Part shown: positions 1 to 64,000 of the stretch, in pieces
Layout of the letters: each line of letters begins with the position of its first letter
Position numbering within the stretch: the first letter of the stretch is position 1
Assembly (NCBI GenBank): GCA_965243745.1
Contig: CBDEVR010000002.1
Location: 1,237,986 to 1,301,985, forward strand
From: Dehalococcoidia bacterium
Lineage (GTDB): Bacteria; Chloroflexota; Dehalococcoidia; Lucifugimonadales; Australimonadaceae
Direction of reading: 5' to 3'
DNA length: 64,000 bases
Made by a program: the position numbers and the translations under genes
The notes under the pieces: model-generated
Told to the model about the DNA's origin: nothing
Database searches by the model: none
The model's input: the letters and a program-made list of their open reading frames with translations, nothing else

Positions 1-2
1 CC

Positions 3-875
3 GGCGACTACTCCTTCGGCCTGCGCGTCGTCTCTCCGGAAGGCGTCGAGTACGAGAACGCCCGCTACACCATCGAGGTGCCCGAGCCTCCTGCCCCCAG
101 GGACACTGGCGTCGCCATCACCGTGACGTTCCCCGCCCTGAGCGGCCCGGCCACCAGCGAGTTCGAGTTCGAGATCGTCATCGACAACGACACCGGCGCG
201 GACACTTCCTTCAACCTCACATCGGCTGCGCTCGATCAGAATGGACAGGTGCTCCCCGGCTGGGACGTCACCTTCTCTCCCTCCTTCGGCCAGGAGCGCG
301 TCATCTCCAGCATCAGCGTGGGCGCCGCGCTCAACGAGCGCGTCGACGTGCGCGTCACCCCGCCGCGCAACACATCTCCCGGCGACTACCTCATCCCGGT
401 CCAGGTGCAGGACGATGCGGGGTTCGAGGCGGATGCCCTGCTGCTGGTGACCATCCGTGGACGCGGCGAGGTGTTCCTGGGCACGGACACCGGCCTGCTG
501 AACCTGGACGCCACCGCGGGCGAGGAAGCCTCCACCACGTTGCGCCTCACCAACTTCGGCACCGGTGACCTTGCGGACATAAACCTCCTCGCGGACGCGC
601 CTTCGGGGTGGCAGGTCTCCTTCGAGGTGGACTCCGTGGCGGAGCTGCCGGTCAACAACCAGATAGACATCACCACCACCGTCCTTCCGGCGGCCGACGC
701 CATTCCCGGAGACTACCTCGTGACCCTGCGCTCCAACCATCCGGACACGAACGCCTCGCTCGAGCTGCGCGTGACCGTGGCGCAGTCCACCATCTGGGGC
801 TGGCTCGGCATCGTCCTGGTCATCCTGGTCATCGTCATCCTCGGCGGGCTCTTCTGGAGGCTAGGCAGGCGATGA
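3..875 (+). CDS. NEW3-like (NPCBM-associated) domain membrane-anchored protein, 5' end outside window
   Basis: Frame 3 is open from base 3 (GDYSFGLRVVSPEGVEYENARYTIEV) into listed ORF 78..875. Repeated GDY-containing beta-sandwich-like modules. C-terminal hydrophobic anchor WGWLGIVLVILVIVILGGLFW. Stop overlaps next start (ATGA). Confidence 0.6.
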   Translation, partial: GDYSFGLRVVSPEGVEYENARYTIEVPEPPAPRDTGVAITVTFPALSGPATSEFEFEIVIDNDTGADTSFNLTSAALDQNGQVLPGWDVTFSPSFGQERVISSISVGAALNERVDVRVTPPRNTSPGDYLIPVQVQDDAGFEADALLLVTIRGRGEVFLGTDTGLLNLDATAGEEASTTLRLTNFGTGDLADINLLADAPSGWQVSFEVDSVAELPVNNQIDITTTVLPAADAIPGDYLVTLRSNHPDTNASLELRVTVAQSTIWGWLGIVLVILVIVILGGLFWRLGRR

Positions 876-1816
876 CCAGCACTACGCCGCTCATCGAGGC
901 CCGCGGGCTCACCAAGCGCTACGGCGGCTTCACCGCCGTGGACGGCATCGACCTGACCATTGACGAGGGCGAGGTGTTCGGCTTCCTCGGACCCAACGGG
1001 TCCGGCAAGAGCACCAGCATCCTCATGATGCTTGGCCTCACCGAACCGACTGAGGGAACCGTCCGCGTCTGCGGCTACGACCCCTCCCGCAACCCCCTTG
1101 CAGTCAAGCGGCAGGTCGGCTACCTCCCGGAATCGGTCGGCTTCTACGGCGACCTGACCGGTGCGCAGAACCTCCGCTTCACCGCCGAGCTCAACGGCAT
1201 CCCTCACGCGGAGGCCGACCCGCGCATCGCCGAACTCCTCGATACCGTGGAACTCGAGGACGCGGCGAACCAACCCGTCGCCCAGTACTCGCGCGGCATG
1301 CGACAACGCCTCGGCCTCGCTGACGTGCTGCTCAAGCAGCCCCGCCTCGTCATCCTGGACGACCCCACGCTCGGCCTCGACCCTGCCGGCATCGTCTGGC
1401 TGCTCGGCATCATCGAGGAGCTCAGCTCCCGGCAGGGCATCGCCGTATTCCTCTCCTCGCACCAGTTGGAGGAGGTGCAGCGCGTCTGCCACCGGGTCGG
1501 CATCATGTCCCACGGCAAACTCGTGCTGGAGGGCACCGTCGCGGCGCTCACCTCGCAGACCGAGGGCGGCGGCTTCCGCATCACCCTGAAGGTCGAGGGC
1601 GCGAGCGCCGCCCTGGATGCCGCGCTCGCCGCCCTCTCCTCCGTGCGCGACGCGACCCGCTCCGGCGTCGACGTGGTTATCGAGAGCGATGAGGACGTAC
1701 GCGCCGCAGCTGCGGCCGCCGTCCACGAGCACGGCGCCCGGCTGCTCGAGATGCGCGCCAACGACCGCACGCTCGAGGACATCTACCTCCGCTACTTCCA
1801 GGAAACGGACCAGTGA
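872..1816 (+). CDS. ABC transporter ATP-binding protein
   Basis: Internal ATG at 872 of ORF 608..1816 gives MTSTTPLIEARGLTKRYGG. Walker A GPNGSGKST, signature YSRGMRQRL, Walker B LVILDDP. Confidence 0.9.
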   Translation: MTSTTPLIEARGLTKRYGGFTAVDGIDLTIDEGEVFGFLGPNGSGKSTSILMMLGLTEPTEGTVRVCGYDPSRNPLAVKRQVGYLPESVGFYGDLTGAQNLRFTAELNGIPHAEADPRIAELLDTVELEDAANQPVAQYSRGMRQRLGLADVLLKQPRLVILDDPTLGLDPAGIVWLLGIIEELSSRQGIAVFLSSHQLEEVQRVCHRVGIMSHGKLVLEGTVAALTSQTEGGGFRITLKVEGASAALDAALAALSSVRDATRSGVDVVIESDEDVRAAAAAAVHEHGARLLEMRANDRTLEDIYLRYFQETDQ

Positions 1817-2733
1817 TTGCGCTCTTCTGGAAGGAGCTCGCGGACCACTTCGGACGGCGCAGGTTCACCCTGCTCTTCGGCCTCATTGCGCTCGGCCTCG
1901 TCTGGGGCGCGTTCGTCGACCTCGGGCAGTTGGCGGGTCAGGGGAGGCAGTTCTTCTTCCTGGACGTCTTCACCACCACTGCGGGCGTCCCCATCTCCCT
2001 GCTCACGTTCCTCAGCTTCTTCGGGCCGGTCATCGGCATCGCGCTGGGCTTCGACGCCATCAACGGCGAGCGCACGCAGGGCACGCTTGCCCGCCTCCTT
2101 GCGCAGCCGCTCCACCGCGACTCCGTCTACAACGCCAAGTTCCTCGCCGCCCTCCTCACGCTTGCGCTTGTCGTCGCCAGCATGATGATCGTCGTGATCG
2201 GGCTCACCATGTTCCGCATGGGCATCGCCCCCACCGGCGAGGAGGTCCTGCGCCTCACCGGCCTGGGGCTCGTCTCCGTCGCCTACCTCGCCTTCTGGCT
2301 CGCCCTCGCCATCACCGCCTCCGTCCTCTTCCGCAACACCGTCACCTCCGCGCTCGCCTCCATCGGCATGTGGTTCGCCCTCGGCTTCCTCATCACGCTC
2401 CTGGGCGGCGTCCTCGCCGACCGCATCGTTCCCGACATCGCGACGACTGACGACGCCGTCCGCCACGTGAACATCGAGTCGTGGGCCAACCGTGTCTCTC
2501 CCGCCGGCCTCTACTCCGAGGCGACCTCCATCCTCCTCGACCCCATCGGCGGGCGCGCGCTCAACCTCTTCACGATAGAGCAAGGACGCCTGGAAGGACT
2601 GCTCTCGACGCCGGTGTCCGCGGCCCAGAGCCTTCAGCTCGTCTGGCCGCACATCGTCGTGCTGGTCGCGATGGTCGCCATCCTCCTCGCGGCGTCCTAC
2701 GCCCGCTTCATGCGCGAGGAGATCAGGGCCTAG
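1813..2733 (+). CDS. ABC-2 type transporter permease
   Basis: GTG start overlaps ATPase stop (GTGA). Multi-pass hydrophobic protein MIALFWKELADHFGRRRFTLLFG typical of ABC-2 permeases. Confidence 0.8.
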   Translation: MIALFWKELADHFGRRRFTLLFGLIALGLVWGAFVDLGQLAGQGRQFFFLDVFTTTAGVPISLLTFLSFFGPVIGIALGFDAINGERTQGTLARLLAQPLHRDSVYNAKFLAALLTLALVVASMMIVVIGLTMFRMGIAPTGEEVLRLTGLGLVSVAYLAFWLALAITASVLFRNTVTSALASIGMWFALGFLITLLGGVLADRIVPDIATTDDAVRHVNIESWANRVSPAGLYSEATSILLDPIGGRALNLFTIEQGRLEGLLSTPVSAAQSLQLVWPHIVVLVAMVAILLAASYARFMREEIRA

Positions 2734-2743
2734 CGGTTGTCCC

Positions 2744-2788
2744 GTCGTTCCCGCACCGGCGGGAATCCAGGGTGCGCGGGCAGCGCAC
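2744..2788 (+). repeat. REP-like hairpin repeat, family 1 (copy 1)
   Basis: gtcgttcccgcaccggcgggaatccagggtgcgcgggcagcgcac. Hairpin ttcccgc/gcgggaa. The 3' 27 nt are identical to the copy at 4552..4596. Confidence 0.75.
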
Positions 2789-2853
2789 ACGGCGGGGTTG
2801 GTGGGAGTGGGGCTGTCATGCCGAGCAGGGCGCTGCGCGACGACCGATCTTGT

Positions 2854-3066
2854 CTACTCCCGCCTGCGCCACCCGTAGACGATCAGCGCCACCCCCGGCA
2901 TGCCGAAGATGATGGCGGAGAGCACCGCCACCAACACCTGGCCGCTCTGCGGTTCGGCGATGATGCCCTTTTCAGCGGCATCGGACGCCCCCCGGAACAG
3001 CGCAAGCGTCACCCACACTGTCACCAGCACCCACAGCACGCCGCCTGCTAACGCAACGCGCCACAT
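2854..3066 (-). CDS. small two-TM membrane protein
   Basis: Last 70 codons of ORF 2854..3801 (MWRVALAGGVLWVLVTVWVTLALF...IIFGMPGVALIVYGW). Its ATG overlaps the amidase stop (TGATG). Confidence 0.5.
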   Translation of the reverse strand: MWRVALAGGVLWVLVTVWVTLALFRGASDAAEKGIIAEPQSGQVLVAVLSAIIFGMPGVALIVYGWRRRE

Positions 3067-4499
3067 CACGCGTCGTGCCTCACGATAGGGTCGATGGGGA
3101 CCCGCCCCGCGAGCCCGCACGCCTCCTCGAACAGCGCAGCCGCCGACAGCAGCGACGCCTCGTCCGCGCGCGGCGTCATCAGCTGCAGCCCCACCGGCAG
3201 CCCGGACGACGTGAACCCGCACGGCACCGAGATCGACGGGCACGACGTGAGCGTCAGCGCGAACGACATCACCAGCCAGCTCACGTACGTCTCGAACCGC
3301 ACGCCCCCGGCCTCCTCCACGTACCGCTGGTCGACGTCGAACGGCGGTACGAGCACCGTGGGTGACACGAGGATGTCGTACCGCTCGAAGAACGACGCCG
3401 TGCGGTAGTAGAGCGCCCCGCGCGCCGCCTCCGCCCGGTTCACGTCCTCCGCCGACAGCGCCAGCCCCGCCTCCACGTTCCAGATGACCTCCGGCTTCAG
3501 CAGGTGCCGGTTGTTCTCCAGGTGCTTCCCGTACAGCGCCGCGAACTGCGCCGCACGCAGCGCCTGGAATATCGGCTCCGCGTCGTGCAGGTCGGGCGCG
3601 CCTTCGTCCACCGATGCCCCGATGCCCTCGAACAGCCGCACGGCGCGGGCGCATATCTCTTGCACCTCCGAGTCCACCGGCGCGATACCGAGGTCCGGCG
3701 AATACGCGACGCGCTGAGGCGCGCGGGGCGCGTCCACCGCCTCCACGAACGGACGCTCCGATCGCGGCAGGCTGATAGGGTCCACGGGAGTGACGCCGCA
3801 CGCCTGCGTGTCGAGGAACAGCGCGACGTCGCCCACCGTCCGCCCCATCGGCCCCTCGACCGACAGCCCGGCGAACGGCAGCTCCTTCGGGCCGTGCGGC
3901 ACGCGCCCCGGCGAGGGACGCAGGCCGACGACCGAGCAGAAGCTCGCGGGGATGCGCAGGCTCCCACCGAGGTCACTCCCCGTCGCGAGCCACACCTGCC
4001 CCGTTGCGAGCGCGACCGCCGCGCCGCCCGAGGAGCCGCCGCACGTCATCCGCGTGTCCCACAGGTTGCGCGTCTTCCCGAACACCTCGTTGAACGTGTT
4101 CGCCCCGGCCCCGAACTCCGGCGTGTTCGACTTCGCCAGCACGACGCCACCCTGGGACTCGATGTTCTCGACGAGGAAGTCGGAGCGCTCCGGCACGTGC
4201 TCCGCGTAGATCGGCGACCCCTTCGTGGAGCGCACGCCCGCCACGTCCTTCAGGTCCTTCACCGCGAACGGGAGCCCGTGCAGGTAGCCGGGCGGCGCGT
4301 CGTCGGGCGGGCCGGATGCTGCCAGCCGCTCGGCGTGCTCCCGCGCCCGCTCCACCGCAAGCGTCGGCAGCGCATTCACCGCGCCGTCCACCTCCCCGAT
4401 GCGCTCGACCGCCGCGTCGACCATCTCCAGCGGCGACACCTCCCGCGCTGCGAGCCGCCGCACCGCCTCCCGCGCCGTCATCCGCACCAGGTCATTCAT
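3066..4499 (-). CDS. amidase (amidase-signature family)
   Basis: 477 aa. GGSSGGAAVALA and GSDLGGSLRIPASFC amidase-signature motifs. Confidence 0.9.
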   Translation of the reverse strand: MNDLVRMTAREAVRRLAAREVSPLEMVDAAVERIGEVDGAVNALPTLAVERAREHAERLAASGPPDDAPPGYLHGLPFAVKDLKDVAGVRSTKGSPIYAEHVPERSDFLVENIESQGGVVLAKSNTPEFGAGANTFNEVFGKTRNLWDTRMTCGGSSGGAAVALATGQVWLATGSDLGGSLRIPASFCSVVGLRPSPGRVPHGPKELPFAGLSVEGPMGRTVGDVALFLDTQACGVTPVDPISLPRSERPFVEAVDAPRAPQRVAYSPDLGIAPVDSEVQEICARAVRLFEGIGASVDEGAPDLHDAEPIFQALRAAQFAALYGKHLENNRHLLKPEVIWNVEAGLALSAEDVNRAEAARGALYYRTASFFERYDILVSPTVLVPPFDVDQRYVEEAGGVRFETYVSWLVMSFALTLTSCPSISVPCGFTSSGLPVGLQLMTPRADEASLLSAAALFEEACGLAGRVPIDPIVRHDA

Positions 4500-4551
4500 T
4501 CCTGATTCCCTCCGTCATCGCTGCGAAGATAAACGCCCGCCGGCAAGCCTC

Positions 4552-4596
4552 GTCATTCCAGCACGGGCTGGAATCCAGGGTGCGCGGGCAGCGCAC
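4552..4596 (+). repeat. REP-like hairpin repeat, family 1 (copy 2)
   Basis: gtcattccagcacgggctggaatccagggtgcgcgggcagcgcac. Hairpin attccagc/gctggaat. Same orientation and length as 2744..2788. Confidence 0.75.
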
Positions 4597-4600
4597 GTTC

Positions 4601-5491
4601 TCACTCCCGCACCTCTATACCCGCGCGCTCCTCCGCCAGCATGAACGTCGCCAGGTTGTCCCACTCCCCCCAGCCGCGCTCGATCCCCTCCTCCATCACC
4701 CGCTTCGCCATCGCTGCCAACTCCATCGGCGCGCCCATCTCCTCCGCGAGCTCCTGGCCGAGGCTCACGTCCTTGTGCGCGAGCCGCAGCGAGAAGCGCG
4801 GCGTCTCGAAATCGCCCTTGAACACCACGTCCGGTATCTGCCTCAGCAGCGTCTGCTTACCGAACGCCGCGTCCCACAGCACCTGCAGCATCACCCCCGG
4901 GGCGACGCCTGCCTTCACTGCGAGCGTCATCCCCTCCTGCACGACGACGCGGGTCGTCAGTGTTATGGAGTTGTGCACCAGTTTCGCCACCGTCCCGGAG
5001 CCGATGGGTCCGACGTAGCTCACCCCTGTGCCGATCGCCTCGAACACCGGGCGCACCGCCTCGAACACGTCCCTGTCGCCACCCACCATCACTGCCAGCG
5101 TGCCCTGCTCCGCGCCGATGGTGCCGCCGCTCACCGGGGCGTCCAGCATGTGCGCCCCGATCGACTCGATGCGCTCCGCCACCTGCCGGATGCGCGTCGG
5201 CGACCCCGTCGACAGGTCGGCGTACACCGACCCCGGCTGCAGCCCCAGCGAGAGCCCCTGCGGCCCCAGCGCAACCTCTTCCACGTCCGCCGGCCCCGGC
5301 AGCGACGTCAGCACGACGGGCGCCTGCCGCGCGACCTCCACCGGCGTGTCGGCCCAGGTTGCGCCCATCTCCCGGTGCGGCGCCGTCTTCGCCTCGTCGA
5401 TGTCGTTCACGACGAGATCGTGCCCTGCCTTGATCAGGTTCAGGGCCATGGGCCCGCCCATGTTTCCGAGGCCGATGAATCCGATGCGCAT
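4601..5491 (-). CDS. NAD(P)-dependent oxidoreductase, 3-hydroxyisobutyrate dehydrogenase family
   Basis: MRIGFIGLGNMGGPMALNL Rossmann N-terminus. GGAGG Shine-Dalgarno upstream of ATG 5491. Confidence 0.85.
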   Translation of the reverse strand: MRIGFIGLGNMGGPMALNLIKAGHDLVVNDIDEAKTAPHREMGATWADTPVEVARQAPVVLTSLPGPADVEEVALGPQGLSLGLQPGSVYADLSTGSPTRIRQVAERIESIGAHMLDAPVSGGTIGAEQGTLAVMVGGDRDVFEAVRPVFEAIGTGVSYVGPIGSGTVAKLVHNSITLTTRVVVQEGMTLAVKAGVAPGVMLQVLWDAAFGKQTLLRQIPDVVFKGDFETPRFSLRLAHKDVSLGQELAEEMGAPMELAAMAKRVMEEGIERGWGEWDNLATFMLAEERAGIEVRE

Positions 5492-5650
5492 GGTCGCCTC
5501 CCCTCTGCTCCGCCTGATGGCGTCCTACGCCTCCCCGCGGGGCGGGGTGCGCCGCCGCGCAGTCTAGGCCGCACCCCTCTGAGGGTCAACGCGCGTCCTG
5601 CTCTCCGGCACTCCCGTGAAGCGGGGTATCCAGAGTACGATGAACCTGCG

Positions 5651-5708
5651 TTCTTCTGCAGTTTCTTCTGCAGACCCGTACGAGTGAACGGGACAATCTT
5701 CTGCAGAA
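5651..5708. repeat. three copies of TCTTCTGCAG flanking a short hairpin
   Basis: ttcttctgcag at 5651 and 5663; tcttctgcagaa at 5697 (perfect palindrome TTCTGCAGAA). Hairpin cccgt/acggg lies between copies 2 and 3. Confidence 0.6.
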
Positions 5709-6001
5709 AAAGATCTTTATCGGCAAGGCGGTGGCCTGCTTCCGCGTTCTTCCGTTCAAGATCCGCGCCGGGAGGGGGTGTGCAGCCGTCAGTCCATGGG
5801 CGCTATCTCCGGCGTAGCTCCCGGGGGGCTCTGTAATCGATAGCCAGGACAGGCGCAAAGGTCATGCACCCCAACGTACCCGTTGGCGGGGCGACAGCGA
5901 AAGAGGCGCGTGTCACACCCGACTCATCCATTGCCCGGATAGCGCGCCCCGCATAGCATGGCCGCACCCTCATCAGATCTCAGAGGAGCGGAGCGAAGCA
6001 C

Positions 6002-7093
6002 ATGGCAGACAACATCAGGGTCGGCATCATCGGCGGCAACGTGAACGGCTGGGCCGGGCGCGCCCACATGCCCGCGATGGCGGCGGGCATCCCCGGCGTC
6101 GAGCTCGTCGCCGTCTCCACCACGCGGCAGGAGTCCGCCGACGAGGCTGCGGCGAGGTTCGGCGCGAAGTACGCCTACGACAATCACCACGACCTTCTCG
6201 CGAACCCGGAGGTCGACGTCGCAGCCGTTGCCGTGAAGCTGCCTACTCACTACGAGCTGACGAAGGACATCATCGCGGCGGGCAAGCACGTCTACACCGA
6301 GTGGCCGCTCGGTACGACGGTCGCACAGGCGGAAGAGATGACCGACCTCGCGAACGTCGCGGGCGTCCGCACCTGCGTCGGCCTGCAGTCCCGCCACTCC
6401 GCGCAGTATCAGGAGATACGCAGGCTCATCGAGGGCGGCTCGATCGGAGACGTGCTCAGCGTGAGCCTGACCCAGTTCGCCAGCGGTGCGCTCTCCCGCC
6501 CTTCTGGCCGCGTCTGGATGCGCGACGCCGACGCCCACGCCAACACGCTCAGCATCACCTTCGGCCACGCGATGGACGGCCTCATCGCCATGCTAGGTCC
6601 CGCCCGCAGCATCGCCGCAGCCGTCAGCACCCAGACGAAGGAATGGACCGCCTCCGACACCGGGGAGAGGTTCGCCGTGACGTCTCCCGACAACGTCATC
6701 GTCAGCGGTGCGCTGGCGAACGGTGCGGCCTTCTCCGTGTACATCGCATCCGTCGCGGCGGTCGGCACCGGCCACAGCATGCAGATACACGGCTCGCGAG
6801 GCACGATAACGCTCGACGCTTCCGGCTCCACGCACCTCGGAGCGGGTGAGATGCGCGTCGCCGTTGACGGCGGCAACGAGTTGCGCCCCGCCGTCGCCCC
6901 TGAGGATGAGTGGGTGACCGCCGCCGGCCTGTCGGGACCGCCCGTGCACATCGGCAAGCTCTGGGCGTCCTACGCCGACGCCATCCTCAACGACCGCGAG
7001 TTCCACCCCGACTTCACCGACGCCGTCGCACACCACCGCCTCATGGACGCCGTCCAGCGCGCGTCGGACACGGGCCGAGTGCAAGAGGTGTAG
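6002..7093 (+). CDS. Gfo/Idh/MocA family oxidoreductase
   Basis: MADNIRVGIIGGNVNGWAGRAHMPA N-terminal Rossmann fold and EWPL motif. Confidence 0.85.
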   Translation: MADNIRVGIIGGNVNGWAGRAHMPAMAAGIPGVELVAVSTTRQESADEAAARFGAKYAYDNHHDLLANPEVDVAAVAVKLPTHYELTKDIIAAGKHVYTEWPLGTTVAQAEEMTDLANVAGVRTCVGLQSRHSAQYQEIRRLIEGGSIGDVLSVSLTQFASGALSRPSGRVWMRDADAHANTLSITFGHAMDGLIAMLGPARSIAAAVSTQTKEWTASDTGERFAVTSPDNVIVSGALANGAAFSVYIASVAAVGTGHSMQIHGSRGTITLDASGSTHLGAGEMRVAVDGGNELRPAVAPEDEWVTAAGLSGPPVHIGKLWASYADAILNDREFHPDFTDAVAHHRLMDAVQRASDTGRVQEV

Positions 7094-7113
7094 CGCTCGG
7101 TTACCCTGTCGCG

Positions 7114-9831
7114 GTGGCAACGAAGCGTGGCGAACGGGCAGGGAACACGCAGGTGCGGGCCCTGCGGAACATCCTGGACATGGAGGCCGCCAACGGCTTC
7201 CCTGACAAGGCCGTCACAGGCGGGCTCGACCGCTTCCTCGAAACACTGCGCGGGCAGGCAGGCGCGGACCCGGCGCTGAGAACGCTGGACGAGCGCGGCC
7301 TGCTCTCCGTCGCCTACGCCGAGCTTGACCTGACACGGCGCGAACGCTGGGCAGGCGAGGTCAGTCGCTTCCTCGGCGACGCCAGGCCCACCGCTCATGC
7401 CCCGAAGCGCTCCGCCTCGCCGGGACCCCCGCCCGCCGCCCCACCGGACCGGGACCCGCTCGACGTGCCCCTGAGCACCTTGCGGAGCGTCAATCGCACG
7501 CAGGCCGCCGCCATCCGGCGAATGCTCATCAGGCGGCGCATGCTCACGCACCCCGGGGAGACCACCGTCGGCGACCTCCTCTACCTCTTCCCCCTGCGCC
7601 ATGCCGACCGCAGGGAGCGTACCGCCGTCGCCAGACTGCGCGTGGGGGAAGAACAGACGATCGAGGCCGCGCTCTGGGAGGCGTACGAGGTGCGGCTGGG
7701 GCGCGGCGGGCGCATCCGCGCCACCCAGGCCGTCGTCGGCGACGACTCCGGCAACATCCGGGTGCTCTGGTGGGGCAACCCGTGGATCGCGCAGCAGCTC
7801 AGGAAGGCGATCGCCGCGACGGCGCACACGCCCAGCGGCGTCCCCCGGGTCGTGCTCAGCGGCAAGGTGACCGTGTTCCAGGGCAAGAAGCAAATGGAGT
7901 CGCCGGAGTGGGAGCTGGCGGGGAGCGGCGACGCCTCCGGTCTCCACACAGCGGGCCTCGTCCCGTTCTACCCGACGGCCCCCACGACGAAGGGCAAACG
8001 CATACCGCCCCGCAGGATGCGCGAGATCGTCCGCGAGGCACTGGACAACACAAAGAAAGGCGGCGGCCTCCGCATCCCGGACCCGCTACCGGACGCCGTG
8101 CGCGAGGACGTGGGCCTCCTCACGCTCGGCGAGGCCATCGAACGGGCGCACTACCCGGACTCCGAGGACGCGAAGGAGCAGGCGCGGCGGCGACTCGCCT
8201 TCGACGAGTTTCTCGCGATCCAGCTCCGGGTCGGCATGGAGCGCAACTACACGTCCACTCAGGAGGGTATCGTCCTTCCCTTCTTCCCCCCGATGGTGGA
8301 GTCGTTCATCGCGTCGCTGCCGTTCATCTTGACGCAGGGCCAACGCGACGCGCTGGACGAGGCGATGCAGGACGTGTCGAGCGGCGGCAGGCCGATGAAC
8401 CGAGTGCTACAGGGCGACGTCGGTTCCGGCAAGACCGTGGTCGCCGTGGCGATGCTGCTCGCCGCTGTCGCGGGCGGCTACCAGGGCGCGATGATGGCCC
8501 CCACCGAGGTGCTCGCGGAGCAGCACTTCTTCAACCTGCGCCGCCTGCTCGGCGGCCCGGAGCACTCCTTGGAGAACCCGGACTGGTTCTCCGCTGTGTT
8601 GAAGGGTAGAGAAGAGCCCATCACCGTCGGCCTACTCACCGGCAGCACACGTGCCGCTCCCCGCCGCGAGATACTCAGGATGGCGGAGGACGGCTCGCTG
8701 GATTTGATCATCGGCACCCACGCGCTGATCCAGCGGCAGGTGGCGCTGCCGAACCTCGCCCTCGCCGTGGGCGACGAGCAGCACCGCTTCGGCGTCCTCC
8801 AGCGCGATGCGCTCCGCGGCAAGAGCGCCGTCGGCGAACCGCACCTGCTCCTCATGTCGGCCACGCCCATCCCGCGCACGCTCGCCCTGACGCTTTATGC
8901 TGGCCTGGAGATATCCACGATTCGGGAACTGCCGGCGGGGCGGCAGGCGATACTGACCCGCCGCGTCGACCTCGCCCGCGCCTCGGACGCCGAGCACTAC
9001 CTGCTGGCGCAGGTGCGCGAGGGACGCCAGTGCTTCGTCGTCTACCCTCGCATCGACGACGCGGACGATCGCTACAACGGCATTGATGATGACGACGATA
9101 CCGCGGACGAGGACTCCGACCTCGTTCCCGAATCCGCGTCGCTGCCTCCGCTCACCGCGGTTGCGGAGTACGAGCGCCTACGTTCCACCACCCTCGCGGA
9201 CGCGCGCGTCGGCCTGCTCCACGGGCGGATGCCCCTCCCGGAGAAGCAGGCCGTCATGGACGCGTTCCGGGCAGGGGAGGTCGACGTGCTCGTCTCGACC
9301 CCAGTCATCGAGGTCGGCATCGACGTGCCGAACGCCACGGTGATGATGGTCCAGAGCCCCACGCGGTTCGGACTCGCCCAGCTCCACCAGCTGCGGGGAC
9401 GCGTCGGGCGCGGCGCGCACCGCAGCTACTGCTTCCTCGTGTCGGAATCGGAAGACGAGACCTTCCAGCGCCTGAGCGAGGCGCGGCAGCGCCGCGTGGC
9501 GAACGGCGACGACTGGCGGGAGGTCGAGCAGTGGTTCCGCGCAGCCCTCGCGCAGGCGGAGTCGAGCAGGAATCGGCTGAGAGTATTCGTGGACAACAGC
9601 GACGGCTTCAAGATTGCGGAGGAGGATCATAAGACTCGGGGCCGTGGAGACTTCTTTGGCACGCGCCAGTCCGGTCGCGCCTTGGATGATCTTGGTGACC
9701 GGGACCTGCTCGAAGCGTCGCGCGAGCACGCCGGACACATCCTCGCTGCCGACCCCGAGTTGAGTACGCTCTCCGGCCTCCGCGATGCTGTCGACCGGCT
9801 CACCGCCGCCGTGACGGACGAGATGGCATAA
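7114..9831 (+). CDS. recG: ATP-dependent DNA helicase RecG
   Basis: Walker A GDVGSGKT, DEQH box, QLHQLRGRVGRG, RGRGDFFGTRQSG. Start uncertain: in-frame GTG 7114 or ATG 7180. The listed 6910 start overlaps the upstream gene. Confidence 0.9.
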   Translation: MATKRGERAGNTQVRALRNILDMEAANGFPDKAVTGGLDRFLETLRGQAGADPALRTLDERGLLSVAYAELDLTRRERWAGEVSRFLGDARPTAHAPKRSASPGPPPAAPPDRDPLDVPLSTLRSVNRTQAAAIRRMLIRRRMLTHPGETTVGDLLYLFPLRHADRRERTAVARLRVGEEQTIEAALWEAYEVRLGRGGRIRATQAVVGDDSGNIRVLWWGNPWIAQQLRKAIAATAHTPSGVPRVVLSGKVTVFQGKKQMESPEWELAGSGDASGLHTAGLVPFYPTAPTTKGKRIPPRRMREIVREALDNTKKGGGLRIPDPLPDAVREDVGLLTLGEAIERAHYPDSEDAKEQARRRLAFDEFLAIQLRVGMERNYTSTQEGIVLPFFPPMVESFIASLPFILTQGQRDALDEAMQDVSSGGRPMNRVLQGDVGSGKTVVAVAMLLAAVAGGYQGAMMAPTEVLAEQHFFNLRRLLGGPEHSLENPDWFSAVLKGREEPITVGLLTGSTRAAPRREILRMAEDGSLDLIIGTHALIQRQVALPNLALAVGDEQHRFGVLQRDALRGKSAVGEPHLLLMSATPIPRTLALTLYAGLEISTIRELPAGRQAILTRRVDLARASDAEHYLLAQVREGRQCFVVYPRIDDADDRYNGIDDDDDTADEDSDLVPESASLPPLTAVAEYERLRSTTLADARVGLLHGRMPLPEKQAVMDAFRAGEVDVLVSTPVIEVGIDVPNATVMMVQSPTRFGLAQLHQLRGRVGRGAHRSYCFLVSESEDETFQRLSEARQRRVANGDDWREVEQWFRAALAQAESSRNRLRVFVDNSDGFKIAEEDHKTRGRGDFFGTRQSGRALDDLGDRDLLEASREHAGHILAADPELSTLSGLRDAVDRLTAAVTDEMA

Positions 9832-9838
9832 TGCACCC

Positions 9839-10954
9839 ATGCGCGTCAGCAAGATGGAATGGCGGGGCGTCCGCGTCCCCCTGCGGCAGCCCGAGCTAGC
9901 CCTGGACCCGTCCAAGGCGGGCCGCAACGCGCTGCTCATCTGGATGCACATGGACAACGGTCTTGTGGGCGTGGGCGAGGCAGCCACCGCTGGGCCCGGA
10001 CGCCCGCCCCGCATCGCCGACCTCGCGGCGCTCCTGCACGACCTCGCCCCTTCGGCGCTGGGCCTGCACCCCGCCGTCGCCTTCGACATCCTCTCCGCGC
10101 TCGCCCCTCCCGGCTCGACCGGTAACGCGCTCCGCTTCGGGCTGGAGACCGCCGCGTTCGATGCCATGGGCAAGAACGCGGGACGCCCGGTGACCGACCT
10201 GCTCGGCGGCGTCATCGACTGGACGCCGATGGTGGGCCTGCTCGACTTTCTCCCGCCGGACGCGGCCGCGGAGCAGGCACGCGTCGCGGTGGAGGACGGC
10301 TACGAGTGCGTCAAGGCGTCGCTCGGCGCGCGTGACGCCGCTACGGATGTCGAGATCATCCGCGCCATCCGCCAGGCGATCGGCGACGACGTGGCGCTCC
10401 GCGCCGATGCGGACGAAGGCTGGACGGCGGAGCGCGCCATCCACACGGTCGAGCGGCTCGCTCCCTTCGACCTGGACTTCGTGGAGCAGCCCGTCATCGC
10501 GGAGGACATGAGCGGCCTCGCGCGCATCCGCAGCGTGTCGCCCGTGCCCATCGCCGCGGACGAGGCCGTCGGCGTGATGAGCGACGCCGTCAAAGTCGTG
10601 GAGGCGGAGGCGGCGGACGTGCTCGTGGTGAAGGCGGCGCAGGCGGGCGGCATCCGCGCCGCACAGGCCATCATGGCCTACGCCGCGCAGAACGGCCTGC
10701 GGAGCACTGTCTCCGCGTCGCTGGAAACGGGCGTCGGCATCGCTGCGGGCGTCCACCTCGCCGCTTCGCTCGGCAAGGCCGCTCCCGCGAGCCTCGGCGG
10801 AGGAGCCCGGCTTGAGTGCGACCTCCTCACGAAGCCGCTCGTCCCCGTTCGGGGGCATATCACCGTGCCGCACCTGCCCGGACTCGGCGTTGAGGTCGAC
10901 CAGGACGCGGTGGACCGCTACGCGACCGAGGTGGCCGGCGTCATCGCAGGCTAG
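9839..10954 (+). CDS. enolase-superfamily enzyme (mandelate racemase/muconate lactonizing family, OSBS or dipeptide-epimerase-like)
   Basis: Metal-ligand pattern RADADEGW, DFVEQP, IAADE typical of MR/MLE C-terminal barrel. Confidence 0.75.
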   Translation: MRVSKMEWRGVRVPLRQPELALDPSKAGRNALLIWMHMDNGLVGVGEAATAGPGRPPRIADLAALLHDLAPSALGLHPAVAFDILSALAPPGSTGNALRFGLETAAFDAMGKNAGRPVTDLLGGVIDWTPMVGLLDFLPPDAAAEQARVAVEDGYECVKASLGARDAATDVEIIRAIRQAIGDDVALRADADEGWTAERAIHTVERLAPFDLDFVEQPVIAEDMSGLARIRSVSPVPIAADEAVGVMSDAVKVVEAEAADVLVVKAAQAGGIRAAQAIMAYAAQNGLRSTVSASLETGVGIAAGVHLAASLGKAAPASLGGGARLECDLLTKPLVPVRGHITVPHLPGLGVEVDQDAVDRYATEVAGVIAG

Positions 10955-11035
10955 CCCCCGTCAGCCGTGCCTCTGCTATCATCCGCAACGGCCCGCCGGA
11001 ACCTCCCGGCCGGGCCGTCTATCGAGAGGGCAGCG

Positions 11036-12184
11036 ATGAAACTCCACGAATACCAGGCCAAGCAGTTGCTGGCCGCGTACGGCGTCCCTGTGCCGGAGAA
11101 CTACGTTGCGGCATCGGGCACCGAGGCCGCGACGGCTGCGGAGCGGCTCGGCGGCAGGGGCGTCGTCAAGGCGCAGGTGCACGCTGGCGGCAGAGGCAAG
11201 GCAGGTGGCGTGAAGGTCGCGTCCAGCCCGGCGGAAGCCGCAGAGATCGCCGGGTCGCTCATCGGTTCGACGCTCGTGACCTTCCAGACGGGGCCGCAGG
11301 GCGTGCCTGTCCACCAGGTGCTCGTCGAGCAGACGATGGATATCGAGCGCGAGCTGTACCTGAGCATCACCACCGACGGCGGGCGTCGGCGCCCGGTCGT
11401 CATCGCGTCGGCTGCGGGCGGCATGGAGATCGAGGAGGTCGCTCAGACCGAGCCCGAGAAGGTGCTCACCGAAGCCATAGACCCCGCCATCGGCTTCCAG
11501 CCATTCCAGGGGCGCAGGCTGGCCGCGGGACTCGGTCTTCCTCCTGCGCAGGTACGCCCGTTCTCCACCCTCGTGGGTGCGTGCTACCGCGCCTATACGG
11601 AGAAGGACTCCGGGATGATCGAGATCAACCCGCTCGTCCTCACGAGCGATGGGCAGTTGCTTGCGCTCGACGCGAAGATGGACCTCGACGACGACGCCCT
11701 CTTTCGCCACAAGGCGGAGGCCGGGCTGCGCGACGCCAGCCAGGACGATCCGCTCGAGGTGGAGGCGTCGGAGGCCGGCATCGCCTACGTGAAGCTGGAC
11801 GGCAACGTCGGCTGCATGGTGAACGGGGCGGGGCTCGCCATGGCGACGATGGACATCGTCAAGTTCGCAGGCGCCGAGCCGGCCAACTTCCTCGACGTGG
11901 GAGGCGGCGCCGCGGAAGAGAAGATCAGCCATGCCATCCTCCTCATGCTCTCGGACTCCAACGTCGAGAAGGTGCTGGTCAACATCTTCGGCGGCATCCT
12001 TCGCTGCGACATCGCCGCGCGGGGCATCGTGGACGCCTACGGCAGGGCCGACCGCCAACCGCCGCTCGTCGTACGGATGCTCGGCACCAATGTCGACGAA
12101 GGGAAACAGATCCTCGCCGAGTCGGGACTGACGGCGACGATGGTGGACACACTGGAAGAGGCGGCGGCGGCCATCAAGGGGTGA
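11036..12184 (+). CDS. sucC: succinate--CoA ligase subunit beta
   Basis: Internal ATG gives [23 protein letters not shown]-grasp and ligase-CoA domains ([10 protein letters not shown]). Confidence 0.95.
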
Positions 12185-12194
12185 TGGAGCAAGC

Positions 12195-13070
<876 letters not shown>

Positions 13071-13081
13071 GATAGGGGAGT

Positions 13082-13103
13082 GCAGAGGGGCGAGCCCCTC
13101 TGC
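13082..13103 (+). terminator. GC-rich hairpin after sucD
   Basis: gcagagggg-cgag-cccctctgc starts 12 nt after the stop. No U-tract. Confidence 0.4.
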
Positions 13104-13129
13104 TGCCGAAGGAGACGAGAGGCGTCGGC

Positions 13130-14314
13130 GTGGTCCTTCAGGAGTGGCAGGCCGTGAACCGTGGGGCACTGTTGGCGGAAGAGCGGCGCCGGTACGGTGC
13201 ACGCCGGCGCGCGAACCATTCGGGCGCGCTCCTGCCGGAATACCTGCTCGCGCGGCTGTGGCGAGCGAAGGAGGGGCGTTCACTGCACACGGTGGATGGC
13301 AGGCGTGTGAAGGTGCTGTACGCAGGCCGTCCCGCGCCTGGCCACGGCCCTGATTTCCAGGACGCCGTGGTCCGCATGGATGGCGAGCGCACGGCGGGGA
13401 ACGTGGAACTGCACCGTAAGCCCTCGGACTGGCATGCGCACGGCCACGATGCGGACCCGGCCTACGACGACGTCATGCTGCATGTCGTCGCGCAGGCGGA
13501 TGGTGCGGGACCCGGCGTTCCGACCGCCGAACTCAGCTGGGCTGAGCATCCCGGTACGGCTGAACCGCCGTTGATGGCGCAGCTTGCGCGAGCGTCCTCC
13601 GGCGAGCTCCGGGAGATGTTCCTACGCTCCGGCATGGCGCGCTTCCGCGAGCGCGTGGAGGCTGCGCGCCGCAGCGTCGAAGAGACCGGAGATGAGCAGG
13701 CGTTGCACGAGGCCGTCTTCGACGCCCTCGGCTATGCGGAGAACCGTGCGCCATTCCGCCGGCTCGCCGGAGCTGTTCCTGCCGTCGCGCTGCTGGGCCT
13801 GGCGCGGAGCCTCCCTGTAGACGAGCGTGCCGCAGCCCTGGAGCGCCTGCTGCTCGACGCGTCGGGACTTGACAGTGAGGCACAACGGCCTCACGGCGAC
13901 CGTCCTGCCTGGAAGACGGCAGGCGTGCGTCCGGTGAACCATCCGCGCGGTCGCATCCGCGGTGCGGCGGCCTTGCTGGCCCGTGTCTCCGAAGAGGGTT
14001 TGCTGGCTGCATGCCGACGAGCGGTTGCCGGGGGCAGCCCGGCGCTGGAGCAATTGTTCGTAGTGGAGGGTCCGGAGCAGGCGCTCATCGGCGCGGGCCG
14101 GGCAAGAGAGATCGTCGTCAACGCGGTGCTGCCGCTGCTCGCGGCGGTGGGCGACCCTCATGCAGAGGACCTTTTCATGCGATATCCGGCACTCCCTGAA
14201 AACACGCTGACCCGGGAGGCACGCCGACTTACAGGGGCGAAGGGGATGAGGCTCTCGGCGTGCGAGCAGTTGGGGCTTCTACGGCTCTACCGCGGCAGCA
14301 TCGCCGACGGCTGA
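13130..14314 (+). CDS. DUF2851 family protein
   Basis: GNVELHRKPSDWHAHGHDADPAYDDVMLHVV matches my recollection of the DUF2851 core. Confidence 0.7.
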   Translation: MVLQEWQAVNRGALLAEERRRYGARRRANHSGALLPEYLLARLWRAKEGRSLHTVDGRRVKVLYAGRPAPGHGPDFQDAVVRMDGERTAGNVELHRKPSDWHAHGHDADPAYDDVMLHVVAQADGAGPGVPTAELSWAEHPGTAEPPLMAQLARASSGELREMFLRSGMARFRERVEAARRSVEETGDEQALHEAVFDALGYAENRAPFRRLAGAVPAVALLGLARSLPVDERAAALERLLLDASGLDSEAQRPHGDRPAWKTAGVRPVNHPRGRIRGAAALLARVSEEGLLAACRRAVAGGSPALEQLFVVEGPEQALIGAGRAREIVVNAVLPLLAAVGDPHAEDLFMRYPALPENTLTREARRLTGAKGMRLSACEQLGLLRLYRGSIADG

Positions 14315-14322
14315 TCGGTCCG

Positions 14323-14892
14323 CTAGGCCGCGTAGATGAGCCGCAGCCCGCGCAGTACGAGACGGGGCAGGAATGAGAGCAGCCGGATCAACGCTGCCAT
14401 CGCAAGCGACCCCGCGACCCCGACGGCTGCCCCGGCCAGTACGTCTGTTGGGTAGTGCACGCCCGCGTAGACCCGCGCCAATCCCCAGCAGAAGGCCAGT
14501 GCGTACAACGCTCCGCCCAACCGGCGATGACGCAGGAATACGGCCGTGGCAAGCGCGAAGCCGACCGAAGCTGTGTTGGAGGGGAACGACGGGTCTGTCG
14601 GCGCATAGAAGAGTAGCGTCAGGTCGTTATCCACGAAAGGCCGTGGGCGCTCGACGATACCGTTGATGATGGTGGTGATGGCGTTGGCTGCGCCGATACC
14701 GCCCGCGGCGATCATCGTCGTGATCTGGTTCAGCGGGCGGGTCTCATGTGTGCCCGTCATCCAGAGCGCGACGAGCACCAGGCTTCCTGTCACAGGAACG
14801 AAGTAGTCGCTCACCAGCACTTCCATCACCCCGTCGAACAGAGCGACGTTGCTGACCCCCGAATTCAGAAAGCGAACTATCGCGCCGTCCAT
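14323..14892 (-). CDS. PAP2 family phosphatase (undecaprenyl-diphosphatase-like)
   Basis: Internal ATG 14892 (MDGAIVRFLNSG). PAP2 motifs RPRP, PSFPSNTASV, ARVYAGVHYPTD. Confidence 0.85.
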   Translation of the reverse strand: MDGAIVRFLNSGVSNVALFDGVMEVLVSDYFVPVTGSLVLVALWMTGTHETRPLNQITTMIAAGGIGAANAITTIINGIVERPRPFVDNDLTLLFYAPTDPSFPSNTASVGFALATAVFLRHRRLGGALYALAFCWGLARVYAGVHYPTDVLAGAAVGVAGSLAMAALIRLLSFLPRLVLRGLRLIYAA

Positions 14893-15329
14893 CAGCGCGA
14901 CCCCCTGATTGTTGCCTTGATGCGAGCAGCGAGTGCTCGTGCGAACGTCGTGCGCTCCAACCACGTGAGCCCGGCAGGTGGACAGCGCTCCTCGGTGGGG
15001 TCCCAGCCATGCGAGGCGCCCCACCGGTGGTTGACTACGGATGAGACCCCGATCTGGATGAACAAGGAGACCGTTGCCGCCAGCGCGAACCACCGAGCCT
15101 GTTCGACGCCGTCCAAGCCAGCCCCCGTATCCGGCAGGTTGCGGTCCTCGCTGATGAAGAACCACGCGAACGCACCGATCACGATGAGCGCGGAGCAGAC
15201 CTTCGTCGCGGTGGGCCACCGCCGCAGGATGACGAAGCCCCACAGCCCGTTGTTGGCCGCGGCGTACTGCGCCACCCCAAGCGTTCCGAGGGCGACCCAC
15301 AGGGCGTACGCGGCCTCGAAGTCGGACAT
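14892..15329 (-). CDS. hypothetical membrane protein
   Basis: 145 aa with several hydrophobic spans. Stop overlaps the PAP2 start (TGATG). No recognised family. Confidence 0.55.
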   Translation of the reverse strand: MSDFEAAYALWVALGTLGVAQYAAANNGLWGFVILRRWPTATKVCSALIVIGAFAWFFISEDRNLPDTGAGLDGVEQARWFALAATVSLFIQIGVSSVVNHRWGASHGWDPTEERCPPAGLTWLERTTFARALAARIKATIRGSR

Positions 15330-15336
15330 CCCGGAA

Positions 15337-16278
15337 CTACGCCCCGAGCAGCGCCTTTGGTTGCACCGGGGTGCATTCGTGCAGATACGAGGGGTTCTGG
15401 CCGCGCACGATGGGGAAATAGAGTTCCTGGAGCCGCTGTGTCACGGGCCCCACACCCCCGTTGCCGACCGGGCGGTGGTCCACCGAGCCGACTCCCTGGA
15501 CGTGCGCGGCGGTGCCGGAGAGGAAGACCTCGTCAGCCGTGTACAACTCGCTGCGGTCCACGAGGCGCTCTTCCACCTTCATCCCCAGTTCGTCTTCAAG
15601 GAGGCGGATCACTGTGTCGCGCGTGATACCGGGGAGAACGTTGCTCTCCAGCGTGGGTGTTGCGACGGCGTTGCCATGCACGAAGAAGATGTTCTCCCCC
15701 GTGCCCTCGCAGACGTGGCCGTCCATGTTCAGCATGATGGCCTCGTCGAACCCTCCGGCGATCGCGTCGGTCTTTGCGAGGATGGAGTTGAGGTAGAGGC
15801 CGCTCAGCTTGAAGCGGGGCGGCACCATCGTGTCGTCGATGCGGCGGTACGACGCCACGCAGCAACTGATCGCGCCGCTGGCGTCCAGGTAGTTGCCGAA
15901 AGGCACCGCGAGGCAGAAGAAGCCGTCGCCCAGCGAGCGGAGGTTCAGGTTGGCCACTTTCTCCTCGGACTTGTAGGCGACGGGGCGTATGTAGAGGTCC
16001 TCGGTGTAACCGGAGCGCTCGACGAGCCCGGCCGTAACTTTGCACAGGTCGTCCAGGCTGTACGGCACGTCTATCCAGAGCATCTTGCAACCCCGCAGGA
16101 GCCGCTCGTAGTGCTCCCGGAGCTTGTAGATGTACATCGTCTCGTGTTCGGGGTTCCAGTTTCCGCGGATCCCCTCGAAGACGGCGGTGCCGTAGTGGAG
16201 CGCATGGGTCATGATGCCGACCTTGGCCTCCTCCAGAGGCACGTAGTCGCCGTTCATGAACGCTATGGGGGTCGCCAT
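15337..16278 (-). CDS. ilvE: branched-chain amino acid aminotransferase (class IV)
   Basis: HALHYGTAVFEGIRGNW, YIRPVAY, EGTGENIFFV class IV motifs. Confidence 0.92.
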   Translation of the reverse strand: MATPIAFMNGDYVPLEEAKVGIMTHALHYGTAVFEGIRGNWNPEHETMYIYKLREHYERLLRGCKMLWIDVPYSLDDLCKVTAGLVERSGYTEDLYIRPVAYKSEEKVANLNLRSLGDGFFCLAVPFGNYLDASGAISCCVASYRRIDDTMVPPRFKLSGLYLNSILAKTDAIAGGFDEAIMLNMDGHVCEGTGENIFFVHGNAVATPTLESNVLPGITRDTVIRLLEDELGMKVEERLVDRSELYTADEVFLSGTAAHVQGVGSVDHRPVGNGGVGPVTQRLQELYFPIVRGQNPSYLHECTPVQPKALLGA

Positions 16279-16339
16279 GGGATTCGCCTGACTTCCGTAG
16301 GTGCGAGGCCCTGAGTCAGAGTCCTCAGAAGCAGGTGTG

Positions 16340-16369
16340 ATTATAGGAATCCTCCTCTGGGAGTGTCAA
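16340..16369 (-). promoter_or_regulatory. sigma70-type promoter for ilvE
   Basis: Minus strand reads TTGACA-N18-TATAAT. The -35 overlaps the comEC stop codon. Confidence 0.5.
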
Positions 16370-18792
16370 TCACAGCCCGTCGAAACCCACCAGCGTGCGC
16401 CGTCGCTGGTGAAACCGATGCAACCGTCCTCCGCGGTCGTGAACACCTGCTCTTCCCCTACCGAATCTTCCAGCCGCGTCATGACTTCCGGGGAAGGGTG
16501 TCCGAACCGGTTCTCCGCGTCTACCGGGATCGCGGCAACGGCAGGCGCGACGGCGGCAAGCAGCTCCGGCGACGTGGATGTATCGCTGCCGTGATGGCCC
16601 ACCTTCAGCACGTCGGCCCCGAGATCGAACCCTGCGTCGAGCAGGCCGTACTCGGCATCCGTGTACAGGTCGGCCATCAGCAGCGCCGACGCTTCGACGT
16701 AGGTGAGGCGGAGCACGATGCTGTTGTTGTTCAGGTCGGAGGAGGTGCCGGAGTGCAGCGGCAGCGGCGGGTTCAGCACCTCGAGCACGACGTCCTTCCC
16801 CAGCATCACCGTCACCCCGCGCACCCCTTCTTCCACTTCCACGCCCAGAGCGTCGAGTTCGGCGCGCCAGGCGACATCTTCGCCGGGAAGCGGTGGCGGC
16901 GCGAGCACTTGCTCGAACCGTCCCTCGCGCGCCAGCCCCAGTATGCCGGCTGCGTGGTCGGCGTGTCGATGCGTGAGCACGCCGATGTCCATCCGCAGCC
17001 CTTCGAGCGGGAGCAGGGAATCCACGAGGCTCGCGGTCTGCCGCGGGTCAGGACCTCCGTCCACCAGCGCCGTTGCCTTGTCAGGCGTCACGATGAGCAG
17101 CGCATCGCCCTGTCCCACGTCGAGTACGTGCAGGCGCAGCAGACCGCTGGAGGGCGTCAGCGCCGCCACCCAGACCGAACCCATGAGCACGGCTGCGAGG
17201 CCCAGTGCTGCTAGGCGTTCGGCGGGGCGAGCGGGTCCTTCCCATACGGCGCGTGCTGCCTCGATGGCTGCTGGCGCCCACCTTGGGCGGGTCACGGATG
17301 CCCCTGCACACGCCATCAGTGCGTAAGCACCCCAGACCCACGCCGCGCTCACCCCTTCCACCGTTACGCGTGCTCCCGGAACAGCCGCGAAGAGCGCCGC
17401 CAACTGGGTGAGCGCAGTGCCGGTCAGCCATGTCGCGACGCCCAGCGCATCGCCCAGCGGAGCGAACGCCAACCCGGCGGCTGCCGTCAGTGCCGATACG
17501 ATGAGGAACGACGGCATCACCAGCATCGCCACGAGTGTTGCGGGAGCGCCCAGCAGCGGGACATCCCCGAAGTTGAACGCCACGACCGGCAACGAGCCCG
17601 CGAATGCTCCCATCGAAACTGCCAGGCCCGCAGCTGCCGCTCCCAGCGCCTTGCCTGCCGTCTCCGGCAGCCGCGTACGCATGGTGGCCGTCCGCTCGAG
17701 TACCCAAGCGCTTGTGGGCAGTCCGATCAGGAGCACGCCCGCCATCGACGCGAAACTGAGTTGGAACGAGCGGTCCCACAGTGAGAGCGGCTCTGCCAGC
17801 AGCAGGAGGAAGGCCGACAGACCGAGTGCGTTGACCGCCGCCGGCATCCTTCCCACAGCGAGCGCCAGCAGGAATGCCGAACCCATCAGCCCCGCGCGCA
17901 CGGCGGACGGCGGAGCGCCCGCGAGCAGGACGTAGCCCCAGAGCAGCACCAGCGGCGCGATGAGGTAGATGCCGTGCCGGCGTCCCAGCAGCGCCCGCGA
18001 GACGAGGAGCGAGAGCCCCAGCATCAGCCCGACGTGCAGTCCTGACACGGCAAGCAGGTGGGCGAGTCCCGCCTCCCGGAAGTCTGCATAGACATCCGGC
18101 GTGATCCCTGCTCGCAGCCCAAGCAGCACCGCCGCCGCCACAGGCGCGACAGGTTCCGGCACGGAGCGGTGGAGGACATCCTGCAACCGGCCCCGAGCCC
18201 GGTGCAGCGCGGTTGCAGCGTCACCGGCCCCCGGCGTTACCGAAACGACCTCTGCGCCCGAGACCACCGTATGGATGCCCCGGACGGCAAGGTGCTCTCG
18301 GTAGTCGAACGGGCCGAGGTTGCGCGGCGCATCCAGGAACCCCTGTATGACAACCTCGTCGCCGTGACGCAGGAACGGGTATCCCCGGCCTTCAACAGCA
18401 GGCGGCTCCGGGTCCGCCCAGACGATCGCCTTACCAGGTGTGGCAACCCAGCCGCTCGGTTTGAGCGACTGCGTACCCTCGACGGTGAACCGCAGCGAGC
18501 TGCCTGCGGGCTCCGGTGCGCCTGTTACCTCTGCCCGCAGCGTGACATCTGTTCCGTGCAGCGCGGAGAGACCGTCGTCGGGGATCAGGTCGGGCAGGGG
18601 ACGTGCGAGGCCGAGCAGGCCTCCTGCAAGGAAGACCAGGGCCATGCCAACGCGCAGCCCGGCGAGCCTCAGCCGCAGGCCTCCGGCCCCCAGCGCGACG
18701 GCGGCCAGCGCTGCTCCCCAGAGAGGCACACCCGATCCGGACTGCATGAACAGCCCCAGCGCGTACCCGAGCCCCAACCAGGCGAGCGGCAT
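16366..18792 (-). CDS. comEC: ComEC/Rec2 DNA internalisation channel with metallo-beta-lactamase domain
   Basis: 808 aa polytopic protein. VLDVGQGDALLIV and HRHADHAAG (HxHxDH) beta-lactamase-fold C-terminus. Confidence 0.88.
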   Translation of the reverse strand: MPLAWLGLGYALGLFMQSGSGVPLWGAALAAVALGAGGLRLRLAGLRVGMALVFLAGGLLGLARPLPDLIPDDGLSALHGTDVTLRAEVTGAPEPAGSSLRFTVEGTQSLKPSGWVATPGKAIVWADPEPPAVEGRGYPFLRHGDEVVIQGFLDAPRNLGPFDYREHLAVRGIHTVVSGAEVVSVTPGAGDAATALHRARGRLQDVLHRSVPEPVAPVAAAVLLGLRAGITPDVYADFREAGLAHLLAVSGLHVGLMLGLSLLVSRALLGRRHGIYLIAPLVLLWGYVLLAGAPPSAVRAGLMGSAFLLALAVGRMPAAVNALGLSAFLLLLAEPLSLWDRSFQLSFASMAGVLLIGLPTSAWVLERTATMRTRLPETAGKALGAAAAGLAVSMGAFAGSLPVVAFNFGDVPLLGAPATLVAMLVMPSFLIVSALTAAAGLAFAPLGDALGVATWLTGTALTQLAALFAAVPGARVTVEGVSAAWVWGAYALMACAGASVTRPRWAPAAIEAARAVWEGPARPAERLAALGLAAVLMGSVWVAALTPSSGLLRLHVLDVGQGDALLIVTPDKATALVDGGPDPRQTASLVDSLLPLEGLRMDIGVLTHRHADHAAGILGLAREGRFEQVLAPPPLPGEDVAWRAELDALGVEVEEGVRGVTVMLGKDVVLEVLNPPLPLHSGTSSDLNNNSIVLRLTYVEASALLMADLYTDAEYGLLDAGFDLGADVLKVGHHGSDTSTSPELLAAVAPAVAAIPVDAENRFGHPSPEVMTRLEDSVGEEQVFTTAEDGCIGFTSDGARWWVSTGCD

Positions 18793-18795
18793 CGC

Positions 18796-20136
18796 CTACG
18801 TGCCTGCCCCACTCTCGCGGTCGGCGGCGGATGCCTGCCTCTCCACGAGCCGGATACGTGCGCTCAAGCGCCGGGGGGAGGCCATCGCCAGCGCTGTCGG
18901 TATCATCAGCGCGCCTATGAACGCCAGCACCCATATCGACGCGCGGTAGTCGCCCGTCACGTCGAACACCCAGGCCATGAAGATCGGTCCCAACACGCCC
19001 GCCGCCACCGAGCCGCCCTGCAGCATGCCCACGATCGATCCAAGTGAACGGTTGCCGAACATCATGCTTCCCAGGGTCCCTCGCGTGGGGATGACGCTGC
19101 CGAACCCGATGCCGAACAGCGCGACGAACGGCATCGCCAGCAGGATGGTAGTGGCGGTCACGAACTGCAGGTAGAGCATGGACGCCGTCAGCATGCCTGC
19201 CACCACTGCCAGCACGAGACGGTAGTCCGCCTTGTCCAGCATGTAGCCTGCGCCCATGCGGCCGATGCCGCTCAGGAGGAAAACGAGTGTGAACGTGACC
19301 GCCGCCTCGCTCTTGGTGAGGCCCGTGTCTTCAACGAAGTAGAAGATCTGGTGGACCTGGAACGCGGAGTTCACCATGAACATGCCGGAGAGGTAGCCCA
19401 TGAACAGCCAGAACTCCTTCGTGCGCATCGCCCGGCGGGCGCTCATGCCCTGAAGCTGTGGCAGCGTCCTTCGGGGCGCCCCCCGTTCGTCGCGCTCCGG
19501 CGGGTCGCCGTCCGGACGCATGCCGTAAGGCTCCGGCCGATCGCGTGCGATGGCGCTGATGAGCGTGAGGAACACGAGGACGATGACCCCGTAGGCGATG
19601 ATGATGTTCCGCCAGCCGAACGTCTCCTCGAGCGACGTGTTCAGGATGACGAACGGCGACCCGAAGATCGGCCCCATCACCGCAAGGCCCGTTGCGAGGC
19701 CGAGCCTGCGCCGGAACCACCGCGCGATCACCACCGGCCAGGTCACCGCGTGGCTCATCCCCGACGTGCCGATCGAGATGACGAAGATGGCAAGGTAGAA
19801 GGTCAGGATGCCGTTGATCAGCCCCAGCCCGACGAGACCGAGGCCGGTGATGATGGCGCTCCAGAAGAGCAGCGTACGCGGCTTTACCCTGTCCATCAGG
19901 ATGCCCACGAGCGGGCTCATGATGCCGGACTCCATCTGCCGCATCGACATCGCTCCGCCGACCACCGAGCGCGACCAACCGAAGTGCGCCTCGATGGAGA
20001 CGGCGAAGGCGCTCATCCCCTGGAAGTAGGCGGCGGAGAGGACGGTGTTCGTGAGGATGCTTCCGGCGACGAGGTACCAGCCGTAGAAGATGCGCGGTCG
20101 GCGCGTTGTGCCGGAGGCCGGGGTCTGGGGTTCCAA
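18796..20136 (-). CDS. MFS transporter (oxalate/formate antiporter-like)
   Basis: 12-TM-like protein beginning RIFYGWYLVAGSILTN. Start uncertain: in-frame TTG at 20136. The listed longer ORF runs antisense into the PPOX gene. Confidence 0.75.
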   Translation of the reverse strand: MEPQTPASGTTRRPRIFYGWYLVAGSILTNTVLSAAYFQGMSAFAVSIEAHFGWSRSVVGGAMSMRQMESGIMSPLVGILMDRVKPRTLLFWSAIITGLGLVGLGLINGILTFYLAIFVISIGTSGMSHAVTWPVVIARWFRRRLGLATGLAVMGPIFGSPFVILNTSLEETFGWRNIIIAYGVIVLVFLTLISAIARDRPEPYGMRPDGDPPERDERGAPRRTLPQLQGMSARRAMRTKEFWLFMGYLSGMFMVNSAFQVHQIFYFVEDTGLTKSEAAVTFTLVFLLSGIGRMGAGYMLDKADYRLVLAVVAGMLTASMLYLQFVTATTILLAMPFVALFGIGFGSVIPTRGTLGSMMFGNRSLGSIVGMLQGGSVAAGVLGPIFMAWVFDVTGDYRASIWVLAFIGALMIPTALAMASPRRLSARIRLVERQASAADRESGAGT

Positions 20137-20280
20137 GAAGCGTCTCCACCCGGCCCGGTGCAGGCCGGTATCACCGCATGGTAGCCGTGCGCGGCCATGA
20201 GGGAAACCGCGCTGAGCTTTGACAGCGGATGCGCCGGCTTCTATCGTGAGCGCTCCACTCCACCTCCGGAGGCTTGCTCG

Positions 20281-20703
20281 ATGGCGACCCTCGACGACCT
20301 GGATGGACTGCTGGCCCGGAACAACGTCGTCGTGTTCACGACGTTCCGGCGCGACGGGATGCCGCAGCAGAGCCTCGTCACTGTCGGCAAGATGGACGGC
20401 GGGCTCGCCTTCACGACGCGGTCTCGCAATGCGAAGGCGTACAACCTGGCGCGCGACCCGCGCTGCGCCATCATGCTCGTCAGGCCGGACAATCGCGGGT
20501 TCGCCGTGCTGGACGGCACGGCGGAGGTGCAGGGCGCCCACAACACGGACGCAGACGCGCTGCGCCTCCGGTTGCGGGAGGTCTACCGCGTCGCGGCGGG
20601 CAAGGAGCACCCCGACTGGGACGAGTACGACCGCGTGATGCTGGAGGAGGGGCGCGTCGCCGTGCTGCTGCGGCCCGGCCGCATCTTCGCGAGGAATGCC
20701 TAG
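20281..20703 (+). CDS. PPOX-class (pyridoxamine 5'-phosphate oxidase fold) probable F420-dependent enzyme
   Basis: Internal ATG gives MATLDDLDGLLARNNVVVFTTFRRDGMPQQSLV, typical of the split-barrel family. Confidence 0.75.
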   Translation: MATLDDLDGLLARNNVVVFTTFRRDGMPQQSLVTVGKMDGGLAFTTRSRNAKAYNLARDPRCAIMLVRPDNRGFAVLDGTAEVQGAHNTDADALRLRLREVYRVAAGKEHPDWDEYDRVMLEEGRVAVLLRPGRIFARNA

Positions 20704-21914
20704 GGCCCGTCCTCGCCTCCCTCGTCCTCAGACTCCTGCTCGTCGAAGCTGACCTCCTCGAGCGTCAGTTCGAACGTGAACCGCACCGCGGCACGGACGA
20801 CTTCGACGCTGATGGTGTCCCCGACGCGGTAGTCGGTGAGGAGCATCAGCACCAGCTGGCTCGTTCCGGTTATCGGAACCCCGTCCACCTGCACGATGAC
20901 GTCGTCCACCTCGACGCCTGCGCGCTGCGCCGGGCTGTCGTCGGCGACAGAGATCACCAGAGCGCCTTCGTCCACGGTCAGGTCGCGCTCCGTCACGGCG
21001 GTGGGCGTGACGTCCTGCACGGTGATGCCCATGCGCGGGCGCACCACGCGTCCGAACTCGATGATGTGCTGCGCTACGGGGATGGCGGTGTCGGCGCTGA
21101 TGGCAAAGCCCATGCCGTCGATGGAGACGCCGCCGCTCAGCGATTCGCGGATGACGCGGGTGTTGATGCCGACGACCTCGCCGTTCAGGTTGAGGAGGGG
21201 CCCGCCGCTGTTGCCGGGGTTGATGACCGCGTCCGTCTGGAGCAGGTTGTCCAGCCGCTCGTCGCCGGTCCCGAGCGACCGTCCCTTGGCGCTCAGCACG
21301 CCGACGGTGACGGAACCCTGGAACCCGAGCGGGCTGCCGATCGCCACCAGCCACTCGCCGATGCGGAGCCTGTTCACATCGCCCAGGCGCAGGATGACTA
21401 GGTCCTCCACCTCGTCCGGGTCCACCTTGAGCACCGCGAGGTCGGTCTGCCTGTCCGTACCGATGATCTCAGCGGGCAAGCGCTGGCGGTTGGAGAGCAC
21501 CACCTCCACCTTGGTCGCGCCATCGATGACGTGGTCGTTGGTGAGGATGAAGCCCTCCTCGCGGAAGAAGACCCCGGACCCTTGCGAGACGCCGGGCGTC
21601 GTCTGGCCGAACACGTTCGTCTGCTCGACCGTCGCGAGCACCTGGACGACAGCGGGCATGGTCCGCTCCACGGTGTCGGCGATGAAGAACGCCGCGGTGA
21701 GCAGGTCCGCCTGCCGCTGGGCCGGATCGACGGTGGGGGTCGGGAGCGGACGGAAGGAGTCAGGTGTGGCGGTGGGAAGGTCGGCCGCAGACTTCGGCGT
21801 CTTCGTCGGTGTGGGCGCGGCGGTGCTCGTGCATGCGGCCAGCGCAACAACGGCGAGCGCCGCCAGGAGCAGGGTGATCAGTCTGTGCAAGCGGGGCCTC
21901 CATAGGAGAGACAT
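20700..21914 (-). CDS. S1C (HtrA/DegP-like) serine protease with PDZ domain, probable lipoprotein
   Basis: Triad contexts TNDHVI, DLAVLKV, GNSGGPLL; C-terminal PDZ. Lipobox LAAC after MSLLWRPRLHRLITLLLAALAVVA. Alternative GTG start at 22007 overlaps the rph stop. Confidence 0.88.
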   Translation of the reverse strand: MSLLWRPRLHRLITLLLAALAVVALAACTSTAAPTPTKTPKSAADLPTATPDSFRPLPTPTVDPAQRQADLLTAAFFIADTVERTMPAVVQVLATVEQTNVFGQTTPGVSQGSGVFFREEGFILTNDHVIDGATKVEVVLSNRQRLPAEIIGTDRQTDLAVLKVDPDEVEDLVILRLGDVNRLRIGEWLVAIGSPLGFQGSVTVGVLSAKGRSLGTGDERLDNLLQTDAVINPGNSGGPLLNLNGEVVGINTRVIRESLSGGVSIDGMGFAISADTAIPVAQHIIEFGRVVRPRMGITVQDVTPTAVTERDLTVDEGALVISVADDSPAQRAGVEVDDVIVQVDGVPITGTSQLVLMLLTDYRVGDTISVEVVRAAVRFTFELTLEEVSFDEQESEDEGGEDGP

Positions 21915-22003
21915 AGGAGTAATCGGTTCGAGTACATCCCTTCGCTTAACATGATACGGCGTGTCATGCGGGTTGGATTCGCCGAGTCGGGGCCGACGCC
22001 CCT

Positions 22004-22729
<726 letters not shown>

Positions 22730-22737
22730 GGGTCCTC

Positions 22738-23547
22738 CTACGTGCCCAGCCGCACGGGGTCGGCTTCCTGCTGGAGGGTGCGGATGATGGACATGGCGGT
22801 GAGCCGCCCGGTCTTCGGGTTCTCGCCGGGGATGTTCTCCAGGTGGAGGCGCATCAGCCCGAACTCGCCCTCGACCTCGATGTCGTGGCAGTTCCTCTGG
22901 AGGCCGGGGGACGCGATCATCTTGACGGTCGTGCGATCGGGGCCGATGCCCGCGAAGCTGACCGCCGCCGAGACGTTGAGGTTGGCGGGGAAGCCGACGC
23001 AGGCCTCGCGGGCGGAGCCTTCGAAGATGACCTCCTCCTCTTCCATCGCCCAGAGATCGATGCCGTTCTTGACGACGTGCGGCGCGCCGTCCAGCGCCGC
23101 CGGGCCCTTGCGGGACTCCATGACGACGCGGTCTATGCGGCCCACGGAGGCGGACTTGATGCCGTCCAGCCCGATGATGGCGCCGGAGGGCATGAGCAGG
23201 CGGCAGCCGGTCTCCCGGGCCCTGTCGAGCAGTTCCGGGTGGGCGATGAGCGCGCCAACGCTGATGACCATAGCGCCCTTACCCGCGGCGAAGGCGGCCT
23301 CGACCAGGCCGGGCACGATGGGCGCGCCCGCGGCCTCGACGAGCAGGTCGGCCTGCTCGATCAGTTCGCCGGTGCTCATGTACGCCGGGGGCGTGCGGAG
23401 CGTGTCGAGGAACTCTCGGGCATTGGCCTCCGAGCGGCTCGCGACGCCCGCGACCTCCATGCCGCCGAGCGTGCCGTCGTCAGCGGCGCGCAGGATGGCC
23501 CTGCCTATCGCGCCGCAACCGACGATGCCGATGGTGGGGGCGGCCAT
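22738..23547 (-). CDS. aspartate dehydrogenase-domain protein (NadX-like)
   Basis: [13 protein letters not shown] Rossmann N-terminus and overall length and pattern of the L-aspartate dehydrogenase family. Confidence 0.6.
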
Positions 23548-23549
23548 GG

Positions 23550-24497
23550 CTACTTCTCGTTGCCCTCTTCCAGCCAGGCGATGTAGTCGGCCATGGCGGA
23601 CTCGGGCGTGAAGGCGTTCTCGAAGCCAAGCTCATCCTTCGCGCGGCTCATGTCCAGGTAGTTCTGCTCCTTGTAGCCGGGGCCTCTGCCGTCCTGCAGC
23701 GGGAGGCTGGCGTCCGGCTTGACGGCCTTGACGGAATCGACGAGGCGCTGGTTGGAGACCGCGACGCCGGAGCTGACGTTGTAGATGCGGTTCGGCAGGT
23801 TCTCGGTGAGCTGGACGAGCCTGATGCCCTGCGCGCAGTCCTTCACGTAGCAGACGTCGCCGGTGTCCTCGGCGAACGGCACGCCGCTGCGGGAGTAGTC
23901 CGGCTCCGTGCCATTGACGGCGGCGTGAGCGAGCCTGCTGGGAAGGTTCATCATGGAGTGGTAGAGGGGTCCCCAGATGCCGCCGATGCGCATGGAGACG
24001 ACGTCCAGGCCGGTGCGTCCCGCATAGTGGAACGCGAGGATCTCCCAGGACTTCTTGAACGTCTCGGTGGGGTTGGCGGACTCCACGGGCAGCCGGTCGG
24101 TCTCACTGTAGGGGCCGCCGGGGAGGCTGTGGTAGACGGCGATGGAGCTGGCGAGCGAGAGGCGCTTGACCTCCGCGTTGCGGGCCGCTTCCAGCACGCC
24201 GATGAGGCCGTTCATGTTGACGCGGTAGTCCTCGTAGGGACCCAGCGCGGCCACGCCGGGGACGGCGAGGTGAACGATGTGCTCCGTCTTGTGCTTCTTC
24301 GCCAACTCTTCGATGACGCCCGGCTGCGAAGCGTCCGCCTTTTCGACGATGACGCGCTTGCCGTACTCGTCCTTGATGAACGAGGGCTCGCGCCACGTCT
24401 GATAGTACGTGATGACGACGTCTTCGCCCGCGTCGACGAACGCCCTGGCCGTGTGCAGGCCGATGAAACCCATTCCGCCTGTGATGAGGACTGTCAC
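23550..24497 (-). CDS. NAD-dependent epimerase/dehydratase family protein
   Basis: MTVLITGGMGFIGLHTARAF; extended SDR fold. Confidence 0.85.
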   Translation of the reverse strand: MTVLITGGMGFIGLHTARAFVDAGEDVVITYYQTWREPSFIKDEYGKRVIVEKADASQPGVIEELAKKHKTEHIVHLAVPGVAALGPYEDYRVNMNGLIGVLEAARNAEVKRLSLASSIAVYHSLPGGPYSETDRLPVESANPTETFKKSWEILAFHYAGRTGLDVVSMRIGGIWGPLYHSMMNLPSRLAHAAVNGTEPDYSRSGVPFAEDTGDVCYVKDCAQGIRLVQLTENLPNRIYNVSSGVAVSNQRLVDSVKAVKPDASLPLQDGRGPGYKEQNYLDMSRAKDELGFENAFTPESAMADYIAWLEEGNEK

Positions 24498-25039
24498 CGT
24501 CCACCTCCGCTGAAAGCAAGTGCTGTGGGCGCGCGCCGCGCCGCAGTCGGTAAGGGTACCCCATCGCGCCCGGATGCGCGAGCGGCGCCCCTGTGGGGCG
24601 GCTGCCGATCAAGGTGGCCAACCCTGCTGAATTCTGGCCCCCTTGATCCGCTCCTTACGAGTGAGACCGCCGAGCCGTTTGGCCTCCTTGATATCCTTGA
24701 TCGGAGCGTTTCCAAGGCCGTGGCCTGCTTCCCGCAGCCAGAGGCATCAAGAATCTCAAGAGGGCCAACGTTTCGGAAGTTGGGGCCGGAGCCATAGGCG
24801 CCGTTGATAGTTTGGGCTGCGAGCCATAGATGCGGTCCATAGGTGCGGCAGGGCGCGCGGTCATGGAACCAGCGTAACGGACGCGGGGGCGACGGCGTAA
24901 GGGGCGGATGTCAGGCGCCATTGGGCACCCCGAGAGATTTCTCGACTCCGCTGCGCTGCGCTCGAAATGACAACCCCACACCACTACCCCACCGCCCAGG
25001 CCGGGAATGACTCCGTCCCCTGCTGTCGAGCGGCAGCGC

Positions 25040-26005
25040 TTAAAATTCTTGGCCGGAGTCGAGCCAGGCGATGTAGTCGGCGATGGCGGCGGGGATGGTC
25101 CAGGCGGGGCGCCAGCCGGTCTCGGCGGTGATGCGCTCGTTGTCGAGGCAGGCGTTGGGGCGGTAGCGGGGGCTGCGTCCTTCCTGGAGGTCCGCGTCGA
25201 AGCCGGGCCTGGCGGCGCGGACGGCGTCGAGGAGTTCGGCTGCGGTGACGGTCTCGGCGCGTCCGATGTTGTAGACGGTGTGGGCGAGCGACGGCGCGAG
25301 CTGCAGCGAGCGTATCGCCTCGGCCACGTCCGGTGCGTAGGTGATGTCGAACGTGTCCCCGCCGAACGGGACACCGCCGAAGCGCTCGGAGAAGTCCGGC
25401 TCATGGCCCCGGGACGCGGCGTGGCAGAGGCGGCTCATCAGGTTCAGCATCGAGCGGTAGGTGGGGCCGAAGACGCCGCTGATGCGCATGGAGACGACCT
25501 CCATGTCGGCGGTGGCGGCGTAGTTGTTGGCGTAGTTATGGACGAGCACCTCCCACGCCTTTTTGAACGCGCCGGGCTGCACGCGGCCAGTGAGCAGGAT
25601 GGGAGTCTCCTCGTGGAACGGCCCCTCCGGGAGTTCGGCGAACATCGCGCCGTTGGACCCCCAGCAGAAGCGCTTCACGCCCGCGGCCCTTGCGCCGTCG
25701 AACAGATGCGAGAGCTTGTCCATGTTGATGCGGACGTCCTCGCCGGGGTCAGTAGAGGCGCGCCGGTGGAGCGCGAGGTGGACGATGCCGTCCGCGCCGT
25801 GCTTCCGGGCGACCGTCTCGATAGAGCCGGGCTCATCGAGGTCGCACCGCTCGATCGTGACGTTCTTACCGACGTACGGCTCAAGGAAGGTCGGCACGCG
25901 GGTGCTCTCGTACGACGTGGCGACGACCTGCTCTCCGGCCTCGGCGAACGCCCGCACGGTGTGCGAGCCGATGAAGCCGAGGCCGCCCGTAACGATGGTG
26001 GTCAT
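25040..26005 (-). CDS. NAD-dependent epimerase/dehydratase family protein (paralogue of 23550..24497)
   Basis: Internal ATG 26005 preceded by AAGGAG. MTTIVTGGLGFIGSHTVRAF; collinear with the neighbouring paralogue. Confidence 0.85.
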   Translation of the reverse strand: MTTIVTGGLGFIGSHTVRAFAEAGEQVVATSYESTRVPTFLEPYVGKNVTIERCDLDEPGSIETVARKHGADGIVHLALHRRASTDPGEDVRINMDKLSHLFDGARAAGVKRFCWGSNGAMFAELPEGPFHEETPILLTGRVQPGAFKKAWEVLVHNYANNYAATADMEVVSMRISGVFGPTYRSMLNLMSRLCHAASRGHEPDFSERFGGVPFGGDTFDITYAPDVAEAIRSLQLAPSLAHTVYNIGRAETVTAAELLDAVRAARPGFDADLQEGRSPRYRPNACLDNERITAETGWRPAWTIPAAIADYIAWLDSGQEF

Positions 26006-26238
26006 GAGGTGCTCCTTGCGGAGACCTTGCGGGGGCTCGGAGCAGCGTAGTTCTTCCCACCCACCCGCCCGAACGCTTGTGGGGGACACCCCCACGCCTC
26101 CGGCAGCGGGGAAGTCCCCTCTGCACTTCCCTAGTGGGCATTCACCAACGGTGCCCCTGCGGCGATGGCAAGGTCTCAGGTTGAGTTAGCAGTCGGAGGC
26201 TACCACACGGGCCGAACGCGACAGATCACTCCCGGGCG

Positions 26239-29200
26239 TTACGCAGAGCGCTCGACCCCCACGGTGAGCGTTGCACCGTCTATCTCGTGCTCCTCGGCGT
26301 AGGCGCCGGGCGGGGGCGCGGCGGCGTGCAGGGCATCGCTGAGGGTCTCCTGGCGGATGTACGCTTCCTGGGCCATGAGGGCGTGGGGAAGGGACGGGGA
26401 CGAGGTTCCTGCCTTCGCAGGAACGACGTAGGTGACGATGCGGTCCTCGATCTCGAAGCCGGCGGCCTTCCGCATGTTCTGGACGAGGTGCACGAACTCG
26501 CGCGCCGTTCCCTCCGCCTCCAGTTCCGGCGTGAGGGTTGTGTCGATGCCGACGAGCAAGGCACCCTCGGACGCGACGGCGATGCCGGGCTTGTCCTCCA
26601 CCTCGACCTGGAAGTCGCCGGGCTCGAACGTGAAGCCACCGAGCTCGATGCTGCCGTATCCGCCGGAACGGAGGGCGGCTGACACCACTGCGGGGTCAGC
26701 TTCGGCGATGGCCTGCCGCGCCGCGCCCATGTTCGCGCCGAGTTTCGGGCCGAGCACGGGCAGGTTCGGCTTGAGAATGAAGTCCGCGAAGGACTCAGGC
26801 TCCGTGACTTCCATGGCCTTGACGTTCAGCTCATCGAGCACCTGCGACTCGATGAGCGGCAGGAGTTCTTCGTCCCCTGCCCTGGGGCTGACGAGGACGC
26901 GGGCGAGGGGCTGCCGCACTTTGACGCCGCTCTTGCTGCGCGCGTTGCGCCCGAGGCTGGCGATACGCATCGCGAGGCGCACGGCGCGGTCGAGGCGCTC
27001 GTCGGTGAGGGAGGGATCGGTTGCCGGGAAGGATTCGACGTGCACGCTCTCCCCTGCGTCGGCGGGCGCGAGGTTGCGGAAGATGGCGTCGGCGACGAAC
27101 GGGGTCATGGGGGCGGTGAGCTTCGTGAGCGTGTGGAGACAGGAGTAGAGCGTCACGTACGCCCAGGTCTTGTCGTCGTCGTTCTCGGCCTTCCAGAAGC
27201 GGCGTCGGCTGCGGCGGACGTACCAGTTGGAGAGGAGGTTGACGAAGTCCTGGATGCGGCGTCCCGCGCCGGTGGGGTTGAGCGCGTCGAGGTCGCCTCC
27301 GACCTGCGCGACGAGGCCGTTCAACTCGGAGACGATCCAGCGGTCCAATTCGTTCGGCGGAGGCGCGGCGAGGATCGGCTCGCCGACGCGTCCGTCCTGC
27401 CAGTACTCGGCGTGGGCGTCGGGGTCGAAGCCGTCGATGTTGGCGTAGGTGACGTAGAAGCTGTAGGTGTTCCAGAGCGTGAGCAGGAACTGGCGCAGTG
27501 TCTCCTTGACGAGGTCCGCGGAGAAGCGGCGCGCGTCGCCGGCGGGGGCGGCGGTGAAGAGGTACCAGCGGAGGGCGTCCGCGCCGTGCTCGTTCATCAC
27601 GGCCCAGGGGTCGACGACGTTCCCCTTCGACTTGGACATCTTCTCGCCCTTGCCGTCCAGGATGAGGCCAAGGACGAGGCAGCTCTCGTACGAGGGCTTG
27701 CCCGTGATGAGGGTGGAGAGGGCGAGCAGACTGTAGAACCAGCCGCGCGTCTGATCGACGGCCTCAGTGATGTAGTTCGCGGGGAAGAGCGGGCTGGCGA
27801 TGAGGTCGTCCACGCTGTTGAGGGTCACTTCCTCACCGCCGGAGCCCTTGACGGTGACGGGGTAGTCCCACTGGGCGAACGGCATCGCGCCGGAGTCGTA
27901 CCAGGCGTCGGCGACCTCCGTGACGCGCTTCATCGTGCAGCCGCAGCCGGGCTTGTCGCATTTCAGCTCGACGCGGTCGACGTATGGGCGGTGCAGGTCG
28001 AGCCCGTCGAGCAGGCCCCGCGTCTCGTCCGTGACACGCTCTGCGAGGTCGGCGGTCGAACCCGCGCAGACGACGTGCCGGGGGTCTTCGGCGCAGCGCC
28101 AGATGGGGATGGGCGTGCCCCAGTAGCGCTCGCGGGAGACGGACCAGTCGACGTTGTTGCGCAGCCACTCGCCGAAGCGGCCCTCCTTGATGTGCTCCGG
28201 CACCCACTCGATGCCCCGGTTGCCCGCGAGCATCTCGTCCTTCATCGCGGTCGTGCGGATGTACCAGGAGGTCTTGGCGTAGTAAAGGAGGGGAGTACCG
28301 CAACGCCAGCAGAAGGGGTAGGTGTGGCTGTAAGGCGAGGCGTCGCGGAAGAGCAGGCCGCGCTCGTCGAGGTCGCGGATCAGCTGCTTGTCGGCGTCCT
28401 TCACGAACGTGCCGCCGCCGGGGAAGTCGTCCGCGAGTACGCCATGGATGTCGACGGTGTGGACGGTCTCGATGCCGTGCGCCCTGCCGAGCTCGGCGTC
28501 CTCCGCGCCGTAGGCGACGGCGCTGTGCACGATGCCGGTGCCGTCGGCGGTCGATACGAAGTCGGCGGGGAGCACGCGGTGTGCGTGCCCGTGCTTCGCG
28601 AGGAAGTCGCCGTAGGGGGCGTCGTACTCGATGCCGACGAGGTCCGCGCCGGTGCAGCGCGCGACCTCGTGCCAGCCGTCGCCGAGCACGCTCGCTGCCA
28701 GCGCCTCAGCGACGATGGCGCGTTCGCCGTCCTCGTTCTCCGACAGGACGTAGGACACGTCCGGGCCGACGGCCAGCGCGCAGTTCGCGGTGAGCGTCCA
28801 GGGTGTGGTCGTCCACGCGATGAAGGCGGGCCGGGACGCGGCCCATCGCCCGCCGTCGTAACCGAGGGCGGCGAGCGTACCTGACGACGCGTTGTAAAAC
28901 ATGGACTGGGACTCGCTCACGGGGAATCGGATGTAGATGCTGGGGTCGGGGGTGTCCTCCTGGTAGCCGAGCGCGACCTCGTGGGAGCTGAGGCTCGTGA
29001 CGCAGCGCGGGCAGTGGGGCGTGACCTTGTAGCCCTCGTAGATAAGGCCCTTGTCCCAGAGGCGCTTGAACACCCACCACGCCGACTCGATGTAAGAGTT
29101 GTGGTAGGTCACGTAGGCGTCGGCCATGTCGAGCCAGACGCCCGCCCGCTCGGTCATGGCCTCCCACTCGCCGACGTAGCGGAAGACGCTCTCGCGGCAG

Positions 29201-29577
29201 CGGCGGTTGAACTCCTCGATACCGAACTCCTCGATCTCCTGCTTGCTGGAGATGCCAAGCTCCTTCTCGATCTCCAGCTCCACGGGCAGGCCGTGGGTGT
29301 CCCATCCGCCGCGGCGCAGGGGCCGGAAGCCGCGCATGGTCTTGTAGCGCAGGATGACGTCCTTGAACGAGCGGGAGAGGACGTGATGGATGCCGGGGCT
29401 GCCGTTCGCGGTGGGCGGGCCCTCGTAGAAGACGAAGAGGGGCGCGTCCGCGCGGGCACGATCGACCTGGTGGAACAAATCCGAGTCCCGCCATGATCCG
29501 AGTACCGAGGTCTCCAACTGCGGGAAGTCCACCTTGCTGGAGACGGGTTCGTACCGCTTCTTCGCGTTGCCTGCCAT
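26239..29577 (-). CDS. ileS: isoleucine--tRNA ligase
   Basis: Internal ATG 29577 with GAAGGAG SD (MAGNAKKRYEPVSSKVDFP). HIGH-type PGIHHV, KMSKS, Zn-finger-like CPRC and CWRC. Confidence 0.95.
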   Translation of the reverse strand: MAGNAKKRYEPVSSKVDFPQLETSVLGSWRDSDLFHQVDRARADAPLFVFYEGPPTANGSPGIHHVLSRSFKDVILRYKTMRGFRPLRRGGWDTHGLPVELEIEKELGISSKQEIEEFGIEEFNRRCRESVFRYVGEWEAMTERAGVWLDMADAYVTYHNSYIESAWWVFKRLWDKGLIYEGYKVTPHCPRCVTSLSSHEVALGYQEDTPDPSIYIRFPVSESQSMFYNASSGTLAALGYDGGRWAASRPAFIAWTTTPWTLTANCALAVGPDVSYVLSENEDGERAIVAEALAASVLGDGWHEVARCTGADLVGIEYDAPYGDFLAKHGHAHRVLPADFVSTADGTGIVHSAVAYGAEDAELGRAHGIETVHTVDIHGVLADDFPGGGTFVKDADKQLIRDLDERGLLFRDASPYSHTYPFCWRCGTPLLYYAKTSWYIRTTAMKDEMLAGNRGIEWVPEHIKEGRFGEWLRNNVDWSVSRERYWGTPIPIWRCAEDPRHVVCAGSTADLAERVTDETRGLLDGLDLHRPYVDRVELKCDKPGCGCTMKRVTEVADAWYDSGAMPFAQWDYPVTVKGSGGEEVTLNSVDDLIASPLFPANYITEAVDQTRGWFYSLLALSTLITGKPSYESCLVLGLILDGKGEKMSKSKGNVVDPWAVMNEHGADALRWYLFTAAPAGDARRFSADLVKETLRQFLLTLWNTYSFYVTYANIDGFDPDAHAEYWQDGRVGEPILAAPPPNELDRWIVSELNGLVAQVGGDLDALNPTGAGRRIQDFVNLLSNWYVRRSRRRFWKAENDDDKTWAYVTLYSCLHTLTKLTAPMTPFVADAIFRNLAPADAGESVHVESFPATDPSLTDERLDRAVRLAMRIASLGRNARSKSGVKVRQPLARVLVSPRAGDEELLPLIESQVLDELNVKAMEVTEPESFADFILKPNLPVLGPKLGANMGAARQAIAEADPAVVSAALRSGGYGSIELGGFTFEPGDFQVEVEDKPGIAVASEGALLVGIDTTLTPELEAEGTAREFVHLVQNMRKAAGFEIEDRIVTYVVPAKAGTSSPSLPHALMAQEAYIRQETLSDALHAAAPPPGAYAEEHEIDGATLTVGVERSA

Positions 29578-29880
29578 GCTGCTCCTTCTGAACAAGAAAA
29601 CGCCCGACCGCACACCGGCGGGCGGACGTTGCCGTGGTACCACCACCATTCCCATGCGCGTTCAGCGCACGGGCACTCGGGACCTCGCGCCGCGCACGGG
29701 TGCGGGCGGAAGGCTGCCGCTGTAACGGGCGGACTGCCCGTCCGCGCCTACTGGCCCCGCTGCGGAGCGTTCGGGCGGCGGCTCAGGAGGGATATTCGGC
29801 GGGTCGCGCGCACCGGCTCTCACCGTACCCGGCTCGCTCTGCGCGCAGTGGCCCGCGTACTCGTCTCCGTCGCAGCCTGT
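29578..29880 (-). promoter_or_regulatory. T-box leader (tRNA-sensing riboswitch) of ileS
   Basis: Minus strand shows a K-turn/stem I start CUGCGACGGAGACGAGUAC and AGAGCGAGCC...GGUGAGAGCCGG. Also F-box CCGUUACA and T-box AAUGGUGGUGGUACCACGG. Terminator CGCCCGCCGGUGUGCGGUCGGGCG+UUUUCUUGUU. AUC triplet at complement(29791..29793). Confidence 0.85.
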
Positions 29881-29886
29881 CGTTCG

Positions 29887-29916
29887 ATGGTAGCGGGGGA
29901 GGCGCACAGGCGTCAA
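29887..29916 (-). promoter_or_regulatory. candidate promoter of the ileS T-box leader
   Basis: Minus strand reads TTGACG-N18-TACCAT about 10 nt upstream of stem I. Confidence 0.4.
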
Positions 29917-30000
29917 ACGGGGGACGGGACCAGCGCAGTCTCGTTGACGCTCCATCGAGCACGCCCGTAGAATCGCCACAGTGCCGCCACCGCTTCTGCC

Positions 30001-30816
30001 GTGGGAACGGCTGCAAGGAAGGTGACTGCTTTGGATATCGGTAATGCGCTCACGCGCTACCTCTCGGAACGTGCCAGCAAACTCGACTCGTATGCCCACC
30101 AGGAACTCCACCGCTTCGTGTCGCACATCGGACGCGAAAAGCTGATCGAGCAGGTAAGAGCTCCCCACGTAGCAGGCTACGCAGAGGCAGAGGTCTCGAA
30201 GGGAGGCGACGTCAGGGGGCGCCTGGACCCGGTGAAGGGGTTCCTGACGTATCTCAGCAAGAAGGGGATCCATACCGAGAACCTCTCAACGCATGTCAAG
30301 ATCCCCAGGCCGAGCATCAGGGGCGGAGCCGTCTCCACGCGTCCGGCCTTCCAGACGATGGAGATGACCGAGAGCGGGCTCGAAGCCCGCAAGAAGGAGT
30401 TGGCGGAGCTGAAGGGCCAGCGCCCGGAGATCGTACAGGCGATCAGGACCGCCGCCGCGGACAAGGACTTCCGGGAGAACGCGCCGCTCGACGCAGCCCG
30501 CGAGGAGCAGGGCAAGATAGAGGCGCGCATCCGCGACCTGGAAGAAGAGATCCGCCGCGCGGAGGTTGTCGAGGCACAGGGCGGCTCCGGGGTCGGGGTC
30601 GGCGCTACCGTCACCCTGCGCAATCTGGACAGCGACAAGGACGAGACGTACTCCATCGTCGACACGATGGAGGCGGACCCCGCATCTGCCAGGATATCGG
30701 TCTCATCTCCTATCGGCGCCGCTATCGCGGGCAAAATCGAAGGTACCCAGGTGAGCGTCCAGACCCCCAAGGGCGCCCGCCGCTACCGCATCAGCAAGGT
30801 CAAGTTCCAGGTCTAG
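30001..30816 (+). CDS. GreA/GreB-family transcript cleavage factor with ~120-aa N-terminal extension
   Basis: C-terminal half has the GreA coiled coil (RKKELAELKGQRPEIVQAIRTAAADKDFRENAPLDAAREEQGKIEARIRDLEEEI) and globular domain (ISVSSPIGAAIAGK). The N-terminus resembles an integrase SAM-like core-binding domain. Confidence 0.8.
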   Translation: MGTAARKVTALDIGNALTRYLSERASKLDSYAHQELHRFVSHIGREKLIEQVRAPHVAGYAEAEVSKGGDVRGRLDPVKGFLTYLSKKGIHTENLSTHVKIPRPSIRGGAVSTRPAFQTMEMTESGLEARKKELAELKGQRPEIVQAIRTAAADKDFRENAPLDAAREEQGKIEARIRDLEEEIRRAEVVEAQGGSGVGVGATVTLRNLDSDKDETYSIVDTMEADPASARISVSSPIGAAIAGKIEGTQVSVQTPKGARRYRISKVKFQV

Positions 30817-30956
30817 CGCTGTTCGGAGCCGTACGCAAGCGCCTACGCTCGCTCCTCTGGGGAGCGGCTTACCGTCGTGCCGTCCGTCCGCTGCTGTTCA
30901 GGCTCCCACCCGAGACAGCCATCAACGCGGGCACGCGCTCCCTGCGCGTACGTCCG

Positions 30957-31853
30957 GTGTGGCGCGCGCTCGGGCCGTCGGACGACGAAGTAAGCCTGCC
31001 CGCCTCCGTTGGCGGCATCCCGCTGCGTAATCCGGTGGGGCTGGCGGCGGGGCTCGACAAGCACTGTGCGTCGCTGGACAGCCTCGCCGCGCTCGGCTTC
31101 GGGTACGTGGTCGGCGGGACCGTGACGGCGCACCCGCGCCCCGGCAACGCGAAGCCCCGCGTTCTCCGGCTCACCGAGCGCGAGTCCGTCATCAACGCGC
31201 TCGGCTTCCCCGGCGACGGCCTCGACGCAGCGCTCGGGCGGCTCGAACGGCTGCGCCGGATGCCCGCGCGCGTCCTCGTGAGCGTCGCTGCGCTCGACGA
31301 GGCGGAGACGGCGGAGTGCGTCGAGCGCCTGCAGCCACTCGTGGACGGCGTCGAGGTGAACATCAGCTCCCCCAACACGGCGGGGCTGCGCCGCTTCCAC
31401 GAGCCGGAGGCGCTGCGCGGTCTGCTGGGCGTGCTCGACGCCGTGCGGCTGAAGCCGCTGTTCGTGAAGCTACCGCCGTGGACGAACGATGAGGAGCGCG
31501 AGCAGATACTCGCCCTGGTGCGCGTCTGCCGGGAGGCGGGTGTGGACGCGGTGACGGCAGCGAACACGATACCCGTGGAGGACGCGCGGCTCGCCACTGG
31601 AAGGGGCGGGCTGAGTGGGCGTGCGATACTGGAGAACATGCTGGCGATGCTGCCCGAGATGCGCTCCGAGCTGGGAAACAACGTGGGATTGAACGCCTGC
31701 GGTGGCATCGCCTCGGCGGACGACGCCCGCGCTGCGCTGGAGGCCGGGGCGGATACGGTGCAGTTGTACACGGCGCTCGTCTTCCAGGGGCCGGGACTCG
31801 TCGAGGAGATCTGCAACGGACTGCGCGCGCAGCCCCCAGAGGGATGGCGATGA
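30957..31853 (+). CDS. pyrD: dihydroorotate dehydrogenase (class 2-like, short N-terminus)
   Basis: IPLRNPVGLAAGLDK, INALGFPGDG, NISSPNT, GGIASADDA. First in-frame ATG/GTG/TTG is GTG 30957. Confidence 0.85.
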   Translation: MWRALGPSDDEVSLPASVGGIPLRNPVGLAAGLDKHCASLDSLAALGFGYVVGGTVTAHPRPGNAKPRVLRLTERESVINALGFPGDGLDAALGRLERLRRMPARVLVSVAALDEAETAECVERLQPLVDGVEVNISSPNTAGLRRFHEPEALRGLLGVLDAVRLKPLFVKLPPWTNDEEREQILALVRVCREAGVDAVTAANTIPVEDARLATGRGGLSGRAILENMLAMLPEMRSELGNNVGLNACGGIASADDARAALEAGADTVQLYTALVFQGPGLVEEICNGLRAQPPEGWR

Positions 31854-32197
31854 CGCAGGACGAGCGCGTCCGCGCAGCTGAGGAGGTCCTCGCCGCCACG
31901 GGCCCGCTGCGCAACCTCTCGGATGAGGTGCGCTCCTACCCGCTGCGCCTGCTGCGCCTCGTGGCGGAGCAGTACGCCGCCCGCAAAGCGCCGGTGTCCG
32001 ACCACATGCTGCGGCTGCCGCCGTACCTGGGCGAGACCGCGCTGCGCGGTCTGCTGGAGGGCGGATTCGTGGAGCGCGTGACGGCCTCGTACGCCGTGTA
32101 CGCCTACGCTCCGACGCCCGAGGGACTGGCGCTGCTGGCGTCGCTGGAAGAGAGCACGGGCGCTCCGAAAGCGCGCAAACCCCGCAGGCGAGGCTGA
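31844..32197 (+). CDS. hypothetical protein (possible winged-helix)
   Basis: 117-aa ORF overlapping the pyrD end by 10 nt. GC3-rich codons. No recognised family. Confidence 0.5.
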   Translation: MAMTQDERVRAAEEVLAATGPLRNLSDEVRSYPLRLLRLVAEQYAARKAPVSDHMLRLPPYLGETALRGLLEGGFVERVTASYAVYAYAPTPEGLALLASLEESTGAPKARKPRRRG

Positions 32198-32219
32198 GGC
32201 GCCCCAGCAGGCGCAGCGT

Positions 32220-32672
32220 TCAGGCCCTGCTCCGGCGCAGCACCACGTACGTCACGACCGTCGAGGTGATGAGGCTGAGCAGCCCCCCGATGAGGATGTC
32301 CACGGGCACCAGGACGGCAGGCCAGTCGGCGAACGTAACGAAGATCGGCGCGATGTACGTGGCGTACGCCGCACAGCCTAGGGCGAAGCTGTTCCGCATG
32401 GCGATGCCGAGGCTGTTCTCCCTGATCGCCGGCTGGATCGCCAGGTAGTAGTTGGCGAAAGCGATCAGCAGGAAGAATGCGAGCAGGGCGATGAACTCGA
32501 CGCCACCCCATGTATCCATCTGCTTTCCGAAGGCGTCCAGGAGCGCGTCGCTGCCGCTGGCCTCGTGGAGGCTCTCGTACATGCCCCGCGCGATGGGGGA
32601 AACGTTCCACACGATGTCTACGACCGCATAGACCAGGAATGCCGCTATGAACCTGGGGTAATGCATGTTCAC
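32220..32672 (-). CDS. DUF2177 family membrane protein
   Basis: 150 aa, 4 hydrophobic spans. N-terminus FIAAFLVYAVVDIVWN typical of DUF2177 as I recall it. Confidence 0.6.
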   Translation of the reverse strand: MNMHYPRFIAAFLVYAVVDIVWNVSPIARGMYESLHEASGSDALLDAFGKQMDTWGGVEFIALLAFFLLIAFANYYLAIQPAIRENSLGIAMRNSFALGCAAYATYIAPIFVTFADWPAVLVPVDILIGGLLSLITSTVVTYVVLRRSRA

Positions 32673-32726
32673 CTCCCGTACGTTCAGGGCTGAAGGCTGG
32701 CCGAGCTTACAGGAGACACGTCTGCG

Positions 32727-33218
32727 TTACCAACCTCCCCCAAGCCTCTTGAGTGCTGCGCCCGATACGCGGTATGTCGTCTGATTATCCAGCGGCACTG
32801 CGCCCAGCTTGCGGTAGAAGCCGATTGCGGAATCGTTCCAATCGAGTGCCACCCATTCGAGTCTCCCGCAGCCTCGTTCCACGGCAATCCTGCCCACATG
32901 CCGGAGGAGCGCTTCGCCGAAGCCTCGTCCGCGGTGTTCTTTCCTCACGAACAAGTCTTCCAAATACAAGCCTGGCTTACCCAGGAACGTGGAGAACGTA
33001 TGGAAGTACAGTGCGAAGCCCACTGCATTGCCCTCCGCCTCTGCAACGCACGCTTCGGCGTAGGGCCGCTCACTGAATAGCCCCAAACGAAGCTCTGCCT
33101 CGGAGGCGCTTACTTCACGTGCGAGACCCTGATGGGCCGCTAACTCACATATCAGGTTCAGTAGAACTGGCACGTCTGAAATCTCGGCGTCGCGGATGTG
33201 GAAATCACTGGGCAACAT
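32727..33218 (-). CDS. GNAT family N-acetyltransferase
   Basis: Internal ATG (MLPSDFHIRDAEISD). Acetyl-CoA motif VRKEHRGRGFGEALL. Confidence 0.85.
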   Translation of the reverse strand: MLPSDFHIRDAEISDVPVLLNLICELAAHQGLAREVSASEAELRLGLFSERPYAEACVAEAEGNAVGFALYFHTFSTFLGKPGLYLEDLFVRKEHRGRGFGEALLRHVGRIAVERGCGRLEWVALDWNDSAIGFYRKLGAVPLDNQTTYRVSGAALKRLGGGW

Positions 33219-33270
33219 GAGTGTTCTCAGCAGTAGCCTAGCATGCAAACACACGCGGCTAGCCTACTCA

Positions 33271-34380
33271 TCAACGCTCGCGGCCGCGCGCCCAGTTGAG
33301 CTCGACGAAGCCCTGTCCGACGACCTCGCCGGACGGGTCGAGCACGTCGACGCCCGCTTCCCAGTAGGTGACGCCGATCGTCTCGCTGCGGTACTCGGAC
33401 TCCTCCTCCAGCGGACGCAGCATCAGGGAGAGCCTCTCACCGGGTACTTCGACGTTCCAGTGCGTGCGGTAGGCCGTCTCGGTCACGGGGCTGCGCCAGA
33501 CCGGACCGCCGGGGGTGAGCGAGACCTCATCCGCGAGCAGCGTCCGCGCGGGTTGGCCCGGCCTCCGGAGCGTGGCGTAGCGCTCGATCAGCGGGCCCTC
33601 GCGGTCGTAGAGGCTGGAGACCATGAGGTCCGTGCCGTCATCCAGCTGGATACTCGTCCAGTCCCACTCGACGGCGACGGGCTGGAAGTCGCCCCACTGC
33701 TTGTCGAGCCATGCGAGTCCGGAGACGCCGGTTGTCGAGCCGTCGGGGAGCGTGAGCGTTCCGGTCAGGGCGAGGCGCGGGCGCGTGTAGTAGTAGGTGA
33801 CGCCGGCGTAGTCGAAGTCCACGAGGCCGCCCTGGTGCAGCAGCGGCTCCGCTGTCGAGCGGAGCGTGAGATCGTAGGCGTAGCCGCCCGCCTCCGCGCG
33901 CAGGATGTAGGTCTCCCCGCCGGAGCCTGCCATGAGCGAGCCCTGCACCGCGAGTTCGAAGTCTCCCGCTGCCGTCTCGACCGGAGCGGCTACCTCGAAG
34001 AGCTCTTCGTGGGCGTAGCCCGCCCCAGCGCCGAGTCCGATGTGCCGTACGTGGGCGGCGACGCCGGTGGAGGGCTCCCGGATGCGGAAGACGACGTCGT
34101 GCAGGGCGTAGCGCTCCTGCTCCTCCGAGGTGAAGTGAGCGTTGAAGTACCACCACTCGACCAGGTAGGTGTGCGGCGACTCGTCGGCGGGAAGGGTGAC
34201 GGGAGGGAGGTCGCTCAGCGGCAGGGGTGTGGGTATGGGGAATGGCGTTGCGGTAGCGGTCGGCGTGGGAGCAGGGGTGGGCGTCGCGGTGGGAGTGGGC
34301 GTTGGAGTCGGCGAGGCGCACGCCGCAAGCAGGCCGGTGGCGAGCCCTAAGGAGGTGATGACGCGTGTTGCCCGGTTCAT
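33271..34380 (-). CDS. lipocalin-like / AttH (CrtC N-terminal-like) domain lipoprotein
   Basis: Internal ATG 34380 gives MNRATRVITSLGLATGLLAAC lipobox. TP-rich linker. EWWYFNAHF motif. Confidence 0.7.
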   Translation of the reverse strand: MNRATRVITSLGLATGLLAACASPTPTPTPTATPTPAPTPTATATPFPIPTPLPLSDLPPVTLPADESPHTYLVEWWYFNAHFTSEEQERYALHDVVFRIREPSTGVAAHVRHIGLGAGAGYAHEELFEVAAPVETAAGDFELAVQGSLMAGSGGETYILRAEAGGYAYDLTLRSTAEPLLHQGGLVDFDYAGVTYYYTRPRLALTGTLTLPDGSTTGVSGLAWLDKQWGDFQPVAVEWDWTSIQLDDGTDLMVSSLYDREGPLIERYATLRRPGQPARTLLADEVSLTPGGPVWRSPVTETAYRTHWNVEVPGERLSLMLRPLEEESEYRSETIGVTYWEAGVDVLDPSGEVVGQGFVELNWARGRER

Positions 34381-34456
34381 GCGGCCTACTCTGCGAAACC
34401 AGATTACCCGAACGGCTGACGCTTTGGGGAGTGGTTGGCCTAGAATAGCGCGCGTT

Positions 34457-35380
34457 ATGCGACTTGCCCTGCCTGCCACCCTCCGGGGAAGAGCGCTGCT
34501 CGCCGGAGCCGTCATCGTCATCGTTGGGCTGCTCTACCTGCTCGTCTCGCTCTACATCGTCAACACCGCGCTGGTCGCGGAGCGGAACGAGATCGAGGAG
34601 TTTCCAGAGAACTTCGGGCTTGTCTACGAGGAGGTCGAGTTCTCGCCGCGCGACTGGCCGGAGCTGACCCTGCGCGGCTGGTGGCTGCCCGCGGACGACG
34701 CGAAGGGCATCGTGATCCGCGTGCACGGGCTGGACGCCACCCGGGACTCGTCGCTGGGACTCTCGAAGGCGCTGGTGGAGGGCGGTTACTCGGTGCTCGT
34801 CTTCGACCTGCGCGGGCACGGCGAGTCCGACGTCGCGCAGATGGGCGCGGGCATCCACGAGCAGGACGACCTGCGCGGCGCGATCGATTACGTGCTGAAC
34901 GAGCGCGGTGCGGAGCCGGGACGGGTGCTCGTCTACGGCGACTCGTTCGGAGGAGCGATCGCGCTGATGACGGCGATCGACGAGCCCGCGGTGGTTGGCC
35001 TGTTCTCCGACTCGTCGTTCACGAGCGTGTCGGACCTGATGATCCAGGAGATCGCGGACCGCACGAGGGCGGCGCACTGGAGCGCGGTCGCGCTGCGGCC
35101 GGGCATCCTGTTCGTTGCGAATACGGTCAAGGGGCTGGACATCAACGCGGTGCGGCCCGTCGACTCAGCCGCGCTCTACGACTATCCGCTTGGGCTGGTG
35201 CACTGCCGTGGCGACGAGCGCGTGCCGCTCGAACACCTGGCGCAGATACGCGCCCAGGTGCAGGCCTCGCCCCACATGACCATCTACGAGAACTGCGAGC
35301 ACAGCGAGGGGTGGGAGGACTACACGGACCACTACGAGGCGTACCTGCTGGACTACTTCGACCAGCGCCTCGGGCTGTGA
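34457..35380 (+). CDS. alpha/beta hydrolase with N-terminal membrane anchor
   Basis: Internal ATG (MRLALPATLRGRALLAGAVIVIVGLLYLLV). Nucleophile elbow GDSFGG; distal Asp/His (CRGDERV, CEHSEGW). Confidence 0.8.
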   Translation: MRLALPATLRGRALLAGAVIVIVGLLYLLVSLYIVNTALVAERNEIEEFPENFGLVYEEVEFSPRDWPELTLRGWWLPADDAKGIVIRVHGLDATRDSSLGLSKALVEGGYSVLVFDLRGHGESDVAQMGAGIHEQDDLRGAIDYVLNERGAEPGRVLVYGDSFGGAIALMTAIDEPAVVGLFSDSSFTSVSDLMIQEIADRTRAAHWSAVALRPGILFVANTVKGLDINAVRPVDSAALYDYPLGLVHCRGDERVPLEHLAQIRAQVQASPHMTIYENCEHSEGWEDYTDHYEAYLLDYFDQRLGL

Positions 35381-35393
35381 GGGCGCGGGGCGC

Positions 35394-37244
35394 TTATGCG
35401 CCGACGGGGACGGCGCCGTCCAACGGAGGCGCGTCGGAGGCGAAGAGCTGCTCCAGGTCAGGCCCCTCGATGCTCTCGTGGAGTATGAGGTAGCGCGCGA
35501 TCTGGACGAGCTTGGGGTAGTTCTCCAGGAGCAGGCGCTTGGCGGTGTGGTAGGCGTCCACGACGATGGTCTGCACCTCTTCGTCGATCTCCTGCGCCAC
35601 CTTCTCCGAGTAGTCCCGCTGCTCGGAGATCTCGCGTCCGAGGAAGACCATCTCCTCGCGCTTGCCGAAGGTACGCGGCAGCAGGGTCTCGCTCATGCCG
35701 TAGCGGGTGACCATGGCGCGAGCGATCTGGGTCACCTGCTCCAGGTCGTTGCTCGCGCCGGTGGTGACCTCGTTGAACGTGATCTCCTCGGCAACGCGCC
35801 CGCCCAGCGCCATCGTGATGCGGTCGACCAGCTGCGGGCGCGAGTAGAACATCCTGTCCTCTTCGGGGAGGGACTTGGTGTAGCCCGCCGCCATGCCGCG
35901 CGAGACGATGGATATCTTCTGCACGGGGTCGCCGTGCTCCAGCAGGTGCCCCACGAGCGCGTGCCCGCCCTCGTGATAGGCGACGATCTCCTTCTCCTTC
36001 TGGGAGATGACGCGCGTGCGGCGCTCCGGCCCCATCGTGACGCGGTCTATGGACTCCAGCATGTCCGACATGCTGACGGTCTTCTCGTTGCGCCGCGCAG
36101 CGAGGATGGCGGCCTCGTTCACGAGGTTGGCGAGGTCGGCGCCGCTGAAGCCCGGCGTCTGGCGGGCGAGGCGCTCCAGTTCGACGTCCTCCCCGAGCGG
36201 CTTGCCCTTGCAGTGCACCTCCAGGATGGCGACGCGCCCGTTGATGTCCGGCAGGTCCAGCACGACGCGCCGGTCGAAGCGTCCGGGGCGCAGCAGCGCC
36301 GGGTCCAGGATGTCCGGCCGGTTCGTGGCGGCGATGACGATGACGTTGGTGCTCGTCTCGAAGCCGTCCATCTCGACGAGGATCTGGTTGAGCGTCTGCT
36401 CGCGCTCGTCGTGGCCTCCGCCCAATCCCGCGCCGCGGTGCCGCCCGACGGCGTCGATCTCGTCCACGAAGACGATCGACGGCGCGTTGCGCTTCGCCTG
36501 GTCGAAGAGGTCGCGCACGCGGGACGCGCCCACGCCGACGAACATCTCGACGAACTCGGAGCCGCTGATGGAGAAGAACGGCACTCCGGCCTCCCCGGCG
36601 ACGGCCTTGCTCAGCAGCGTCTTGCCGATGCCGGGCGGACCCACCATCAGCACGCCCTTCGGGATGTGCGCTCCGAGCGCGAGGAAGCGCTCCGGGTACT
36701 TCAGGAACTCCACGACTTCGCGCAACTCCGTCTTGGATTCCTCCACCCCGGCGACGTCCGAGAACATGACCGTGGGGCGGTTACCGGTGTTCATGCGAGC
36801 ACGGCTCTTGCCGAACCCGAGCGCCTGGTTGTTGCTCCCCTGCGCCTGGCGCATCATGAAGAGCAGGATGGCCCCGAAGAAGATGAGCGGGAGGAACTGC
36901 AGCAGTATCCCGAACAGGTTGCCGAGCCCGCCGCTGCGCTTCACCTCGACGATGATCCCTTTCTCGGCAGGGTTGACCCCCGCAGACTCGAGTATCTGGA
37001 AGATGCTCGTGCCCGGTTCCTTGGTTGCGATGAGCTGCTGGTTGGTCTGGCGCGTGGTCGCGACGAGGCGGTCGCCGTCGACCGTGATGCTGGCTATCTC
37101 GCCGTTCTCTGCCTTGACGAGGATGGACGTGAGGTCGGACTCCTCGCCGCTCTGACCGGGCGAGAACAGCATGAAGAAGACGGCGATGACCGCCACGAAG
37201 ATGATGAGATAGATGAACGTGTTGCCGATCCAGCGGTTGCCCAT
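35394..37244 (-). CDS. ftsH: ATP-dependent zinc metalloprotease FtsH
   Basis: Walker A GPPGIGKT, Walker [35 protein letters not shown] zinc site. Confidence 0.97.
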
Positions 37245-37380
37245 CGAGTCCCTAACTCCCAGGAAACAGAACCCTGCGCCTGAATTCTAGCTTACCGCAC
37301 CGCGAGTGAACGGGCAAAGCTCGGGTGTGTCCCGCGCCTCCGTGAACCGCCCCGCCCGACGCCGGTGCGCTGGAGAGGCG

Positions 37381-37632
37381 CTAGTCCTGCGGCTCCAGTT
37401 CGAGGGGCCTGAAGTAGAGCCCCCACTTCTCCATCAGGCGGGAGACCTCCGGCGACTCCATCTTCATCAGGTCGGTGAAGAACCCGGCGATGGCGTGCGC
37501 GTGCAACTGCTCCGGCGTCGCCACCCAGCTCGCCTCCGCGGGCACCGTGTAGAGCAGCCCCGCCTGGTTCTGCGAGCGCACCTCGACGCGGGTGCCGCCC
37601 TTGTCCATCTTCACCGTGATGCCGTTCGGCAT
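37381..37632 (-). CDS. hypothetical small protein (83 aa)
   Basis: Internal ATG 37632 preceded by AGGAGG (MPNGITVKMDKGG...). No recognised family. Confidence 0.55.
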   Translation of the reverse strand: MPNGITVKMDKGGTRVEVRSQNQAGLLYTVPAEASWVATPEQLHAHAIAGFFTDLMKMESPEVSRLMEKWGLYFRPLELEPQD

Positions 37633-37753
37633 GGCCAGCCTCCTGAACTTCCCGGCTATTGTATACCCGGCCTCGAGGACCGGGACGCGCGCCGTATAAT
37701 CTCCTTCAGGGCGCACGAGGTACGCCCGTACCACTTTGCGAAGAGAGACGACG

Positions 37754-38152
37754 ATGGAGATACCCGCCGAGATACGCGACGCGATGGTGCAGCACGCATT
37801 GGAGGAAGACCCCAACGAGTGCTGCGGGATACTCGCCGGAGCGGGCGGGATCGTGATCCAGCACTACCGCATCACGAACACGGAGCGGAGCCCGTACCGC
37901 TACAGCATGGACGGGCGCGAACTCAACCAGATCCTCCGCGAACTGGACGACAACGGCTGGGAGATGCAGGTGATCTACCATTCCCACACCCACAGCCCCG
38001 CATATCCGTCCGACACCGACGTACGGCTCGCCGCGAACTGGCCGGACCCGTACTACCTGCTCGTCTCGCTCATGGACAGGCAGTCCCCGGACGTACGGCT
38101 GTTCACCATCTGGGACGGGACCGTGACCGAGGAGCCCGTCGTCATCGTCTAA
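37754..38152 (+). CDS. JAMM/MPN+ metalloprotease (Mov34/Mec-like)
   Basis: ECCGIL glutamate and HSHTHSPAYPSDTD (HxHx7SxxD) JAMM motif. Confidence 0.85.
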   Translation: MEIPAEIRDAMVQHALEEDPNECCGILAGAGGIVIQHYRITNTERSPYRYSMDGRELNQILRELDDNGWEMQVIYHSHTHSPAYPSDTDVRLAANWPDPYYLLVSLMDRQSPDVRLFTIWDGTVTEEPVVIV

Positions 38153-38979
38153 GGGTGCTCCTGGCGGCCCCGCTCGCGCAGGTGCGCGACGCGCTCCACG
38201 AACCCTGCGGTGTGCGGCTCGCGCTCCAGCACGTAGCGCACCGACGCCCCCAGCGCAGTCTCCAGTTCGTCGTGCACCGCGGCGCTCAGCGCCACCTGCG
38301 ACGCCTCCGCCACGCCACGCTCCGCGAAGTGCCGCAGCACCTTGAGCGCGTCCACGGAGAGCGGCAGCAGGGCCGGGGACGGCGCGGGACAGGCGTCGCA
38401 GACGACACCCCCGATCGCGGCGGCGTAGCGGTGGCGCTCCGGCTCGATCTCGCGACGGCACATCACGCACGAGCGCAGTTCCGGCATGAAACCCGCGTCC
38501 CGCAGCAGGCCGAGTTCCGCATGACGCGCCACGGCTGCGGGGCTGCGCCCGGCTTCGAGCGCGCGCAGCGCGTCGAGCAGCAACAGGTAGGCGTTGGGGT
38601 GCGGCGCAGCCTCCGGCAGGAGCAGGTCTGCCAGTTCCATGAGGTAGAGCGCCTCCGCCAGTTGTGACAGGTCCGCCTTCACGCCGGCGAACGACTCCGC
38701 CGACTCCGCGCCCGTGACGACGTCGAACGTGTGGCCGATGGCGATGGCGAGGTGGGCGCGGTTCAGCACGTCCAGGTGCCCGCCGAGCTTGCTGGTGAGC
38801 CTTCGCGCTCCGCGCACCGTCAGCTTGAGCTTCCCCAGCGACGGCGTGAGCACGGTCACGAGCCGGTCAGCGTCGCGCATCCGGTAGGCGCGCAGCACGA
38901 GCCCGTCCGTCTTGTAGGCGCGGGGGCGCGCTCCCGGAGGAGGTCGTTTGAGGCCGTCGTGATACGCCTGCGCTGTCAC
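38149..38979 (-). CDS. recO: DNA repair protein RecO
   Basis: OB-fold N-terminus (DGLVLRAYRMRDADRLVTVLT) and Zn motif CVMCRREI...CDAC. Confidence 0.88.
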   Translation of the reverse strand: MTAQAYHDGLKRPPPGARPRAYKTDGLVLRAYRMRDADRLVTVLTPSLGKLKLTVRGARRLTSKLGGHLDVLNRAHLAIAIGHTFDVVTGAESAESFAGVKADLSQLAEALYLMELADLLLPEAAPHPNAYLLLLDALRALEAGRSPAAVARHAELGLLRDAGFMPELRSCVMCRREIEPERHRYAAAIGGVVCDACPAPSPALLPLSVDALKVLRHFAERGVAEASQVALSAAVHDELETALGASVRYVLEREPHTAGFVERVAHLRERGRQEHP

Positions 38980-39020
38980 GCAGCCAGTTTACGACGCGCG
39001 GTCACTGTGTCGTTGGCAGG

Positions 39021-39806
39021 CTATTCGCCGCCGTGCACCGGGACGACGATGCCGTTCACGAACCCCGCGGCGTCGGAGCAGAGGAAGAGCGCCACGCTGC
39101 CGATGTCGTCGCCGACGCCGACCCTGCCGACTGCGATGCGCTCGGCCGCGGTCGCCATCTCCGGGCGCACCGTTCCCGCCGCGCGGGGCGTGTTGATGGT
39201 GCCGGGAGCGATGCAGTTCACCCGTACCTCCGGCTTCCACTGGTGGGCCATGTGGAAGGTGAGGCTGTGCACGGCGGCCTTCGCTGTTCCATACGCGGCG
39301 ATGTCAGGCGCGTTCGGGTGACGGTCCAGTCCGGAAGTGGAGCCGATGTTGACGATCGCGCCCTTGCCGAGCGCCTTCATGTGCGGCACGACGGCCCTGG
39401 AAACGAGGAAGGTGGTCTTGACGTTGCCGACGTACGCGCCAACGAAGTCGTCGCCGCTGATCTCCAGCAGCGAAGCGCGGTGGTACTGCGGCATGTCCGG
39501 GTTGCGGCTGTAGGAGCCGCCCGCGACGTTCACCAGTGCGTCGATGCGCCCGAACCGGTCGAGCGTCTGCGCGACCATGGCGTCGATCTCGTCGGGCTCG
39601 GCGACGTTCACGGCGACGCCCAGCGCCTGGGCGCCGAGCGCCTCAGCCTCCTCGACCGCAGGCGGGATGGTGTCCGCGGGCACCGACGCCACGACGACGT
39701 TGGCGCCCGCCTGCGCGAACGCGCGCACGCAGCCCCGTCCGATGCCGCCGCTGCCGCCCGTGATGATGACGGTGCGTCCTTCCATGGAGAAACGCGACAG
39801 GTCCAT
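39021..39806 (-). CDS. SDR family oxidoreductase
   Basis: TGGSGGIGRG cofactor motif and YGTAKAA catalytic YxxxK. Confidence 0.88.
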   Translation of the reverse strand: MDLSRFSMEGRTVIITGGSGGIGRGCVRAFAQAGANVVVASVPADTIPPAVEEAEALGAQALGVAVNVAEPDEIDAMVAQTLDRFGRIDALVNVAGGSYSRNPDMPQYHRASLLEISGDDFVGAYVGNVKTTFLVSRAVVPHMKALGKGAIVNIGSTSGLDRHPNAPDIAAYGTAKAAVHSLTFHMAHQWKPEVRVNCIAPGTINTPRAAGTVRPEMATAAERIAVGRVGVGDDIGSVALFLCSDAAGFVNGIVVPVHGGE

Positions 39807-39834
39807 GAAGCCCTCCCTCGTGTTCAGTCTTTCG

Positions 39835-40659
39835 CTACGTGCCGCCGTGCAGGTCCAGGTAGGAGCCGTTGAAGAACGCTCCCGCGTCGGATGCGATGAA
39901 CACCGCCGCTCCGGCGATGTCCTCGGGCCTGCCGAACCGCCCGATCTCGATCTCGGCGAGGCTGCGCGCCCGCCGGTCCGGATGTTCCGTCCGCGCGCGG
40001 CGCGGCGTGATGAAGTGTCCGGCGTTGATGCAGTTCACCCGTATGGTGGGCGACCACTCCTTCGCCATGCTGCGCGTGAGGTGCATGACCGAGGCCTTGG
40101 TCATGTTGTAGACGCTCATGCCGGTCTCCGGCAGGCGGTAGTCGCGCGCACCGACGGACGCCATGTTGATGATGACGCCGCTCCCGCGCTCCAGCATGTG
40201 CGGCACGACGGCCTGGCTGCACAGGAACGCGCTGGTGACGTTGATGTTGAACGCCTCGTTGAAATCGTGCTTGGTCAGTTCCAGGAGGGGTCCGCGCTTG
40301 AACGTCGGCCCCTGCGATCCGCCGACCACGTTCATCATGATGTCCACCTGACCGAAGCGTTCGATGGTGCGTTCGACGAGCGCCCGCACGGCGTCCGGGT
40401 CGGTCACGTCGGTGGGGACGCCGAGCGCAGCATGGCCCTTCTCCTCGATCTCCGCGACGACGCTCTCGATCTTCTCCGGCCCCCGCGCCGCGACGACGAC
40501 GTTCGCACCCGCATCGGCGAACCCGTGCGCGATCATCCTGCCGATGCCGTCGCTGCCGCCCGACACGATCGCCGTCCGTCCATCGAGTGAGAAGGCGTCC
40601 AGGCTGAACTGCGGGATGGCCGTCTCTTCGGGAAGCGCCTCGGTCATGCCTAGAACCAC
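39835..40659 (-). CDS. SDR family oxidoreductase
   Basis: SGGSDGIGRM and YNMTKAS (YxxxK). Confidence 0.85.
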   Translation of the reverse strand: MVLGMTEALPEETAIPQFSLDAFSLDGRTAIVSGGSDGIGRMIAHGFADAGANVVVAARGPEKIESVVAEIEEKGHAALGVPTDVTDPDAVRALVERTIERFGQVDIMMNVVGGSQGPTFKRGPLLELTKHDFNEAFNINVTSAFLCSQAVVPHMLERGSGVIINMASVGARDYRLPETGMSVYNMTKASVMHLTRSMAKEWSPTIRVNCINAGHFITPRRARTEHPDRRARSLAEIEIGRFGRPEDIAGAAVFIASDAGAFFNGSYLDLHGGT

Positions 40660-41165
40660 CCCTGCTCGCGGAGGACGCCGCGGAAGTACGCCACTTGGCC
40701 CACGTGCTGGATGTTGTCGTTCAGGATGGCCCCGAGCCGAGAGCCCACCGACTGCGGAGGCCTGTCCGGTATCGTGGGAGGAACGAGCCGTTCCAGGTCG
40801 TCCGGGGTGAGGCCGCGGACGATTGCTGCCGTCTTCTCCGCGACGGCCTCGAAGTAGCCCAGGAGCGTCTCCAGGTCCCTGGGGTCGAACGTGTGCACGT
40901 CTTCCGGCGTGAAGCGGGGAGGGCGGGTCTCCATCCCGAAACGTTCGGCCCAGCCGTCCGTCTCCCAGAGCGGCGGTTCGCCGGTGACGCCGGCGGTGAT
41001 GTAGTCGCGCACCCAGGTCATGTGCCAGACGATCCAGCCGATGGGGTTGCTGCCTTCGCCGCCGGGCTGGACGCGAAGCTCGTCGTAGGTCAGGCCTTCC
41101 AGGGCGCGGCGCAGGTAGCCGTCCGCCCGGTTCAGCGCGTCGAAGTAGAGGTCAACTGCGTTCAT
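40650..41165 (-). CDS. DinB family protein
   Basis: Four-helix-bundle pattern with His ligands (WIVWHMTWV, NIQHVGQVAYFRG). Confidence 0.8.
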   Translation of the reverse strand: MNAVDLYFDALNRADGYLRRALEGLTYDELRVQPGGEGSNPIGWIVWHMTWVRDYITAGVTGEPPLWETDGWAERFGMETRPPRFTPEDVHTFDPRDLETLLGYFEAVAEKTAAIVRGLTPDDLERLVPPTIPDRPPQSVGSRLGAILNDNIQHVGQVAYFRGVLREQGWF

Positions 41166-41189
41166 AAGCGTCCTTCCGCCCGGTGCAGC

Positions 41190-41717
41190 CTACCGCCGCT
41201 GCCAACCGAACCCGTCGAAGTAGCCGCGCAGGTACATCGCCTGCCCTGCGTGCTGCGTGTTGTCCGACACGATGCTCACGAGTCGCACGCCCAGGGTGGG
41301 AAGCGGGGTGTACTGCGGCTCGTTCAGTTCGCGTTTCAGGTCCTCCGGGGTGACGCCTGCCAGGTAGCGCTTCGAGCGCTCGTACACGGCGTCGTTGTAG
41401 CCGAGCAGCACGTCCGCCGAGTCCACCTGTACGGCTGCGGCTTCCTCGAGCGAGTGACCGCCGCCGGTGATGGAGTCGTCCGCCGGCATCCCGAACCGCT
41501 CGTGCCAGCCCTCGCTCGTCCACAGTTGCGGCTCGCCCGCCAAGCTTGCGAAGTGGTCATCCTGGATGCGGGTGAGGTGCCAGGCGAGCCAGGTCATCGA
41601 GTTCGAGTGGCTGTTGGGCATCCGGTTGAGGGTCTCCGCAGACGCGCCCCCGAGCGCTCGGTGCAGTAGTTGGTTGACTCTTCCGAGGCCGTCCGCGATC
41701 AGATCAGGGCCTTCCAT
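41190..41717 (-). CDS. DinB family protein (paralogue)
   Basis: WLAWHLTRIQD and NTQHAGQAMYLRG; collinear with 40650..41165. Confidence 0.8.
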   Translation of the reverse strand: MEGPDLIADGLGRVNQLLHRALGGASAETLNRMPNSHSNSMTWLAWHLTRIQDDHFASLAGEPQLWTSEGWHERFGMPADDSITGGGHSLEEAAAVQVDSADVLLGYNDAVYERSKRYLAGVTPEDLKRELNEPQYTPLPTLGVRLVSIVSDNTQHAGQAMYLRGYFDGFGWQRR

Positions 41718-41882
41718 GATTCGCTCCTCCCCGGTGTCGTTGCGTCCGGCGCGCCGCCGGAGCGTGCATCATACCCGCGCCGGGCAGAGCGGGTCGAGTG
41801 AGCGTGTTTTCCTGTCGTTCGGCGAGTGCAGGGCGGCGCTGTGGACTGTTACCATCCGCTGGTTCCGGGGAGGCGGAACAGC

Positions 41883-42422
41883 ATGGCCCAACCATCCCAG
41901 AAACGGCGAGTCGACGTTCGGGTGTTCCCCTCCTTCAGGGCGGCGGCGCCCACGGCGTCGGTGCGCCGCGCCGCCACCGCCGCCCTCGCCCTTGCCGATC
42001 CGGAGGGACGCCTCGGGGCGAGCGTCGTCGTCGCCGATGACGAGACGCTGCACGATCTGAACCTGCGCTTCCGCGGCTTCGACGAAGTGACCGACGTCCT
42101 CTCGTTCGGCGATCACGGCGCCCCTGCGGAGGACACCGCGCTCCCCGGCCCCGAGCCTTTCCCCGGCGATGGGTTCCCGCCGGTCCCCGGGGAACAGCCG
42201 AGCCTGGGTGAAGTGGTACTCTCCTTTCCCATGGCGGAACGACAGGCGCGCGAGCACAATGTGCCGGTGGAGCGGGAGGCCGCGTTGCTCGTCGTCCACG
42301 GTATCCTGCACCTGCTTGGACACGACCACGCGGAGCCGGAGGAGGAAGCAGCGATGCGCGCGATAGAGCAGCAGGCGTTGAGCGCGCTGTTCCCCTCCGG
42401 GAACGGAGCGGGAGCTTCCTGA
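41883..42422 (+). CDS. ybeY: rRNA maturation RNase YbeY
   Basis: HGILHLLGHDH zinc motif. Internal ATG 41883. Confidence 0.9.
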   Translation: MAQPSQKRRVDVRVFPSFRAAAPTASVRRAATAALALADPEGRLGASVVVADDETLHDLNLRFRGFDEVTDVLSFGDHGAPAEDTALPGPEPFPGDGFPPVPGEQPSLGEVVLSFPMAERQAREHNVPVEREAALLVVHGILHLLGHDHAEPEEEAAMRAIEQQALSALFPSGNGAGAS

Positions 42423-44326
42423 TGGCAGGCGAAGTGCTCTACAGGAAGTGGCGGCCCCCGCGCTTCTCGGACATCGTCGGACAGGGCCCCATCACGCAGA
42501 CGCTCACCCAGGCCGTCGCGCATGGCCGCACGGCACACGCCTATCTCTTCTGCGGCCCGCGCGGGACGGGCAAGACGAGCACCGCGCGCGTCCTGGCGAA
42601 GTCGCTCAACTGCACCATGCGCCCGCCGACCGTCGGCGACCCGTGCGGCGCGTGCGACAACTGCCGCGCCATAGACAACGGCAGCTTCATAGACCTGATC
42701 GAGGTCGACGCCGCCAGCAACCGCGGGATCGACGAGATACGCGACCTGCGGGAGAAGGTGCGCTTCGCCCCCACCATCGGCAGGAACAAGGTGTACATCA
42801 TCGACGAGGCGCACGCCCTCACGAACGACGCATTCAACGCGTTCCTCAAGACGCTGGAAGAGCCCCCTCCGCACAGCGTGTTCGTCCTCGCCACGACCGA
42901 GCCCGAACGCCTCCCGCCCACCATCGTCTCCCGCTGCCAGCGGTTCGATTTCCACCGCATCGCCATGCAGGACATGACGGAACGCCTGACGGGCATCGCG
43001 CAGGAGGAGGGAGTGGAGGTCTCGCCGGAGGTGCTGCGCCTCATCGGCCGCGCCTCCGGTGGGAGCCTGCGCGACGGAACGAACCTGCTGGACCAGCTCA
43101 TCACTTCGTTCGGCTCGCGCGTGAGCGTGGAACAGGCGCGTGAACTGCTCGGCATCAGCGGCGAGGAGAGCGCGCTGGCGCTCGTGAAACACCTGCTCAC
43201 CGGCAACACGGCGCAGGCCCTGGAGGTCATCAACGGCGTTGCGGACGAGGGCGTGGACCTTCGCCCGCTCCACCGCATGACGGTGGAGATGCTACGCGCG
43301 GCCCTCCTCATCAAGAGCGGCGCGGCGTCCTCCCTCGACCTCTCCCGGGACACACAGTCGCACCTGACGTTCGCCGCCGAGAGCGTGCCGCTGGAGCAGA
43401 TCATGCGCGCGCTGCGGCTCTTCGGCCGCGTCTCCTTCCGGTTCGACCAGCCGTCTCCGCTCCCACTGGAACTTGCCGCGGTCGAGCTTGGGCTGCCGCC
43501 CGAAACCCCGGCGCCCGCTCCCACTGCCGCAGCTCCTCCCGCAGCCGCCGCGCCGCGCCCCGTGCAGCCTTCGGCAGCACCTCCTGCTCCCCGCCCGGCA
43601 GCACCCGTACCCGCTCAACCTGCGCATCGCCGTCCCCCGCCGCCTCCCGCCGCTCCCGCTCCTCCGCTCGACCCCTCCGCGCCCATCGACCAGCGGCTCA
43701 TCGCACAGTGGCCGAGCATCCTCAAGTCGCTCGCTCACGTGCCCAAGAACAAGTTCCAGATCGCCGCATTGCTCCGCAGTTCGGGACACAGGGAGGTACG
43801 AGGAGACGATCTCATCGTCACGTTCCCGCACCAGTCGAACAGCGAGCGGCTGATGGGGGAACTGGAGGACCCGCGCCTCCGCATGGAGGTTGAGCGTGTG
43901 CTGCAGGAGGCGCTCGGGCAGCCGCTCACTGTCGTCGTGGCCACGGGCGAACAGCGCCCCAACGGCGAACGCTCCGGGGAGACGGCAGGCGGCCATCTCA
44001 TCCGCACCGCCGTCGGCTACGGTGGGCAAGTCATCGGCGAAGCGCCGCAAGCCGCGCCTGCACCGTCCCCGACGCCGTATGCGAACGATGTGCCACCCGC
44101 TGCGCCTGCCCCGGCCCCTGCTGCGGAGGAGACACCCGCTGTGCCTGCTGCAGAACCGTATGCCGATGACGCTCCCTCTGCTCCGGTACCGGCTTCCGAC
44201 GCAACTCCGAACGGCGCGGCGCACGTTGCCGGACCCGAACCGGAGCCCGCCGCCGTCCCCGTCTCGCCGGACGACCCCGGCGGAACGCCTGCCTACGAAC
44301 CACCTGAAGGATCGAACGATGAATAG
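42422..44326 (+). CDS. dnaX: DNA polymerase III subunit gamma/tau
   Basis: YLFCGPRGTGKTS Walker A, Zn module CGACDNC, IIDEAH, SRCQRF. Long P/A-rich linker. Confidence 0.95.
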   Translation: MAGEVLYRKWRPPRFSDIVGQGPITQTLTQAVAHGRTAHAYLFCGPRGTGKTSTARVLAKSLNCTMRPPTVGDPCGACDNCRAIDNGSFIDLIEVDAASNRGIDEIRDLREKVRFAPTIGRNKVYIIDEAHALTNDAFNAFLKTLEEPPPHSVFVLATTEPERLPPTIVSRCQRFDFHRIAMQDMTERLTGIAQEEGVEVSPEVLRLIGRASGGSLRDGTNLLDQLITSFGSRVSVEQARELLGISGEESALALVKHLLTGNTAQALEVINGVADEGVDLRPLHRMTVEMLRAALLIKSGAASSLDLSRDTQSHLTFAAESVPLEQIMRALRLFGRVSFRFDQPSPLPLELAAVELGLPPETPAPAPTAAAPPAAAAPRPVQPSAAPPAPRPAAPVPAQPAHRRPPPPPAAPAPPLDPSAPIDQRLIAQWPSILKSLAHVPKNKFQIAALLRSSGHREVRGDDLIVTFPHQSNSERLMGELEDPRLRMEVERVLQEALGQPLTVVVATGEQRPNGERSGETAGGHLIRTAVGYGGQVIGEAPQAAPAPSPTPYANDVPPAAPAPAPAAEETPAVPAAEPYADDAPSAPVPASDATPNGAAHVAGPEPEPAAVPVSPDDPGGTPAYEPPEGSNDE

Positions 44327-44621
44327 AAACATGATCAAACAGGCCCAGCAGCTCCAGGCCCGCTTCATGAAGGCCCAGGAAGAACTGGAAACCGAGACCG
44401 TCGAAGCCTCGGCGGGCGGGGGCGCCGTCAAGGTCGTCGCCACCGGCAAGCAGACCGTCCAGTCCATCTCCATAGACCCCGCCGCGGTCGACCCGGACGA
44501 CGTGGAATTGCTGCAGGACATGGTGCTTGCAGCGGTGAACGAGGCGCTCGCGAAGTCCCAGGCGCTGGCGGCGGAGCGGCTCGGCGCGCTCACCGGCGGC
44601 CTGAAGATACCGGGGATGTAG
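44319..44621 (+). CDS. ybaB: YbaB/EbfC family nucleoid-associated protein
   Basis: MNRNMIKQAQQLQARFMKAQEEL...GGGAVKVVATGKQ. Overlaps the dnaX end by 8 nt. Confidence 0.9.
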   Translation: MNRNMIKQAQQLQARFMKAQEELETETVEASAGGGAVKVVATGKQTVQSISIDPAAVDPDDVELLQDMVLAAVNEALAKSQALAAERLGALTGGLKIPGM

Positions 44622-44624
44622 CGC

Positions 44625-45257
<633 letters not shown>

Positions 45258-45334
45258 GCGCTACGCTGCTGCGACGAAGTCTCACCCAACGAGCGTGAGT
45301 TAACCGACGAGTCTAGCCGTGTCTCCTTGGATTA

Positions 45335-45376
45335 TTGATACGGGGTATTGACAGTATCGAAGGGCAGTGCTACTGT
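45335..45376 (+). promoter_or_regulatory. putative Fur/Zur operator overlapping a promoter (copy 1)
   Basis: TTGATACggGGTATTGACA contains palindrome ATAC-N3-GTAT. -35 TTGACA (45348..45353), N17, TACTGT. ATG lies 9 nt after the -10. Confidence 0.55.
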
Positions 45377-45385
45377 CTGCCAGCT

Positions 45386-45901
45386 ATGGCGACGGTTTTC
45401 ACGAAATCTGCGAGCGCGGTCATGCAGGCTGAGTCCACCCTCCTTGCGGCCTTGGAGGAGCATGGCACCCGCATGACCTGGCCACGCCGTCAACTGGCGA
45501 GGATGCTCGCTCGGCGGACCGGCGCGTTCAGCGCTGAGGAGATCGTGGCCGGATTGCCGACTCTGGGCCGGGCGACCATCTACCGCACGCTGCGCCTGCT
45601 CGGGGATGCCGGCGTCCTCTGCAAAACCACCATGCCGGACGGTTCGCCTCGCTATTCGCTGGACAACGCACAGCACCACCATCACCTCATCTGCGTCTGC
45701 TGCGGAAGCGTAGACGAATTTCGTCACCCTTCTATCGACCAGGTGCTCCGCGCCATGAATGACCATGTCGGGAGCGAACTCGTCGGGCACCGCCTTGAGC
45801 TGTACCACCGCTGCGCTATCTGTCGCGGAGAACGGCCAGAGCGGCAAAGACGGCCACGTGCACGTGGCCCGCGTGCATGCACACTGAAACTCAACGGATA
45901 G
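45386..45901 (+). CDS. Fur family transcriptional regulator (Zur-like), copy 1
   Basis: wHTH GRATIYRTLRLL. HHHHLICVCCG and CAIC (CxxC...CxxC structural Zn site). Confidence 0.85.
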   Translation: MATVFTKSASAVMQAESTLLAALEEHGTRMTWPRRQLARMLARRTGAFSAEEIVAGLPTLGRATIYRTLRLLGDAGVLCKTTMPDGSPRYSLDNAQHHHHLICVCCGSVDEFRHPSIDQVLRAMNDHVGSELVGHRLELYHRCAICRGERPERQRRPRARGPRACTLKLNG

Positions 45902-45918
45902 CTGACGGAGGTTAACGG

Positions 45919-48303
45919 ATGAGATACGCTCTCACTAGTCTGCACAAGCTGCTCATCGCCGGGGCGCTGGCCCTGGCGATCGTCTCCTGCTCAGGGGATG
46001 CCGAGCCCACAAACACACCGGTTGGTCCCGCACCCACAGACACGCCGGTCGCTGCCGCCGAGCCGCTGAATGTGGTCGCGAGCATCTACCCGATGCAGTA
46101 CTTCGCGGAGCGTATCGGCGGCGACCGGGTGGATGTCACGACCATCGTGCGACCCGGCGTCGAGGCCCACTCATTCGAGCTCACGGCGGGCGATCTCCTC
46201 ACGATTGCCGAGGCCGACGTCATAGCGATGAACGGCCTCAGTCTGTTGCCCTGGCTGGAACGCGCGCTCGAGTCCCTGGGCGATGACGTCTCCGGTATCG
46301 TGGTCGAGGCTGCGTATCCCGAGGCGGCACTGCCCTTCGTGGAAGGCGGACACGAAGACGAACATGGGCACGGGCACGAAGACGAACACGGGCACATGGA
46401 AGAGGACGAGCACGGACACGAGGGTGAGTCAGCCTTTGACGGCCGCCTGCTGATCGCAGACCTCGAGGCGGAACACCTCTCGGTGCTCGACCTGTCAACG
46501 GAAGAACTCGACTCCGGCGCCTTCGCGATCGGTGCGCCGCCTGCTGCCATCTACCCCAGCCCGACCCACCGCTACGCCTTCGTCCTCGCCCGGGGCCCGG
46601 GAGACGCCGATGACGGCATCCACCTCTTCGACGGTGGCGTCTACCTCGTTGAGCACGGCGACCACTTCGACCTCGTGCGCGAACCGGTCTCGCGTCACCC
46701 CTCCGTGGTGATGGATGAACGGCCGATCCACTTCGTCAACAGCTACGGCTGGACGGCGATATTCGCCGACGCTCACGGCCACGTCTTCCTCTACAACGAG
46801 GAGGAGATCACCAGCACACAGGGCGACTACCGGCCGCTCGTGCTCGAGGCCGGCCCGCAGCACGGCGCCGCCCTGGCGATCTCACCCGACCACATCGTCG
46901 TGACCACCCAGAACCCCGACTACCCCGAGAACACGGACAGCACCCTGCCCGTCGGCGTTGAGGTATGGGACCTTGATGGCCACGTCCTCTACGACGCCAG
47001 TAACCGCTCCTGCCCCGGCATGCACGGCGAGACGCACAACGAGGAAGGCGCCATCTTCGGCTGCGTCGGCGGCGTGCTCTTCCTGCACCCGCACGACGGC
47101 AGCTACCATCACGACTTCATCGACAATCCCCCCGAGATGCGCGAAGAATCTCGCATCGGCTCCTTCTTCGGACACCACCACCTGCACCACTTCTTCGGAC
47201 GCGCCTCTTACCGCGACAGTCAGGGCTTCGCCGACGACGGTATCTGGCTGATCGACCCTGAAGGAGGCGAGTTCCAGCGAGTCTTCAGTGAACCGGTCGC
47301 GGCCGGAGCTGTCGGCTCGCACGCAGAGCGCCTCTACCTGCTCACCGCTGATGGCGAGCTCCACGTGCTCGATGCCCATGACGGCGATGAGATCGCACAT
47401 CTCCACGTCATGGAACCGGGCGAGGACGCGCGGCCACGCCTCATCATCGTCGGGGAGACGATGTTCCTGACGAACCCGAACCACGGTGAAGTCATCGCGG
47501 TCGACCTCGAACACCTCGAGGTGGAGGAGGTCTGGGACGTCGGAGGTTCGCCCTCCGGCATTGCCTTCGTCGGCATCCTCGGTGAAGGGGATGAGCACGA
47601 GCACGACGAGGACGAGCACGGCCATGAGGATGAGCACGACCACGACGAGGACGAGCACGGCCATGAAGACGAGCACGACCACGACGAGGACGAGCACGAC
47701 GAGGACGAGCACGGCCACGAGGATGAGCACGACCACGACGAGGACGAGCACGGTCACGACGACCACGGCCACGGCGAGTTTGATCCTCACTTCTGGCTCG
47801 ACCCGCTGCTTGCCATCACCCAGGCGGAGCGCATCGCGGAGGCGCTGATCGAGGCGGACCCCGAGGGCGCAGACATCTACCGGGCGAACCTCGCCACGCT
47901 GTCCTCTGATCTCCGGGCGCTGCACGCCGAGTTCGAGGCGGGCCTCAGTTCGTGCGTCCACCGCGAGTTCGTCACGTCTCACGCGGCGTACGGCTACCTC
48001 GCGCATGCGTACGGCCTGGAGCAGGTGCCGATCGCCGGTCTCTCTCCTGAGGCAGAGCCATCGCCGCAGCGCCTCGCGAGCATCGCCGATCGCATCAAGG
48101 ATCTCGGCATCACAGCGGTGCTCCTCGAGCCAGTGCTCTCCGGTGCGCACGAACGGTCGCTCGCCGACGAGACAGGGGCTGGCATATACCAGATCCACTC
48201 GATAGAGAGCGTTACCCTGGCTGAACTGGACGAGCACGGGGACTACTTCGGCCTGATGCGTGACAACCTGAGCAGTCTGCGAGCTGCGATGGAGTGCTCG
48301 TAG
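45919..48303 (+). CDS. ZnuA/AztC-type metal-binding lipoprotein with nested ~385-aa AztD-like beta-propeller insertion
   Basis: Lipobox LAIVSCS. N-lobe (VVASIYPMQYFAERIGGDRV) and C-lobe (GEFDPHFWLDPLLAITQAERIAEAL...) are collinear with the 49917..51218 paralogue. Residues ~171-555 are inserted between two His-rich segments. Confidence 0.85.
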   Translation: MRYALTSLHKLLIAGALALAIVSCSGDAEPTNTPVGPAPTDTPVAAAEPLNVVASIYPMQYFAERIGGDRVDVTTIVRPGVEAHSFELTAGDLLTIAEADVIAMNGLSLLPWLERALESLGDDVSGIVVEAAYPEAALPFVEGGHEDEHGHGHEDEHGHMEEDEHGHEGESAFDGRLLIADLEAEHLSVLDLSTEELDSGAFAIGAPPAAIYPSPTHRYAFVLARGPGDADDGIHLFDGGVYLVEHGDHFDLVREPVSRHPSVVMDERPIHFVNSYGWTAIFADAHGHVFLYNEEEITSTQGDYRPLVLEAGPQHGAALAISPDHIVVTTQNPDYPENTDSTLPVGVEVWDLDGHVLYDASNRSCPGMHGETHNEEGAIFGCVGGVLFLHPHDGSYHHDFIDNPPEMREESRIGSFFGHHHLHHFFGRASYRDSQGFADDGIWLIDPEGGEFQRVFSEPVAAGAVGSHAERLYLLTADGELHVLDAHDGDEIAHLHVMEPGEDARPRLIIVGETMFLTNPNHGEVIAVDLEHLEVEEVWDVGGSPSGIAFVGILGEGDEHEHDEDEHGHEDEHDHDEDEHGHEDEHDHDEDEHDEDEHGHEDEHDHDEDEHGHDDHGHGEFDPHFWLDPLLAITQAERIAEALIEADPEGADIYRANLATLSSDLRALHAEFEAGLSSCVHREFVTSHAAYGYLAHAYGLEQVPIAGLSPEAEPSPQRLASIADRIKDLGITAVLLEPVLSGAHERSLADETGAGIYQIHSIESVTLAELDEHGDYFGLMRDNLSSLRAAMECS
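47587..47775 (+). repeat. in-frame tandem repeats encoding (E/D)EH(G/D)H(E/D)D units
   Basis: Repeating gacgaggacgagcacggccatgaggatgagcacgaccac-type units coding DEHEHDEDEHGHEDEHDHDEDEH... Confidence 0.85.
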
Positions 48304-48324
48304 GCCAGACAGCGACGGCGATAC

Positions 48325-48351
48325 GGCGGCCGCATCCAGATTGCGGCCGCC
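48325..48351 (+). terminator. GC-rich hairpin after the fused znuA-like gene
   Basis: ggcggccgca-tccagat-tgcggccgcc starts 22 nt after the stop. No U-tract. Confidence 0.4.
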
Positions 48352-48373
48352 GTGATGGAAACGGAGGAGCGCG

Positions 48374-48730
48374 ATGAAGTGGTACGACGAACCAGAGCGC
48401 ATCGACGCAGATCAGATGCTGAACAGCGAAGCACGCGACATGAAGTGCATGGCGACCGGGCCTGGTCAGTGTGCGGACTGCTGGAAGCGGACGATCAACG
48501 GCGACTTCGTCACACCGCTTGACCCGGAGCCACACGAGTTCGAACTGGATGATCTGCTCAGCTTCGCGACTATCGCGGCCAACGCGGCAGAGCACCAGCT
48601 TGATCCGGAAGAGGCGGACGCTGAGTTCAACGCGGTGCTCGTCGACCTGGACGCGGACGATGCCAGCTTCTTGGCGGATCTGGTGCTCTACCAGTTGACT
48701 GAATGTCCCATCGGCAGATGCCGGCGCTGA
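48374..48730 (+). CDS. hypothetical acidic protein with Cys clusters
   Basis: GGAGG SD; GC3-rich codons. CMATGPGQCADC near the N-terminus and ECPIGRC at the C-terminus. Confidence 0.6.
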   Translation: MKWYDEPERIDADQMLNSEARDMKCMATGPGQCADCWKRTINGDFVTPLDPEPHEFELDDLLSFATIAANAAEHQLDPEEADAEFNAVLVDLDADDASFLADLVLYQLTECPIGRCRR

Positions 48731-48806
48731 CGGCAGGCGCGTGTGCTCGAATCGCCTCGCCGTGGCGCTGGAGATACGCAAGAACCCAACAAGGAAGGAG
48801 GCGGTA

Positions 48807-48992
48807 ATGGCAGATCTGACGGCCTATTCGGTGAAACTGAGGAAGATGGTGGTCATCAAGGACCCCGAGTTGATAACGCTGAAGAACGGAGCAAAGGCGG
48901 TCCGCGGCGTAGCGGCGGAGGACCCGTCCAGCAAGGTCTTCAAGATTCTGAGCGCCAAGCAGGCGGAAGAGGTTGGAGCGAAGCTCGGCTGA
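48807..48992 (+). CDS. small protein (61 aa), Cys-free DUF5679-like, copy 1
   Basis: AAGGAAGGAGG SD. MADLTAYSVKLRKMVVIKDPELITLKNGAKAVRGVAAEDPSSKVFKILS. No Cys or His. Confidence 0.7.
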   Translation: MADLTAYSVKLRKMVVIKDPELITLKNGAKAVRGVAAEDPSSKVFKILSAKQAEEVGAKLG

Positions 48993-49122
48993 CCAGCGCC
49001 TGGCTCTTTCTCCTAAGGGGGGGTGGCGTCAGACTTCCTCCCCGGCGCACCCTCCCTTAGGCCTCGTTTGCGCTGCTCGCTGAGTGAAGATACGCAGGAA
49101 ACCCTATCGCTAGGAGGCGGAG

Positions 49123-49311
49123 ATGGTAGATCTGACGGCCTATTCGGTGAAGCTGAAGAAGATGGTGGCCATCAAGGACCCGGAACTGGTAACCCTGAAG
49201 AACGGGCGGAAGGCAGTCCGCGGCGTAGCGGAAGAGGACCCGTCCAGCAAAGTCATCCGGATCGTGAGTGACAAGGACGCGGAAGAGATCGCAGGCGCCC
49301 TGCGCCGGTGA
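49123..49311 (+). CDS. small protein (62 aa), Cys-free DUF5679-like, copy 2
   Basis: AGGAGG SD. 45 of 61 aligned residues identical to 48807..48992 by hand count. No Cys or His. Confidence 0.7.
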   Translation: MVDLTAYSVKLKKMVAIKDPELVTLKNGRKAVRGVAEEDPSSKVIRIVSDKDAEEIAGALRR

Positions 49312-49349
49312 GACCCGCCCGGGCTCCGGTATCATCTGTCGCGTTATAG

Positions 49350-49392
49350 TTGATACCAAGTATTGACTGTTGCCGCGGAAGGCAGTTACCTT
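49350..49392 (+). promoter_or_regulatory. putative Fur/Zur operator overlapping a promoter (copy 2)
   Basis: TTGATACcaAGTATTGACT (ATAC-N3-GTAT). -35 TTGACT, then TACCTT. ATG lies 7 nt after the -10. Confidence 0.55.
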
Positions 49393-49399
49393 CTGCTCT

Positions 49400-49897
49400 A
49401 TGACGATGATTACCGGCAAGCCCGCCGCGGCGGCCGCGCAGGCCGAGTCCAACATCCTCGCGGCGTTGGAGGAGCATGGCAGTCGCATGACGTGGCCTCG
49501 CCGTGAGCTCGCTGCGATGCTCGCCCGGCGGACGGACGCTTTCAGCGCGGAGGAGATCGTCGCCGGCTTGCCCGGCTTGGGGCGGGCGACGATATACCGC
49601 ACGCTGCGCCTGCTCGTGGAGGTCGGCATCCTCTGCAAGACCGTCATGCCGGACGGCTCGCCGCGCTACTCCCTGGACGATGCACATCATCATCACCACC
49701 TCGTCTGCGTCGCATGCGGACGCATCGACGAGTTCCGCCACCCCTCGGTCGAACGGATGCTCCGGGCCATGAAGGACCACGTGCAGGGCGAACTCATCGG
49801 CCACCGACTCGAGTTGTACCACCGTTGCGGTGACTGCCAGGAAAGCGGACACGGCGCGGAGCCGCACATGCACGGGACCCACGTACACGCCCATTAG
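49400..49897 (+). CDS. Fur family transcriptional regulator (Zur-like), copy 2
   Basis: GRATIYRTLRLL, HHHHHLVCVACG, CGDC. His-rich tail GHGAEPHMHGTHVHAH. Confidence 0.85.
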   Translation: MTMITGKPAAAAAQAESNILAALEEHGSRMTWPRRELAAMLARRTDAFSAEEIVAGLPGLGRATIYRTLRLLVEVGILCKTVMPDGSPRYSLDDAHHHHHLVCVACGRIDEFRHPSVERMLRAMKDHVQGELIGHRLELYHRCGDCQESGHGAEPHMHGTHVHAH

Positions 49898-49916
49898 GGG
49901 CCGGGGAGACTGTTTG

Positions 49917-51218
49917 ATGAGACTCCATCTCGTAACGTCGTTTCGCGTGTTTGCCGCCGGATTGCTCGCCCTGGTGGTTGTCGCTTGTTCAGCTGACCCC
50001 ACGCCCACGTCTGCGCCTGTTCCGGGCGTCCCCACGGCCACTCCCACCGAAGCGCCCCTCGAGCCGCTGACCGTGGTCGCGAGCATCTACCCGATGCAGT
50101 ACTTCGCCGAGCGCATAGGCGGCGACAGGGTGAACGTCGTCGCCCTCGTGCCCCCCGGCGCAGAGGGTCACACGTTCGAGCTCACGGCGCGCGACCTCAT
50201 CACGATCGGCGAAGCCGACGTCATCGCGATGAACGGCCTCGAGATGGAGCCGTGGCTGGAGCGCGCGCTCGAGTCCCTGGGCAACGACGTCTCCGCCATC
50301 GTGGTCGAGGCAGCCGATGCGGAAAGCGCGCTGCCCTTCGTAGAGAGTGGGGATGCACACGGTCACGAGGATGAGGACGAGCACGACCACGACGAGGATG
50401 AGCACGACGACGAGGATGAGCACGACCACGACGAGGACGAGCACGACCACGACGAGGATGAGCACGACCACGACGAGGACGAGCACGACCACGACGAGGA
50501 TGAGCACGACCACGACGAGGACGAGCACGGCCATGAGGATGAGCACGACCACGACGAGGACGAGCACGACCACGACGAGGATGAGCACGACCACGACGAG
50601 GATGAGCACGAACACGAGGACGAGCACGAACACGAGGACGAGCACGGCCATGAGGAGGACGAGCACGGCCATGACGCCCACGCCCACGGCGAGTTCGATC
50701 CGCACTTCTGGCTCGACCCGCTGCTTGCCATCACCCAAGCGGAGCGCATAGCCGAGGCGCTCATCGAGGCGGACCCCGAGGGCGCCGACGTCTACCGGGC
50801 GAACCTCGCCGCGCTGAGCGACGACCTCCGGGCGCTGCACACCGAGTTCGAGGCGGGCCTCAGCTCGTGCGTCCACCGCGAGTTCGTCACGTCGCATGCC
50901 GCGTACGGCTACCTCGCACTGGCGTACGACCTGGAGCAGGTGCCGGTGGCTGGCCTCTCTCCGGACGCAGAGCCATCGCCGCAGCGCCTCGCGAGCATCG
51001 CCGACCGCATCAACGACCTCGGTCTGGGAGCCATACTCGTGGAGCCTGTGCTTGCCGGTTCACACGAGCAGACGCTCGCCGCTGAGACCGGCGCAAGCGT
51101 CTACACGATCCACCCGCTGGACGGCATTACCCAGGCAGAACTGGACCAGCACGGAGACTACTTCGGTCTGATGCGCGACAACCTCAACAGCCTCCGCACT
51201 GCGCTGGAGTGCTCGTAA
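49917..51218 (+). CDS. znuA: zinc ABC transporter substrate-binding lipoprotein ZnuA with giant H/D/E loop
   Basis: Internal ATG 49917 (MRLHLVTSFRVFAAGLLALVVVACS lipobox). Cluster A-I SBP lobes. Followed by znuC and znuB. Confidence 0.9.
   Translation: MRLHLVTSFRVFAAGLLALVVVACSADPTPTSAPVPGVPTATPTEAPLEPLTVVASIYPMQYFAERIGGDRVNVVALVPPGAEGHTFELTARDLITIGEADVIAMNGLEMEPWLERALESLGNDVSAIVVEAADAESALPFVESGDAHGHEDEDEHDHDEDEHDDEDEHDHDEDEHDHDEDEHDHDEDEHDHDEDEHDHDEDEHGHEDEHDHDEDEHDHDEDEHDHDEDEHEHEDEHEHEDEHGHEEDEHGHDAHAHGEFDPHFWLDPLLAITQAERIAEALIEADPEGADVYRANLAALSDDLRALHTEFEAGLSSCVHREFVTSHAAYGYLALAYDLEQVPVAGLSPDAEPSPQRLASIADRINDLGLGAILVEPVLAGSHEQTLAAETGASVYTIHPLDGITQAELDQHGDYFGLMRDNLNSLRTALECS
50349..50690 (+). 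repeat. 21-nt in-frame tandem repeat array encoding EHDHDED units
   Basis: gacgaggatgagcacgaccac-type unit repeated about 14 times with minor variants. Encodes residues ~145-258, made of H/D/E with a few G/A. Confidence 0.9.
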
Positions 51219-51240
51219 CTGGCTGAAAGAGAGAACGGAT

Positions 51241-52062
51241 ATGGATGACACGCCGGCAATCGAACTGGAAGACGTCTCCTACACGTATGCGGGCGCCCCG
51301 GCGGTGCACGGCGTGACGCTGCGCATCAAGCGCGGGGACTTCACGGCTATCGTCGGCCCCAACGGCAGCGGAAAGAGCACGCTCATCAAGGTCATCCTGG
51401 GGCTCATCAAGCCGGACAACGGAAGCGTGCGCGTTTTCGGCACCGACATCGAACGGTTCAGGGACTGGCATCGCATCGGCTACGTCCCGCAGGTGGCGGC
51501 GGGCATCCACGCCATGTTCCCCATCACGGTGAGCGAGGTCGTCGCGCACGGCCGGTACACCGGCTTCTCGCCGTTCGCGTTCTGGCGCAGGAACGGCGCG
51601 GACGTGGACGACGTCCTGAAGATGGTCGACATGGCGGACTTCAAGCGCCGCCGCATCGGTGAACTCTCCACCGGCCAGCAGCAGCGCGCCCTCATCGCCC
51701 GTGCACTCATCCGCAAGCCGGACCTGCTCGTCATGGACGAGCCCGTCGCGGGCGTGGACGTCCAGGGCGGGGAAGAGGTCTACACGCTGCTCCGCGAACT
51801 CCGGGAGAGCGGCGTCACCATACTCATCATCTCCCACGACGTCGGCGCCGTCATGCGCGAGGCCTGCACCGTGGCATGCATCAACTGCACGCTCCTCTGC
51901 CACTGCCCGCCCCACGAACTGACCGAGGACGACCTCGTGCGCCTCTACGGCTTCCCGGTTGAGGTGTTGCACCACGGTGAGCACCACGACCACCACGCGC
52001 ACGGCGAAGACGCCGTCCGCCACGGCGAGTTCGACCAGCTTGCGCCCCACGCGCACCACTGA
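51241..52062 (+). CDS. znuC: zinc ABC transporter ATP-binding protein with His-rich C-terminal tail
   Basis: GPNGSGKST, LSTGQQQRA, LLVMDEP. Tail HHGEHHDHHAHGEDAVRHGEFDQLAPHAHH. Confidence 0.9.
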   Translation: MDDTPAIELEDVSYTYAGAPAVHGVTLRIKRGDFTAIVGPNGSGKSTLIKVILGLIKPDNGSVRVFGTDIERFRDWHRIGYVPQVAAGIHAMFPITVSEVVAHGRYTGFSPFAFWRRNGADVDDVLKMVDMADFKRRRIGELSTGQQQRALIARALIRKPDLLVMDEPVAGVDVQGGEEVYTLLRELRESGVTILIISHDVGAVMREACTVACINCTLLCHCPPHELTEDDLVRLYGFPVEVLHHGEHHDHHAHGEDAVRHGEFDQLAPHAHH

Positions 52063-52067
52063 TCTCC

Positions 52068-52880
52068 ATGCCGGCCATCCTGCAATACGACTTCATGGTG
52101 CGCGCCCTCATCGGGGGGGTCCTCGTCGGCGGCCTCGCGCCCGTGCTCGGCACCTTCCTCGTGCTGCGCCGCTTCTCGCTGCTCTCCGACACGCTCGCGC
52201 ACGTCGCGCTGTTCGGCGTTGCCGTCGGATTCGCAGTGAACGTTTACCCGACGCTCACCACGTTCATCACGGTCACCTTGGCCGCGGTTGTGATGGAAGG
52301 GCTGCGCTCGCGCGGCAAGCTCCCCGGCGACGCCGTCCTCGCAGTCGCGCTCTACTCCTCGCTCGCCGCGGCGGTGGTTGTCATCAGCGCCGCGCAGGGG
52401 TTCAACGTGGACCTGCTCAGCTTCCTCTTCGGCTCCATCCTCACCATCACCGAATTGGACCTCTGGCTCATCGGAGGGCTGGCGCTCTTCGTCGTCATAG
52501 GCGTGACGGCCTTCTTCACCGAACTCGCACAGACCTCGTTCGACGACGCGCTCGCCCGCGTCTCCGGCATCAAGGTGGACTGGGTCAACTTCGGGCTGGC
52601 AGTGCTCGCCGCCGCCACCATCACCCTGGCCATGCGCATCATGGGCGTCCTGCTCGTCGGTGCGCTCATCGTCATCCCTGTCCTCGTGGGGCAAGGGCTC
52701 ACGAACAGCCTGCGTACCGCGTTCATCGTCGCATCGGGCGTGGGGATGGTCAGCGCCGTTACCGGCCTCACGCTCGCCTTCTACCACGACCTTCCGGGCG
52801 GCGGATCGATCGTGCTCACTGCCGTGGCCATGCTCGTGCTGTCCATAGCCTGGCGCAGGTTCCGCCGGCGCTCCTCGTAG
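52068..52880 (+). CDS. znuB: zinc/metal ABC transporter permease
   Basis: 270-aa polytopic ABC-3 type permease directly after znuC. Confidence 0.88.
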   Translation: MPAILQYDFMVRALIGGVLVGGLAPVLGTFLVLRRFSLLSDTLAHVALFGVAVGFAVNVYPTLTTFITVTLAAVVMEGLRSRGKLPGDAVLAVALYSSLAAAVVVISAAQGFNVDLLSFLFGSILTITELDLWLIGGLALFVVIGVTAFFTELAQTSFDDALARVSGIKVDWVNFGLAVLAAATITLAMRIMGVLLVGALIVIPVLVGQGLTNSLRTAFIVASGVGMVSAVTGLTLAFYHDLPGGGSIVLTAVAMLVLSIAWRRFRRRSS

Positions 52881-53035
52881 CCCCATTGGGACCGACACAT
52901 CTCCTCGTGGGAGAGAGCCTGCCCCTGCCTTGAGCTTGCCGAACGGGTCGACGCGCGTCGGCGCGTCGGGTGAGGGCGTCCGGCGGGAGCGTGTGGCTTG
53001 GGAATCTCGTAAGATATCCGAACGGAGGAACCCGC

Positions 53036-53989
53036 ATGGGCGCAGGAACCATCGGCCTTGCCGTCATGGGCGGCGACAGCAACGCGGTGCTCGCACGCAT
53101 CGAGGAGAGCGAGGAGCGCGGCATCGACGCCGCGTGGCTCACCGTTGGCGGCGCGAGCCTCGACGGCGTCACGCTCATGGCCGCCGCCGGAGCGCGGACG
53201 GAGCGTATCCTGCTCGGCACGTGCATCGTGCCGACATGGGGGCGGCACCCCGTCGCCGCTGCGCAGCAGGTGCAGGTGGCCGCGCAGCTCTCCGGCAACC
53301 GTTTCCGTTTCGGCATCGGCCCCAGCCACGTCCGCCCCATGACCACCGTCTTCGGGGCCGACTACCGCACGCCGCTCACGGCGCTCCGCGAGTACCTCAC
53401 CGTCACGCGCACGCTGCTGCACACCGGTGCGGTCGAGTTCGAGGGCAGCATCTACCGAGCGAACGTCAGTCTCCCCGCGCCCGTGCCGGACGTGCCTGTG
53501 ATGGCATCGGCGCTGCGCCCGAAGTCGTACGAGCTGTGCGGCGAGGCGGCGGACGGCGCGATCAGCTGGGTGTCGCCCGGCGTCTACCTGCGCGACGTCG
53601 CCCTTCCCGCGCTGCGGCGAGGCGCGGAGCGTGCGGGGCGGCCGTGTCCGCCGCTCATCGTCCACGCGCCCGTGTGCGTCCACGACGACCCTGAGGAGGT
53701 CCGCGCCGCTGCTCGCGAACAGCTCGCCAACTACCCCCGCATGCCCTTCTACCAGGCGATGTTCGCGGAGGCCGGGTTCCCCGAGGCCGCGCAACTCGAG
53801 GGCTGGAGCGACGGCATGATCGAGTCGGTCGTACTCTCCGGTGGCGAGGAGCGCGTGGCTGAACGTATCGCCGAGCTGTTCGACTTCGGCGCGAGCGAGA
53901 TCATCGTCTCCATCGTCGCAGCCGGACCGGATGCCGCCGCCTCCCGCGAGCGGACGCTCGCCCTCCTGTCCAAGGTAGCGTCCGCCTGA
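53036..53989 (+). CDS. LLM-class (luciferase-like) probable F420-dependent oxidoreductase
   Basis: Internal ATG with GGAGG SD. TIM-barrel LLM pattern (FRFGIGPSH, ADGAISW). Confidence 0.78.
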   Translation: MGAGTIGLAVMGGDSNAVLARIEESEERGIDAAWLTVGGASLDGVTLMAAAGARTERILLGTCIVPTWGRHPVAAAQQVQVAAQLSGNRFRFGIGPSHVRPMTTVFGADYRTPLTALREYLTVTRTLLHTGAVEFEGSIYRANVSLPAPVPDVPVMASALRPKSYELCGEAADGAISWVSPGVYLRDVALPALRRGAERAGRPCPPLIVHAPVCVHDDPEEVRAAAREQLANYPRMPFYQAMFAEAGFPEAAQLEGWSDGMIESVVLSGGEERVAERIAELFDFGASEIIVSIVAAGPDAAASRERTLALLSKVASA

Positions 53990-53990
53990 C

Positions 53991-54035
53991 TCCCTCTCCT
54001 GAGGGAGAGGGTGCCGCGAAGCGGCGGGTGAGGGC
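53991..54035 (+). repeat. REP-like hairpin repeat, family 2 (copy 1)
   Basis: ccctctcc-tga-gggagaggg hairpin followed by GGGTGAGGGC; starts 2 nt after the LLM stop. Confidence 0.7.
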
Positions 54036-54178
54036 CCTCTGGGTGGGGTGTGGTGGAAGCGCTGGGATGGGGATGAAGGCCCGATTCAGTGACACGCGGG
54101 CCTTCCCCGGACGCACCCGCCACCGCGTAGAATGAGCGGGCGCGGTAACGCGCTCGCGTTACGCCCCACGGAGGTTCG

Positions 54179-54571
54179 ATGAAGTTCTACGTTGCCGGAA
54201 AATTCGAGGACAAGGAGCGGGTGCGCCTGGCGCAGAGTTGCATTGAGGCCGCGGGGCACGAGATAACCCACGACTGGACGATGGCCGAGGCCTTCGGCGG
54301 GCCTGTAGAGGCCAGGGACGACATGGAGGGCGTCAAGGACGCCGATGCCCTGCTCTTCGTCAACGTGGACCCGGACCTCCCCTATGCCGGGTCGCTGGTC
54401 GAGATCGGCATGGCGATCGCGCTGGACAAGCCCGTCTACTTCATCAACACGAGACACATGAAGCGAAACATCTTCTACCACCTCCCCGGGGTCTACAGCG
54501 CCGCTGACGCGCCGCAGCCCATCGGCGAACGCCTTGCGGAGCGGTTCGGCGCGGTCATGAACGGCGTCTGA
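54179..54571 (+). CDS. nucleoside 2-deoxyribosyltransferase-like protein
   Basis: MKFYVAGKF N-terminus and DADALLFVNVDPDLPYAGSLVEIGMAIALDKPVYFI resemble the NDT/Rcl fold. Confidence 0.55.
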   Translation: MKFYVAGKFEDKERVRLAQSCIEAAGHEITHDWTMAEAFGGPVEARDDMEGVKDADALLFVNVDPDLPYAGSLVEIGMAIALDKPVYFINTRHMKRNIFYHLPGVYSAADAPQPIGERLAERFGAVMNGV

Positions 54572-54621
54572 TATCATCCTCTCGCCGCTCCGGCGGCCCG
54601 CACGCTCACAAGGAGACATAC

Positions 54622-54861
54622 ATGGCCGCCACCAAAGCATTCGTGCTCATCGAGACCACCGTCGGCAAGACCAAGGATGTCGTCAGCGCTCTCCACGAGG
54701 TCGACGGCGTTACGTCCGTCGACGTCGTCACGGGCCCGTACGATGTCATCTGCGTTGTCGAGGCTGATGATCTCAGCTCCGTCGGCGACACCGTCACCGG
54801 CAGCGTCCACACCATCGGCGGCATCGTCCGCACCGTCACCTGCCTCGCCGTCGGCGAGTAA
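54622..54861 (+). CDS. stand-alone Lrp/AsnC ligand-binding (RAM) domain protein
   Basis: 79 aa, KAFVLIETTVGKTKDVVSALHEVDGVTSVDVVTGPYDVICVVE. Confidence 0.8.
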   Translation: MAATKAFVLIETTVGKTKDVVSALHEVDGVTSVDVVTGPYDVICVVEADDLSSVGDTVTGSVHTIGGIVRTVTCLAVGE

Positions 54862-54894
54862 CCGCACTCGCCAAGCTGCCCGAGGCGATGCGCC

Positions 54895-55242
54895 ATGTTC
54901 GACCCCGACTGCATCTTCTGCAAGATCGCGCGGGGCGACATCCCCGCCGAAAAGATCTACGACGACGGCACGGTCTTCGCTATACACGACATCAACCCGA
55001 AGGCTCCCACGCACGTCCTCGTCATCCCGTACGAGCACGTCGAGGCCCTCTCGGACGCGGACCCGGCCCTCGTCGCCGCTGCCGCACGCTGTTTCGAAGT
55101 TGCGCCCGGCATCGCCCGCGACCTCGGCGTCGCGGAGACCGGCTACCGTCTCGTTGCCAACCAGGGGCCGGACTCCGGTCAGGAGGTGCCCCACTTCCAC
55201 CTCCACATCCTCGCCGGACGCCGCCTCGGCCCCATGGGCTGA
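54895..55242 (+). CDS. HIT family (histidine triad) nucleotide-binding protein
   Basis: CIFCKI zinc-like motif and HFHLHILAG histidine triad. Confidence 0.92.
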   Translation: MFDPDCIFCKIARGDIPAEKIYDDGTVFAIHDINPKAPTHVLVIPYEHVEALSDADPALVAAAARCFEVAPGIARDLGVAETGYRLVANQGPDSGQEVPHFHLHILAGRRLGPMG

Positions 55243-55300
55243 GCGCGCCATGGACAGTGTCATGTTGAGCGGAGCCGAAACATCTCTCGGGGTGTCTGGC

Positions 55301-55340
55301 GCCTTCCCCCTTGATGGGGGAAGGCTGGGGTGAGGGTGAA
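55301..55340 (+). repeat. REP-like hairpin repeat, family 2 (copy 2)
   Basis: ccttccccc-ttgat-gggggaagg hairpin followed by GGGGTGAGGGTGAA. Confidence 0.7.
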
Positions 55341-55353
55341 CGGATGGACCGCC

Positions 55354-55935
55354 ATGACCGCTGACCTCCCCCTGTCCCTTACGGCCCGCCTCGACGCCCT
55401 GCCGGATGGCCTGCGCGCGCACATCGAGCGCGTACGCGGCATCGCCCGCGAACTCGCTGCGGCCCATGCCATCGAGCCCGTGACCGCCGACCTCACCGCC
55501 GCCGCGCACGACGTCGCCCGCCACGTCCCCGGGAGGATGCTCATCGAGGAGGCGGAGCGCCTCGGTATACCGGTCAACGCCGTCGAGCGCGCCGCCCCCA
55601 TCCTCCTTCACGGGCCGGTCGGGGCGGCGTGGCTGCGCGAGGACGGCGCGATACGCGACCCGGAGGTGCTGGAGGGCGTGCGCTGGCACACCACCGCGCA
55701 CCCGGACCTCGCGCCGGTGGGGCAGGTCGTCTTCGTCGCCGACAAGCTCGACCCCATGAAGCAGAAGGCGTACCCCTTCCAGTCGGAGGTGCGCGCTGCC
55801 GCGGCCCGCAGCCTCCACGAGGGCGTCCTCGCCTTCTTGGACGGCGCACTCCGCACACACCTCGATCGCCGCGAGTTCATCCACCCCATGAGCGCCGACA
55901 CCCGCAACAGCCTCCTCATCGCCCTCTCCTGCTGA
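55354..55935 (+). CDS. HD-domain phosphohydrolase (YqeK-like)
   Basis: AHDVARH HD motif, LLHGPVGAAWL, FVADKLDP. Start is ATG 55354 or GTG 55330. Confidence 0.7.
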   Translation: MTADLPLSLTARLDALPDGLRAHIERVRGIARELAAAHAIEPVTADLTAAAHDVARHVPGRMLIEEAERLGIPVNAVERAAPILLHGPVGAAWLREDGAIRDPEVLEGVRWHTTAHPDLAPVGQVVFVADKLDPMKQKAYPFQSEVRAAAARSLHEGVLAFLDGALRTHLDRREFIHPMSADTRNSLLIALSC

Positions 55936-56022
55936 ATCTCCAGGCGGCATATCCGCCTTGACGAGTGAGCGGCGCGATTCGTATCGTGCCCCTGACAGCG
56001 GCGGCGGAAGGAGACGGCAGCC

Positions 56023-57300
56023 ATGCTGAGCCTGCAGGACAACACGATACTGGGACAGGTCGGGCCCGGCACCATGATGGGCGACCTGCTCAGGCGCTTC
56101 TGGGTGCCGTTCATCGAGGCGTCGAAGGTCGCACCAGTCGCTGGCGACCCCGTCGAAGTCGAACTGCTCGGCGAGAAACTCATCATCTTCACCGATGGCG
56201 AGGGGCGCTACGTCATGTTCGAGAACTTCTGCCCCCATCGCGGCACCCCGCTCTACTTCGGCAAGAACGAGGGAGACGGCCTCCGCTGCATCTACCACGG
56301 CTGGAAGTTCGACAGCACCGGCGCGTGCATGGAGATGCCGTCCGAGCCAGCGCGCTCCAACTTCAAAAACAAGATATCGGCGAAGTCGTACCCCGTCCGC
56401 GAGATGGCTGGCATCCTCTGGGCGTACATGGGGCCGCAGGAATTGATGCCCGGCCTGCCGCACATCGAGTGGGCCGGCGTCACCCCGGAGATGCGGAACA
56501 TCGTCAGATACAACCAGGAGTGCAACTGGGTGCAGGCGCTGGAGGGCGACATCGACTCCAGCCACGTTGGCTTCCTGCATCGCGGCTCGCTGTTCCGCGA
56601 CTCGTCCATCTCCAGCCAGGACAGCCAACTCCTCCTCTACGACACCTCGCCCCGCTGGGTCGTCGAAACGACCGACTACGGCATGATGCTGGCCGCCCAG
56701 CGCAGCACCAGCGACCCCGCCCACGATTACTGGCGTACCAACCAGTGGCTCATGCCCTACATCACCATGATTCCCACAGACCTCGAACTCCGCCGCGCTC
56801 ACGGCCACATGTGGGTGCCCATCAACGACGTGCAGACGCAGGTCTGGTGCATCATCTGGTCGCCCACCGAGGAGATCACGCAGCGCGAGCGCGACAACGT
56901 GCAGCACGGCCCCATGCCCCACATCGCCACCATCGACCCTGATACAGGACGCCTGCGCGCCACGAAGGCCAACCACTTCCTGCAGGACCGCTACCTCCAG
57001 CGCAACACGGACCTGCTCAGCGGCATCGTCGGCGTACGCGAGCAGGACACGGCCGTCGTCGAGGGGATGGGCGCCCTCGCCGACCGCACGCGCGAGCACC
57101 TCGGCACGAGCGACATCCCCATCATCACGATGCGCCGCCGCCTGCTCCGTGACGCCAAGGCGCTGGCTGACGGAATCGAGCCGCTCGCGGCGTCCACCGG
57201 CGAGCACTTCGGCGTGCGGTCGTGGTCGGCGCTCCTCGAGTCGGACAAGCCGTTCAAGGAGAACCCGCGCGTTCCCGAGCTCATGGCCGCCATGGCCTGA
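56023..57300 (+). CDS. Rieske [2Fe-2S] aromatic-ring-hydroxylating oxygenase alpha subunit (phthalate/KshA-like family)
   Basis: CPHRGTPL...CIYHGWKF Rieske motif. Mononuclear iron site EGDIDSSHVGFLH. Confidence 0.88.
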   Translation: MLSLQDNTILGQVGPGTMMGDLLRRFWVPFIEASKVAPVAGDPVEVELLGEKLIIFTDGEGRYVMFENFCPHRGTPLYFGKNEGDGLRCIYHGWKFDSTGACMEMPSEPARSNFKNKISAKSYPVREMAGILWAYMGPQELMPGLPHIEWAGVTPEMRNIVRYNQECNWVQALEGDIDSSHVGFLHRGSLFRDSSISSQDSQLLLYDTSPRWVVETTDYGMMLAAQRSTSDPAHDYWRTNQWLMPYITMIPTDLELRRAHGHMWVPINDVQTQVWCIIWSPTEEITQRERDNVQHGPMPHIATIDPDTGRLRATKANHFLQDRYLQRNTDLLSGIVGVREQDTAVVEGMGALADRTREHLGTSDIPIITMRRRLLRDAKALADGIEPLAASTGEHFGVRSWSALLESDKPFKENPRVPELMAAMA

Positions 57301-57337
57301 CCCCGTTCCCTACAATGGAAGCAGGGGAGAGGCTCGC

Positions 57338-58855
57338 ATGAGCGATGGACCACTGACCGGTGAGCAGGCTGACCCTGTCCTGACCCTTGGCATGGACAGG
57401 CGCAGTTTCATGGCCCGCGCCGCGCTACTCGGCCTGACCGCCGCAACCGCACCGGTCTTCATCGCCGCCACGCAGCAGAGCGGCCCTGTAGCGAGCAACG
57501 ACCCAGGGCGCGGCCCGCTCCCGCAGCCTCGAGGCCTTCTGTCTCAGGACGGCGCTCCTCTGGACGAAGCAGGCCGCGTCAGCCACCTGCTCTGGCGCGC
57601 CGGGTTCGGCGCGTCCCCAGCCGAACTGGCGCTGTTCAGGGAGATGGGCCTGCAGGCCACGATCGACCACCTGGTCGATTTCGACGACATCGACGACAGC
57701 GCACTGGAGGAGCGTCTCGCGCCGCAGGAGCCGGAACTGGAGAAGAACCTCAACCGGCTTCAGCGATGGTCTCTCCAGCGCATGGCCTACACCGCCCGAC
57801 CGCTGCAGGAGAAGATGACGCTCTTCTGGCACGGCATCCTGACCAGCTCGTTCAGGATCAGCGGCAAGGGGCCGTACATGGTCATCCAGGACCGCCTCTT
57901 CCGCGAGCAAGGGATGGGGCGGTACGACGAACTGCTCAAGGCCGTCTCCCGCGACCCGGCGATGATGACCTACCTGGACAGCCGCTCCAACAAGAAGGCC
58001 GCCCCGAACGAGAACTACTCCCGCGAACTGATGGAACTGTTCACGCTGGGTATCGGCCACTACACCGAGGACGATGTACGCGAGTCCGCGCGGGCCTTCA
58101 CCGGCTGGCAACTCAGCCGCAAGAGAGGGTTCTACATCAACGAGAAGCAGCACGATAACGGACGCAAGACGTTCCTTGGCCGCACGGGCAGGTTCGATGG
58201 CGACGACATCGTCGACATCATCATGGAGCAACCCGCTGCAGCCCGCTACATCTGTACCCGGCTCTGGACGTTCTTCGCGTACCCCGACCCGGAACCGGAG
58301 GTGATCGAGCGCCTTGCGGACGTCTTCAGGGCGAACGGCACGGAGATCCGCCCCGTCGTCCGCGCGATGTTCGAGTCAGACGAGTTCTATGGCGCTCGCG
58401 CCAGGGTCGCGCTCGTGAAATCGCCGGTCGAACTCGCTGTGGGCGCGGTGCGCGCGCTCGGCATCGAGACTGATTTCAAGCCGCTCGACAAGCCCATCGA
58501 ACAGATGGGGCAGGCGCTCTTCGAGCCTCCCAATGTCGCCGGGTGGCCCGGAGGAGTCGCCTGGATCAACAGCTCTTCGCTGCTGCAGCGCATCAACGCG
58601 GCCAACATGCTGGCGGAAGGGAACAACGGCAGACTGCGGTTCACTCCCGGGGACCTCATGGACGGACAGCGGCTGAGCACGTCCGGAGAGATCGTCGACT
58701 TCCTCGACGACCTCCTCCTTGGCGGGCGTCTCCAAGACGCCGACCGTGACGTGCTGACGGCCTTCCTGGACGATCTGGGGAACGTGTCCCTCGACCGGAA
58801 GATCAGGAGCGTCGTCTATCTCATGCTGGCGTCGCCGAACTTCCAGGTGGTGTGA
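57338..58855 (+). CDS. DUF1800 domain protein with Tat-like signal
   Basis: Internal ATG. RRSFMARAALLGL twin-arginine signal. Always-paired neighbour of DUF1501. Confidence 0.75.
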   Translation: MSDGPLTGEQADPVLTLGMDRRSFMARAALLGLTAATAPVFIAATQQSGPVASNDPGRGPLPQPRGLLSQDGAPLDEAGRVSHLLWRAGFGASPAELALFREMGLQATIDHLVDFDDIDDSALEERLAPQEPELEKNLNRLQRWSLQRMAYTARPLQEKMTLFWHGILTSSFRISGKGPYMVIQDRLFREQGMGRYDELLKAVSRDPAMMTYLDSRSNKKAAPNENYSRELMELFTLGIGHYTEDDVRESARAFTGWQLSRKRGFYINEKQHDNGRKTFLGRTGRFDGDDIVDIIMEQPAAARYICTRLWTFFAYPDPEPEVIERLADVFRANGTEIRPVVRAMFESDEFYGARARVALVKSPVELAVGAVRALGIETDFKPLDKPIEQMGQALFEPPNVAGWPGGVAWINSSSLLQRINAANMLAEGNNGRLRFTPGDLMDGQRLSTSGEIVDFLDDLLLGGRLQDADRDVLTAFLDDLGNVSLDRKIRSVVYLMLASPNFQVV

Positions 58856-58865
58856 GGCAGATGCG

Positions 58866-60128
58866 ATGTTGATCAGCAGGCGCCAGTTCCTCAAGACCAG
58901 CATGGTGGCCGTTCCAGCGGCGGCGGCCATGCCGGCTGTCTTCAGCAGGGCCGTAGCAGCCGCCATCCACGAACAGCCGTCCAGCGCCGCGCCCATGGGC
59001 GACCGTGTGCTCGTGATCGTGCAGATGGCCGGGGGGAACGACGGCCTGAACACCGTCGTCCCGGCGGACGACAGCAGGTACTACGACCTGCGCGGCAGCC
59101 TCGCGATACCGCAGAGCGAGGTGCTCCCCATCAACGGGCAGGCGGGTTTCCACCCGAGCCTGGCGGCGTTCAAGGAACTGTGGGACGAGGACGCGCTCGC
59201 GGTGGTGGAGGGCGTCGGTTACCCGGACCAGAGCTTCTCGCACTTCGAATCGATGGACATCTGGCAGACGGCGCAGATAGACAAGAGGGACTACGAGGGC
59301 TGGCTCGGGCGTTACCTGGACGGCATCGCCATCGAGCAGGAGGACGCCTTCCTCGCGCTGGCGGCGGACTCGCGGATGCCGCGGGCGCTCCTTACGTCGA
59401 ACCTCACCGTGCCGCTCGTGGAGAGCGTGGACGCTTACAAACTGCTAGACGACCCACAGAATGCCTCGAACCGGCAGGCGCGGACGGAAGCGCTCTTTCG
59501 GCTCTACGCCTCAGCGCCGGGAGCGACGCGCTTCGGCGCACTGCTGGACAACACCCTGACCGCGGCGCAGCGCAGCTCGGACGCGGTGCAACGGGCGCAT
59601 GCCCGCTATCAACCTGCCGTCGAATACGGGGGTTCGGCCCTCGCTCAGGGGCTCCGGCTCGTCGCCGAGGCGATAGACGCGGATCTCGGCCTGCGCGTGG
59701 GGCATGTGAAGATAGGTGGCTTCGATACGCACGCGGCGCAGGAGGCCCGGCACGAGAGCCTGCTCGCTGAGGCTGCGAACGCCATGCTCGCCTTCTACCG
59801 GGACCTGCAGGTGCACGGACATGCGAACGACGTAGTGATGATGACGTGGTCCGAGTTCGGGCGGCGGGCGACCGCCAACTCGAGCGGTGGCACCGACCAC
59901 GGCTCCGCCGGGCCGATGTTCGTCGTGGGCGCGCCTGTGGCTGGCGGGCTCTACGGCGAGCGCCCCGGCCTCGCCACGCTCGACAGGAACAACCTCCGGT
60001 TCACGACGGACTTCCGGCAGGTGTACGCATCGGTGCTGGAGGATTGGCTGGGTGCGCCGTCGCAGGACGTCCTCGGAGGCCGCTTCGAGCGCCTGCCGCT
60101 CTTCGTGCCAGGGGCGGCGGCCTACTAG
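58866..60128 (+). CDS. DUF1501 domain protein (sulfatase-like fold) with Tat-like signal
   Basis: SRRQFLKTSMVAVPAAAA signal; GGTDHGSAGPMFVVG motif. Confidence 0.8.
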   Translation: MLISRRQFLKTSMVAVPAAAAMPAVFSRAVAAAIHEQPSSAAPMGDRVLVIVQMAGGNDGLNTVVPADDSRYYDLRGSLAIPQSEVLPINGQAGFHPSLAAFKELWDEDALAVVEGVGYPDQSFSHFESMDIWQTAQIDKRDYEGWLGRYLDGIAIEQEDAFLALAADSRMPRALLTSNLTVPLVESVDAYKLLDDPQNASNRQARTEALFRLYASAPGATRFGALLDNTLTAAQRSSDAVQRAHARYQPAVEYGGSALAQGLRLVAEAIDADLGLRVGHVKIGGFDTHAAQEARHESLLAEAANAMLAFYRDLQVHGHANDVVMMTWSEFGRRATANSSGGTDHGSAGPMFVVGAPVAGGLYGERPGLATLDRNNLRFTTDFRQVYASVLEDWLGAPSQDVLGGRFERLPLFVPGAAAY

Positions 60129-61201
60129 TCGAGTGGCGTCAGGTCTCGACCGGCGAGCGCAGGGTGGTCCGGCGCGTAGCGGTGCGCGCGGAAGACGGAG
60201 TTGGGGCCGCCTGAGCCCATCGGCGCGCCCACCGGGATGCGGTGCGGGTTCACGTACTCCCACACGACCTCGCCGTCCGGCGTCACCTCGAACAGCCGCC
60301 CCGGCGCGCCTTCGCAGACCAGCGTGTTGCCGTTCGGCTGTCGCTCCGCGCCGCTGATGTGGTAGCTGTAGAACGAGATGGGCGGAGAGCCTGTGTACTC
60401 CCACTCGATACGCCCGCTCTCCGGGTCCACCTCGACGACGCGTGAATGCGTCGCCCCGCCGCGGTGTGGCCCGTTGTCGAACAGCAGGACGCGCCCGTTC
60501 GGCAGGAACGTGGGGTGGTGCTGGTGCGATATCTCGCCCGGCCCCCACTTCCACGTGAACCGGCCCGTATCGCGGCTGACGATGCCGACGGTGTCTATCT
60601 GGCGGAAGCTGACGAGCAGGTCCCCGTCCGCCGTGAGGTTGAGCGCGTTCTGGTGCAACCACTGGTGCCGCTCCTCCAGCGGGCAGATGGCGTCCTGCTC
60701 CGGGTCGAGCGCCTGCCACATGCTCCACTCCCGCACGGTCGCTCCAGCCTCGTCCACCTCGCGCACGAGTTCGCCGTACATCGGCTCCTCGATGCTCCCG
60801 CGTCCGCCGCGCACGCGCCGCGCCGCGTCCTGCGGCATGAGGTCGTACAGCACCAGCAGCGTGTGCCCGTCCGGCAAGCGCTCGAAATCGTGGTGCACGT
60901 AGGGGTCCCAGTACTCCCAGACGAGGTTGCCGTCCCAGTCCAGCTCCAGGATTCCGGTGGGCTGGTCGGAGGGCGGTATGAACCCGCCGCTGGCGCGTGT
61001 CCTGCTGAGCAGGTTGCCGTTCTTCAGCAGGAAGCCGTAGGAGATACCCTCTTCCCGGCGCCAGCGATGGCAGACGCGTCCCTCCATGTCGATGAGGAAG
61101 GCGTCCTTGCCTCCGGACATGGAGACGAGGGTGTAGCCCTGAAACGCCTGAGATGAGTCGTGGTACAGCAGTCCGTCCGGGTGATGGATCGTCCAGCCCA
61201 T
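60125..61201 (-). CDS. arylsulfotransferase (ASST)-like beta-propeller protein
   Basis: 358 aa. Repeated W/H-rich blades (HQHHPTFLPNGRVLLFDNG, NGNTLVCEG). No signal peptide. Stop overlaps the DUF1501 stop (CTAG). Confidence 0.6.
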   Translation of the reverse strand: MGWTIHHPDGLLYHDSSQAFQGYTLVSMSGGKDAFLIDMEGRVCHRWRREEGISYGFLLKNGNLLSRTRASGGFIPPSDQPTGILELDWDGNLVWEYWDPYVHHDFERLPDGHTLLVLYDLMPQDAARRVRGGRGSIEEPMYGELVREVDEAGATVREWSMWQALDPEQDAICPLEERHQWLHQNALNLTADGDLLVSFRQIDTVGIVSRDTGRFTWKWGPGEISHQHHPTFLPNGRVLLFDNGPHRGGATHSRVVEVDPESGRIEWEYTGSPPISFYSYHISGAERQPNGNTLVCEGAPGRLFEVTPDGEVVWEYVNPHRIPVGAPMGSGGPNSVFRAHRYAPDHPALAGRDLTPLD

Positions 61202-61211
61202 GGTGCGCTCC

Positions 61212-62027
61212 TCAGCCTTCTGACAGCCACTCGTCCGGCCCGCCGAGGCCGTGCTCGAGGTTCCAGTCTGCGGCGTAGATGACCTTACCGGTGACGCCGG
61301 TCGACGCGGTCTGCGCCGCGAAGAACTTGGCGAGCGGCACGACCGACTCCGGTTTCAGCGGTATCGCGCCTGCGGCCATGATGCCGTGCTCCTTGCGGAT
61401 GATGTCCTGCTCCCGCGTGCCAGTGGTGGCGGCGTGCGGAGGGAACAGCACGTTGACCGCCACGTTGTACTCCGCGATCTCGTTCGCCAGGTAGAGCGAG
61501 AGGTTCGTGAGCGCGGACTTCGACGCCATGTACGGCTGCTCCCGGCTGTGGGGCCGGTACCAGCGCGGGTCCGTTCCAGTGGTGGAGACGTTGATGATGC
61601 TCCCTGCGCGCTTCTCCAGCATCGGCTGCACGAAGGTACGGATCATGGCGAGGGTGCCAAAGACGTTGACGTCGAACATGCGCCGCCAGTCCTCCGGCGG
61701 CACGTCCAGCACCCTGCCGATGCCGTGCGGGGGGATGATGTGCCGCTGCCGCATCCCCGCGTTGTTGAGCAGCACGTCCACCGTCCCGAAACACTCCATC
61801 GTTGCCGAGAACGCCGCCTCGATGTGGTCTTCGCGGGTGACGTCCAGCTCGAGAGCGAGCCCTCCTGCCGCCTCCACGACTGCCTGCGTCTCTTCCGCGC
61901 CGTCGCCGTTCCATGAGAGGTCGCCGCAGACGACGCGACAACCCTCGTCGAGGAAGCCGTAGGTATAGGCGCGGCCCATGCCCCTCGCCGCGCCGGTGAT
62001 CACCACCACCTTGTCTTCCAGTGTCAC
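61212..62027 (-). CDS. SDR family oxidoreductase
   Basis: GTG start. TGAARGMGRA and YMASKSA (YxxxK). Confidence 0.85.
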   Translation of the reverse strand: MTLEDKVVVITGAARGMGRAYTYGFLDEGCRVVCGDLSWNGDGAEETQAVVEAAGGLALELDVTREDHIEAAFSATMECFGTVDVLLNNAGMRQRHIIPPHGIGRVLDVPPEDWRRMFDVNVFGTLAMIRTFVQPMLEKRAGSIINVSTTGTDPRWYRPHSREQPYMASKSALTNLSLYLANEIAEYNVAVNVLFPPHAATTGTREQDIIRKEHGIMAAGAIPLKPESVVPLAKFFAAQTASTGVTGKVIYAADWNLEHGLGGPDEWLSEG

Positions 62028-62113
62028 TGCTTGCCCTCGCGCGATGTGCGCGGGACAACCTACGCCCTCTGCGGCTGAACGGCAACCGTGCCGCGGGCAA
62101 GCGAAAGAGGCGG

Positions 62114-62188
62114 GAACATGCGTTCTAAAGCGTGTTGACAGTGTAGAACAATCGTTCTAATATGCCTCCCAGCGTAGCACATGCGTTC
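62114..62188 (+). promoter_or_regulatory. three LexA-type (GAAC-N4-GTTC) boxes
   Basis: gGAACatgcGTTCt at 62114..62125; aGAACaatcGTTCt at 62146..62157; aGcACatgcGTTCt at 62177..62188. Centres are 32 and 31 bp apart. Confidence 0.65.
62135..62163 (+). promoter_or_regulatory. near-consensus sigma70 promoter
   Basis: TTGACA (62135..62140), N17, TAATAT (62158..62163). The middle SOS-like box fills the spacer. Confidence 0.65.
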
Positions 62189-62204
62189 TGCCAGGAGTAG
62201 CGAG

Positions 62205-63524
62205 ATGAAGACGCCAACGACATATCAGCGTGAGATAGCCACTGCGGTAGCGTCGGACCTGTTCCGGCAAGGAGGCTCGGTGTTCACGGTGGAGATGCCG
62301 CTCGGATCGGGTGTTGGGGAACTGGCCTCCCAGTTGGAGATGCTGGTGATGAGCGTGAACGTGAACGCAGGCGGGTCCCTGCTCCGCGTCGTTCCCGGTG
62401 GACAGCCAGACGTGAAGGACCGACTCGTGAGTCACCTGCGCGCTGGTTCGTTGCGAGGGCTCTGGTCGGACGAGCGCTCGTGCGTGCGCCTTGGCCGCGC
62501 ACAGGTGCGGTACGCGGCGCCGGAAGACCTCGCAGGTATCGATGGGGATTTCGAGTTGGTCCAGGCGGTCGATGTCCACCTGTTCAGCCCGGATGAAATG
62601 GAGCGCCTCAAGGAGGTCGCCGGCGCTTCGGACGCGACGCTCGTGCTCTACGGGCGTCCGTGGAATGGCGAAACTGCCTTCGAGCGGGTGAAGCTTGCCA
62701 ACAAGGAGGCTGCCGCTGCGGGAGCGCCGCGCAGGCACTTCCGCGCTCCCCTGGAGTCCGCCGAGGCGGAACTGCCCGGCTATGCGGAACGGGTCGAGGT
62801 CGAACGCGAACGGCTTGGTCCTGCGCATCCGGAGTTCGAGACGGCGTATGCGCTCCGCCCCGTCTCCCCGAACACCCCGGCCTTTCCCCGTGAGCGGCTG
62901 CGCGCCCTGTTCGGAGCCGGTGGCCCGCGGCGGCTCGGGGTCGCCGACAGGCTCACGGCGTCCGTCGTGGTGACGCGGCTTCCTGAAGAAGGCGTGCTTC
63001 ACGACGCGTGGGCTACGGCCGTCGTGGCCGTCGCTTCGCGTGCGGGAGACGGGCTGCGGGTGCTCGACCACAAATGGGTGGAAGCGCCGGACGTCGAGAC
63101 ACTCGTTGCAGGCATCAAGCGGTTCGTCGAGAAGACGTGGCCCTGCGAACGGGTCCTCGTGAGGGCGCGTGCTCCTTGGAGCGATGGTGCGGTGAAGAGG
63201 CTGCTGGAGAGCAGCCTGAGGCCGGGCTATATGCGGTGGCTCCCGGACACGGCGCGGCAGCGCGAGCGCGAATCGTCCGCCGCTGTCGCTGCGGCACTCA
63301 CCGGCAGGCTGGAGTTCTATGCGCCCGACGGCTCCCCGGAGTACAGGGCGCTGCGCCGCGAGATGGAGTGGGCTGTGCTGCGTCTCGGCCAGGGGCGCGG
63401 CTTCACCGTTGCGGTGGAGGGACGGGACGAAGGATTCCTGGAGGGTGTCTCGATGCTTGCCAATGAGGATGCGGAGCAGGCGGAGGAACAGCAGATGTCG
63501 TTCCCCGTCGCGATCGCGTCCTGA
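62205..63524 (+). CDS. hypothetical protein, possibly terminase-large-subunit-like with degenerate motifs
   Basis: Internal ATG 62205 after AGGAG. YQREIATAV N-terminus and overall ATPase-plus-nuclease-like layout, with GSGVGE in place of Walker A GKS/T and VDV in place of DE. Confidence 0.6.
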   Translation: MKTPTTYQREIATAVASDLFRQGGSVFTVEMPLGSGVGELASQLEMLVMSVNVNAGGSLLRVVPGGQPDVKDRLVSHLRAGSLRGLWSDERSCVRLGRAQVRYAAPEDLAGIDGDFELVQAVDVHLFSPDEMERLKEVAGASDATLVLYGRPWNGETAFERVKLANKEAAAAGAPRRHFRAPLESAEAELPGYAERVEVERERLGPAHPEFETAYALRPVSPNTPAFPRERLRALFGAGGPRRLGVADRLTASVVVTRLPEEGVLHDAWATAVVAVASRAGDGLRVLDHKWVEAPDVETLVAGIKRFVEKTWPCERVLVRARAPWSDGAVKRLLESSLRPGYMRWLPDTARQRERESSAAVAAALTGRLEFYAPDGSPEYRALRREMEWAVLRLGQGRGFTVAVEGRDEGFLEGVSMLANEDAEQAEEQQMSFPVAIAS

Positions 63525-63601
63525 TGCGTGTTGCCTGGACGGACGGAACCCGAGAACGCATGGATAGCCGTTATGAAGCGGAATGACCGGAAGGAGGAAC
63601 G

Positions 63602-63919
63602 ATGAGCATCTACACGAAGTCGAGACGCAGGCGCGATGAACCGGCCGTGGATGGGCTGCCGGAACAGATGCGCTACACCGACACCGGCTGCGAGGCGTCG
63701 ATGTCGTGCCTGGAGTGCCCCTTGCCTCGCTGCAGGTTCGACGACCCTGCGTGGTACCAGGCCTACAAGCTGCGGGAGCGGGACGAGGAGATCGCCTGGG
63801 CTTACCAGTACGAGAACCTGCACGTCTTCGAAGTGGCGAGCCGGTTCGGCATCAGCGTGCGTACGGTGCATCGCGCGCTTCGCCGGATACAGACTGCGCC
63901 GCTCCCAAGCGCAGCCTGA
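63602..63919 (+). CDS. Cys-cluster plus helix-turn-helix protein
   Basis: AAGGAGG SD. CEASMSCLECPLPRC followed by HTH FEVASRFGISVRTVHRALRR. Confidence 0.6.
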   Translation: MSIYTKSRRRRDEPAVDGLPEQMRYTDTGCEASMSCLECPLPRCRFDDPAWYQAYKLRERDEEIAWAYQYENLHVFEVASRFGISVRTVHRALRRIQTAPLPSAA

Positions 63920-63961
63920 CCCGCATCCACGATCAGCACCAACCGAGGCAACACCGATGAA

Positions 63962-63993
63962 AGAGAGGCCGGTACATCGTTACCGGCCTCTCT
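63962..63993 (+). terminator. perfect 13-bp hairpin
   Basis: agagaggccggta-catcgt-taccggcctctct starts 43 nt after the stop at 63919. Weak T-tract. Confidence 0.5.
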
Positions 63994-64000
63994 TCGTGAA

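Follow-up and report, generated by a model that had tools for sequence, protein, structure and literature searches.

We found that a single gene (45919..48303, + strand) in a 64-kb stretch of Dehalococcoidia DNA (the whole of the sequence analysed here, henceforth the window) encodes a ZnuA-type substrate-binding protein (SBP) whose flexible His-rich loop holds a complete AztD-like beta-propeller, in which the two zinc sites of AztD and its disulfide are retained. Reasoning from the sequence, we consider it quite likely that the product is the membrane-anchored SBP of a zinc ABC importer with a built-in zinc chaperone, which would capture zinc on a tethered domain and hand it off within the same chain. 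Specifically, the gene is one unbroken open reading frame of 794 codons plus a stop, and its product is a 794-residue lipoprotein (lipobox I21-V22-S23-C24 near the N-terminus; C24 conserved in at least 90% of 90 homologues, alignment A1) in which two ZnuA/AdcA-type lobes are split by a propeller of 385 residues (see Table 1). An earlier sequence-only reading had proposed both an uninterrupted lipoprotein gene and the joining of chaperone and acceptor by domain insertion; the reading frame and lipobox agree with the former and the same nesting in all 120 listed homologues with the latter, the zinc roles of the two parts being predicted.

The lobes identify the protein as a cluster A-I SBP of the ZnuA/AdcA/YcdH type with a metal site of three His and one Glu. 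The Pfam ZnuA model (PF01297) matched two stretches that cover both lobes, scoring 242 bits (cutoff 29), and AlphaFold2 modelled the N-lobe with a pLDDT of 75-96. When spliced together, the lobes matched the PDB sequences of YcdH (1e-46) and AdcA (1e-44) and aligned end to end with YcdH, the ZnuA-like domain of AdcA and Synechocystis ZnuA. The His-rich loops of all three fall at the splice point, i.e., the insert sits exactly where it had been placed from the sequence alone, and the flexible His-rich loop typical of cluster A-I SBPs is present here as two linkers separated by the propeller. Four residues (H84, H624, H688 and E751) are invariant in the 90 homologues and align with the AdcA motifs TEPHEYE, FDPHVW, VTQHAAF and LSKEAG, which hold the AdcA ligands. 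The site is thereby predicted to be of the zinc type (3 His + Glu) rather than the Mn type (2 His + Glu + Asp). Against NCBIfam, the fused SBP scored below cutoff for both AztC (NF040870; 157 bits vs. 350) and AdcA (NF033605; 139 bits vs. 700), and Pfam and NCBIfam profiles detected no ZinT domain in it. Foldseek matches to the lobes included Lmb and Lbp.

Profile, sequence and structure comparisons all linked the insert to AztD, as the sequence-only reading had suggested. The insert covers positions 3-354 of the 356 in the NCBIfam AztD model NF038015 (E = 2.5e-40), but its score of 138 bits lies below the curated cutoff of 400; by that cutoff it is AztD-like and not an AztD equivalog. It also matches the PDB AztD sequences 6cmk (E = 1.5e-19) and 6ck1 (E = 1.6e-16). 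Its identity to the crystallised AztDs is low, at about 22%. In the AlphaFold2 model, residues 173-554 form a confident all-beta domain of about 34 strands, for which Foldseek returned AztD crystal structures exclusively at ranks 1-9 (E from 3e-26 to 2e-21, target TM 0.79-0.83), with generic propellers ranking below them at about 1e-11. Judged by these matches, the model has the eight-bladed AztD fold (as in PDB 6CK1 and 6CMK). On the insert alone Pfam found nothing, and in some homologues it gave weak PQQ_2 or Cytochrom_D1 matches; since Pfam has no AztD model, the domain goes unannotated.

The residues that make up the two AztD zinc sites and the disulfide are kept. At site 1, H271, H315 and H369 align to H124, H167 and H218 of PdAztD and are invariant in the 90 homologues, as is the cysteine pair C365/C382, corresponding to the PdAztD disulfide C214-C231. 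Site 2, which in PdAztD comprises H99-G100-D101-H102-R103-D104, is matched by the hairpin H246-G247-D248-H249-F250-D251, with H246/H249/D251 as the counterparts of the ligands H99/H102/D104; H246, D248, H249 and D251 are invariant in the same homologues. The HGDHF element, previously singled out as an AztD feature, thus corresponds to AztD zinc site 2 (PMC6689063). In AztD a His at the C-terminus (H408), which 68% of AztDs share, supplies the fourth site-2 ligand. The nested propeller has no free C-terminus: linker 2 begins where H408 would fall, and the offset of the following His is variable.

Both linkers are disordered in the AlphaFold2 model (roughly 30 and 60 residues). Linker 1 is His-rich in 90 out of 90 homologues (at least 3 His, median 7), and in linker 2 the first His lies 5-15 residues past the invariant G552, again in 90 out of 90 (median 11 His). 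At the DNA level, both borders of the insert are tandem His-codon repeats, spanning 46347-46419 for linker 1 and 47589-47773 for linker 2. The GC content of the insert (0.654) and its GC3 (0.834) match those of the flanks, and a tblastn search of the window found no second propeller copy, standalone copies included.

Table 1 Features of the fused gene and its locus, with positions in the window and the basis of each assignment.
Feature	Position	Strand	Basis
Candidate operator TTGATAC-GGG-GTATTGACA, upstream of Fur-family gene 1	45335..45353	+	Sequence reading
Fur-family metalloregulator 1, probable Zur; likely start ATG 45386	45335..45901	+	Pfam FUR PF01475, E 2.9e-25
Signal peptide and lipobox, residues 1-24, IVSC, Cys24	45919..45990	+	Sequence reading; C24 conservation
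ZnuA/AdcA-type SBP N-lobe, residues 48-143, predicted metal ligand H84	46060..46347	+	Pfam ZnuA; alignment to YcdH, AdcA, ZnuA
His/Asp/Glu-rich linker 1, residues 144-170, N-terminal half of split His-rich loop	46348..46428	+	18/24-nt tandem repeats
AztD-like beta-propeller, residues 171-556	46429..47586	+	NCBIfam, PDB sequence, AlphaFold2, Foldseek
His/Asp/Glu-rich linker 2, residues 557-617, C-terminal half of split loop	47587..47769	+	21/39/54-nt tandem repeats
SBP C-lobe, residues 618-794 and stop, predicted ligands H624, H688, E751	47770..48303	+	Pfam; paralogue and PDB alignments
Conserved 118-aa acidic, Cys-containing ORF, downstream of fused SBP	48374..48730	+	Related loci
Small 61-aa gene, copy 1	48807..48992	+	Place after the fused SBP conserved across G1-type loci
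Small 62-aa gene, copy 2, 75% identical to copy 1	49123..49311	+	Weak DUF5679 match
Candidate operator, second copy, TTGATAC-CAA-GTATTGACT	49350..49368	+	Motif search
Fur-family regulator 2, paralogue of regulator 1; likely start ATG 49401	49370..49897	+	Pfam, NCBIfam, DNA comparison
Propeller-less paralogous SBP, 433 aa	49917..51218	+	Pfam, NCBIfam, flank alignment
ABC ATPase (znuC)	51241..52062	+	Best NCBIfam model AztA, below cutoff
ABC-3 permease (znuB)	52068..52880	+	Best NCBIfam model AztB, below cutoff
Candidate operator sequence for Fur-family protein: TTGATACnnnGTATCAA			

The nested architecture is widespread. It occurs in at least 418 database proteins (homologous clusters) and in 259 stretches from species-representative genomes, many of them on complete chromosomes; the order N-lobe/propeller/C-lobe was found in each of the 120 homologues listed, which come from NCBI, ENA and JGI assemblies, and in all of the 80 loci examined, many on complete chromosomes of 2-6 Mb. 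Operons consisting of a Fur-family regulator, the SBP, znuC and znuB have the fused protein as their sole SBP in about 35 loci, often with overlapping stop and start codons. The chaperone-receptor fusion is common in Chloroflexota genomes. Database entries for all fused proteins are annotated just as “ZnuA”, and in the literature searched, AztD papers included, we found no published description of a nested AztD-SBP fusion. The earlier suggestion that the architecture was undescribed therefore stands as regards publications but not as regards rarity, given its abundance in public data under the name ZnuA. Some homologues carry a double propeller, and three distant relatives (P0152, P0176 and P0186) combine ZinT with a nested AztD. 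Judging from their names, many carriers appear to be sponge-associated symbionts.

Within the window, the fused gene lies 1.6 kb upstream of the operon of a plain paralogue (49917..51218) and does not adjoin the permease and ATPase genes: znuC and znuB (51241..52880) follow the paralogue, not the fused gene. The paralogue is an SBP of the classical ZnuA/YcdH kind; a 21-nt repeat present 15 times encodes its loop of about 110 His/Asp/Glu residues. The flanks of the fused protein had been described as collinear and nearly identical with it; collinearity holds, and both peptides quoted in support are shared exactly, but the proteins are 67% identical over the N-lobe (residues 1-144) and 82% over the C-lobe (residues 616-794), so that near-identity is too strong a term for the N-lobe. 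The corresponding DNA is 74% identical between 45416-46428 and 49430-50420 and 86% between 47589-48302 and 50498-51217, and homology with the paralogous module ends exactly at the insert borders.

Regulator 1 ends 17 nt before the fused gene. The candidate operator is a GATAC-N3-GTAT inverted repeat overlapping a TTGACA -35-like hexamer; about 25 related loci have it directly upstream of a regulator gene or a fused-SBP gene, with 35 matches in 1.6 Mb vs. the ~2-3 expected (our estimate from base composition). For both regulators NCBIfam gave only Fur, PerR and Zur models, all below cutoff; an assignment of either to Zur by this route failed, and their metal is consequently not assignable. The 118-aa ORF, which matched nothing in Pfam or NCBIfam, has homologues of 65-78% identity at the same position in 10 related loci. 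Pfam and NCBIfam likewise assigned no function to the small genes downstream of the fused SBP, the 62-aa gene having a DUF5679 match below cutoff (PF18930, E = 0.0057).

Comparing lobes and propellers across the family indicated that they have not evolved together. Between lineages, the lobes are 31-41% identical and the propellers 63-78% identical, whereas in L001_A vs. L003_A the lobes are 98-99% identical and the propellers 48% identical. Copies A and B of L003 share DNA at 93-100% identity only from residue 144 to residue 560, which points to a gene-conversion tract covering exactly the propeller, with its breakpoints in the flanking His-codon repeats. We rejected rate heterogeneity as an explanation of the identities in view of their non-monotonic pattern and the sharply bounded conversion tract; the comparisons argue that the history of the propeller differs from that of its host lobes. 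Between the window and L016, the fused and plain states are exchanged between the two backbones, and the propeller is present in 5 out of 5 closest backbone orthologues of the plain paralogue in other genomes, suggesting that this paralogue probably lost its propeller secondarily from a fused ancestor. Under such a scenario, the His-codon tandem repeats on both sides would act as homology arms for recombination, allowing paralogous SBP genes to acquire a propeller cassette from one another, replace it, duplicate it or lose it. We hypothesise, with an even chance of being right, that the propeller is a recombinationally mobile cassette that has been copied, replaced, tandemly duplicated, combined with ZinT and deleted inside the His-rich loop in at least three deeply divergent zinc-SBP lineages, across the phyla Chloroflexota and Actinomycetota.

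By analogy with the Azt system, the most likely function of the fused protein is tethered zinc capture followed by intramolecular hand-off. In that system zinc passes from site 2 of AztD to AztC, and the flexible His loop of AztC is required (PMC6689063, PMC7463823). Site 2, the transfer-competent site of AztD, lies on an extension of the N- and C-terminal strands; as the propeller termini are now spliced to the SBP loop, site 2 would be tethered beside the acceptor site. Scarce Zn(II) could thus be captured at the cell surface by the linkers and propeller, and propeller site 2 would pass it within the molecule to the SBP site, after which the loaded SBP would dock on the ABC-3 permease (52068..52880) with its ATPase (51241..52062). 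Expression would be repressed by the Fur-family (Zur-like) regulator encoded just upstream, via a GATAC-N3-GTAT(C) operator over the -35 element. The docking published for AztD and AztC places the loop of AztC through the pore of AztD. Because the propeller cuts the corresponding loop, the same threading is impossible here, and the geometry of transfer may differ. AlphaFold2 did not confidently predict the relative orientation of propeller and SBP (pTM 0.53) and gave the site-2 hairpin a pLDDT below 50, so the proximity of donor and acceptor is deduced from topology and not from the model. Zinc binding, its stoichiometry and transfer by the fused protein are all predicted from homology.

Domain nesting of this kind can be explained in other ways. 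The propeller and linkers may do no more than serve as zinc antenna, buffer or store, raising the concentration of zinc nearby or keeping a reserve of it at the cell surface, with the SBP loading from solution and site 2 taking no part in a hand-off. The linkers are indeed very His-rich (medians of 7 and 11 His), the double-propeller variants look like increases in capacity, and no role has been assigned to site 1 of AztD, although it is conserved (PMC6689063). For AztD/AztC, however, site 2 has been demonstrated to transfer zinc directly and associatively (PMC6689063), and in the fused proteins the site-2 ligands are invariant throughout the 90 homologues and the site sits on precisely those termini through which the propeller joins the loop, which makes a mere reservoir unlikely, if still the strongest competitor to a hand-off. 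A non-zinc role for the recruited propeller (e.g., binding of a host or matrix protein), or a role with another metal such as Mn, Fe or Ni, strikes us as improbable. Beta-propellers are common interaction scaffolds, and Lmb and Lbp, among the structural matches to the lobes, are SBP-adhesins that bind a host or matrix protein; many carriers seem by name to be sponge-associated symbionts, and the regulators are assigned no further than “Fur family”. Yet such a change of role is at odds with the invariance of AztD zinc sites 1 and 2 and of the disulfide, and with NCBIfam placing AztC, AztA and AztB first among its models for the SBP, ATPase and permease, respectively.

Finally, both junctions are tandem repeats, i.e., classic sites of misassembly, such that the reading frame could be an assembly chimera mis-joined through the His-codon repeats, or a decaying pseudogene. 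The sequence-only reading had itself raised the former. For the architecture a chimera is ruled out by its recurrence across hundreds of independent assemblies, including complete chromosomes, with the nested order holding for every listed homologue and examined locus. As the frame is also unbroken, the insert resembles its flanks in composition and the functional residues are strictly conserved, we regard an artefact or pseudogene as having a negligible chance of being correct.

Considering tethered capture and hand-off as the preferred reading, the fused protein can be set against three known systems. With AztD/AztC of AztABCD (Paracoccus denitrificans; PDB 6CK1, 6CMK, 6N01, 5W57) it shares the AztD fold (TM about 0.8), including the site-1 His triad, the site-2 H-G-D-H-x-D hairpin and the disulfide, as well as a cluster A-I zinc SBP as partner, whose His loop is flexible (and in AztC essential for transfer), an ATPase and permease closest to AztA and AztB, and a Fur-family-regulated context. 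It differs in being one polypeptide, with the chaperone inside the acceptor loop instead of a separate periplasmic AztD, in its low identity (~22%) and scores that miss the NCBIfam equivalog cutoffs for AztD and AztC, in lobes that resemble YcdH and AdcA more than AztC, and in the start of a long His-rich linker replacing the C-terminal site-2 ligand H408. AdcA of Streptococcus pneumoniae (PDB 7JJ9) fuses a ZnuA-like domain to a C-terminal ZinT domain, and zinc recruitment is aided by its loop and accessory domain (PMC7858048). Like the fused protein, AdcA is a surface lipoprotein zinc SBP with a fused zinc-recruiting accessory domain, and the two have in common a homologous SBP domain (E = 1e-44), a 3-His + Glu site, a His-rich loop at the domain interface and the rationale of keeping the chaperone with the SBP. 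By contrast, the accessory fold of AdcA is a lipocalin-like ZinT domain and not an AztD beta-propeller, and it is attached end to end via an 11-residue linker, whereas the propeller is nested and splits the His-rich loop. Classical ZnuA/YcdH proteins (Synechocystis 1PQ4/2OV1, B. subtilis 2O1E, E. coli 2OSV) show the same two-lobe fold, ligand and loop positions and operon partners, but in the fused SBP the loop holds a folded domain of 385 residues.

Fusion of a chaperone to a zinc SBP has thus arisen at least twice with different folds and topologies, end to end in AdcA/ZinT and nested with AztD. If the propeller is indeed a mobile cassette, the His-rich loop of zinc SBPs would be an evolutionary docking port for chaperone domains. 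On that view the fused proteins would also be donors and acceptors that nature has tethered covalently, and the otherwise transient transfer complex might be captured in them structurally. The gene-conversion evidence itself offers a concrete case of low-complexity codon repeats serving as recombination arms that shuffle a whole domain. Few direct protein-to-protein zinc transfers have been demonstrated; that from AztD to AztC is among them, and its transient complex is known only from docking; as the chaperone is here spliced, via its transfer-site strands, into the transfer-essential loop of the acceptor, a natural single-chain pair offers a route to trap and measure the hand-off. Moreover, since the whole family is annotated as plain “ZnuA”, the zinc-acquisition capacity of Chloroflexota is under-described.

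The sequence-only reading proposed that an uninterrupted ORF of the window encodes a lipoprotein in which an AztD-like beta-propeller is nested within a ZnuA-type zinc-binding substrate-binding protein (SBP). The single reading frame was confirmed, and its product has a signal peptide and a lipobox (IVSC, Cys24) at the N-terminus. A BLASTP comparison of this fused SBP with the product of its propeller-less paralogue (hereafter plain ZnuA) yielded two collinear blocks, residues 1-144 with 67% identity and residues 616-794 with 82%, and both peptides quoted in that reading match the plain product exactly; the flanks are collinear as described, although calling them nearly identical was somewhat generous for the N-lobe. 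The blocks are separated by a His/Asp/Glu-rich segment (144-170), approximately 385 beta-strand-rich residues and another His-rich segment (557-617). The DNA shows that a "Fur-family regulator plus SBP" module is segmentally duplicated in the window, and homology between the copies stops precisely at either edge of the insert, which has the GC and GC3 of its flanks and is bounded on both sides by tandem His-codon repeats.

Features of the window and of related loci (L numbers), with SBP backbone and propeller where assigned
Feature	Sequence	Coordinates	Strand	Backbone	Propeller or remark
Fused SBP ORF	window	45919..48303	+	alpha	type I; one open frame, 794 codons
Plain ZnuA gene	window	49917..51218		beta	absent
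21-nt repeat in plain ZnuA loop	window	50373-50676			15 copies
Module copies, first block	window	45416-46428 vs 49430-50420			74% DNA identity
Module copies, second block	window	47589-48302 vs 50498-51217			86% DNA identity
Candidate operator TTGATAC-N3-GTATTGACA	window	45335..45353 and 49350..49368			before Fur-family/SBP genes
Isolated GATAC-N3-GTAT match CCCGATACGCGGTATGTC	window	32764..32775			distant from zinc genes
Acidic, Cys-containing ORF	window	48374..48730			118 aa
~61-aa gene, tandemly duplicated	window	48807..48992 and 49123..49311
Fur-family regulator 2	window	49370..49897
ABC ATPase	window	51241..52062
Alpha gene	L016			alpha	absent
Beta gene	L016			beta	type I
L001_A	L001			beta	type II
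L003_A	L003			beta	type I
Tandem fused SBP genes	L003	9977..12226 and 12417..14753
Double-propeller locus	L034	9125..13381
Double-propeller locus	L044	9251..13318

The fused SBP belongs to the Pfam ZnuA family (PF01297), which matched it in two stretches, with no Pfam match within the insert. With the insert excised, the protein aligned over its whole length with B. subtilis YcdH (1e-46), the ZnuA-like domain of S. pneumoniae AdcA (1e-44) and Synechocystis ZnuA (5e-36). All three have their His-rich loops exactly at the splice point, and the SBP ligand motifs align as H84, H624, H688 and E751 (invariant in 90 fused homologues); the propeller therefore occupies, as had been proposed, the His-rich loop of a cluster A-I SBP of the zinc type.

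The insert itself is an AztD-type propeller. Specifically, it matched the NCBIfam AztD model NF038015 nearly end to end (positions 3-354 of 356, E 2.5e-40), with a score of 138 bits that falls below the curated cutoff of 400, and a phmmer search against PDB sequences returned only the two crystallised AztDs (6cmk, 1.5e-19; 6ck1, 1.6e-16). An AlphaFold2 model of the fused SBP (built on 90 homologues; mean pLDDT 76.8) combines an alpha/beta SBP and an all-beta domain (173-554), both confident, with disordered linkers (134-171 and 556-617); its pTM of 0.53 leaves the orientation of the domains undefined. In a Foldseek search against the PDB, AztD chains took the first nine ranks (E 3e-26 to 2e-21, target TM 0.79-0.83); the next matches were ZnuA-type SBPs (Lbp, Lmb, AdcA, YcdH, ZnuA; about 1e-13) and then generic propellers (about 1e-11). 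Counting positions through the phmmer PDB alignment (numbering of PMC6689063), P. denitrificans AztD (PdAztD) site 1 residues H124, H167 and H218 correspond to H271, H315 and H369, site 2 residues H99, G100, H102 and D104 to H246, G247, H249 and D251, and the disulfide C214-C231 to C365-C382. All of these are invariant in the 90 fused homologues, except G247, which is absent from the invariant list. We file the insert as an "AztD-like domain", because it has the structure and ligands of AztD, scores below the NCBIfam cutoff for equivalogs and is part of a larger polypeptide.

An assembly chimera could produce such an ORF; this is ruled out by the occurrence of the same domain order elsewhere, including on complete chromosomes. 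A word-indexed protein search with the fused SBP found at least 418 clusters at E ≤ 1e-10, and the 120 listed (696-1376 aa, scores of at least 696 bits; from NCBI, ENA and JGI, encoded on contigs as long as 5.9 Mb) all have the order N-lobe, propeller, C-lobe. When one genome was scanned for each species, 259 stretches encoded relatives. Nearly all of the best 80 were Chloroflexota MAGs (Dehalococcoidia, SAR202, Caldilineaceae), many of them complete chromosomes, and by our own ORF calling every complete locus among them has a nested SBP. In about 35 loci no other SBP is encoded in the operon, which has the order regulator-SBP-znuC-znuB and often overlapping stop and start codons. In the source annotations all fused SBPs are named "zinc ABC transporter substrate-binding protein" or "ZnuA". 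Outside Chloroflexota, the best 80 include one Acidimicrobiia chromosome (OZ243930.1, Candidatus Spongiisociaceae, Actinomycetota; L062), with a fused SBP-znuC-znuB arrangement and 41% identity to the window protein, and a 19-kb contig binned as Candidatus Palauibacter (L009), whose 78% identity suggests mis-binning or recent transfer. Judging solely by taxon and bin names, several carriers point to a sponge holobiont origin.

The evolution of the propeller is unexpected and cassette-like. Region-wise identities on the 90-protein alignment defined three lobe lineages (G1 to G3), between which lobes are 31-41% identical and propellers 63-78%; between subgroups of G1, lobes are 75-83% identical and propellers only 51%, i.e., below the identity of G1 propellers to those of G2 and G3. 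Such a non-monotonic pattern cannot arise from differences in rate. G1 loci contain two paralogous backbones, alpha and beta, on which propellers are variously present, absent or of different type (see table). L001 and L003 are sister loci, and their gene copies L001_A and L003_A have lobes 98-99% identical and propellers only 48%, the first copy at L001 still carrying a different propeller, while L003_A and its tandem neighbour L003_B have propellers 99% identical and lobes only 78-82%. Along the DNA of the two L003 copies, identity is 61-84% in the N-lobe, rises to 93-100% over aa 144-560 and returns to 68-91% in the C-lobe; this is a gene-conversion tract coincident with the propeller, with breakpoints in the His-codon repeats. 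Since all five of the closest beta-backbone orthologues of the plain ZnuA, which lie in other genomes, carry a propeller, the plain ZnuA, whose loop is now about 110 aa of His/Asp/Glu, probably lost its own secondarily, by parsimony. At least two fused SBPs occur at separate loci in single genomes (P0017 and P0052, of different lineages, on the 2,381,319-bp OZ241740.1; L040 and L048 on OZ219765.1), so donors for cassette exchange co-reside.

With the propeller alone as query, an exhaustive HMMER search found only 303 clusters at E ≤ 1e-10, most of them standalone proteins of 400-470 aa. The nested arrangement recurs among distant propellers, in lineages of 30-45% identity (P0126, P0131, P0150, P0153, P0162, P0173, P0208), and two tandem AztD-like propellers lie inside the loop in variants of 1216-1418 aa (P0011, P0013-P0016, P0020-P0022; loci L034 and L044). 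In P0152, ZinT and AztD both appear to lie inside a split ZnuA, whereas ZinT-AztD fusions are seen in P0176 and P0186; an FG-GAP/ASPIC protein (P0158) also has an AztD-like match. A subfamily of about 940-990 aa (P0043, P0063, P0068, P0076 and others; e.g., loci L019, L022 and L023) has an extension of approximately 200 residues ahead of the N-lobe, with no Pfam match.

Each SBP module of the window is preceded by a Fur-family gene, and both module promoters contain TTGATAC-N3-GTATTGAC(A/T), a GATAC/GTAT inverted repeat over a -35-like hexamer. In about 25 related loci (including L001-L016, L019, L023, L038, L046, L050 and L056), this element or, in other lineages, the perfect palindrome TGATAC-N3-GTATCA stands immediately upstream of a regulator or SBP gene. 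Its 35 matches in 1.6 Mb, against the 2-3 that we estimate from composition, are far above chance in frequency and position specificity. By sequence, the element is a plausible operator for the co-encoded Fur-family regulator, and we infer that this control would be zinc-responsive; the isolated match is probably due to chance. The downstream ATPase and permease have AztA and AztB as best NCBIfam models, with scores below the cutoffs. The ATPase has a His-rich tail at its C-terminus (…HHGEHHDHHAHGEDAVRHGEFDQLAPHAHH) and regulator 2 ends in …GHGAEPHMHGTHVHAH, tails that could possibly serve cytoplasmic metal sensing. The 118-aa ORF and the ~61-aa genes, with no family assignment save a weak sub-threshold DUF5679 match, are conserved immediately behind the fused SBP gene in at least 10 related loci and may belong to its regulon.

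AztD of P. denitrificans passes zinc from its site 2 to AztC by an associative route that requires the flexible His loop of AztC, and site 2 lies on an extension of AztD's own N- and C-terminal strands and a hairpin (PMC6689063, PMC7463823). In the fused protein each propeller terminus is joined to one half of the SBP loop, which would tether the transfer-competent site beside the acceptor cleft through His-rich linkers. In all 90 homologues each linker has at least 3 His (median lengths of 44 and 46 residues between conserved anchor residues), and a His occurs 5-15 residues past the last propeller glycine, in the place of the PdAztD C-terminal ligand H408. By analogy, zinc would be captured by the linkers and propeller and handed intramolecularly from site 2 to H84/H624/H688/E751, after which the loaded SBP would dock on ZnuBC, although the published docking, in which the loop passes through the propeller pore, is impossible here with unchanged geometry. 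The fused protein looks functionally like AztD and AztC in one chain. Among characterised proteins AdcA comes closest: in this lipoprotein SBP, which is joined end to end with ZinT, loop and accessory domain help zinc recruitment under limitation (PMC7858048). Its accessory fold differs from that of the fused protein and is not nested.

We found no published description of the nested ZnuA/AztD architecture in the literature searched (excluding subscription journals and InterPro architecture tables). The system is real, widespread and unannotated, a variation on the known AztD/AztC and AdcA kind that comes with cassette-like evolution of the propeller.

What the first reader, a model, noticed from the sequence alone, without database searches (positions are those of the whole stretch)
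48807..49311. Tandem Cys-free versions of a DUF5679-like zinc-ribbon mini-protein embedded in the zinc-uptake locus
Two adjacent 61/62-aa genes, each with a strong SD, encode paralogues that are 45/61 identical by hand count. The duplicated unit includes about 25 nt of upstream sequence (GAGATACGCAAGAACCC versus GAAGATACGCAGGAAACCC). Their pattern AYSVKL-KMV-IKDPEL-TLKNG-KAVRGVA-EDPSSKV--I aligns, from my recollection, with DUF5679 zinc-ribbon proteins (AYCVKCK...NGR.A.KG.CPVCGTK..RI). All four Cys positions are replaced (C>S, C>L, C>A, C>D/S), and neither protein contains any Cys or His. They sit between two Fur/Zur-like regulators and ZnuA genes on the same strand. This mirrors the established Zur-regulated C-minus paralogues of ribosomal proteins L31, L33, L36 and S14, which replace Zn-ribbon forms during zinc starvation. 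It would extend the zinc-sparing logic to an uncharacterised protein family.
Basis: inference. Interest (0 to 1): 0.8.

Follow-up and report, generated by a model that had tools for sequence, protein, structure and literature searches.

The report
Cysteine-free zinc-ribbon mini-proteins in zinc-uptake operon
Two tiny neighbouring genes in a bacterial zinc-import locus encode cysteine-free relatives of an uncharacterised zinc-binding mini-protein family (DUF5679), probably zinc-independent stand-ins made when zinc is scarce, as some bacteria do with ribosomal proteins.

Summary
Two real genes (48807-48992, 61 aa; 49123-49311, 62 aa) are 75% identical and contain no Cys or His. They lie between two Fur-family regulator/ZnuA units.

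Homology to DUF5679 holds, although both proteins fall below Pfam's threshold. The evidence is a profile-profile match (97% probability, E 5e-11) and a whole-library profile search that retrieves bona fide four-Cys DUF5679 proteins. The four Cys align to S, L, A and D.

The Cys-free family is conserved and under purifying selection. It occurs in Dehalococcoidia/SAR202, many of them sponge symbionts. Of 85 gene copies in species-representative genomes, 38 lie within 2 kb downstream of znuA on the same strand, behind promoters that carry a Fur-type box.

Four-Cys paralogues coexist with Cys-free ones: ten copies that are not znuA-linked have one within 1 kb. I could not show a four-Cys copy in the window's own lineage. 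About half of the family is not zinc-linked and has no recognisable box.

The zinc-sparing reading is therefore plausible but only partly supported. This is a new member of a known kind of system. The function of DUF5679 itself remains unknown.

The parts
45336..45375 (+). Putative Zur operator (TGATACGGGGTATTG, 45336-45350) overlapping a TTGACA-17-TACTGT promoter in front of the first regulator gene.
   Evidence: The box TGATAY-N3-RTATCA recurs upstream of the zur/znuA genes in related loci. The promoter assignment is inferred from the sequence.
45386..45901 (+). Fur-family regulator, putative Zur1. The probable start is ATG 45386; the ORF list gives TTG 45335.
   Evidence: Pfam FUR, E 3e-25. 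NCBIfam gives only sub-threshold Fur/PerR/Zur hits. The start codon was judged from alignment with related loci.
45919..48303 (+). ZnuA/AztC-type zinc-binding lipoprotein (794 aa) interrupted by an AztD-like metallochaperone domain (residues 182-551) and His/Asp/Glu-rich loops.
   Evidence: Pfam ZnuA, E 9e-72. NCBIfam AztC E 8e-46 and AztD E 2e-39 over profile positions 4-354 of 356.
48374..48730 (+). orf118: conserved Cys-containing, acidic protein of unknown function that accompanies the mini genes in zinc loci.
   Evidence: No Pfam or NCBIfam hit. There are 19 homologues between znuA and the mini genes in related loci, and most carry CxxCxxxCxxC.
48770..48801 (+). Conserved leader motif plus Shine-Dalgarno sequence of mini1 (GGAGATACGCAAGAACCCAACAAGGAAGGAGG).
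   Evidence: It aligns with the mini2 leader. The core CAGGAAAnCnAATAGnAAGGAGG is seen upstream of Cys-free genes in other loci.
48807..48992 (+). mini1: 61-aa Cys-free DUF5679-like protein, the type that pairs with orf118.
   Evidence: (33 bits against a C+ HMM).
49012..49061 (+). G+C-rich REP-like hairpin between mini1 and mini2 (CCTAAGGGGGGGTG ... CACCCTCCCTTAGG).
   Evidence: Read from the sequence. The same element lies in intergenic spaces of related loci. It is not an intrinsic terminator by the scan.
49084..49117 (+). Conserved leader motif plus Shine-Dalgarno sequence of mini2 (GTGAAGATACGCAGGAAACCCTATCGCTAGGAGG).
49123..49311 (+). mini2: 62-aa Cys-free DUF5679-like protein, the general family type.
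   Evidence: (DUF5679 E 0.0057), and 50 (AF2 pLDDT 86: four strands plus a C-terminal helix).
49351..49395 (+). Second putative Zur operator (TGATACCAAGTATTG, 49351-49365) overlapping the TTGACT promoter of the second regulator/transporter operon.
49400..49897 (+). Fur-family regulator, putative Zur2 (probable start ATG 49400).
   Evidence: Pfam FUR, E 2e-24.
49917..52880 (+). Zinc ABC transporter: ZnuA2/AztC-like lipoprotein (49917-51218), ATPase (51241-52062) and permease (52068-52880).
   Evidence: Pfam ZnuA E 1e-63. The best NCBIfam hits are AztC, AztA and AztB.

Best explanation
mini1 and mini2 are genuine, expressed mini-proteins. They belong to a single Cys-free lineage of the DUF5679 zinc-ribbon superfamily, with the ligand positions C, C, C, C changed to S, L, A, D. 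They keep the basic beta-ribbon core and have gained a C-terminal helix.

In this window they form the tail of a zinc-uptake operon (regulator, ZnuA::AztD, orf118, mini1, mini2). The promoter of that operon is overlapped by a Fur-type operator. They would therefore be repressed when zinc is plentiful and made together with the importer when zinc runs out.

Their most likely job is to do, without zinc, whatever the four-Cys DUF5679 protein does. That is probably nucleic-acid binding. The cell could then keep the function while no longer committing zinc to an abundant small protein.

What is shown: the genes, their homology to DUF5679, the loss of the ligands, the linkage to zinc-uptake genes, and the coexistence of C+ and C- paralogues in related genomes.
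What is inferred: co-transcription with the uptake operon, control by Zur, and functional replacement of the C+ form.
For: Homology:
- A profile of the Cys-free family finds 222 library proteins at E <= 1e-3. They grade into four-Cys proteins that score 57-97 bits on Pfam DUF5679.
- hhalign of the C- profile against the lineage's C+ profile gives 97.1% probability, E 4.9e-11, over 43 columns.
- A C+ HMM scores the window proteins at 33-38 bits.
- Intermediates that retain one or two Cys exist (CLAD, CICA, CLAN).

Real genes:
- dN/dS is 0.06-0.36.
- AF2 gives pLDDT 86 for mini2 and 88 for a C+ member, with the same strand order.

Zinc linkage:
- 38 of 85 copies in 78 species-representative loci lie within 2 kb downstream of znuA on the same strand. 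Of these, 24 also have zur and 18 have orf118.
- The znuA-linked copies fall in three separate parts of the family tree, including the basal clade.
- The box TGATAY-N3-RTATCA sits at the zur/znuA promoters, including window positions 45336 and 49351. It also lies in front of two copies that are not znuA-linked (L061, L065).
- No promoter-like or terminator-like site was found between znuA1 and the mini genes.
- The transporter proteins hit the zinc-specific AztABC(D) models best.

Paralogue pair:
- Four-Cys DUF5679 genes lie 150-550 bp from Cys-free genes in L017, L025, L030, L032, L033, L034, L036, L047, L063 and L074.

Precedent:
- Zur-regulated zinc-independent paralogues of ribosomal proteins and other proteins are established (PMC2770081, PMC5912738, PMC8000910).
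Against: - 46 of 85 copies are not next to znuA. Most of those carry their own strong promoter and no recognisable box, so many family members may be constitutive.
- All ten adjacent C+/C- pairs are outside zinc loci.
- No C+ gene was found in the window or traced to chromosomes of the window's clade. That clade may have no C+ form to replace.
- The mini genes have no operator of their own; their regulation is inferred from operon position.
- The regulators are Fur-family proteins but are not assignable to Zur by sequence.
- The function of DUF5679 is unknown, and structure searches gave nothing significant.
- The extra C-terminal helix and the leader specific to C- genes allow a diverged function.
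Confidence: 0.5

Rival explanations
1. The Cys-free proteins are not replacements. They are a diverged DUF5679 branch with a job of its own in the zinc-starvation response, for example acting with orf118 or the ZnuA::AztD importer, or regulating their expression.
For: - orf118 and the mini1 type form a conserved adjacent pair.
- The znuA-orf118-mini module is found nearly identical in contigs attributed to two phyla.
- C- proteins have an extra C-terminal helix that C+ forms lack, and a conserved leader of their own.
- No C+ copy was found for the window clade.
Against: - The basic core and the strongly conserved surface motif (VTLKNGR.A.RG) are kept between C+ and C- forms, which argues for the same binding partner.
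- Half of the family lies outside zinc loci.
- There are no metal ligands and no detectable link to transport proteins.
Confidence: 0.2
2. The Cys-free form is simply the lineage's general, constitutively expressed zinc-independent DUF5679. Its frequent position after znuA reflects ancestry or the mobility of a small gene cassette (leader plus gene), not zinc regulation.
For: - 46 of 85 copies are unlinked to znuA and sit in many unrelated contexts with their own TTGAC(A/G)-17-TAnnnT promoter.
- The leader travels with the gene.
- Several genomes carry 2-3 dispersed copies.
Against: - A 45% occupancy of one specific position, directly downstream of znuA on the same strand, is far above what a genome with one to three znuA genes would give by chance.
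- That position is kept in three separate parts of the tree.
- Two non-znuA copies have the operator in front.
- There is no internal promoter in the window.
Confidence: 0.2
3. The two ORFs are chance or decaying reading frames, pseudogenised remnants of a zinc ribbon.
For: Loss of all four ligands could mark a dead gene. Pfam does not recognise them at threshold.
Against: - There are 283 close homologues of constant length with the same S/L/A/D pattern.
- dN/dS is well below 1.
- The genes have a strong Shine-Dalgarno sequence and a conserved leader.
- The fold prediction is confident.
Confidence: 0.02

Closest known systems
Zur-regulated C-minus paralogues of zinc-ribbon ribosomal proteins (L31/YkgM, L33, L36/YkgO, S14, S18; the mycobacterial AltRP operon)
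   Same: A small basic zinc-ribbon protein has a paralogue in which all Cys ligands are replaced. The Cys-free copy sits in or beside a Fur-family-controlled zinc-uptake locus, and both forms occur in one genome (PMC5912738, PMC2770081).
   Different: The protein family is uncharacterised and is not known to be ribosomal. About half of the Cys-free copies lie outside zinc loci without a recognisable operator. Zinc-dependent expression is not shown. The C- form carries an added C-terminal helix and a conserved leader specific to it.
Non-ribosomal zinc-independent paralogues in Zur regulons (DksA2, FolE2, PyrC2 and similar)
   Same: The same zinc-sparing logic applied to a non-ribosomal zinc protein (PMC2770081, PMC10393844).
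   Different: Those have known biochemical functions and demonstrated Zur control. Here neither is known.
Pfam PF18930 (DUF5679), four-Cys mini zinc ribbon
   Same: Same domain by profile comparison, same predicted strand order, and same conserved VT(L/M)KNGR.A..G core.
   Different: Below the Pfam threshold, no Cys, one extra residue in the second knuckle, and about 14 extra C-terminal residues that form a helix.
AztABCD zinc transporter with the AztD periplasmic metallochaperone
   Same: The transporter proteins in the window hit the Azt models best, and an AztD-like domain is present.
   Different: Here the AztD-like domain is inserted inside the binding protein instead of being a separate gene. 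All scores are below NCBIfam's equivalog cut-offs.

Membership tests
Pfam PF18930 DUF5679 | Score at or above the curated gathering threshold (27 bits) | tested here: not met
   mini2 scores 17.2 bits (E 0.0057) and mini1 has no hit.
Pfam PF18930 DUF5679 | Significant homology to bona fide members by profile methods | tested here: met
   The C- profile retrieves four-Cys proteins at E down to about 1e-8 against 1.8 billion sequences. Those proteins score 57-97 bits on PF18930. hhalign gives 97.1% probability, E 4.9e-11.
Pfam PF18930 DUF5679 | Two CxxC knuckles (four zinc ligands) | tested here: not met
   The ligand columns hold S, L, A and D, and the proteins have no Cys or His anywhere.
Pfam PF18930 DUF5679 | Small beta-ribbon fold | tested here: inconclusive
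   AF2 models of mini2 (pLDDT 86) and of a C+ member (pLDDT 88) show the same succession of strands. Foldseek finds only insignificant zinc-ribbon-like matches. The two models were not superposed.
Zur-regulated zinc-independent (C-minus) paralogues | Metal ligands lost relative to a homologous zinc protein | tested here: met
Zur-regulated zinc-independent (C-minus) paralogues | A C-plus paralogue in the same genome | tested here: inconclusive
   Met for ten related loci, where a four-Cys gene lies within 1 kb of a Cys-free one. None is in the window, and none was traced in the window's clade. The rest of this genome is not available.
Zur-regulated zinc-independent (C-minus) paralogues | Zur operator controlling the gene | tested here: inconclusive
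   A conserved Fur-type box overlaps the promoter of the upstream operon (45336), and no internal promoter or terminator was found. There is no box directly in front of the mini genes. The regulator type is not assignable by sequence.
Zur-regulated zinc-independent (C-minus) paralogues | Enrichment next to zinc-homeostasis genes across genomes | tested here: met
   38 of 85 copies lie within 2 kb downstream of znuA on the same strand. One more follows zur-orf118, and two more follow boxes.
Zur-regulated zinc-independent (C-minus) paralogues | Induction under zinc limitation and functional replacement of the zinc form | not testable with these tools
   This needs expression and genetic or biochemical data.

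The most novel reading that the evidence does not exclude
DUF5679 is an abundant nucleic-acid-binding mini-protein of Chloroflexota and some other phyla, possibly associated with translation or the ribosome. One C+ lineage sits right after nusA-infB-rbfA-truB, where rpsO usually lies. It exists as a zinc-dependent/zinc-independent pair that forms a previously unrecognised zinc-responsive switch. The Cys-free copy carries a dedicated conserved 5' leader that adds post-transcriptional control.
Probability: 0.15. Interest if true: 0.7.

Novelty: new member of a known kind. Interest (0 to 1): 0.55.

Why it matters
If correct, this adds an uncharacterised and very widespread mini zinc-ribbon family to the set of proteins that bacteria swap for zinc-free versions during zinc starvation. 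One search here returned more than 5,000 sequence clusters of the four-Cys form.

It gives the first functional handle on DUF5679. The protein would be abundant enough, or important enough, for its zinc to be worth sparing.

It also indicates that zinc scarcity shapes the genomes of marine and sponge-associated SAR202/Dehalococcoidia. Finally, it provides a natural series (four, two, one and zero Cys) for studying how a zinc ribbon becomes stable without metal.

Tried and rejected
- Six-frame search of the window for CxxC...CxxC mini-ORFs and for C+ DUF5679 with an HMM found none.
- I tried to show a C+ gene on chromosomes of the window's clade by matching contig lengths in two protein searches. 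Only the best 120 hits are listed, and none matched, so this is unresolved rather than negative.
- Rfam found no family in the window or around the genes.
- RNAalifold on MAFFT alignments of the leaders predicted no consensus structure. Single-sequence folds are not clearly more stable than shuffles, although most show a hairpin just 5' of the conserved block. I therefore do not claim a structured RNA element.
- PDB sequence search and Foldseek searches of both models gave nothing significant. The best hits were generic zinc ribbons (LysW, NrdR, Pol I A12.2, Rpr2) and Cren7, all at E > 0.3.
- Gene neighbourhoods of C+ genes and of Cys-retaining intermediates are variable. Only one of four C+ lineages is next to translation genes. 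Other Cys-free lineages (NTAD and DAST types) were found only on short contigs.
- Neighbour clustering of the copies that are not znuA-linked found no common partner. The one recurring neighbour is a GAF/histidine-kinase/response-regulator fusion gene near ten of them.
- A literature search for DUF5679 found no functional study.

Full report
**What is there.** The + strand carries two short ORFs. mini1 is 48807-48992 (61 aa) and mini2 is 49123-49311 (62 aa). Each follows a strong Shine-Dalgarno sequence. They are 75% identical (45/60, E 5e-32) and have no Cys or His. About 30 nt upstream of each Shine-Dalgarno sequence is also similar.

The surrounding genes, all on the + strand, are:
- a Fur-family regulator (probable start 45386, end 45901);
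- a 794-aa ZnuA-type lipoprotein (45919-48303);
- a 118-aa ORF (48374-48730);
- mini1 and mini2;
- a second Fur-family regulator (49400-49897);
- a second ZnuA (49917-51218);
- an ABC ATPase (51241-52062) and a permease (52068-52880).

NCBIfam's best hits for the transport proteins are the zinc-specific AztC, AztA and AztB models. The Fur-family proteins hit Fur, PerR and Zur models only far below threshold, so 'Zur' is a contextual inference.

**The genes are real.** A search of 5.8 billion proteins gave 283 close homologues. The 120 listed are 60-82 aa long. None has a Cys in the domain; two longer predictions each have one Cys in a C-terminal extension beyond it. Nearly invariant blocks are AYSVKL.K.V.IKDPE.VTLKNGR.AVRGVA.EDPSSKV.RI.S. 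dN/dS is 0.31 between mini1 and mini2 and 0.06-0.36 against homologues from other genomes. AlphaFold2 with a mixed alignment gives a confident model (mean pLDDT 86) with four beta-strands followed by a C-terminal helix.

**Homology to DUF5679.** Pfam alone is not decisive. mini2 hits PF18930 at E 0.0057 and 17.2 bits (threshold 27), and mini1 does not hit. This is expected if the Cys columns carry much of the model's score.

Three independent tests establish the relationship:
1. A profile of the Cys-free family searched against 1.84 billion representative proteins found 222 proteins at E <= 1e-3. They run continuously into four-Cys proteins of the form AYCVKCRKKVEIK.P..VT.KNGRPA..G.CP.CGTKVFRIGK. 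Those proteins are bona fide DUF5679, for example P0189 at 57 bits and P0165 at 97 bits. Multi-domain proteins with 3-7 DUF5679 repeats were also retrieved.
2. Profile-profile comparison of the C- alignment with C+ proteins of the same bacterial lineage gives 97.1% probability, E 4.9e-11, over 43 columns. It aligns the four Cys to S8, L11, A36 and D39, with one extra residue in the second knuckle.
3. An HMM built only from C+ domains scores the window proteins at 33-38 bits.

Among 172 domains of the representative hits, the ligand patterns were CCCC (53), C[E/D]CC (27) and several Cys-free types: SLAD as here, NTAD and DAST. There were also intermediates that keep one or two Cys (CLAD, CICA, CLAN). 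Both forms are basic (pI 9.4-9.9). The C+ form ends right after the last strand, whereas the C- form has about 14 more residues that form a helix.

**Distribution and link to zinc.** A scan of one genome per GTDB species returned 79 loci. Nearly all are Dehalococcoidia/SAR202 MAGs, many of them from sponges. One contig is attributed to Candidatus Palauibacter. The window's mini2 is found exactly only on a 1.7-kb sponge-metagenome contig.

Using the window's zinc proteins as probes, the counts for the 85 Cys-free gene copies are:
- 38 lie within 2 kb downstream of a znuA homologue on the same strand. Of these, 24 also have the regulator upstream and 18 have orf118.
- One more follows zur-orf118.
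- 46 are elsewhere.

In an NJ tree the znuA-linked copies occupy three separate regions, including the basal clade. The linkage therefore looks old. The tree rests on about 60 residues, so it is only indicative.

**A conserved operator.** Upstream of the regulator and znuA genes there is a conserved operator-like box, TGATAY-N3-RTATCA. In the window it lies at 45336 and 49351, in both cases overlapping a TTGAC(A/T) -35 hexamer. A second clade has two inverted 15-mers (TGATATGTTGTCTCA), one at the -10 region and one at the start codon.

Two copies that are not znuA-linked also follow such boxes. In L065 the boxes are followed by a copy that retains one Cys and then by a Cys-free copy. In L061 a 182-aa ORF lies between the boxes and the copy; a downstream minus-strand ORF there resembles, by eye only, a cation-diffusion-facilitator-type protein. 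Low-GC SAR202 copies have a different Fur-type palindrome upstream (ATGAGAATGATTCTTAT), which I did not follow up.

In the window, no promoter-like or terminator-like site was found between znuA1 and the mini genes. The simplest reading is one transcript from the promoter at about 45347 through mini2. The G+C-rich hairpin at 49012-49061 may act as a processing or stabilising element. This is inference.

**C+ paralogues.** The window has none. Searching all fetched loci with the C+ HMM showed four-Cys DUF5679 genes (74-80 bits) lying 150-550 bp from Cys-free genes in L017, L025, L030, L032, L033, L034, L036, L047, L063 and L074. L059 has a decayed remnant. Both forms therefore coexist in one genome, often as neighbours.

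All ten of these pairs are outside zinc loci. The C+ genes have unrelated upstream regions. C+ DUF5679 is very common in Chloroflexota, with 5,456 clusters at E <= 1e-3 in one search. I could not determine whether genomes of the window's own clade have a C+ gene. Matching contig lengths in two searches gave only the already known cases, because only 120 hits are listed.

**Copies that are not znuA-linked, and the leader.** Most of these copies carry a good TTGAC(A/G)-17-TAnnnT promoter and no recognisable box within 300 nt.

All Cys-free genes, znuA-linked or not, share a conserved stretch just 5' of the Shine-Dalgarno sequence. Its consensus is ..TGAAGAAACATGCGCAGGAAAGCnAATAGCAAGGAGG, and in the window it reads GATACGCA(A/G)GAA(A)CCC. 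It is usually preceded by a hairpin of variable sequence.

An nhmmer profile of this block found 24 sites in 1.58 Mb, every one directly upstream of a Cys-free gene. The window's own leaders are too diverged to score in that search. No consensus structure was predicted, and there is no Rfam match. I record it as a conserved leader of unknown role. It could be an mRNA-stabilising 5' hairpin plus a translation-enhancing or protein-binding region.

**What DUF5679 does.** This remains unknown. No paper treats it. No solved structure is related by sequence. Foldseek gives only insignificant matches, led by generic zinc ribbons (LysW, NrdR, Pol I A12.2, RNase P Rpr2) and the DNA binder Cren7.

C+ genes are mostly stand-alone in varied contexts. 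One lineage lies directly after nusA-ylxR-infB-rbfA-truB, where rpsO normally sits. Three others do not. A basic nucleic-acid-binding protein is the most I would infer.

**Interpretation.** A Cys-free paralogue of a zinc-ribbon protein is produced together with the zinc importer under control of a Fur-family zinc sensor, and it substitutes for the zinc-requiring form. This matches the C-minus ribosomal proteins and DksA2 (PMC2770081, PMC5912738, PMC8000910).

I put it at about 0.5, for three reasons:
- Regulation is inferred from position.
- Half of the family lies outside zinc loci, apparently with its own promoters.
- A C+ partner is unproven for this clade.

The rivals are a diverged function specific to zinc starvation, perhaps with orf118 (0.2), and a constitutive zinc-free form whose znuA linkage is historical (0.2). 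Chance ORFs are excluded.

**Verdict.** This is a new member of a known kind of system (zinc-independent paralogues in zinc-starvation loci), involving an uncharacterised but very widespread mini-protein family. Interest is moderate.

Noticed in passing
window 45919-48303 (residues 182-551 of the product): The first ZnuA/AztC-type binding protein is split by an insert of about 370 aa. The insert matches the periplasmic zinc metallochaperone AztD over almost the whole model (E 2e-39, below the cut-off), so this is a binding protein with its chaperone fused inside it. The same long form occurs in L006, L008, L009, L012 and L039.
   Followed up: partly
window 48374-48730; homologues in L003-L016, L021, L024, L029, L037, L039, L050: orf118 is a conserved protein with no family assignment. 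It has an N-terminal CxxCxxxCxxC motif (C-x7-C-x2-C in the window) and a very acidic C-terminal half. It is always found between znuA and a Cys-free mini gene, and it forms a fixed pair with the mini1 type.
   Followed up: partly
window 48770-48801 and 49084-49117; about 50 nt upstream of Cys-free genes in L009, L017, L020, L025, L027, L030-L036, L041-L045, L047, L049, L051, L053, L055, L058, L062: There is a conserved leader just 5' of the Shine-Dalgarno sequence (core CAGGAAAnCnAATAGnAAGGAGG, longer form TGAAGAAACATGCGCAGGAAAGC...), usually preceded by a hairpin of variable sequence. All 24 nhmmer hits in 1.58 Mb are directly upstream of Cys-free genes, and C+ genes lack it. It has no Rfam match and no predicted consensus structure.
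   Followed up: partly
window 49012-49061; similar elements in L003-L005, L007, L010, L015, L016, L024, L029: A G+C-rich REP-like inverted repeat (GGGGGTGCGCCG...CCGGCGCACCCCC type) recurs in intergenic spaces of these loci. In some gene calls it is read through as the tail of orf118.
   Followed up: no
window 45336-45350 and 49351-49365; L006-L062 upstream of zur/znuA: A candidate Zur operator for Dehalococcoidia, TGATAY-N3-RTATCA, overlaps the -35 hexamer. A second clade has two inverted 15-mers at the -10 region and at the start codon of zur. The listed TTG/GTG starts of zur1, zur2 and znuA2 are probably too far upstream (likely ATG 45386, 49400 and 49917).
   Followed up: partly
L003, L004, L005, L016 compared with L015, L029: The znuA-orf118-mini module is about 86-88% identical in contigs attributed to Candidatus Palauibacter (Gemmatimonadota) and to Dehalococcoidia/SAR202. 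Both sets are sponge-associated. This is either horizontal transfer of the module or a binning error.
   Followed up: no
L085-L088, gene at 4001-4141: In one Chloroflexota lineage the four-Cys DUF5679 gene lies directly after nusA-ylxR-infB-rbfA-truB on the same strand, the position usually held by rpsO. Three other C+ lineages show unrelated contexts.
   Followed up: partly
proteins P0131, P0137 (representative library): Large proteins carry 3-7 tandem four-Cys DUF5679 domains fused to a C-terminal FGE-sulfatase (formylglycine-generating-enzyme-like) domain. P0139 and P0150 fuse a Cys-free DUF5679 domain to an N-terminal region with an HExxH motif.
   Followed up: no
L002, L018, L019 (upstream gene ending about 85 nt before the mini gene); also L014, L023, L026, L038, L046: Several copies that are not znuA-linked lie next to a gene of about 780 aa encoding a GAF-HisKA-HATPase-receiver-Trans_reg_C fusion. 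This is a possible alternative regulator of those copies.
   Followed up: no

Follow-up and report, generated by a model that had tools for sequence, protein, structure and literature searches.

Predicted LexA-type operator triplet on the promoter of a pseudo-terminase operon in Dehalococcoidia

The lexA promoter of B. subtilis carries three LexA sites. In E. coli, recN has three SOS boxes and the colicin genes have two overlapping boxes; several LexA sites on one strong promoter result in very tight, late-induced expression of a possibly harmful product. LexA-controlled phage elements are known from Bacillus phage GIL01, Vibrio CTXphi and coliphage 186 (tum), and the gene transfer agent of Rhodobacter depends on LexA. 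In the phylum considered here, the LexA of Dehalococcoides ethenogenes reportedly binds GAACN4GTTC, a finding attributed to Fernandez de Henestrosa et al. in 2002. GAAC-N4-GTTC is the LexA box of B. subtilis (PMC4234289). A phage-derived protein tied to stress in another way is the terminase of prophage Gifsy-1, which is reported to act as a tRNase under oxidative stress (PMC11610961).

The locus studied here lies near the end of a 64-kb window (the whole stretch of DNA that was analysed, 68% G+C). Its boxes share with the Cheo (LexA, DinR) boxes of B. subtilis and other Gram-positive-type bacteria the GAAC-N4-GTTC repeat, the overlap of sites with the promoter and the spacer preference, with AT following GAAC as in CGAACATATGTTCG. 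They differ from known Cheo boxes in their flanks, which are A/T here (AGAAC...GTTCT) and C/G there, and in tolerating GTGC and GTAC half-site variants, for which the cyanobacterial RGTAC-type box is a closer likeness. The three-site layout (~32 + ~30 bp) is also fixed throughout the lineage, and the cargo is not a repair gene. The multi-operator SOS promoters of E. coli are similar in that several sites serve one strong promoter, but they belong to another phylum, their motif is CTGT-N8-ACAG, and their sites overlap instead of being spaced by whole helical turns. Judged from sequence, the likeness to GIL01, CTXphi, 186 tum and the Rhodobacter gene transfer agent would lie in the use of host LexA as a direct switch for phage-derived genes. 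In contrast to those elements, the boxes of the ancestral Dehalococcoidia module described below sit on the promoters of the structural genes themselves, and the window keeps two genes, one of them predicted to be enzymatically dead. The Gifsy-1 terminase and the present gene would both be prophage-derived, chromosomal and tied to a stress response, here through a predicted LexA operator. Compared with phage TerL, the full two-domain fold is present and the catalytic motifs are replaced. Our literature search found no report linking Dehalococcoidia, terminase and LexA. The predicted switch is an ordinary Cheo-type SOS operator with a multi-site layout; the unusual part is its cargo and history.

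The features of the locus are listed in Table 1. The first-pass annotation had described three AGAAC-N4-GTTCT-type boxes around a TTGACA-N17-TAATAT promoter, and a pattern search confirmed them; 27 other genomes have the same three boxes and the TTGACA upstream of the orthologous gene. The location given for the array, 62114-62188, was right, with each end one base short (62113-62189); the sequence of the whole region is gcGGGAACATGCGTTCTaaagcgtgTTGACAgtgTAGAACAATCGTTCTAATATgcctcccagcgtAGCACATGCGTTCTgccaGGAGtagcgagATG. The promoter (62135-62163) was the only sigma-70-like one found by promoter search in 61900-64000. Box 2 fills its 17-nt spacer, and the last T of the box is the first T of the -10 hexamer. 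With its flanks, box 2 reads TAGAAC-N4-GTTCTA (62144-62159). It had been called a perfect 16-bp palindrome, but TAGAACAATCGTTCTA is a perfect 6+6 inverted repeat around an asymmetric 4-bp spacer, AATC. Box 1 stops 8 nt short of the -35 hexamer and is centred at about -50 relative to the predicted transcription start. Box 3 starts 12 nt past the -10 hexamer (about +6 to +19) and therefore lies within the predicted 5' untranslated region, where it would serve as a roadblock position. Boxes 2 and 3, one touching the -10 hexamer and the other in the leader, are thus both placed to interfere with RNA polymerase.

Table 1. Coordinates of the operators, promoter elements, genes and hairpin of the locus (window positions)
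Feature	Position	Strand	Sequence or basis
Box 1 (distal operator)	62113..62126	.	GGAACATGCGTTCT; pattern search
-35 hexamer TTGACA	62135..62140	+	promoter search
Box 2 (core operator)	62145..62158	.	AGAACAATCGTTCT; pattern search
-10 hexamer TAATAT	62158..62163	+	17-nt spacer from -35 hexamer
Box 3 (proximal operator)	62176..62189	.	AGCACATGCGTTCT; pattern search
Gene 1, 439 aa, TerL homolog with replaced catalytic motifs	62205..63524	+	AlphaFold2 and structure search
Gene 2 (p105), 105 aa, four cysteines and C-terminal helix-turn-helix	63602..63919	+	profile searches, model
Perfect 13-bp G+C-rich hairpin	63962..63993	.	3' of p105 stop codon

The GAAC-N4-GTTC core is exact in boxes 1 and 2 and has one mismatch in box 3. 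Boxes 1 and 3 each combine one perfect GTTCT half with one poor half-site, which in box 1 is degenerate (nnnAC, then AT). The box centres are 32 bp (1 to 2) and 31 bp (2 to 3) apart. Phasing at about three helical turns, as had been proposed, agrees with these distances; for box 3 it holds only to about +/-2 bp, the range among orthologs being 29-33 bp. Elsewhere in the window, one site with no more than one mismatch was found, at 5641, where ~0.6 would be expected. Three-site clusters within 80 bp are expected by chance about 2e-7 times in the window, and a chance origin of the cluster was rejected on this ground.

The site at 5641 is a fourth Cheo-like site, TGAACCTGCGTTCT, in a 510-bp intergenic gap between a 3-hydroxyisobutyrate-dehydrogenase-like gene on the minus strand and an oxidoreductase gene on the plus strand. 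It is directly followed by three copies of TTCTTCTGCAG, the last of which forms the palindrome TTCTGCAGAA. These sites, at 5641-5711, may be a separate operator set.

To describe the conservation of the layout, we compared the window with 27 loci whose gene 1 proteins are 42-77% identical to that of the window, giving 28 orthologous promoters from Dehalococcoidia/SAR202 genomes. The three-box anatomy was present upstream of all 27 loci, three of which (L014, L015 and L017) have no box 3. TTGACA was invariant in all 28 promoters, and the -10 hexamer was TA(A/G/T)TAT in most. Both half-sites of box 2 were near-invariant around a variable 4-bp spacer, and the consensus over the 28 orthologs was tAGAAC-RnnY-GTTCTa. 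Box 1 was nnnACATnnGTTC(T/C) in 28/28 promoters, with a distance to box 2 of 32-33 bp in every case; box 3 was found in 25/28, 29-33 bp from box 2 and most often at 30 bp. In one sub-clade box 3 is inverted (AGAACnnATGTGCG), the mirror image of the box 1 of that sub-clade, as expected for the site of a symmetric dimer. Between the window and the close orthologs compared, dS was 0.8-1.1, so that synonymous sites are near saturation; conservation of the layout over such distances therefore reflects selection, and by this sequence comparison the boxes are under strong phylogenetic constraint. In over half of the loci, different genes stand in place of the divergent SDR gene upstream and the boxes stay, which shows that the boxes belong to the downstream operon. 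The SDR gene was rejected as the main target for the same reason.

We then asked which sites precede lexA in Chloroflexota. Searches with tblastn, using E. coli, B. subtilis and M. tuberculosis proteins, found neither lexA nor recA in the window or in 81 related loci. Chloroflexota lexA genes were identified by Pfam PF01726 and PF00717 (LexA_DNA_bind and Peptidase_S24) and by source names. A metagenome scan for the box together with a LexA N-terminal motif gave 120 lexA loci. Since the search pattern itself required GAACNNNNGTNC upstream, the presence of boxes at most of the lexA loci found is partly circular; this is offset by loci L202-L204 and by features that the pattern did not demand, namely promoter position, flanking bases and a second GTGC box. 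In two Chloroflexota LexA subfamilies, lexA has boxes in or adjoining its own TTGACA/-10 promoter, and the box at Chloroflexota lexA reads (T/G)AGAAC-N4-GTTCT(A). The usual layout is TTGACA-N2-GAAC-N4-GTTC-N3-TAnnAT, in some cases with a second box, GAACAAGYGTGC. The GAAC-N4-GTGC variant found at Chloroflexota lexA also occurs in boxes 1 and 3 of the window family. In lexA genes retrieved solely through protein homology, (T/G)AGAAC-N4-GTTCTA immediately follows the -10 hexamer. The three motif sets, from the window family, the pattern-fetched lexA and the homology-fetched lexA, agree.

The Chloroflexota lexA loci used were from Anaerolineales or without class-level taxonomy, so the match to the LexA box of the host itself is made at phylum level. 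Protein database searches with the two Chloroflexota LexA types returned only Anaerolineales or unclassified Chloroflexota, there being no SAR202 target genomes among them, and tblastx of the lexA contigs against the fetched loci gave no taxonomic link. One low-G+C lexA candidate (L083) was dropped because it proved to be from Lachnospiraceae. Taken with the B. subtilis box and the constraint on the sites, the phylum-level lexA promoters support the earlier reading of the array as a putative LexA (Cheo-type) operator.

The lexA leaders of L092, L094, L140 and L198 also have a conserved element in common, AGCACAAATGAACG, which lies some 10 nt past the -10 hexamer and whose half-sites are arranged differently from those of a normal Cheo box. 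In an uncultured Chloroflexia genome (L063, 1842-1855), a perfect AGAACAATTGTTCT box lies by a TATAAT upstream of genes for a 136-aa cysteine-containing protein and a radical-SAM-like protein. These genes may be host members of the same regulon.

The controlled genes had been described as uncharacterised; gene 1 is now recognised by its fold as a TerL homolog, and gene 2 as a four-cysteine helix-turn-helix protein. Gene 1 is preceded by a ribosome-binding site, GGAG, at 62194-62197. It had no match in Pfam, PHROG, NCBIfam or PADLOC, nor in a profile search against PDB sequences, and only structure revealed TerL. The AlphaFold2 model (pLDDT 87, pTM 0.85) gave the full-length large terminases Sf6 gp2, D6E TerL (TM 0.63-0.67), HK97 and T4 gp17 as top PDB matches in Foldseek, all with probability 1.0; the highest TM score was 0.67. 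According to the model, gene 1 has a complete two-domain TerL fold with an N-terminal ASCE ATPase and a C-terminal RNase H-like nuclease domain.

Intact terminases have a Walker A pattern RQxGK[ST], as in T4 gp17, and a Walker B of the form hhhhDE. In alignment A1, the distant homologs of gene 1 have ARQGGKN as Walker A and VDESQD as Walker B, and the window clade has PLGSGVG and AVDVHL at these positions. No member down to 40% identity in this alignment retains the Walker lysine, the arginine or the catalytic glutamate, and the Walker B register is backed by a weak alignment to TnsC IIDEAD. The nuclease motifs GIDLAG, VVDATG and HDDF are SVVVTR, VLVRAR and DEGF in the window clade (alignment A1), so that the nuclease domain has had two or three of its acidic residues replaced. 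In the distant homologs (25-31% identity), both Walker motifs and the nuclease aspartates are still in place. The dN/dS of gene 1 was 0.15-0.25, which shows it to be under purifying selection. The catalytic residues are replaced and the gene is nevertheless constrained; we therefore regard it as a retained 'pseudo-terminase'. It is predicted from its sequence to be enzymatically dead, and it would not be expected to package DNA or to act as a nuclease in the manner of the Gifsy-1 terminase.

Gene 2, p105, carries the motif Cys-x5-Cys-x2-Cys-x4-Cys, with the invariant form GC-x5-C-x2-CP-x3-C. The four-cysteine part matched no known family among curated family models. The C-terminal helix-turn-helix resembles sigma-70 region 4, Fis or Mor at sub-threshold similarity: Sigma70_r4_2 scored 19.7 bits against a cutoff of 25.7, TIGR02937 gave a sub-threshold match in 24/33 p105 members, and PDB entries for Mor and PrrA were matched at E about 0.01-0.03, also sub-threshold. 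The three-helix unit of this part was predicted with pLDDT >90. p105 is 88-95% identical among close orthologs, and its dN/dS was 0.04-0.16 in comparisons within the clade of the window. A search of 1.84 billion representative proteins placed ~360 clusters in the family at E<=1e-10, and the p105 homologs in phage-like modules adjoin terL and portal genes.

The 81 nt from 63920 to 64000, which include the hairpin 3' of p105, fold at -31.4 kcal/mol (z = -5.0). The hairpin has no T-run and so is not a canonical intrinsic terminator; it probably marks the end of the operon between convergent genes. In L205, a near-identical 15-kb contig, the gene after p105 is on the opposite strand, and the operon therefore consists of two genes.

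Gene 1 has 58 homologs, each of them in a metagenome-assembled genome of Chloroflexota. When species-representative genomes were scanned, 78 loci emerged, all from Dehalococcoidia/SAR202-type or unclassified Chloroflexota. In loci of the window type, the TerL-like gene and p105 stand alone between host genes, and no portal or capsid gene was seen. Distant TerL homologs adjoin genes for an SPP1-type portal, an HK97-type capsid and an SU10-type adaptor. They belong to a module of ~10 kb that is widespread in Dehalococcoidia and was found, for example, in L065 (9130-19724), where it sits between host genes, in L080 and L028, and in about 50 other loci. The module comprises small genes and genes for TerL, p105, portal, a scaffold-like protein, major head protein, SU10-type adaptor and a large unknown protein. 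Among the genes of the modules examined, none was recognised as an integrase, replication or lysis gene.

In ~48/53 distant loci, a AGAACATATGT(G/T/A)CT box lies 0.4-1.7 kb upstream of terL and heads its operon, and in many of these loci the p105-portal and scaffold-capsid operons are preceded by boxes as well. A TTGAC-like hexamer accompanies 52/78 module boxes, nearly always 4-5 nt upstream of the box, and most of the remaining boxes have near-matches to it. The base after the box is A in nearly every context listed, and the last T of the box starts a TAnnnT-like -10. At each operon of the module, an AGAAC-N4-GTNCT box occupies the spacer of a consensus promoter, the same arrangement as that of box 2 in the window. 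The shared arrangement and the module content identify the window locus as a two-gene remnant of the module in which a single operator was extended to three. By the same sequence evidence, both genes descend from a head and packaging module of phage-like type, with LexA-type boxes, that is common in Dehalococcoidia. The hunch that the switch was phage-like was borne out: the cargo includes a relic of a phage terminase, and a phage-like cluster is served by this operator across the class. The constancy of the box in ~48/53 distant modules of very different G+C argues for a conserved host factor. The module may resemble a gene transfer agent and be inducible by the SOS response.

In L028-L030 (~8800-15200), intact-looking TerL, p105 and portal genes are followed by an opposite-strand gene of 432 aa and then by a boxed scaffold-like gene, after which no recognisable capsid gene was found. 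These loci look like intermediate decay states of the module.

The boxes could instead be operators of p105 itself, serving autoregulation and, in the ancestral module, all of the structural operons as well; the resemblance to a LexA box would then be coincidental, or the sites would be shared by p105 and LexA. p105 is a DNA-binding-type protein and is more conserved than gene 1. Every boxed locus encodes it, often directly downstream of a box, so that co-occurrence alone cannot separate LexA from p105. However, boxed lexA promoters were found without p105 among the genes called ~1-3 kb on each side of lexA, and 35/39 IMG/VR viral contigs with p105 homologs have no box. The helix-turn-helix of p105 in the boxless L206 is nearly identical to that in L026 and L027, which have triple boxes. 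Regulators of mobile elements usually diverge in specificity, whereas this motif is constant in hosts from ~45% to ~68% G+C. These sites would in any case be bound by whatever Cheo-type LexA the cell has. Control by p105 is in our judgement improbable. A different dedicated repressor encoded elsewhere, such as a relative of HTH_17, might also bind the boxes, and some distant modules do encode a small HTH_17 protein by a box-bearing promoter. The gene is absent from the window locus and its orthologs, however, and LexA already explains the motif and its spread, which makes such a repressor very unlikely.

Near terminase genes, the sites that the terminase recognises often take the form of phased repeats. 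Here a TerL-like gene lies next to the boxes, and viral contig L240 has two three-box arrays with an exact 33-bp period, as would suit pac/cos-like packaging repeats bound by a small-terminase-like protein such as p105, with no role as a transcriptional operator. The ancestral modules, on the other hand, have single boxes at two to three promoters, in a constant register between -35 and -10, and array A of L240 lies between the integrase gene and the following genes, which we read as the position of a lysogeny switch. Moreover, the TerL homolog of the window lacks ATPase and nuclease motifs and its locus lacks portal and capsid genes, so nothing is left to package. The operator geometry and the TTGAC-like -35 / TAnnnT -10 register in the modules led us to reject the packaging-site explanation, which we hold to be extremely unlikely. 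Even taken together, other repressors and a packaging role are quite improbable. The array is with good probability, as judged from sequence, a cluster of LexA (SOS) operators that sits on a strong promoter of housekeeping type and has the pseudo-terminase and p105 as its cargo.

For this LexA operator cluster, we infer LexA binding, cooperativity between the sites and induction by damage as follows. In the undamaged cell, a LexA dimer on box 2 would exclude RNA polymerase. Boxes 1 and 3, which are weaker and about three helical turns away, would load further dimers on the same face of the DNA; these would stabilise occupancy cooperatively, and the dimer on box 3 would add an elongation roadblock in the transcribed leader. 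Upon DNA damage, RecA-stimulated self-cleavage of LexA would free the promoter, and the two-gene operon for the dead TerL homolog and p105 would be transcribed.

A further-reaching reading, to which we give only a small chance, is that the operon arose by exaptation of a phage module and has taken on a new SOS-triggered role, and that LexA directly gates a domesticated, GTA-like particle-forming module across Dehalococcoidia. If true, the dead terminase would be made only at LexA cleavage, which is also the moment of prophage induction. The pseudo-terminase could then act as a poison of, or a decoy for, the packaging motors of phages that invade or are induced, or call terminase-sensing immunity into action, and p105 would be a second-tier DNA-damage regulator. 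How genes are regulated in SAR202 and other uncultured Dehalococcoidia, groups abundant in sponges and in the deep ocean, is almost entirely unknown. The locus provides a confidently predicted SOS operator and promoter, from which the LexA regulon of these organisms can be delineated by computation. The locus is also a clear case of phage genes kept under (predicted) host damage control, in which the terminase fold is retained under purifying selection and its chemistry is lost. The class-wide phage-like module is a candidate SOS-inducible gene-transfer or defence system. The three-site design is open to testing in B. subtilis, where LexA recognises this core too.

Phased triplets occur a second time in the viral contig L240 (IMGVR_UViG_3300043543_000580), which encodes a large serine integrase, an SNF2-type helicase and a p105 homolog. 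Its arrays, at 4856-4935 and 11909-11990, consist of three 33-bp units each, with a G(C/A/G)ACA(A/T)ATGTTC box per unit. Because one of them is placed between the integrase gene and the genes after it, this phage may use host LexA as a lysogeny switch.
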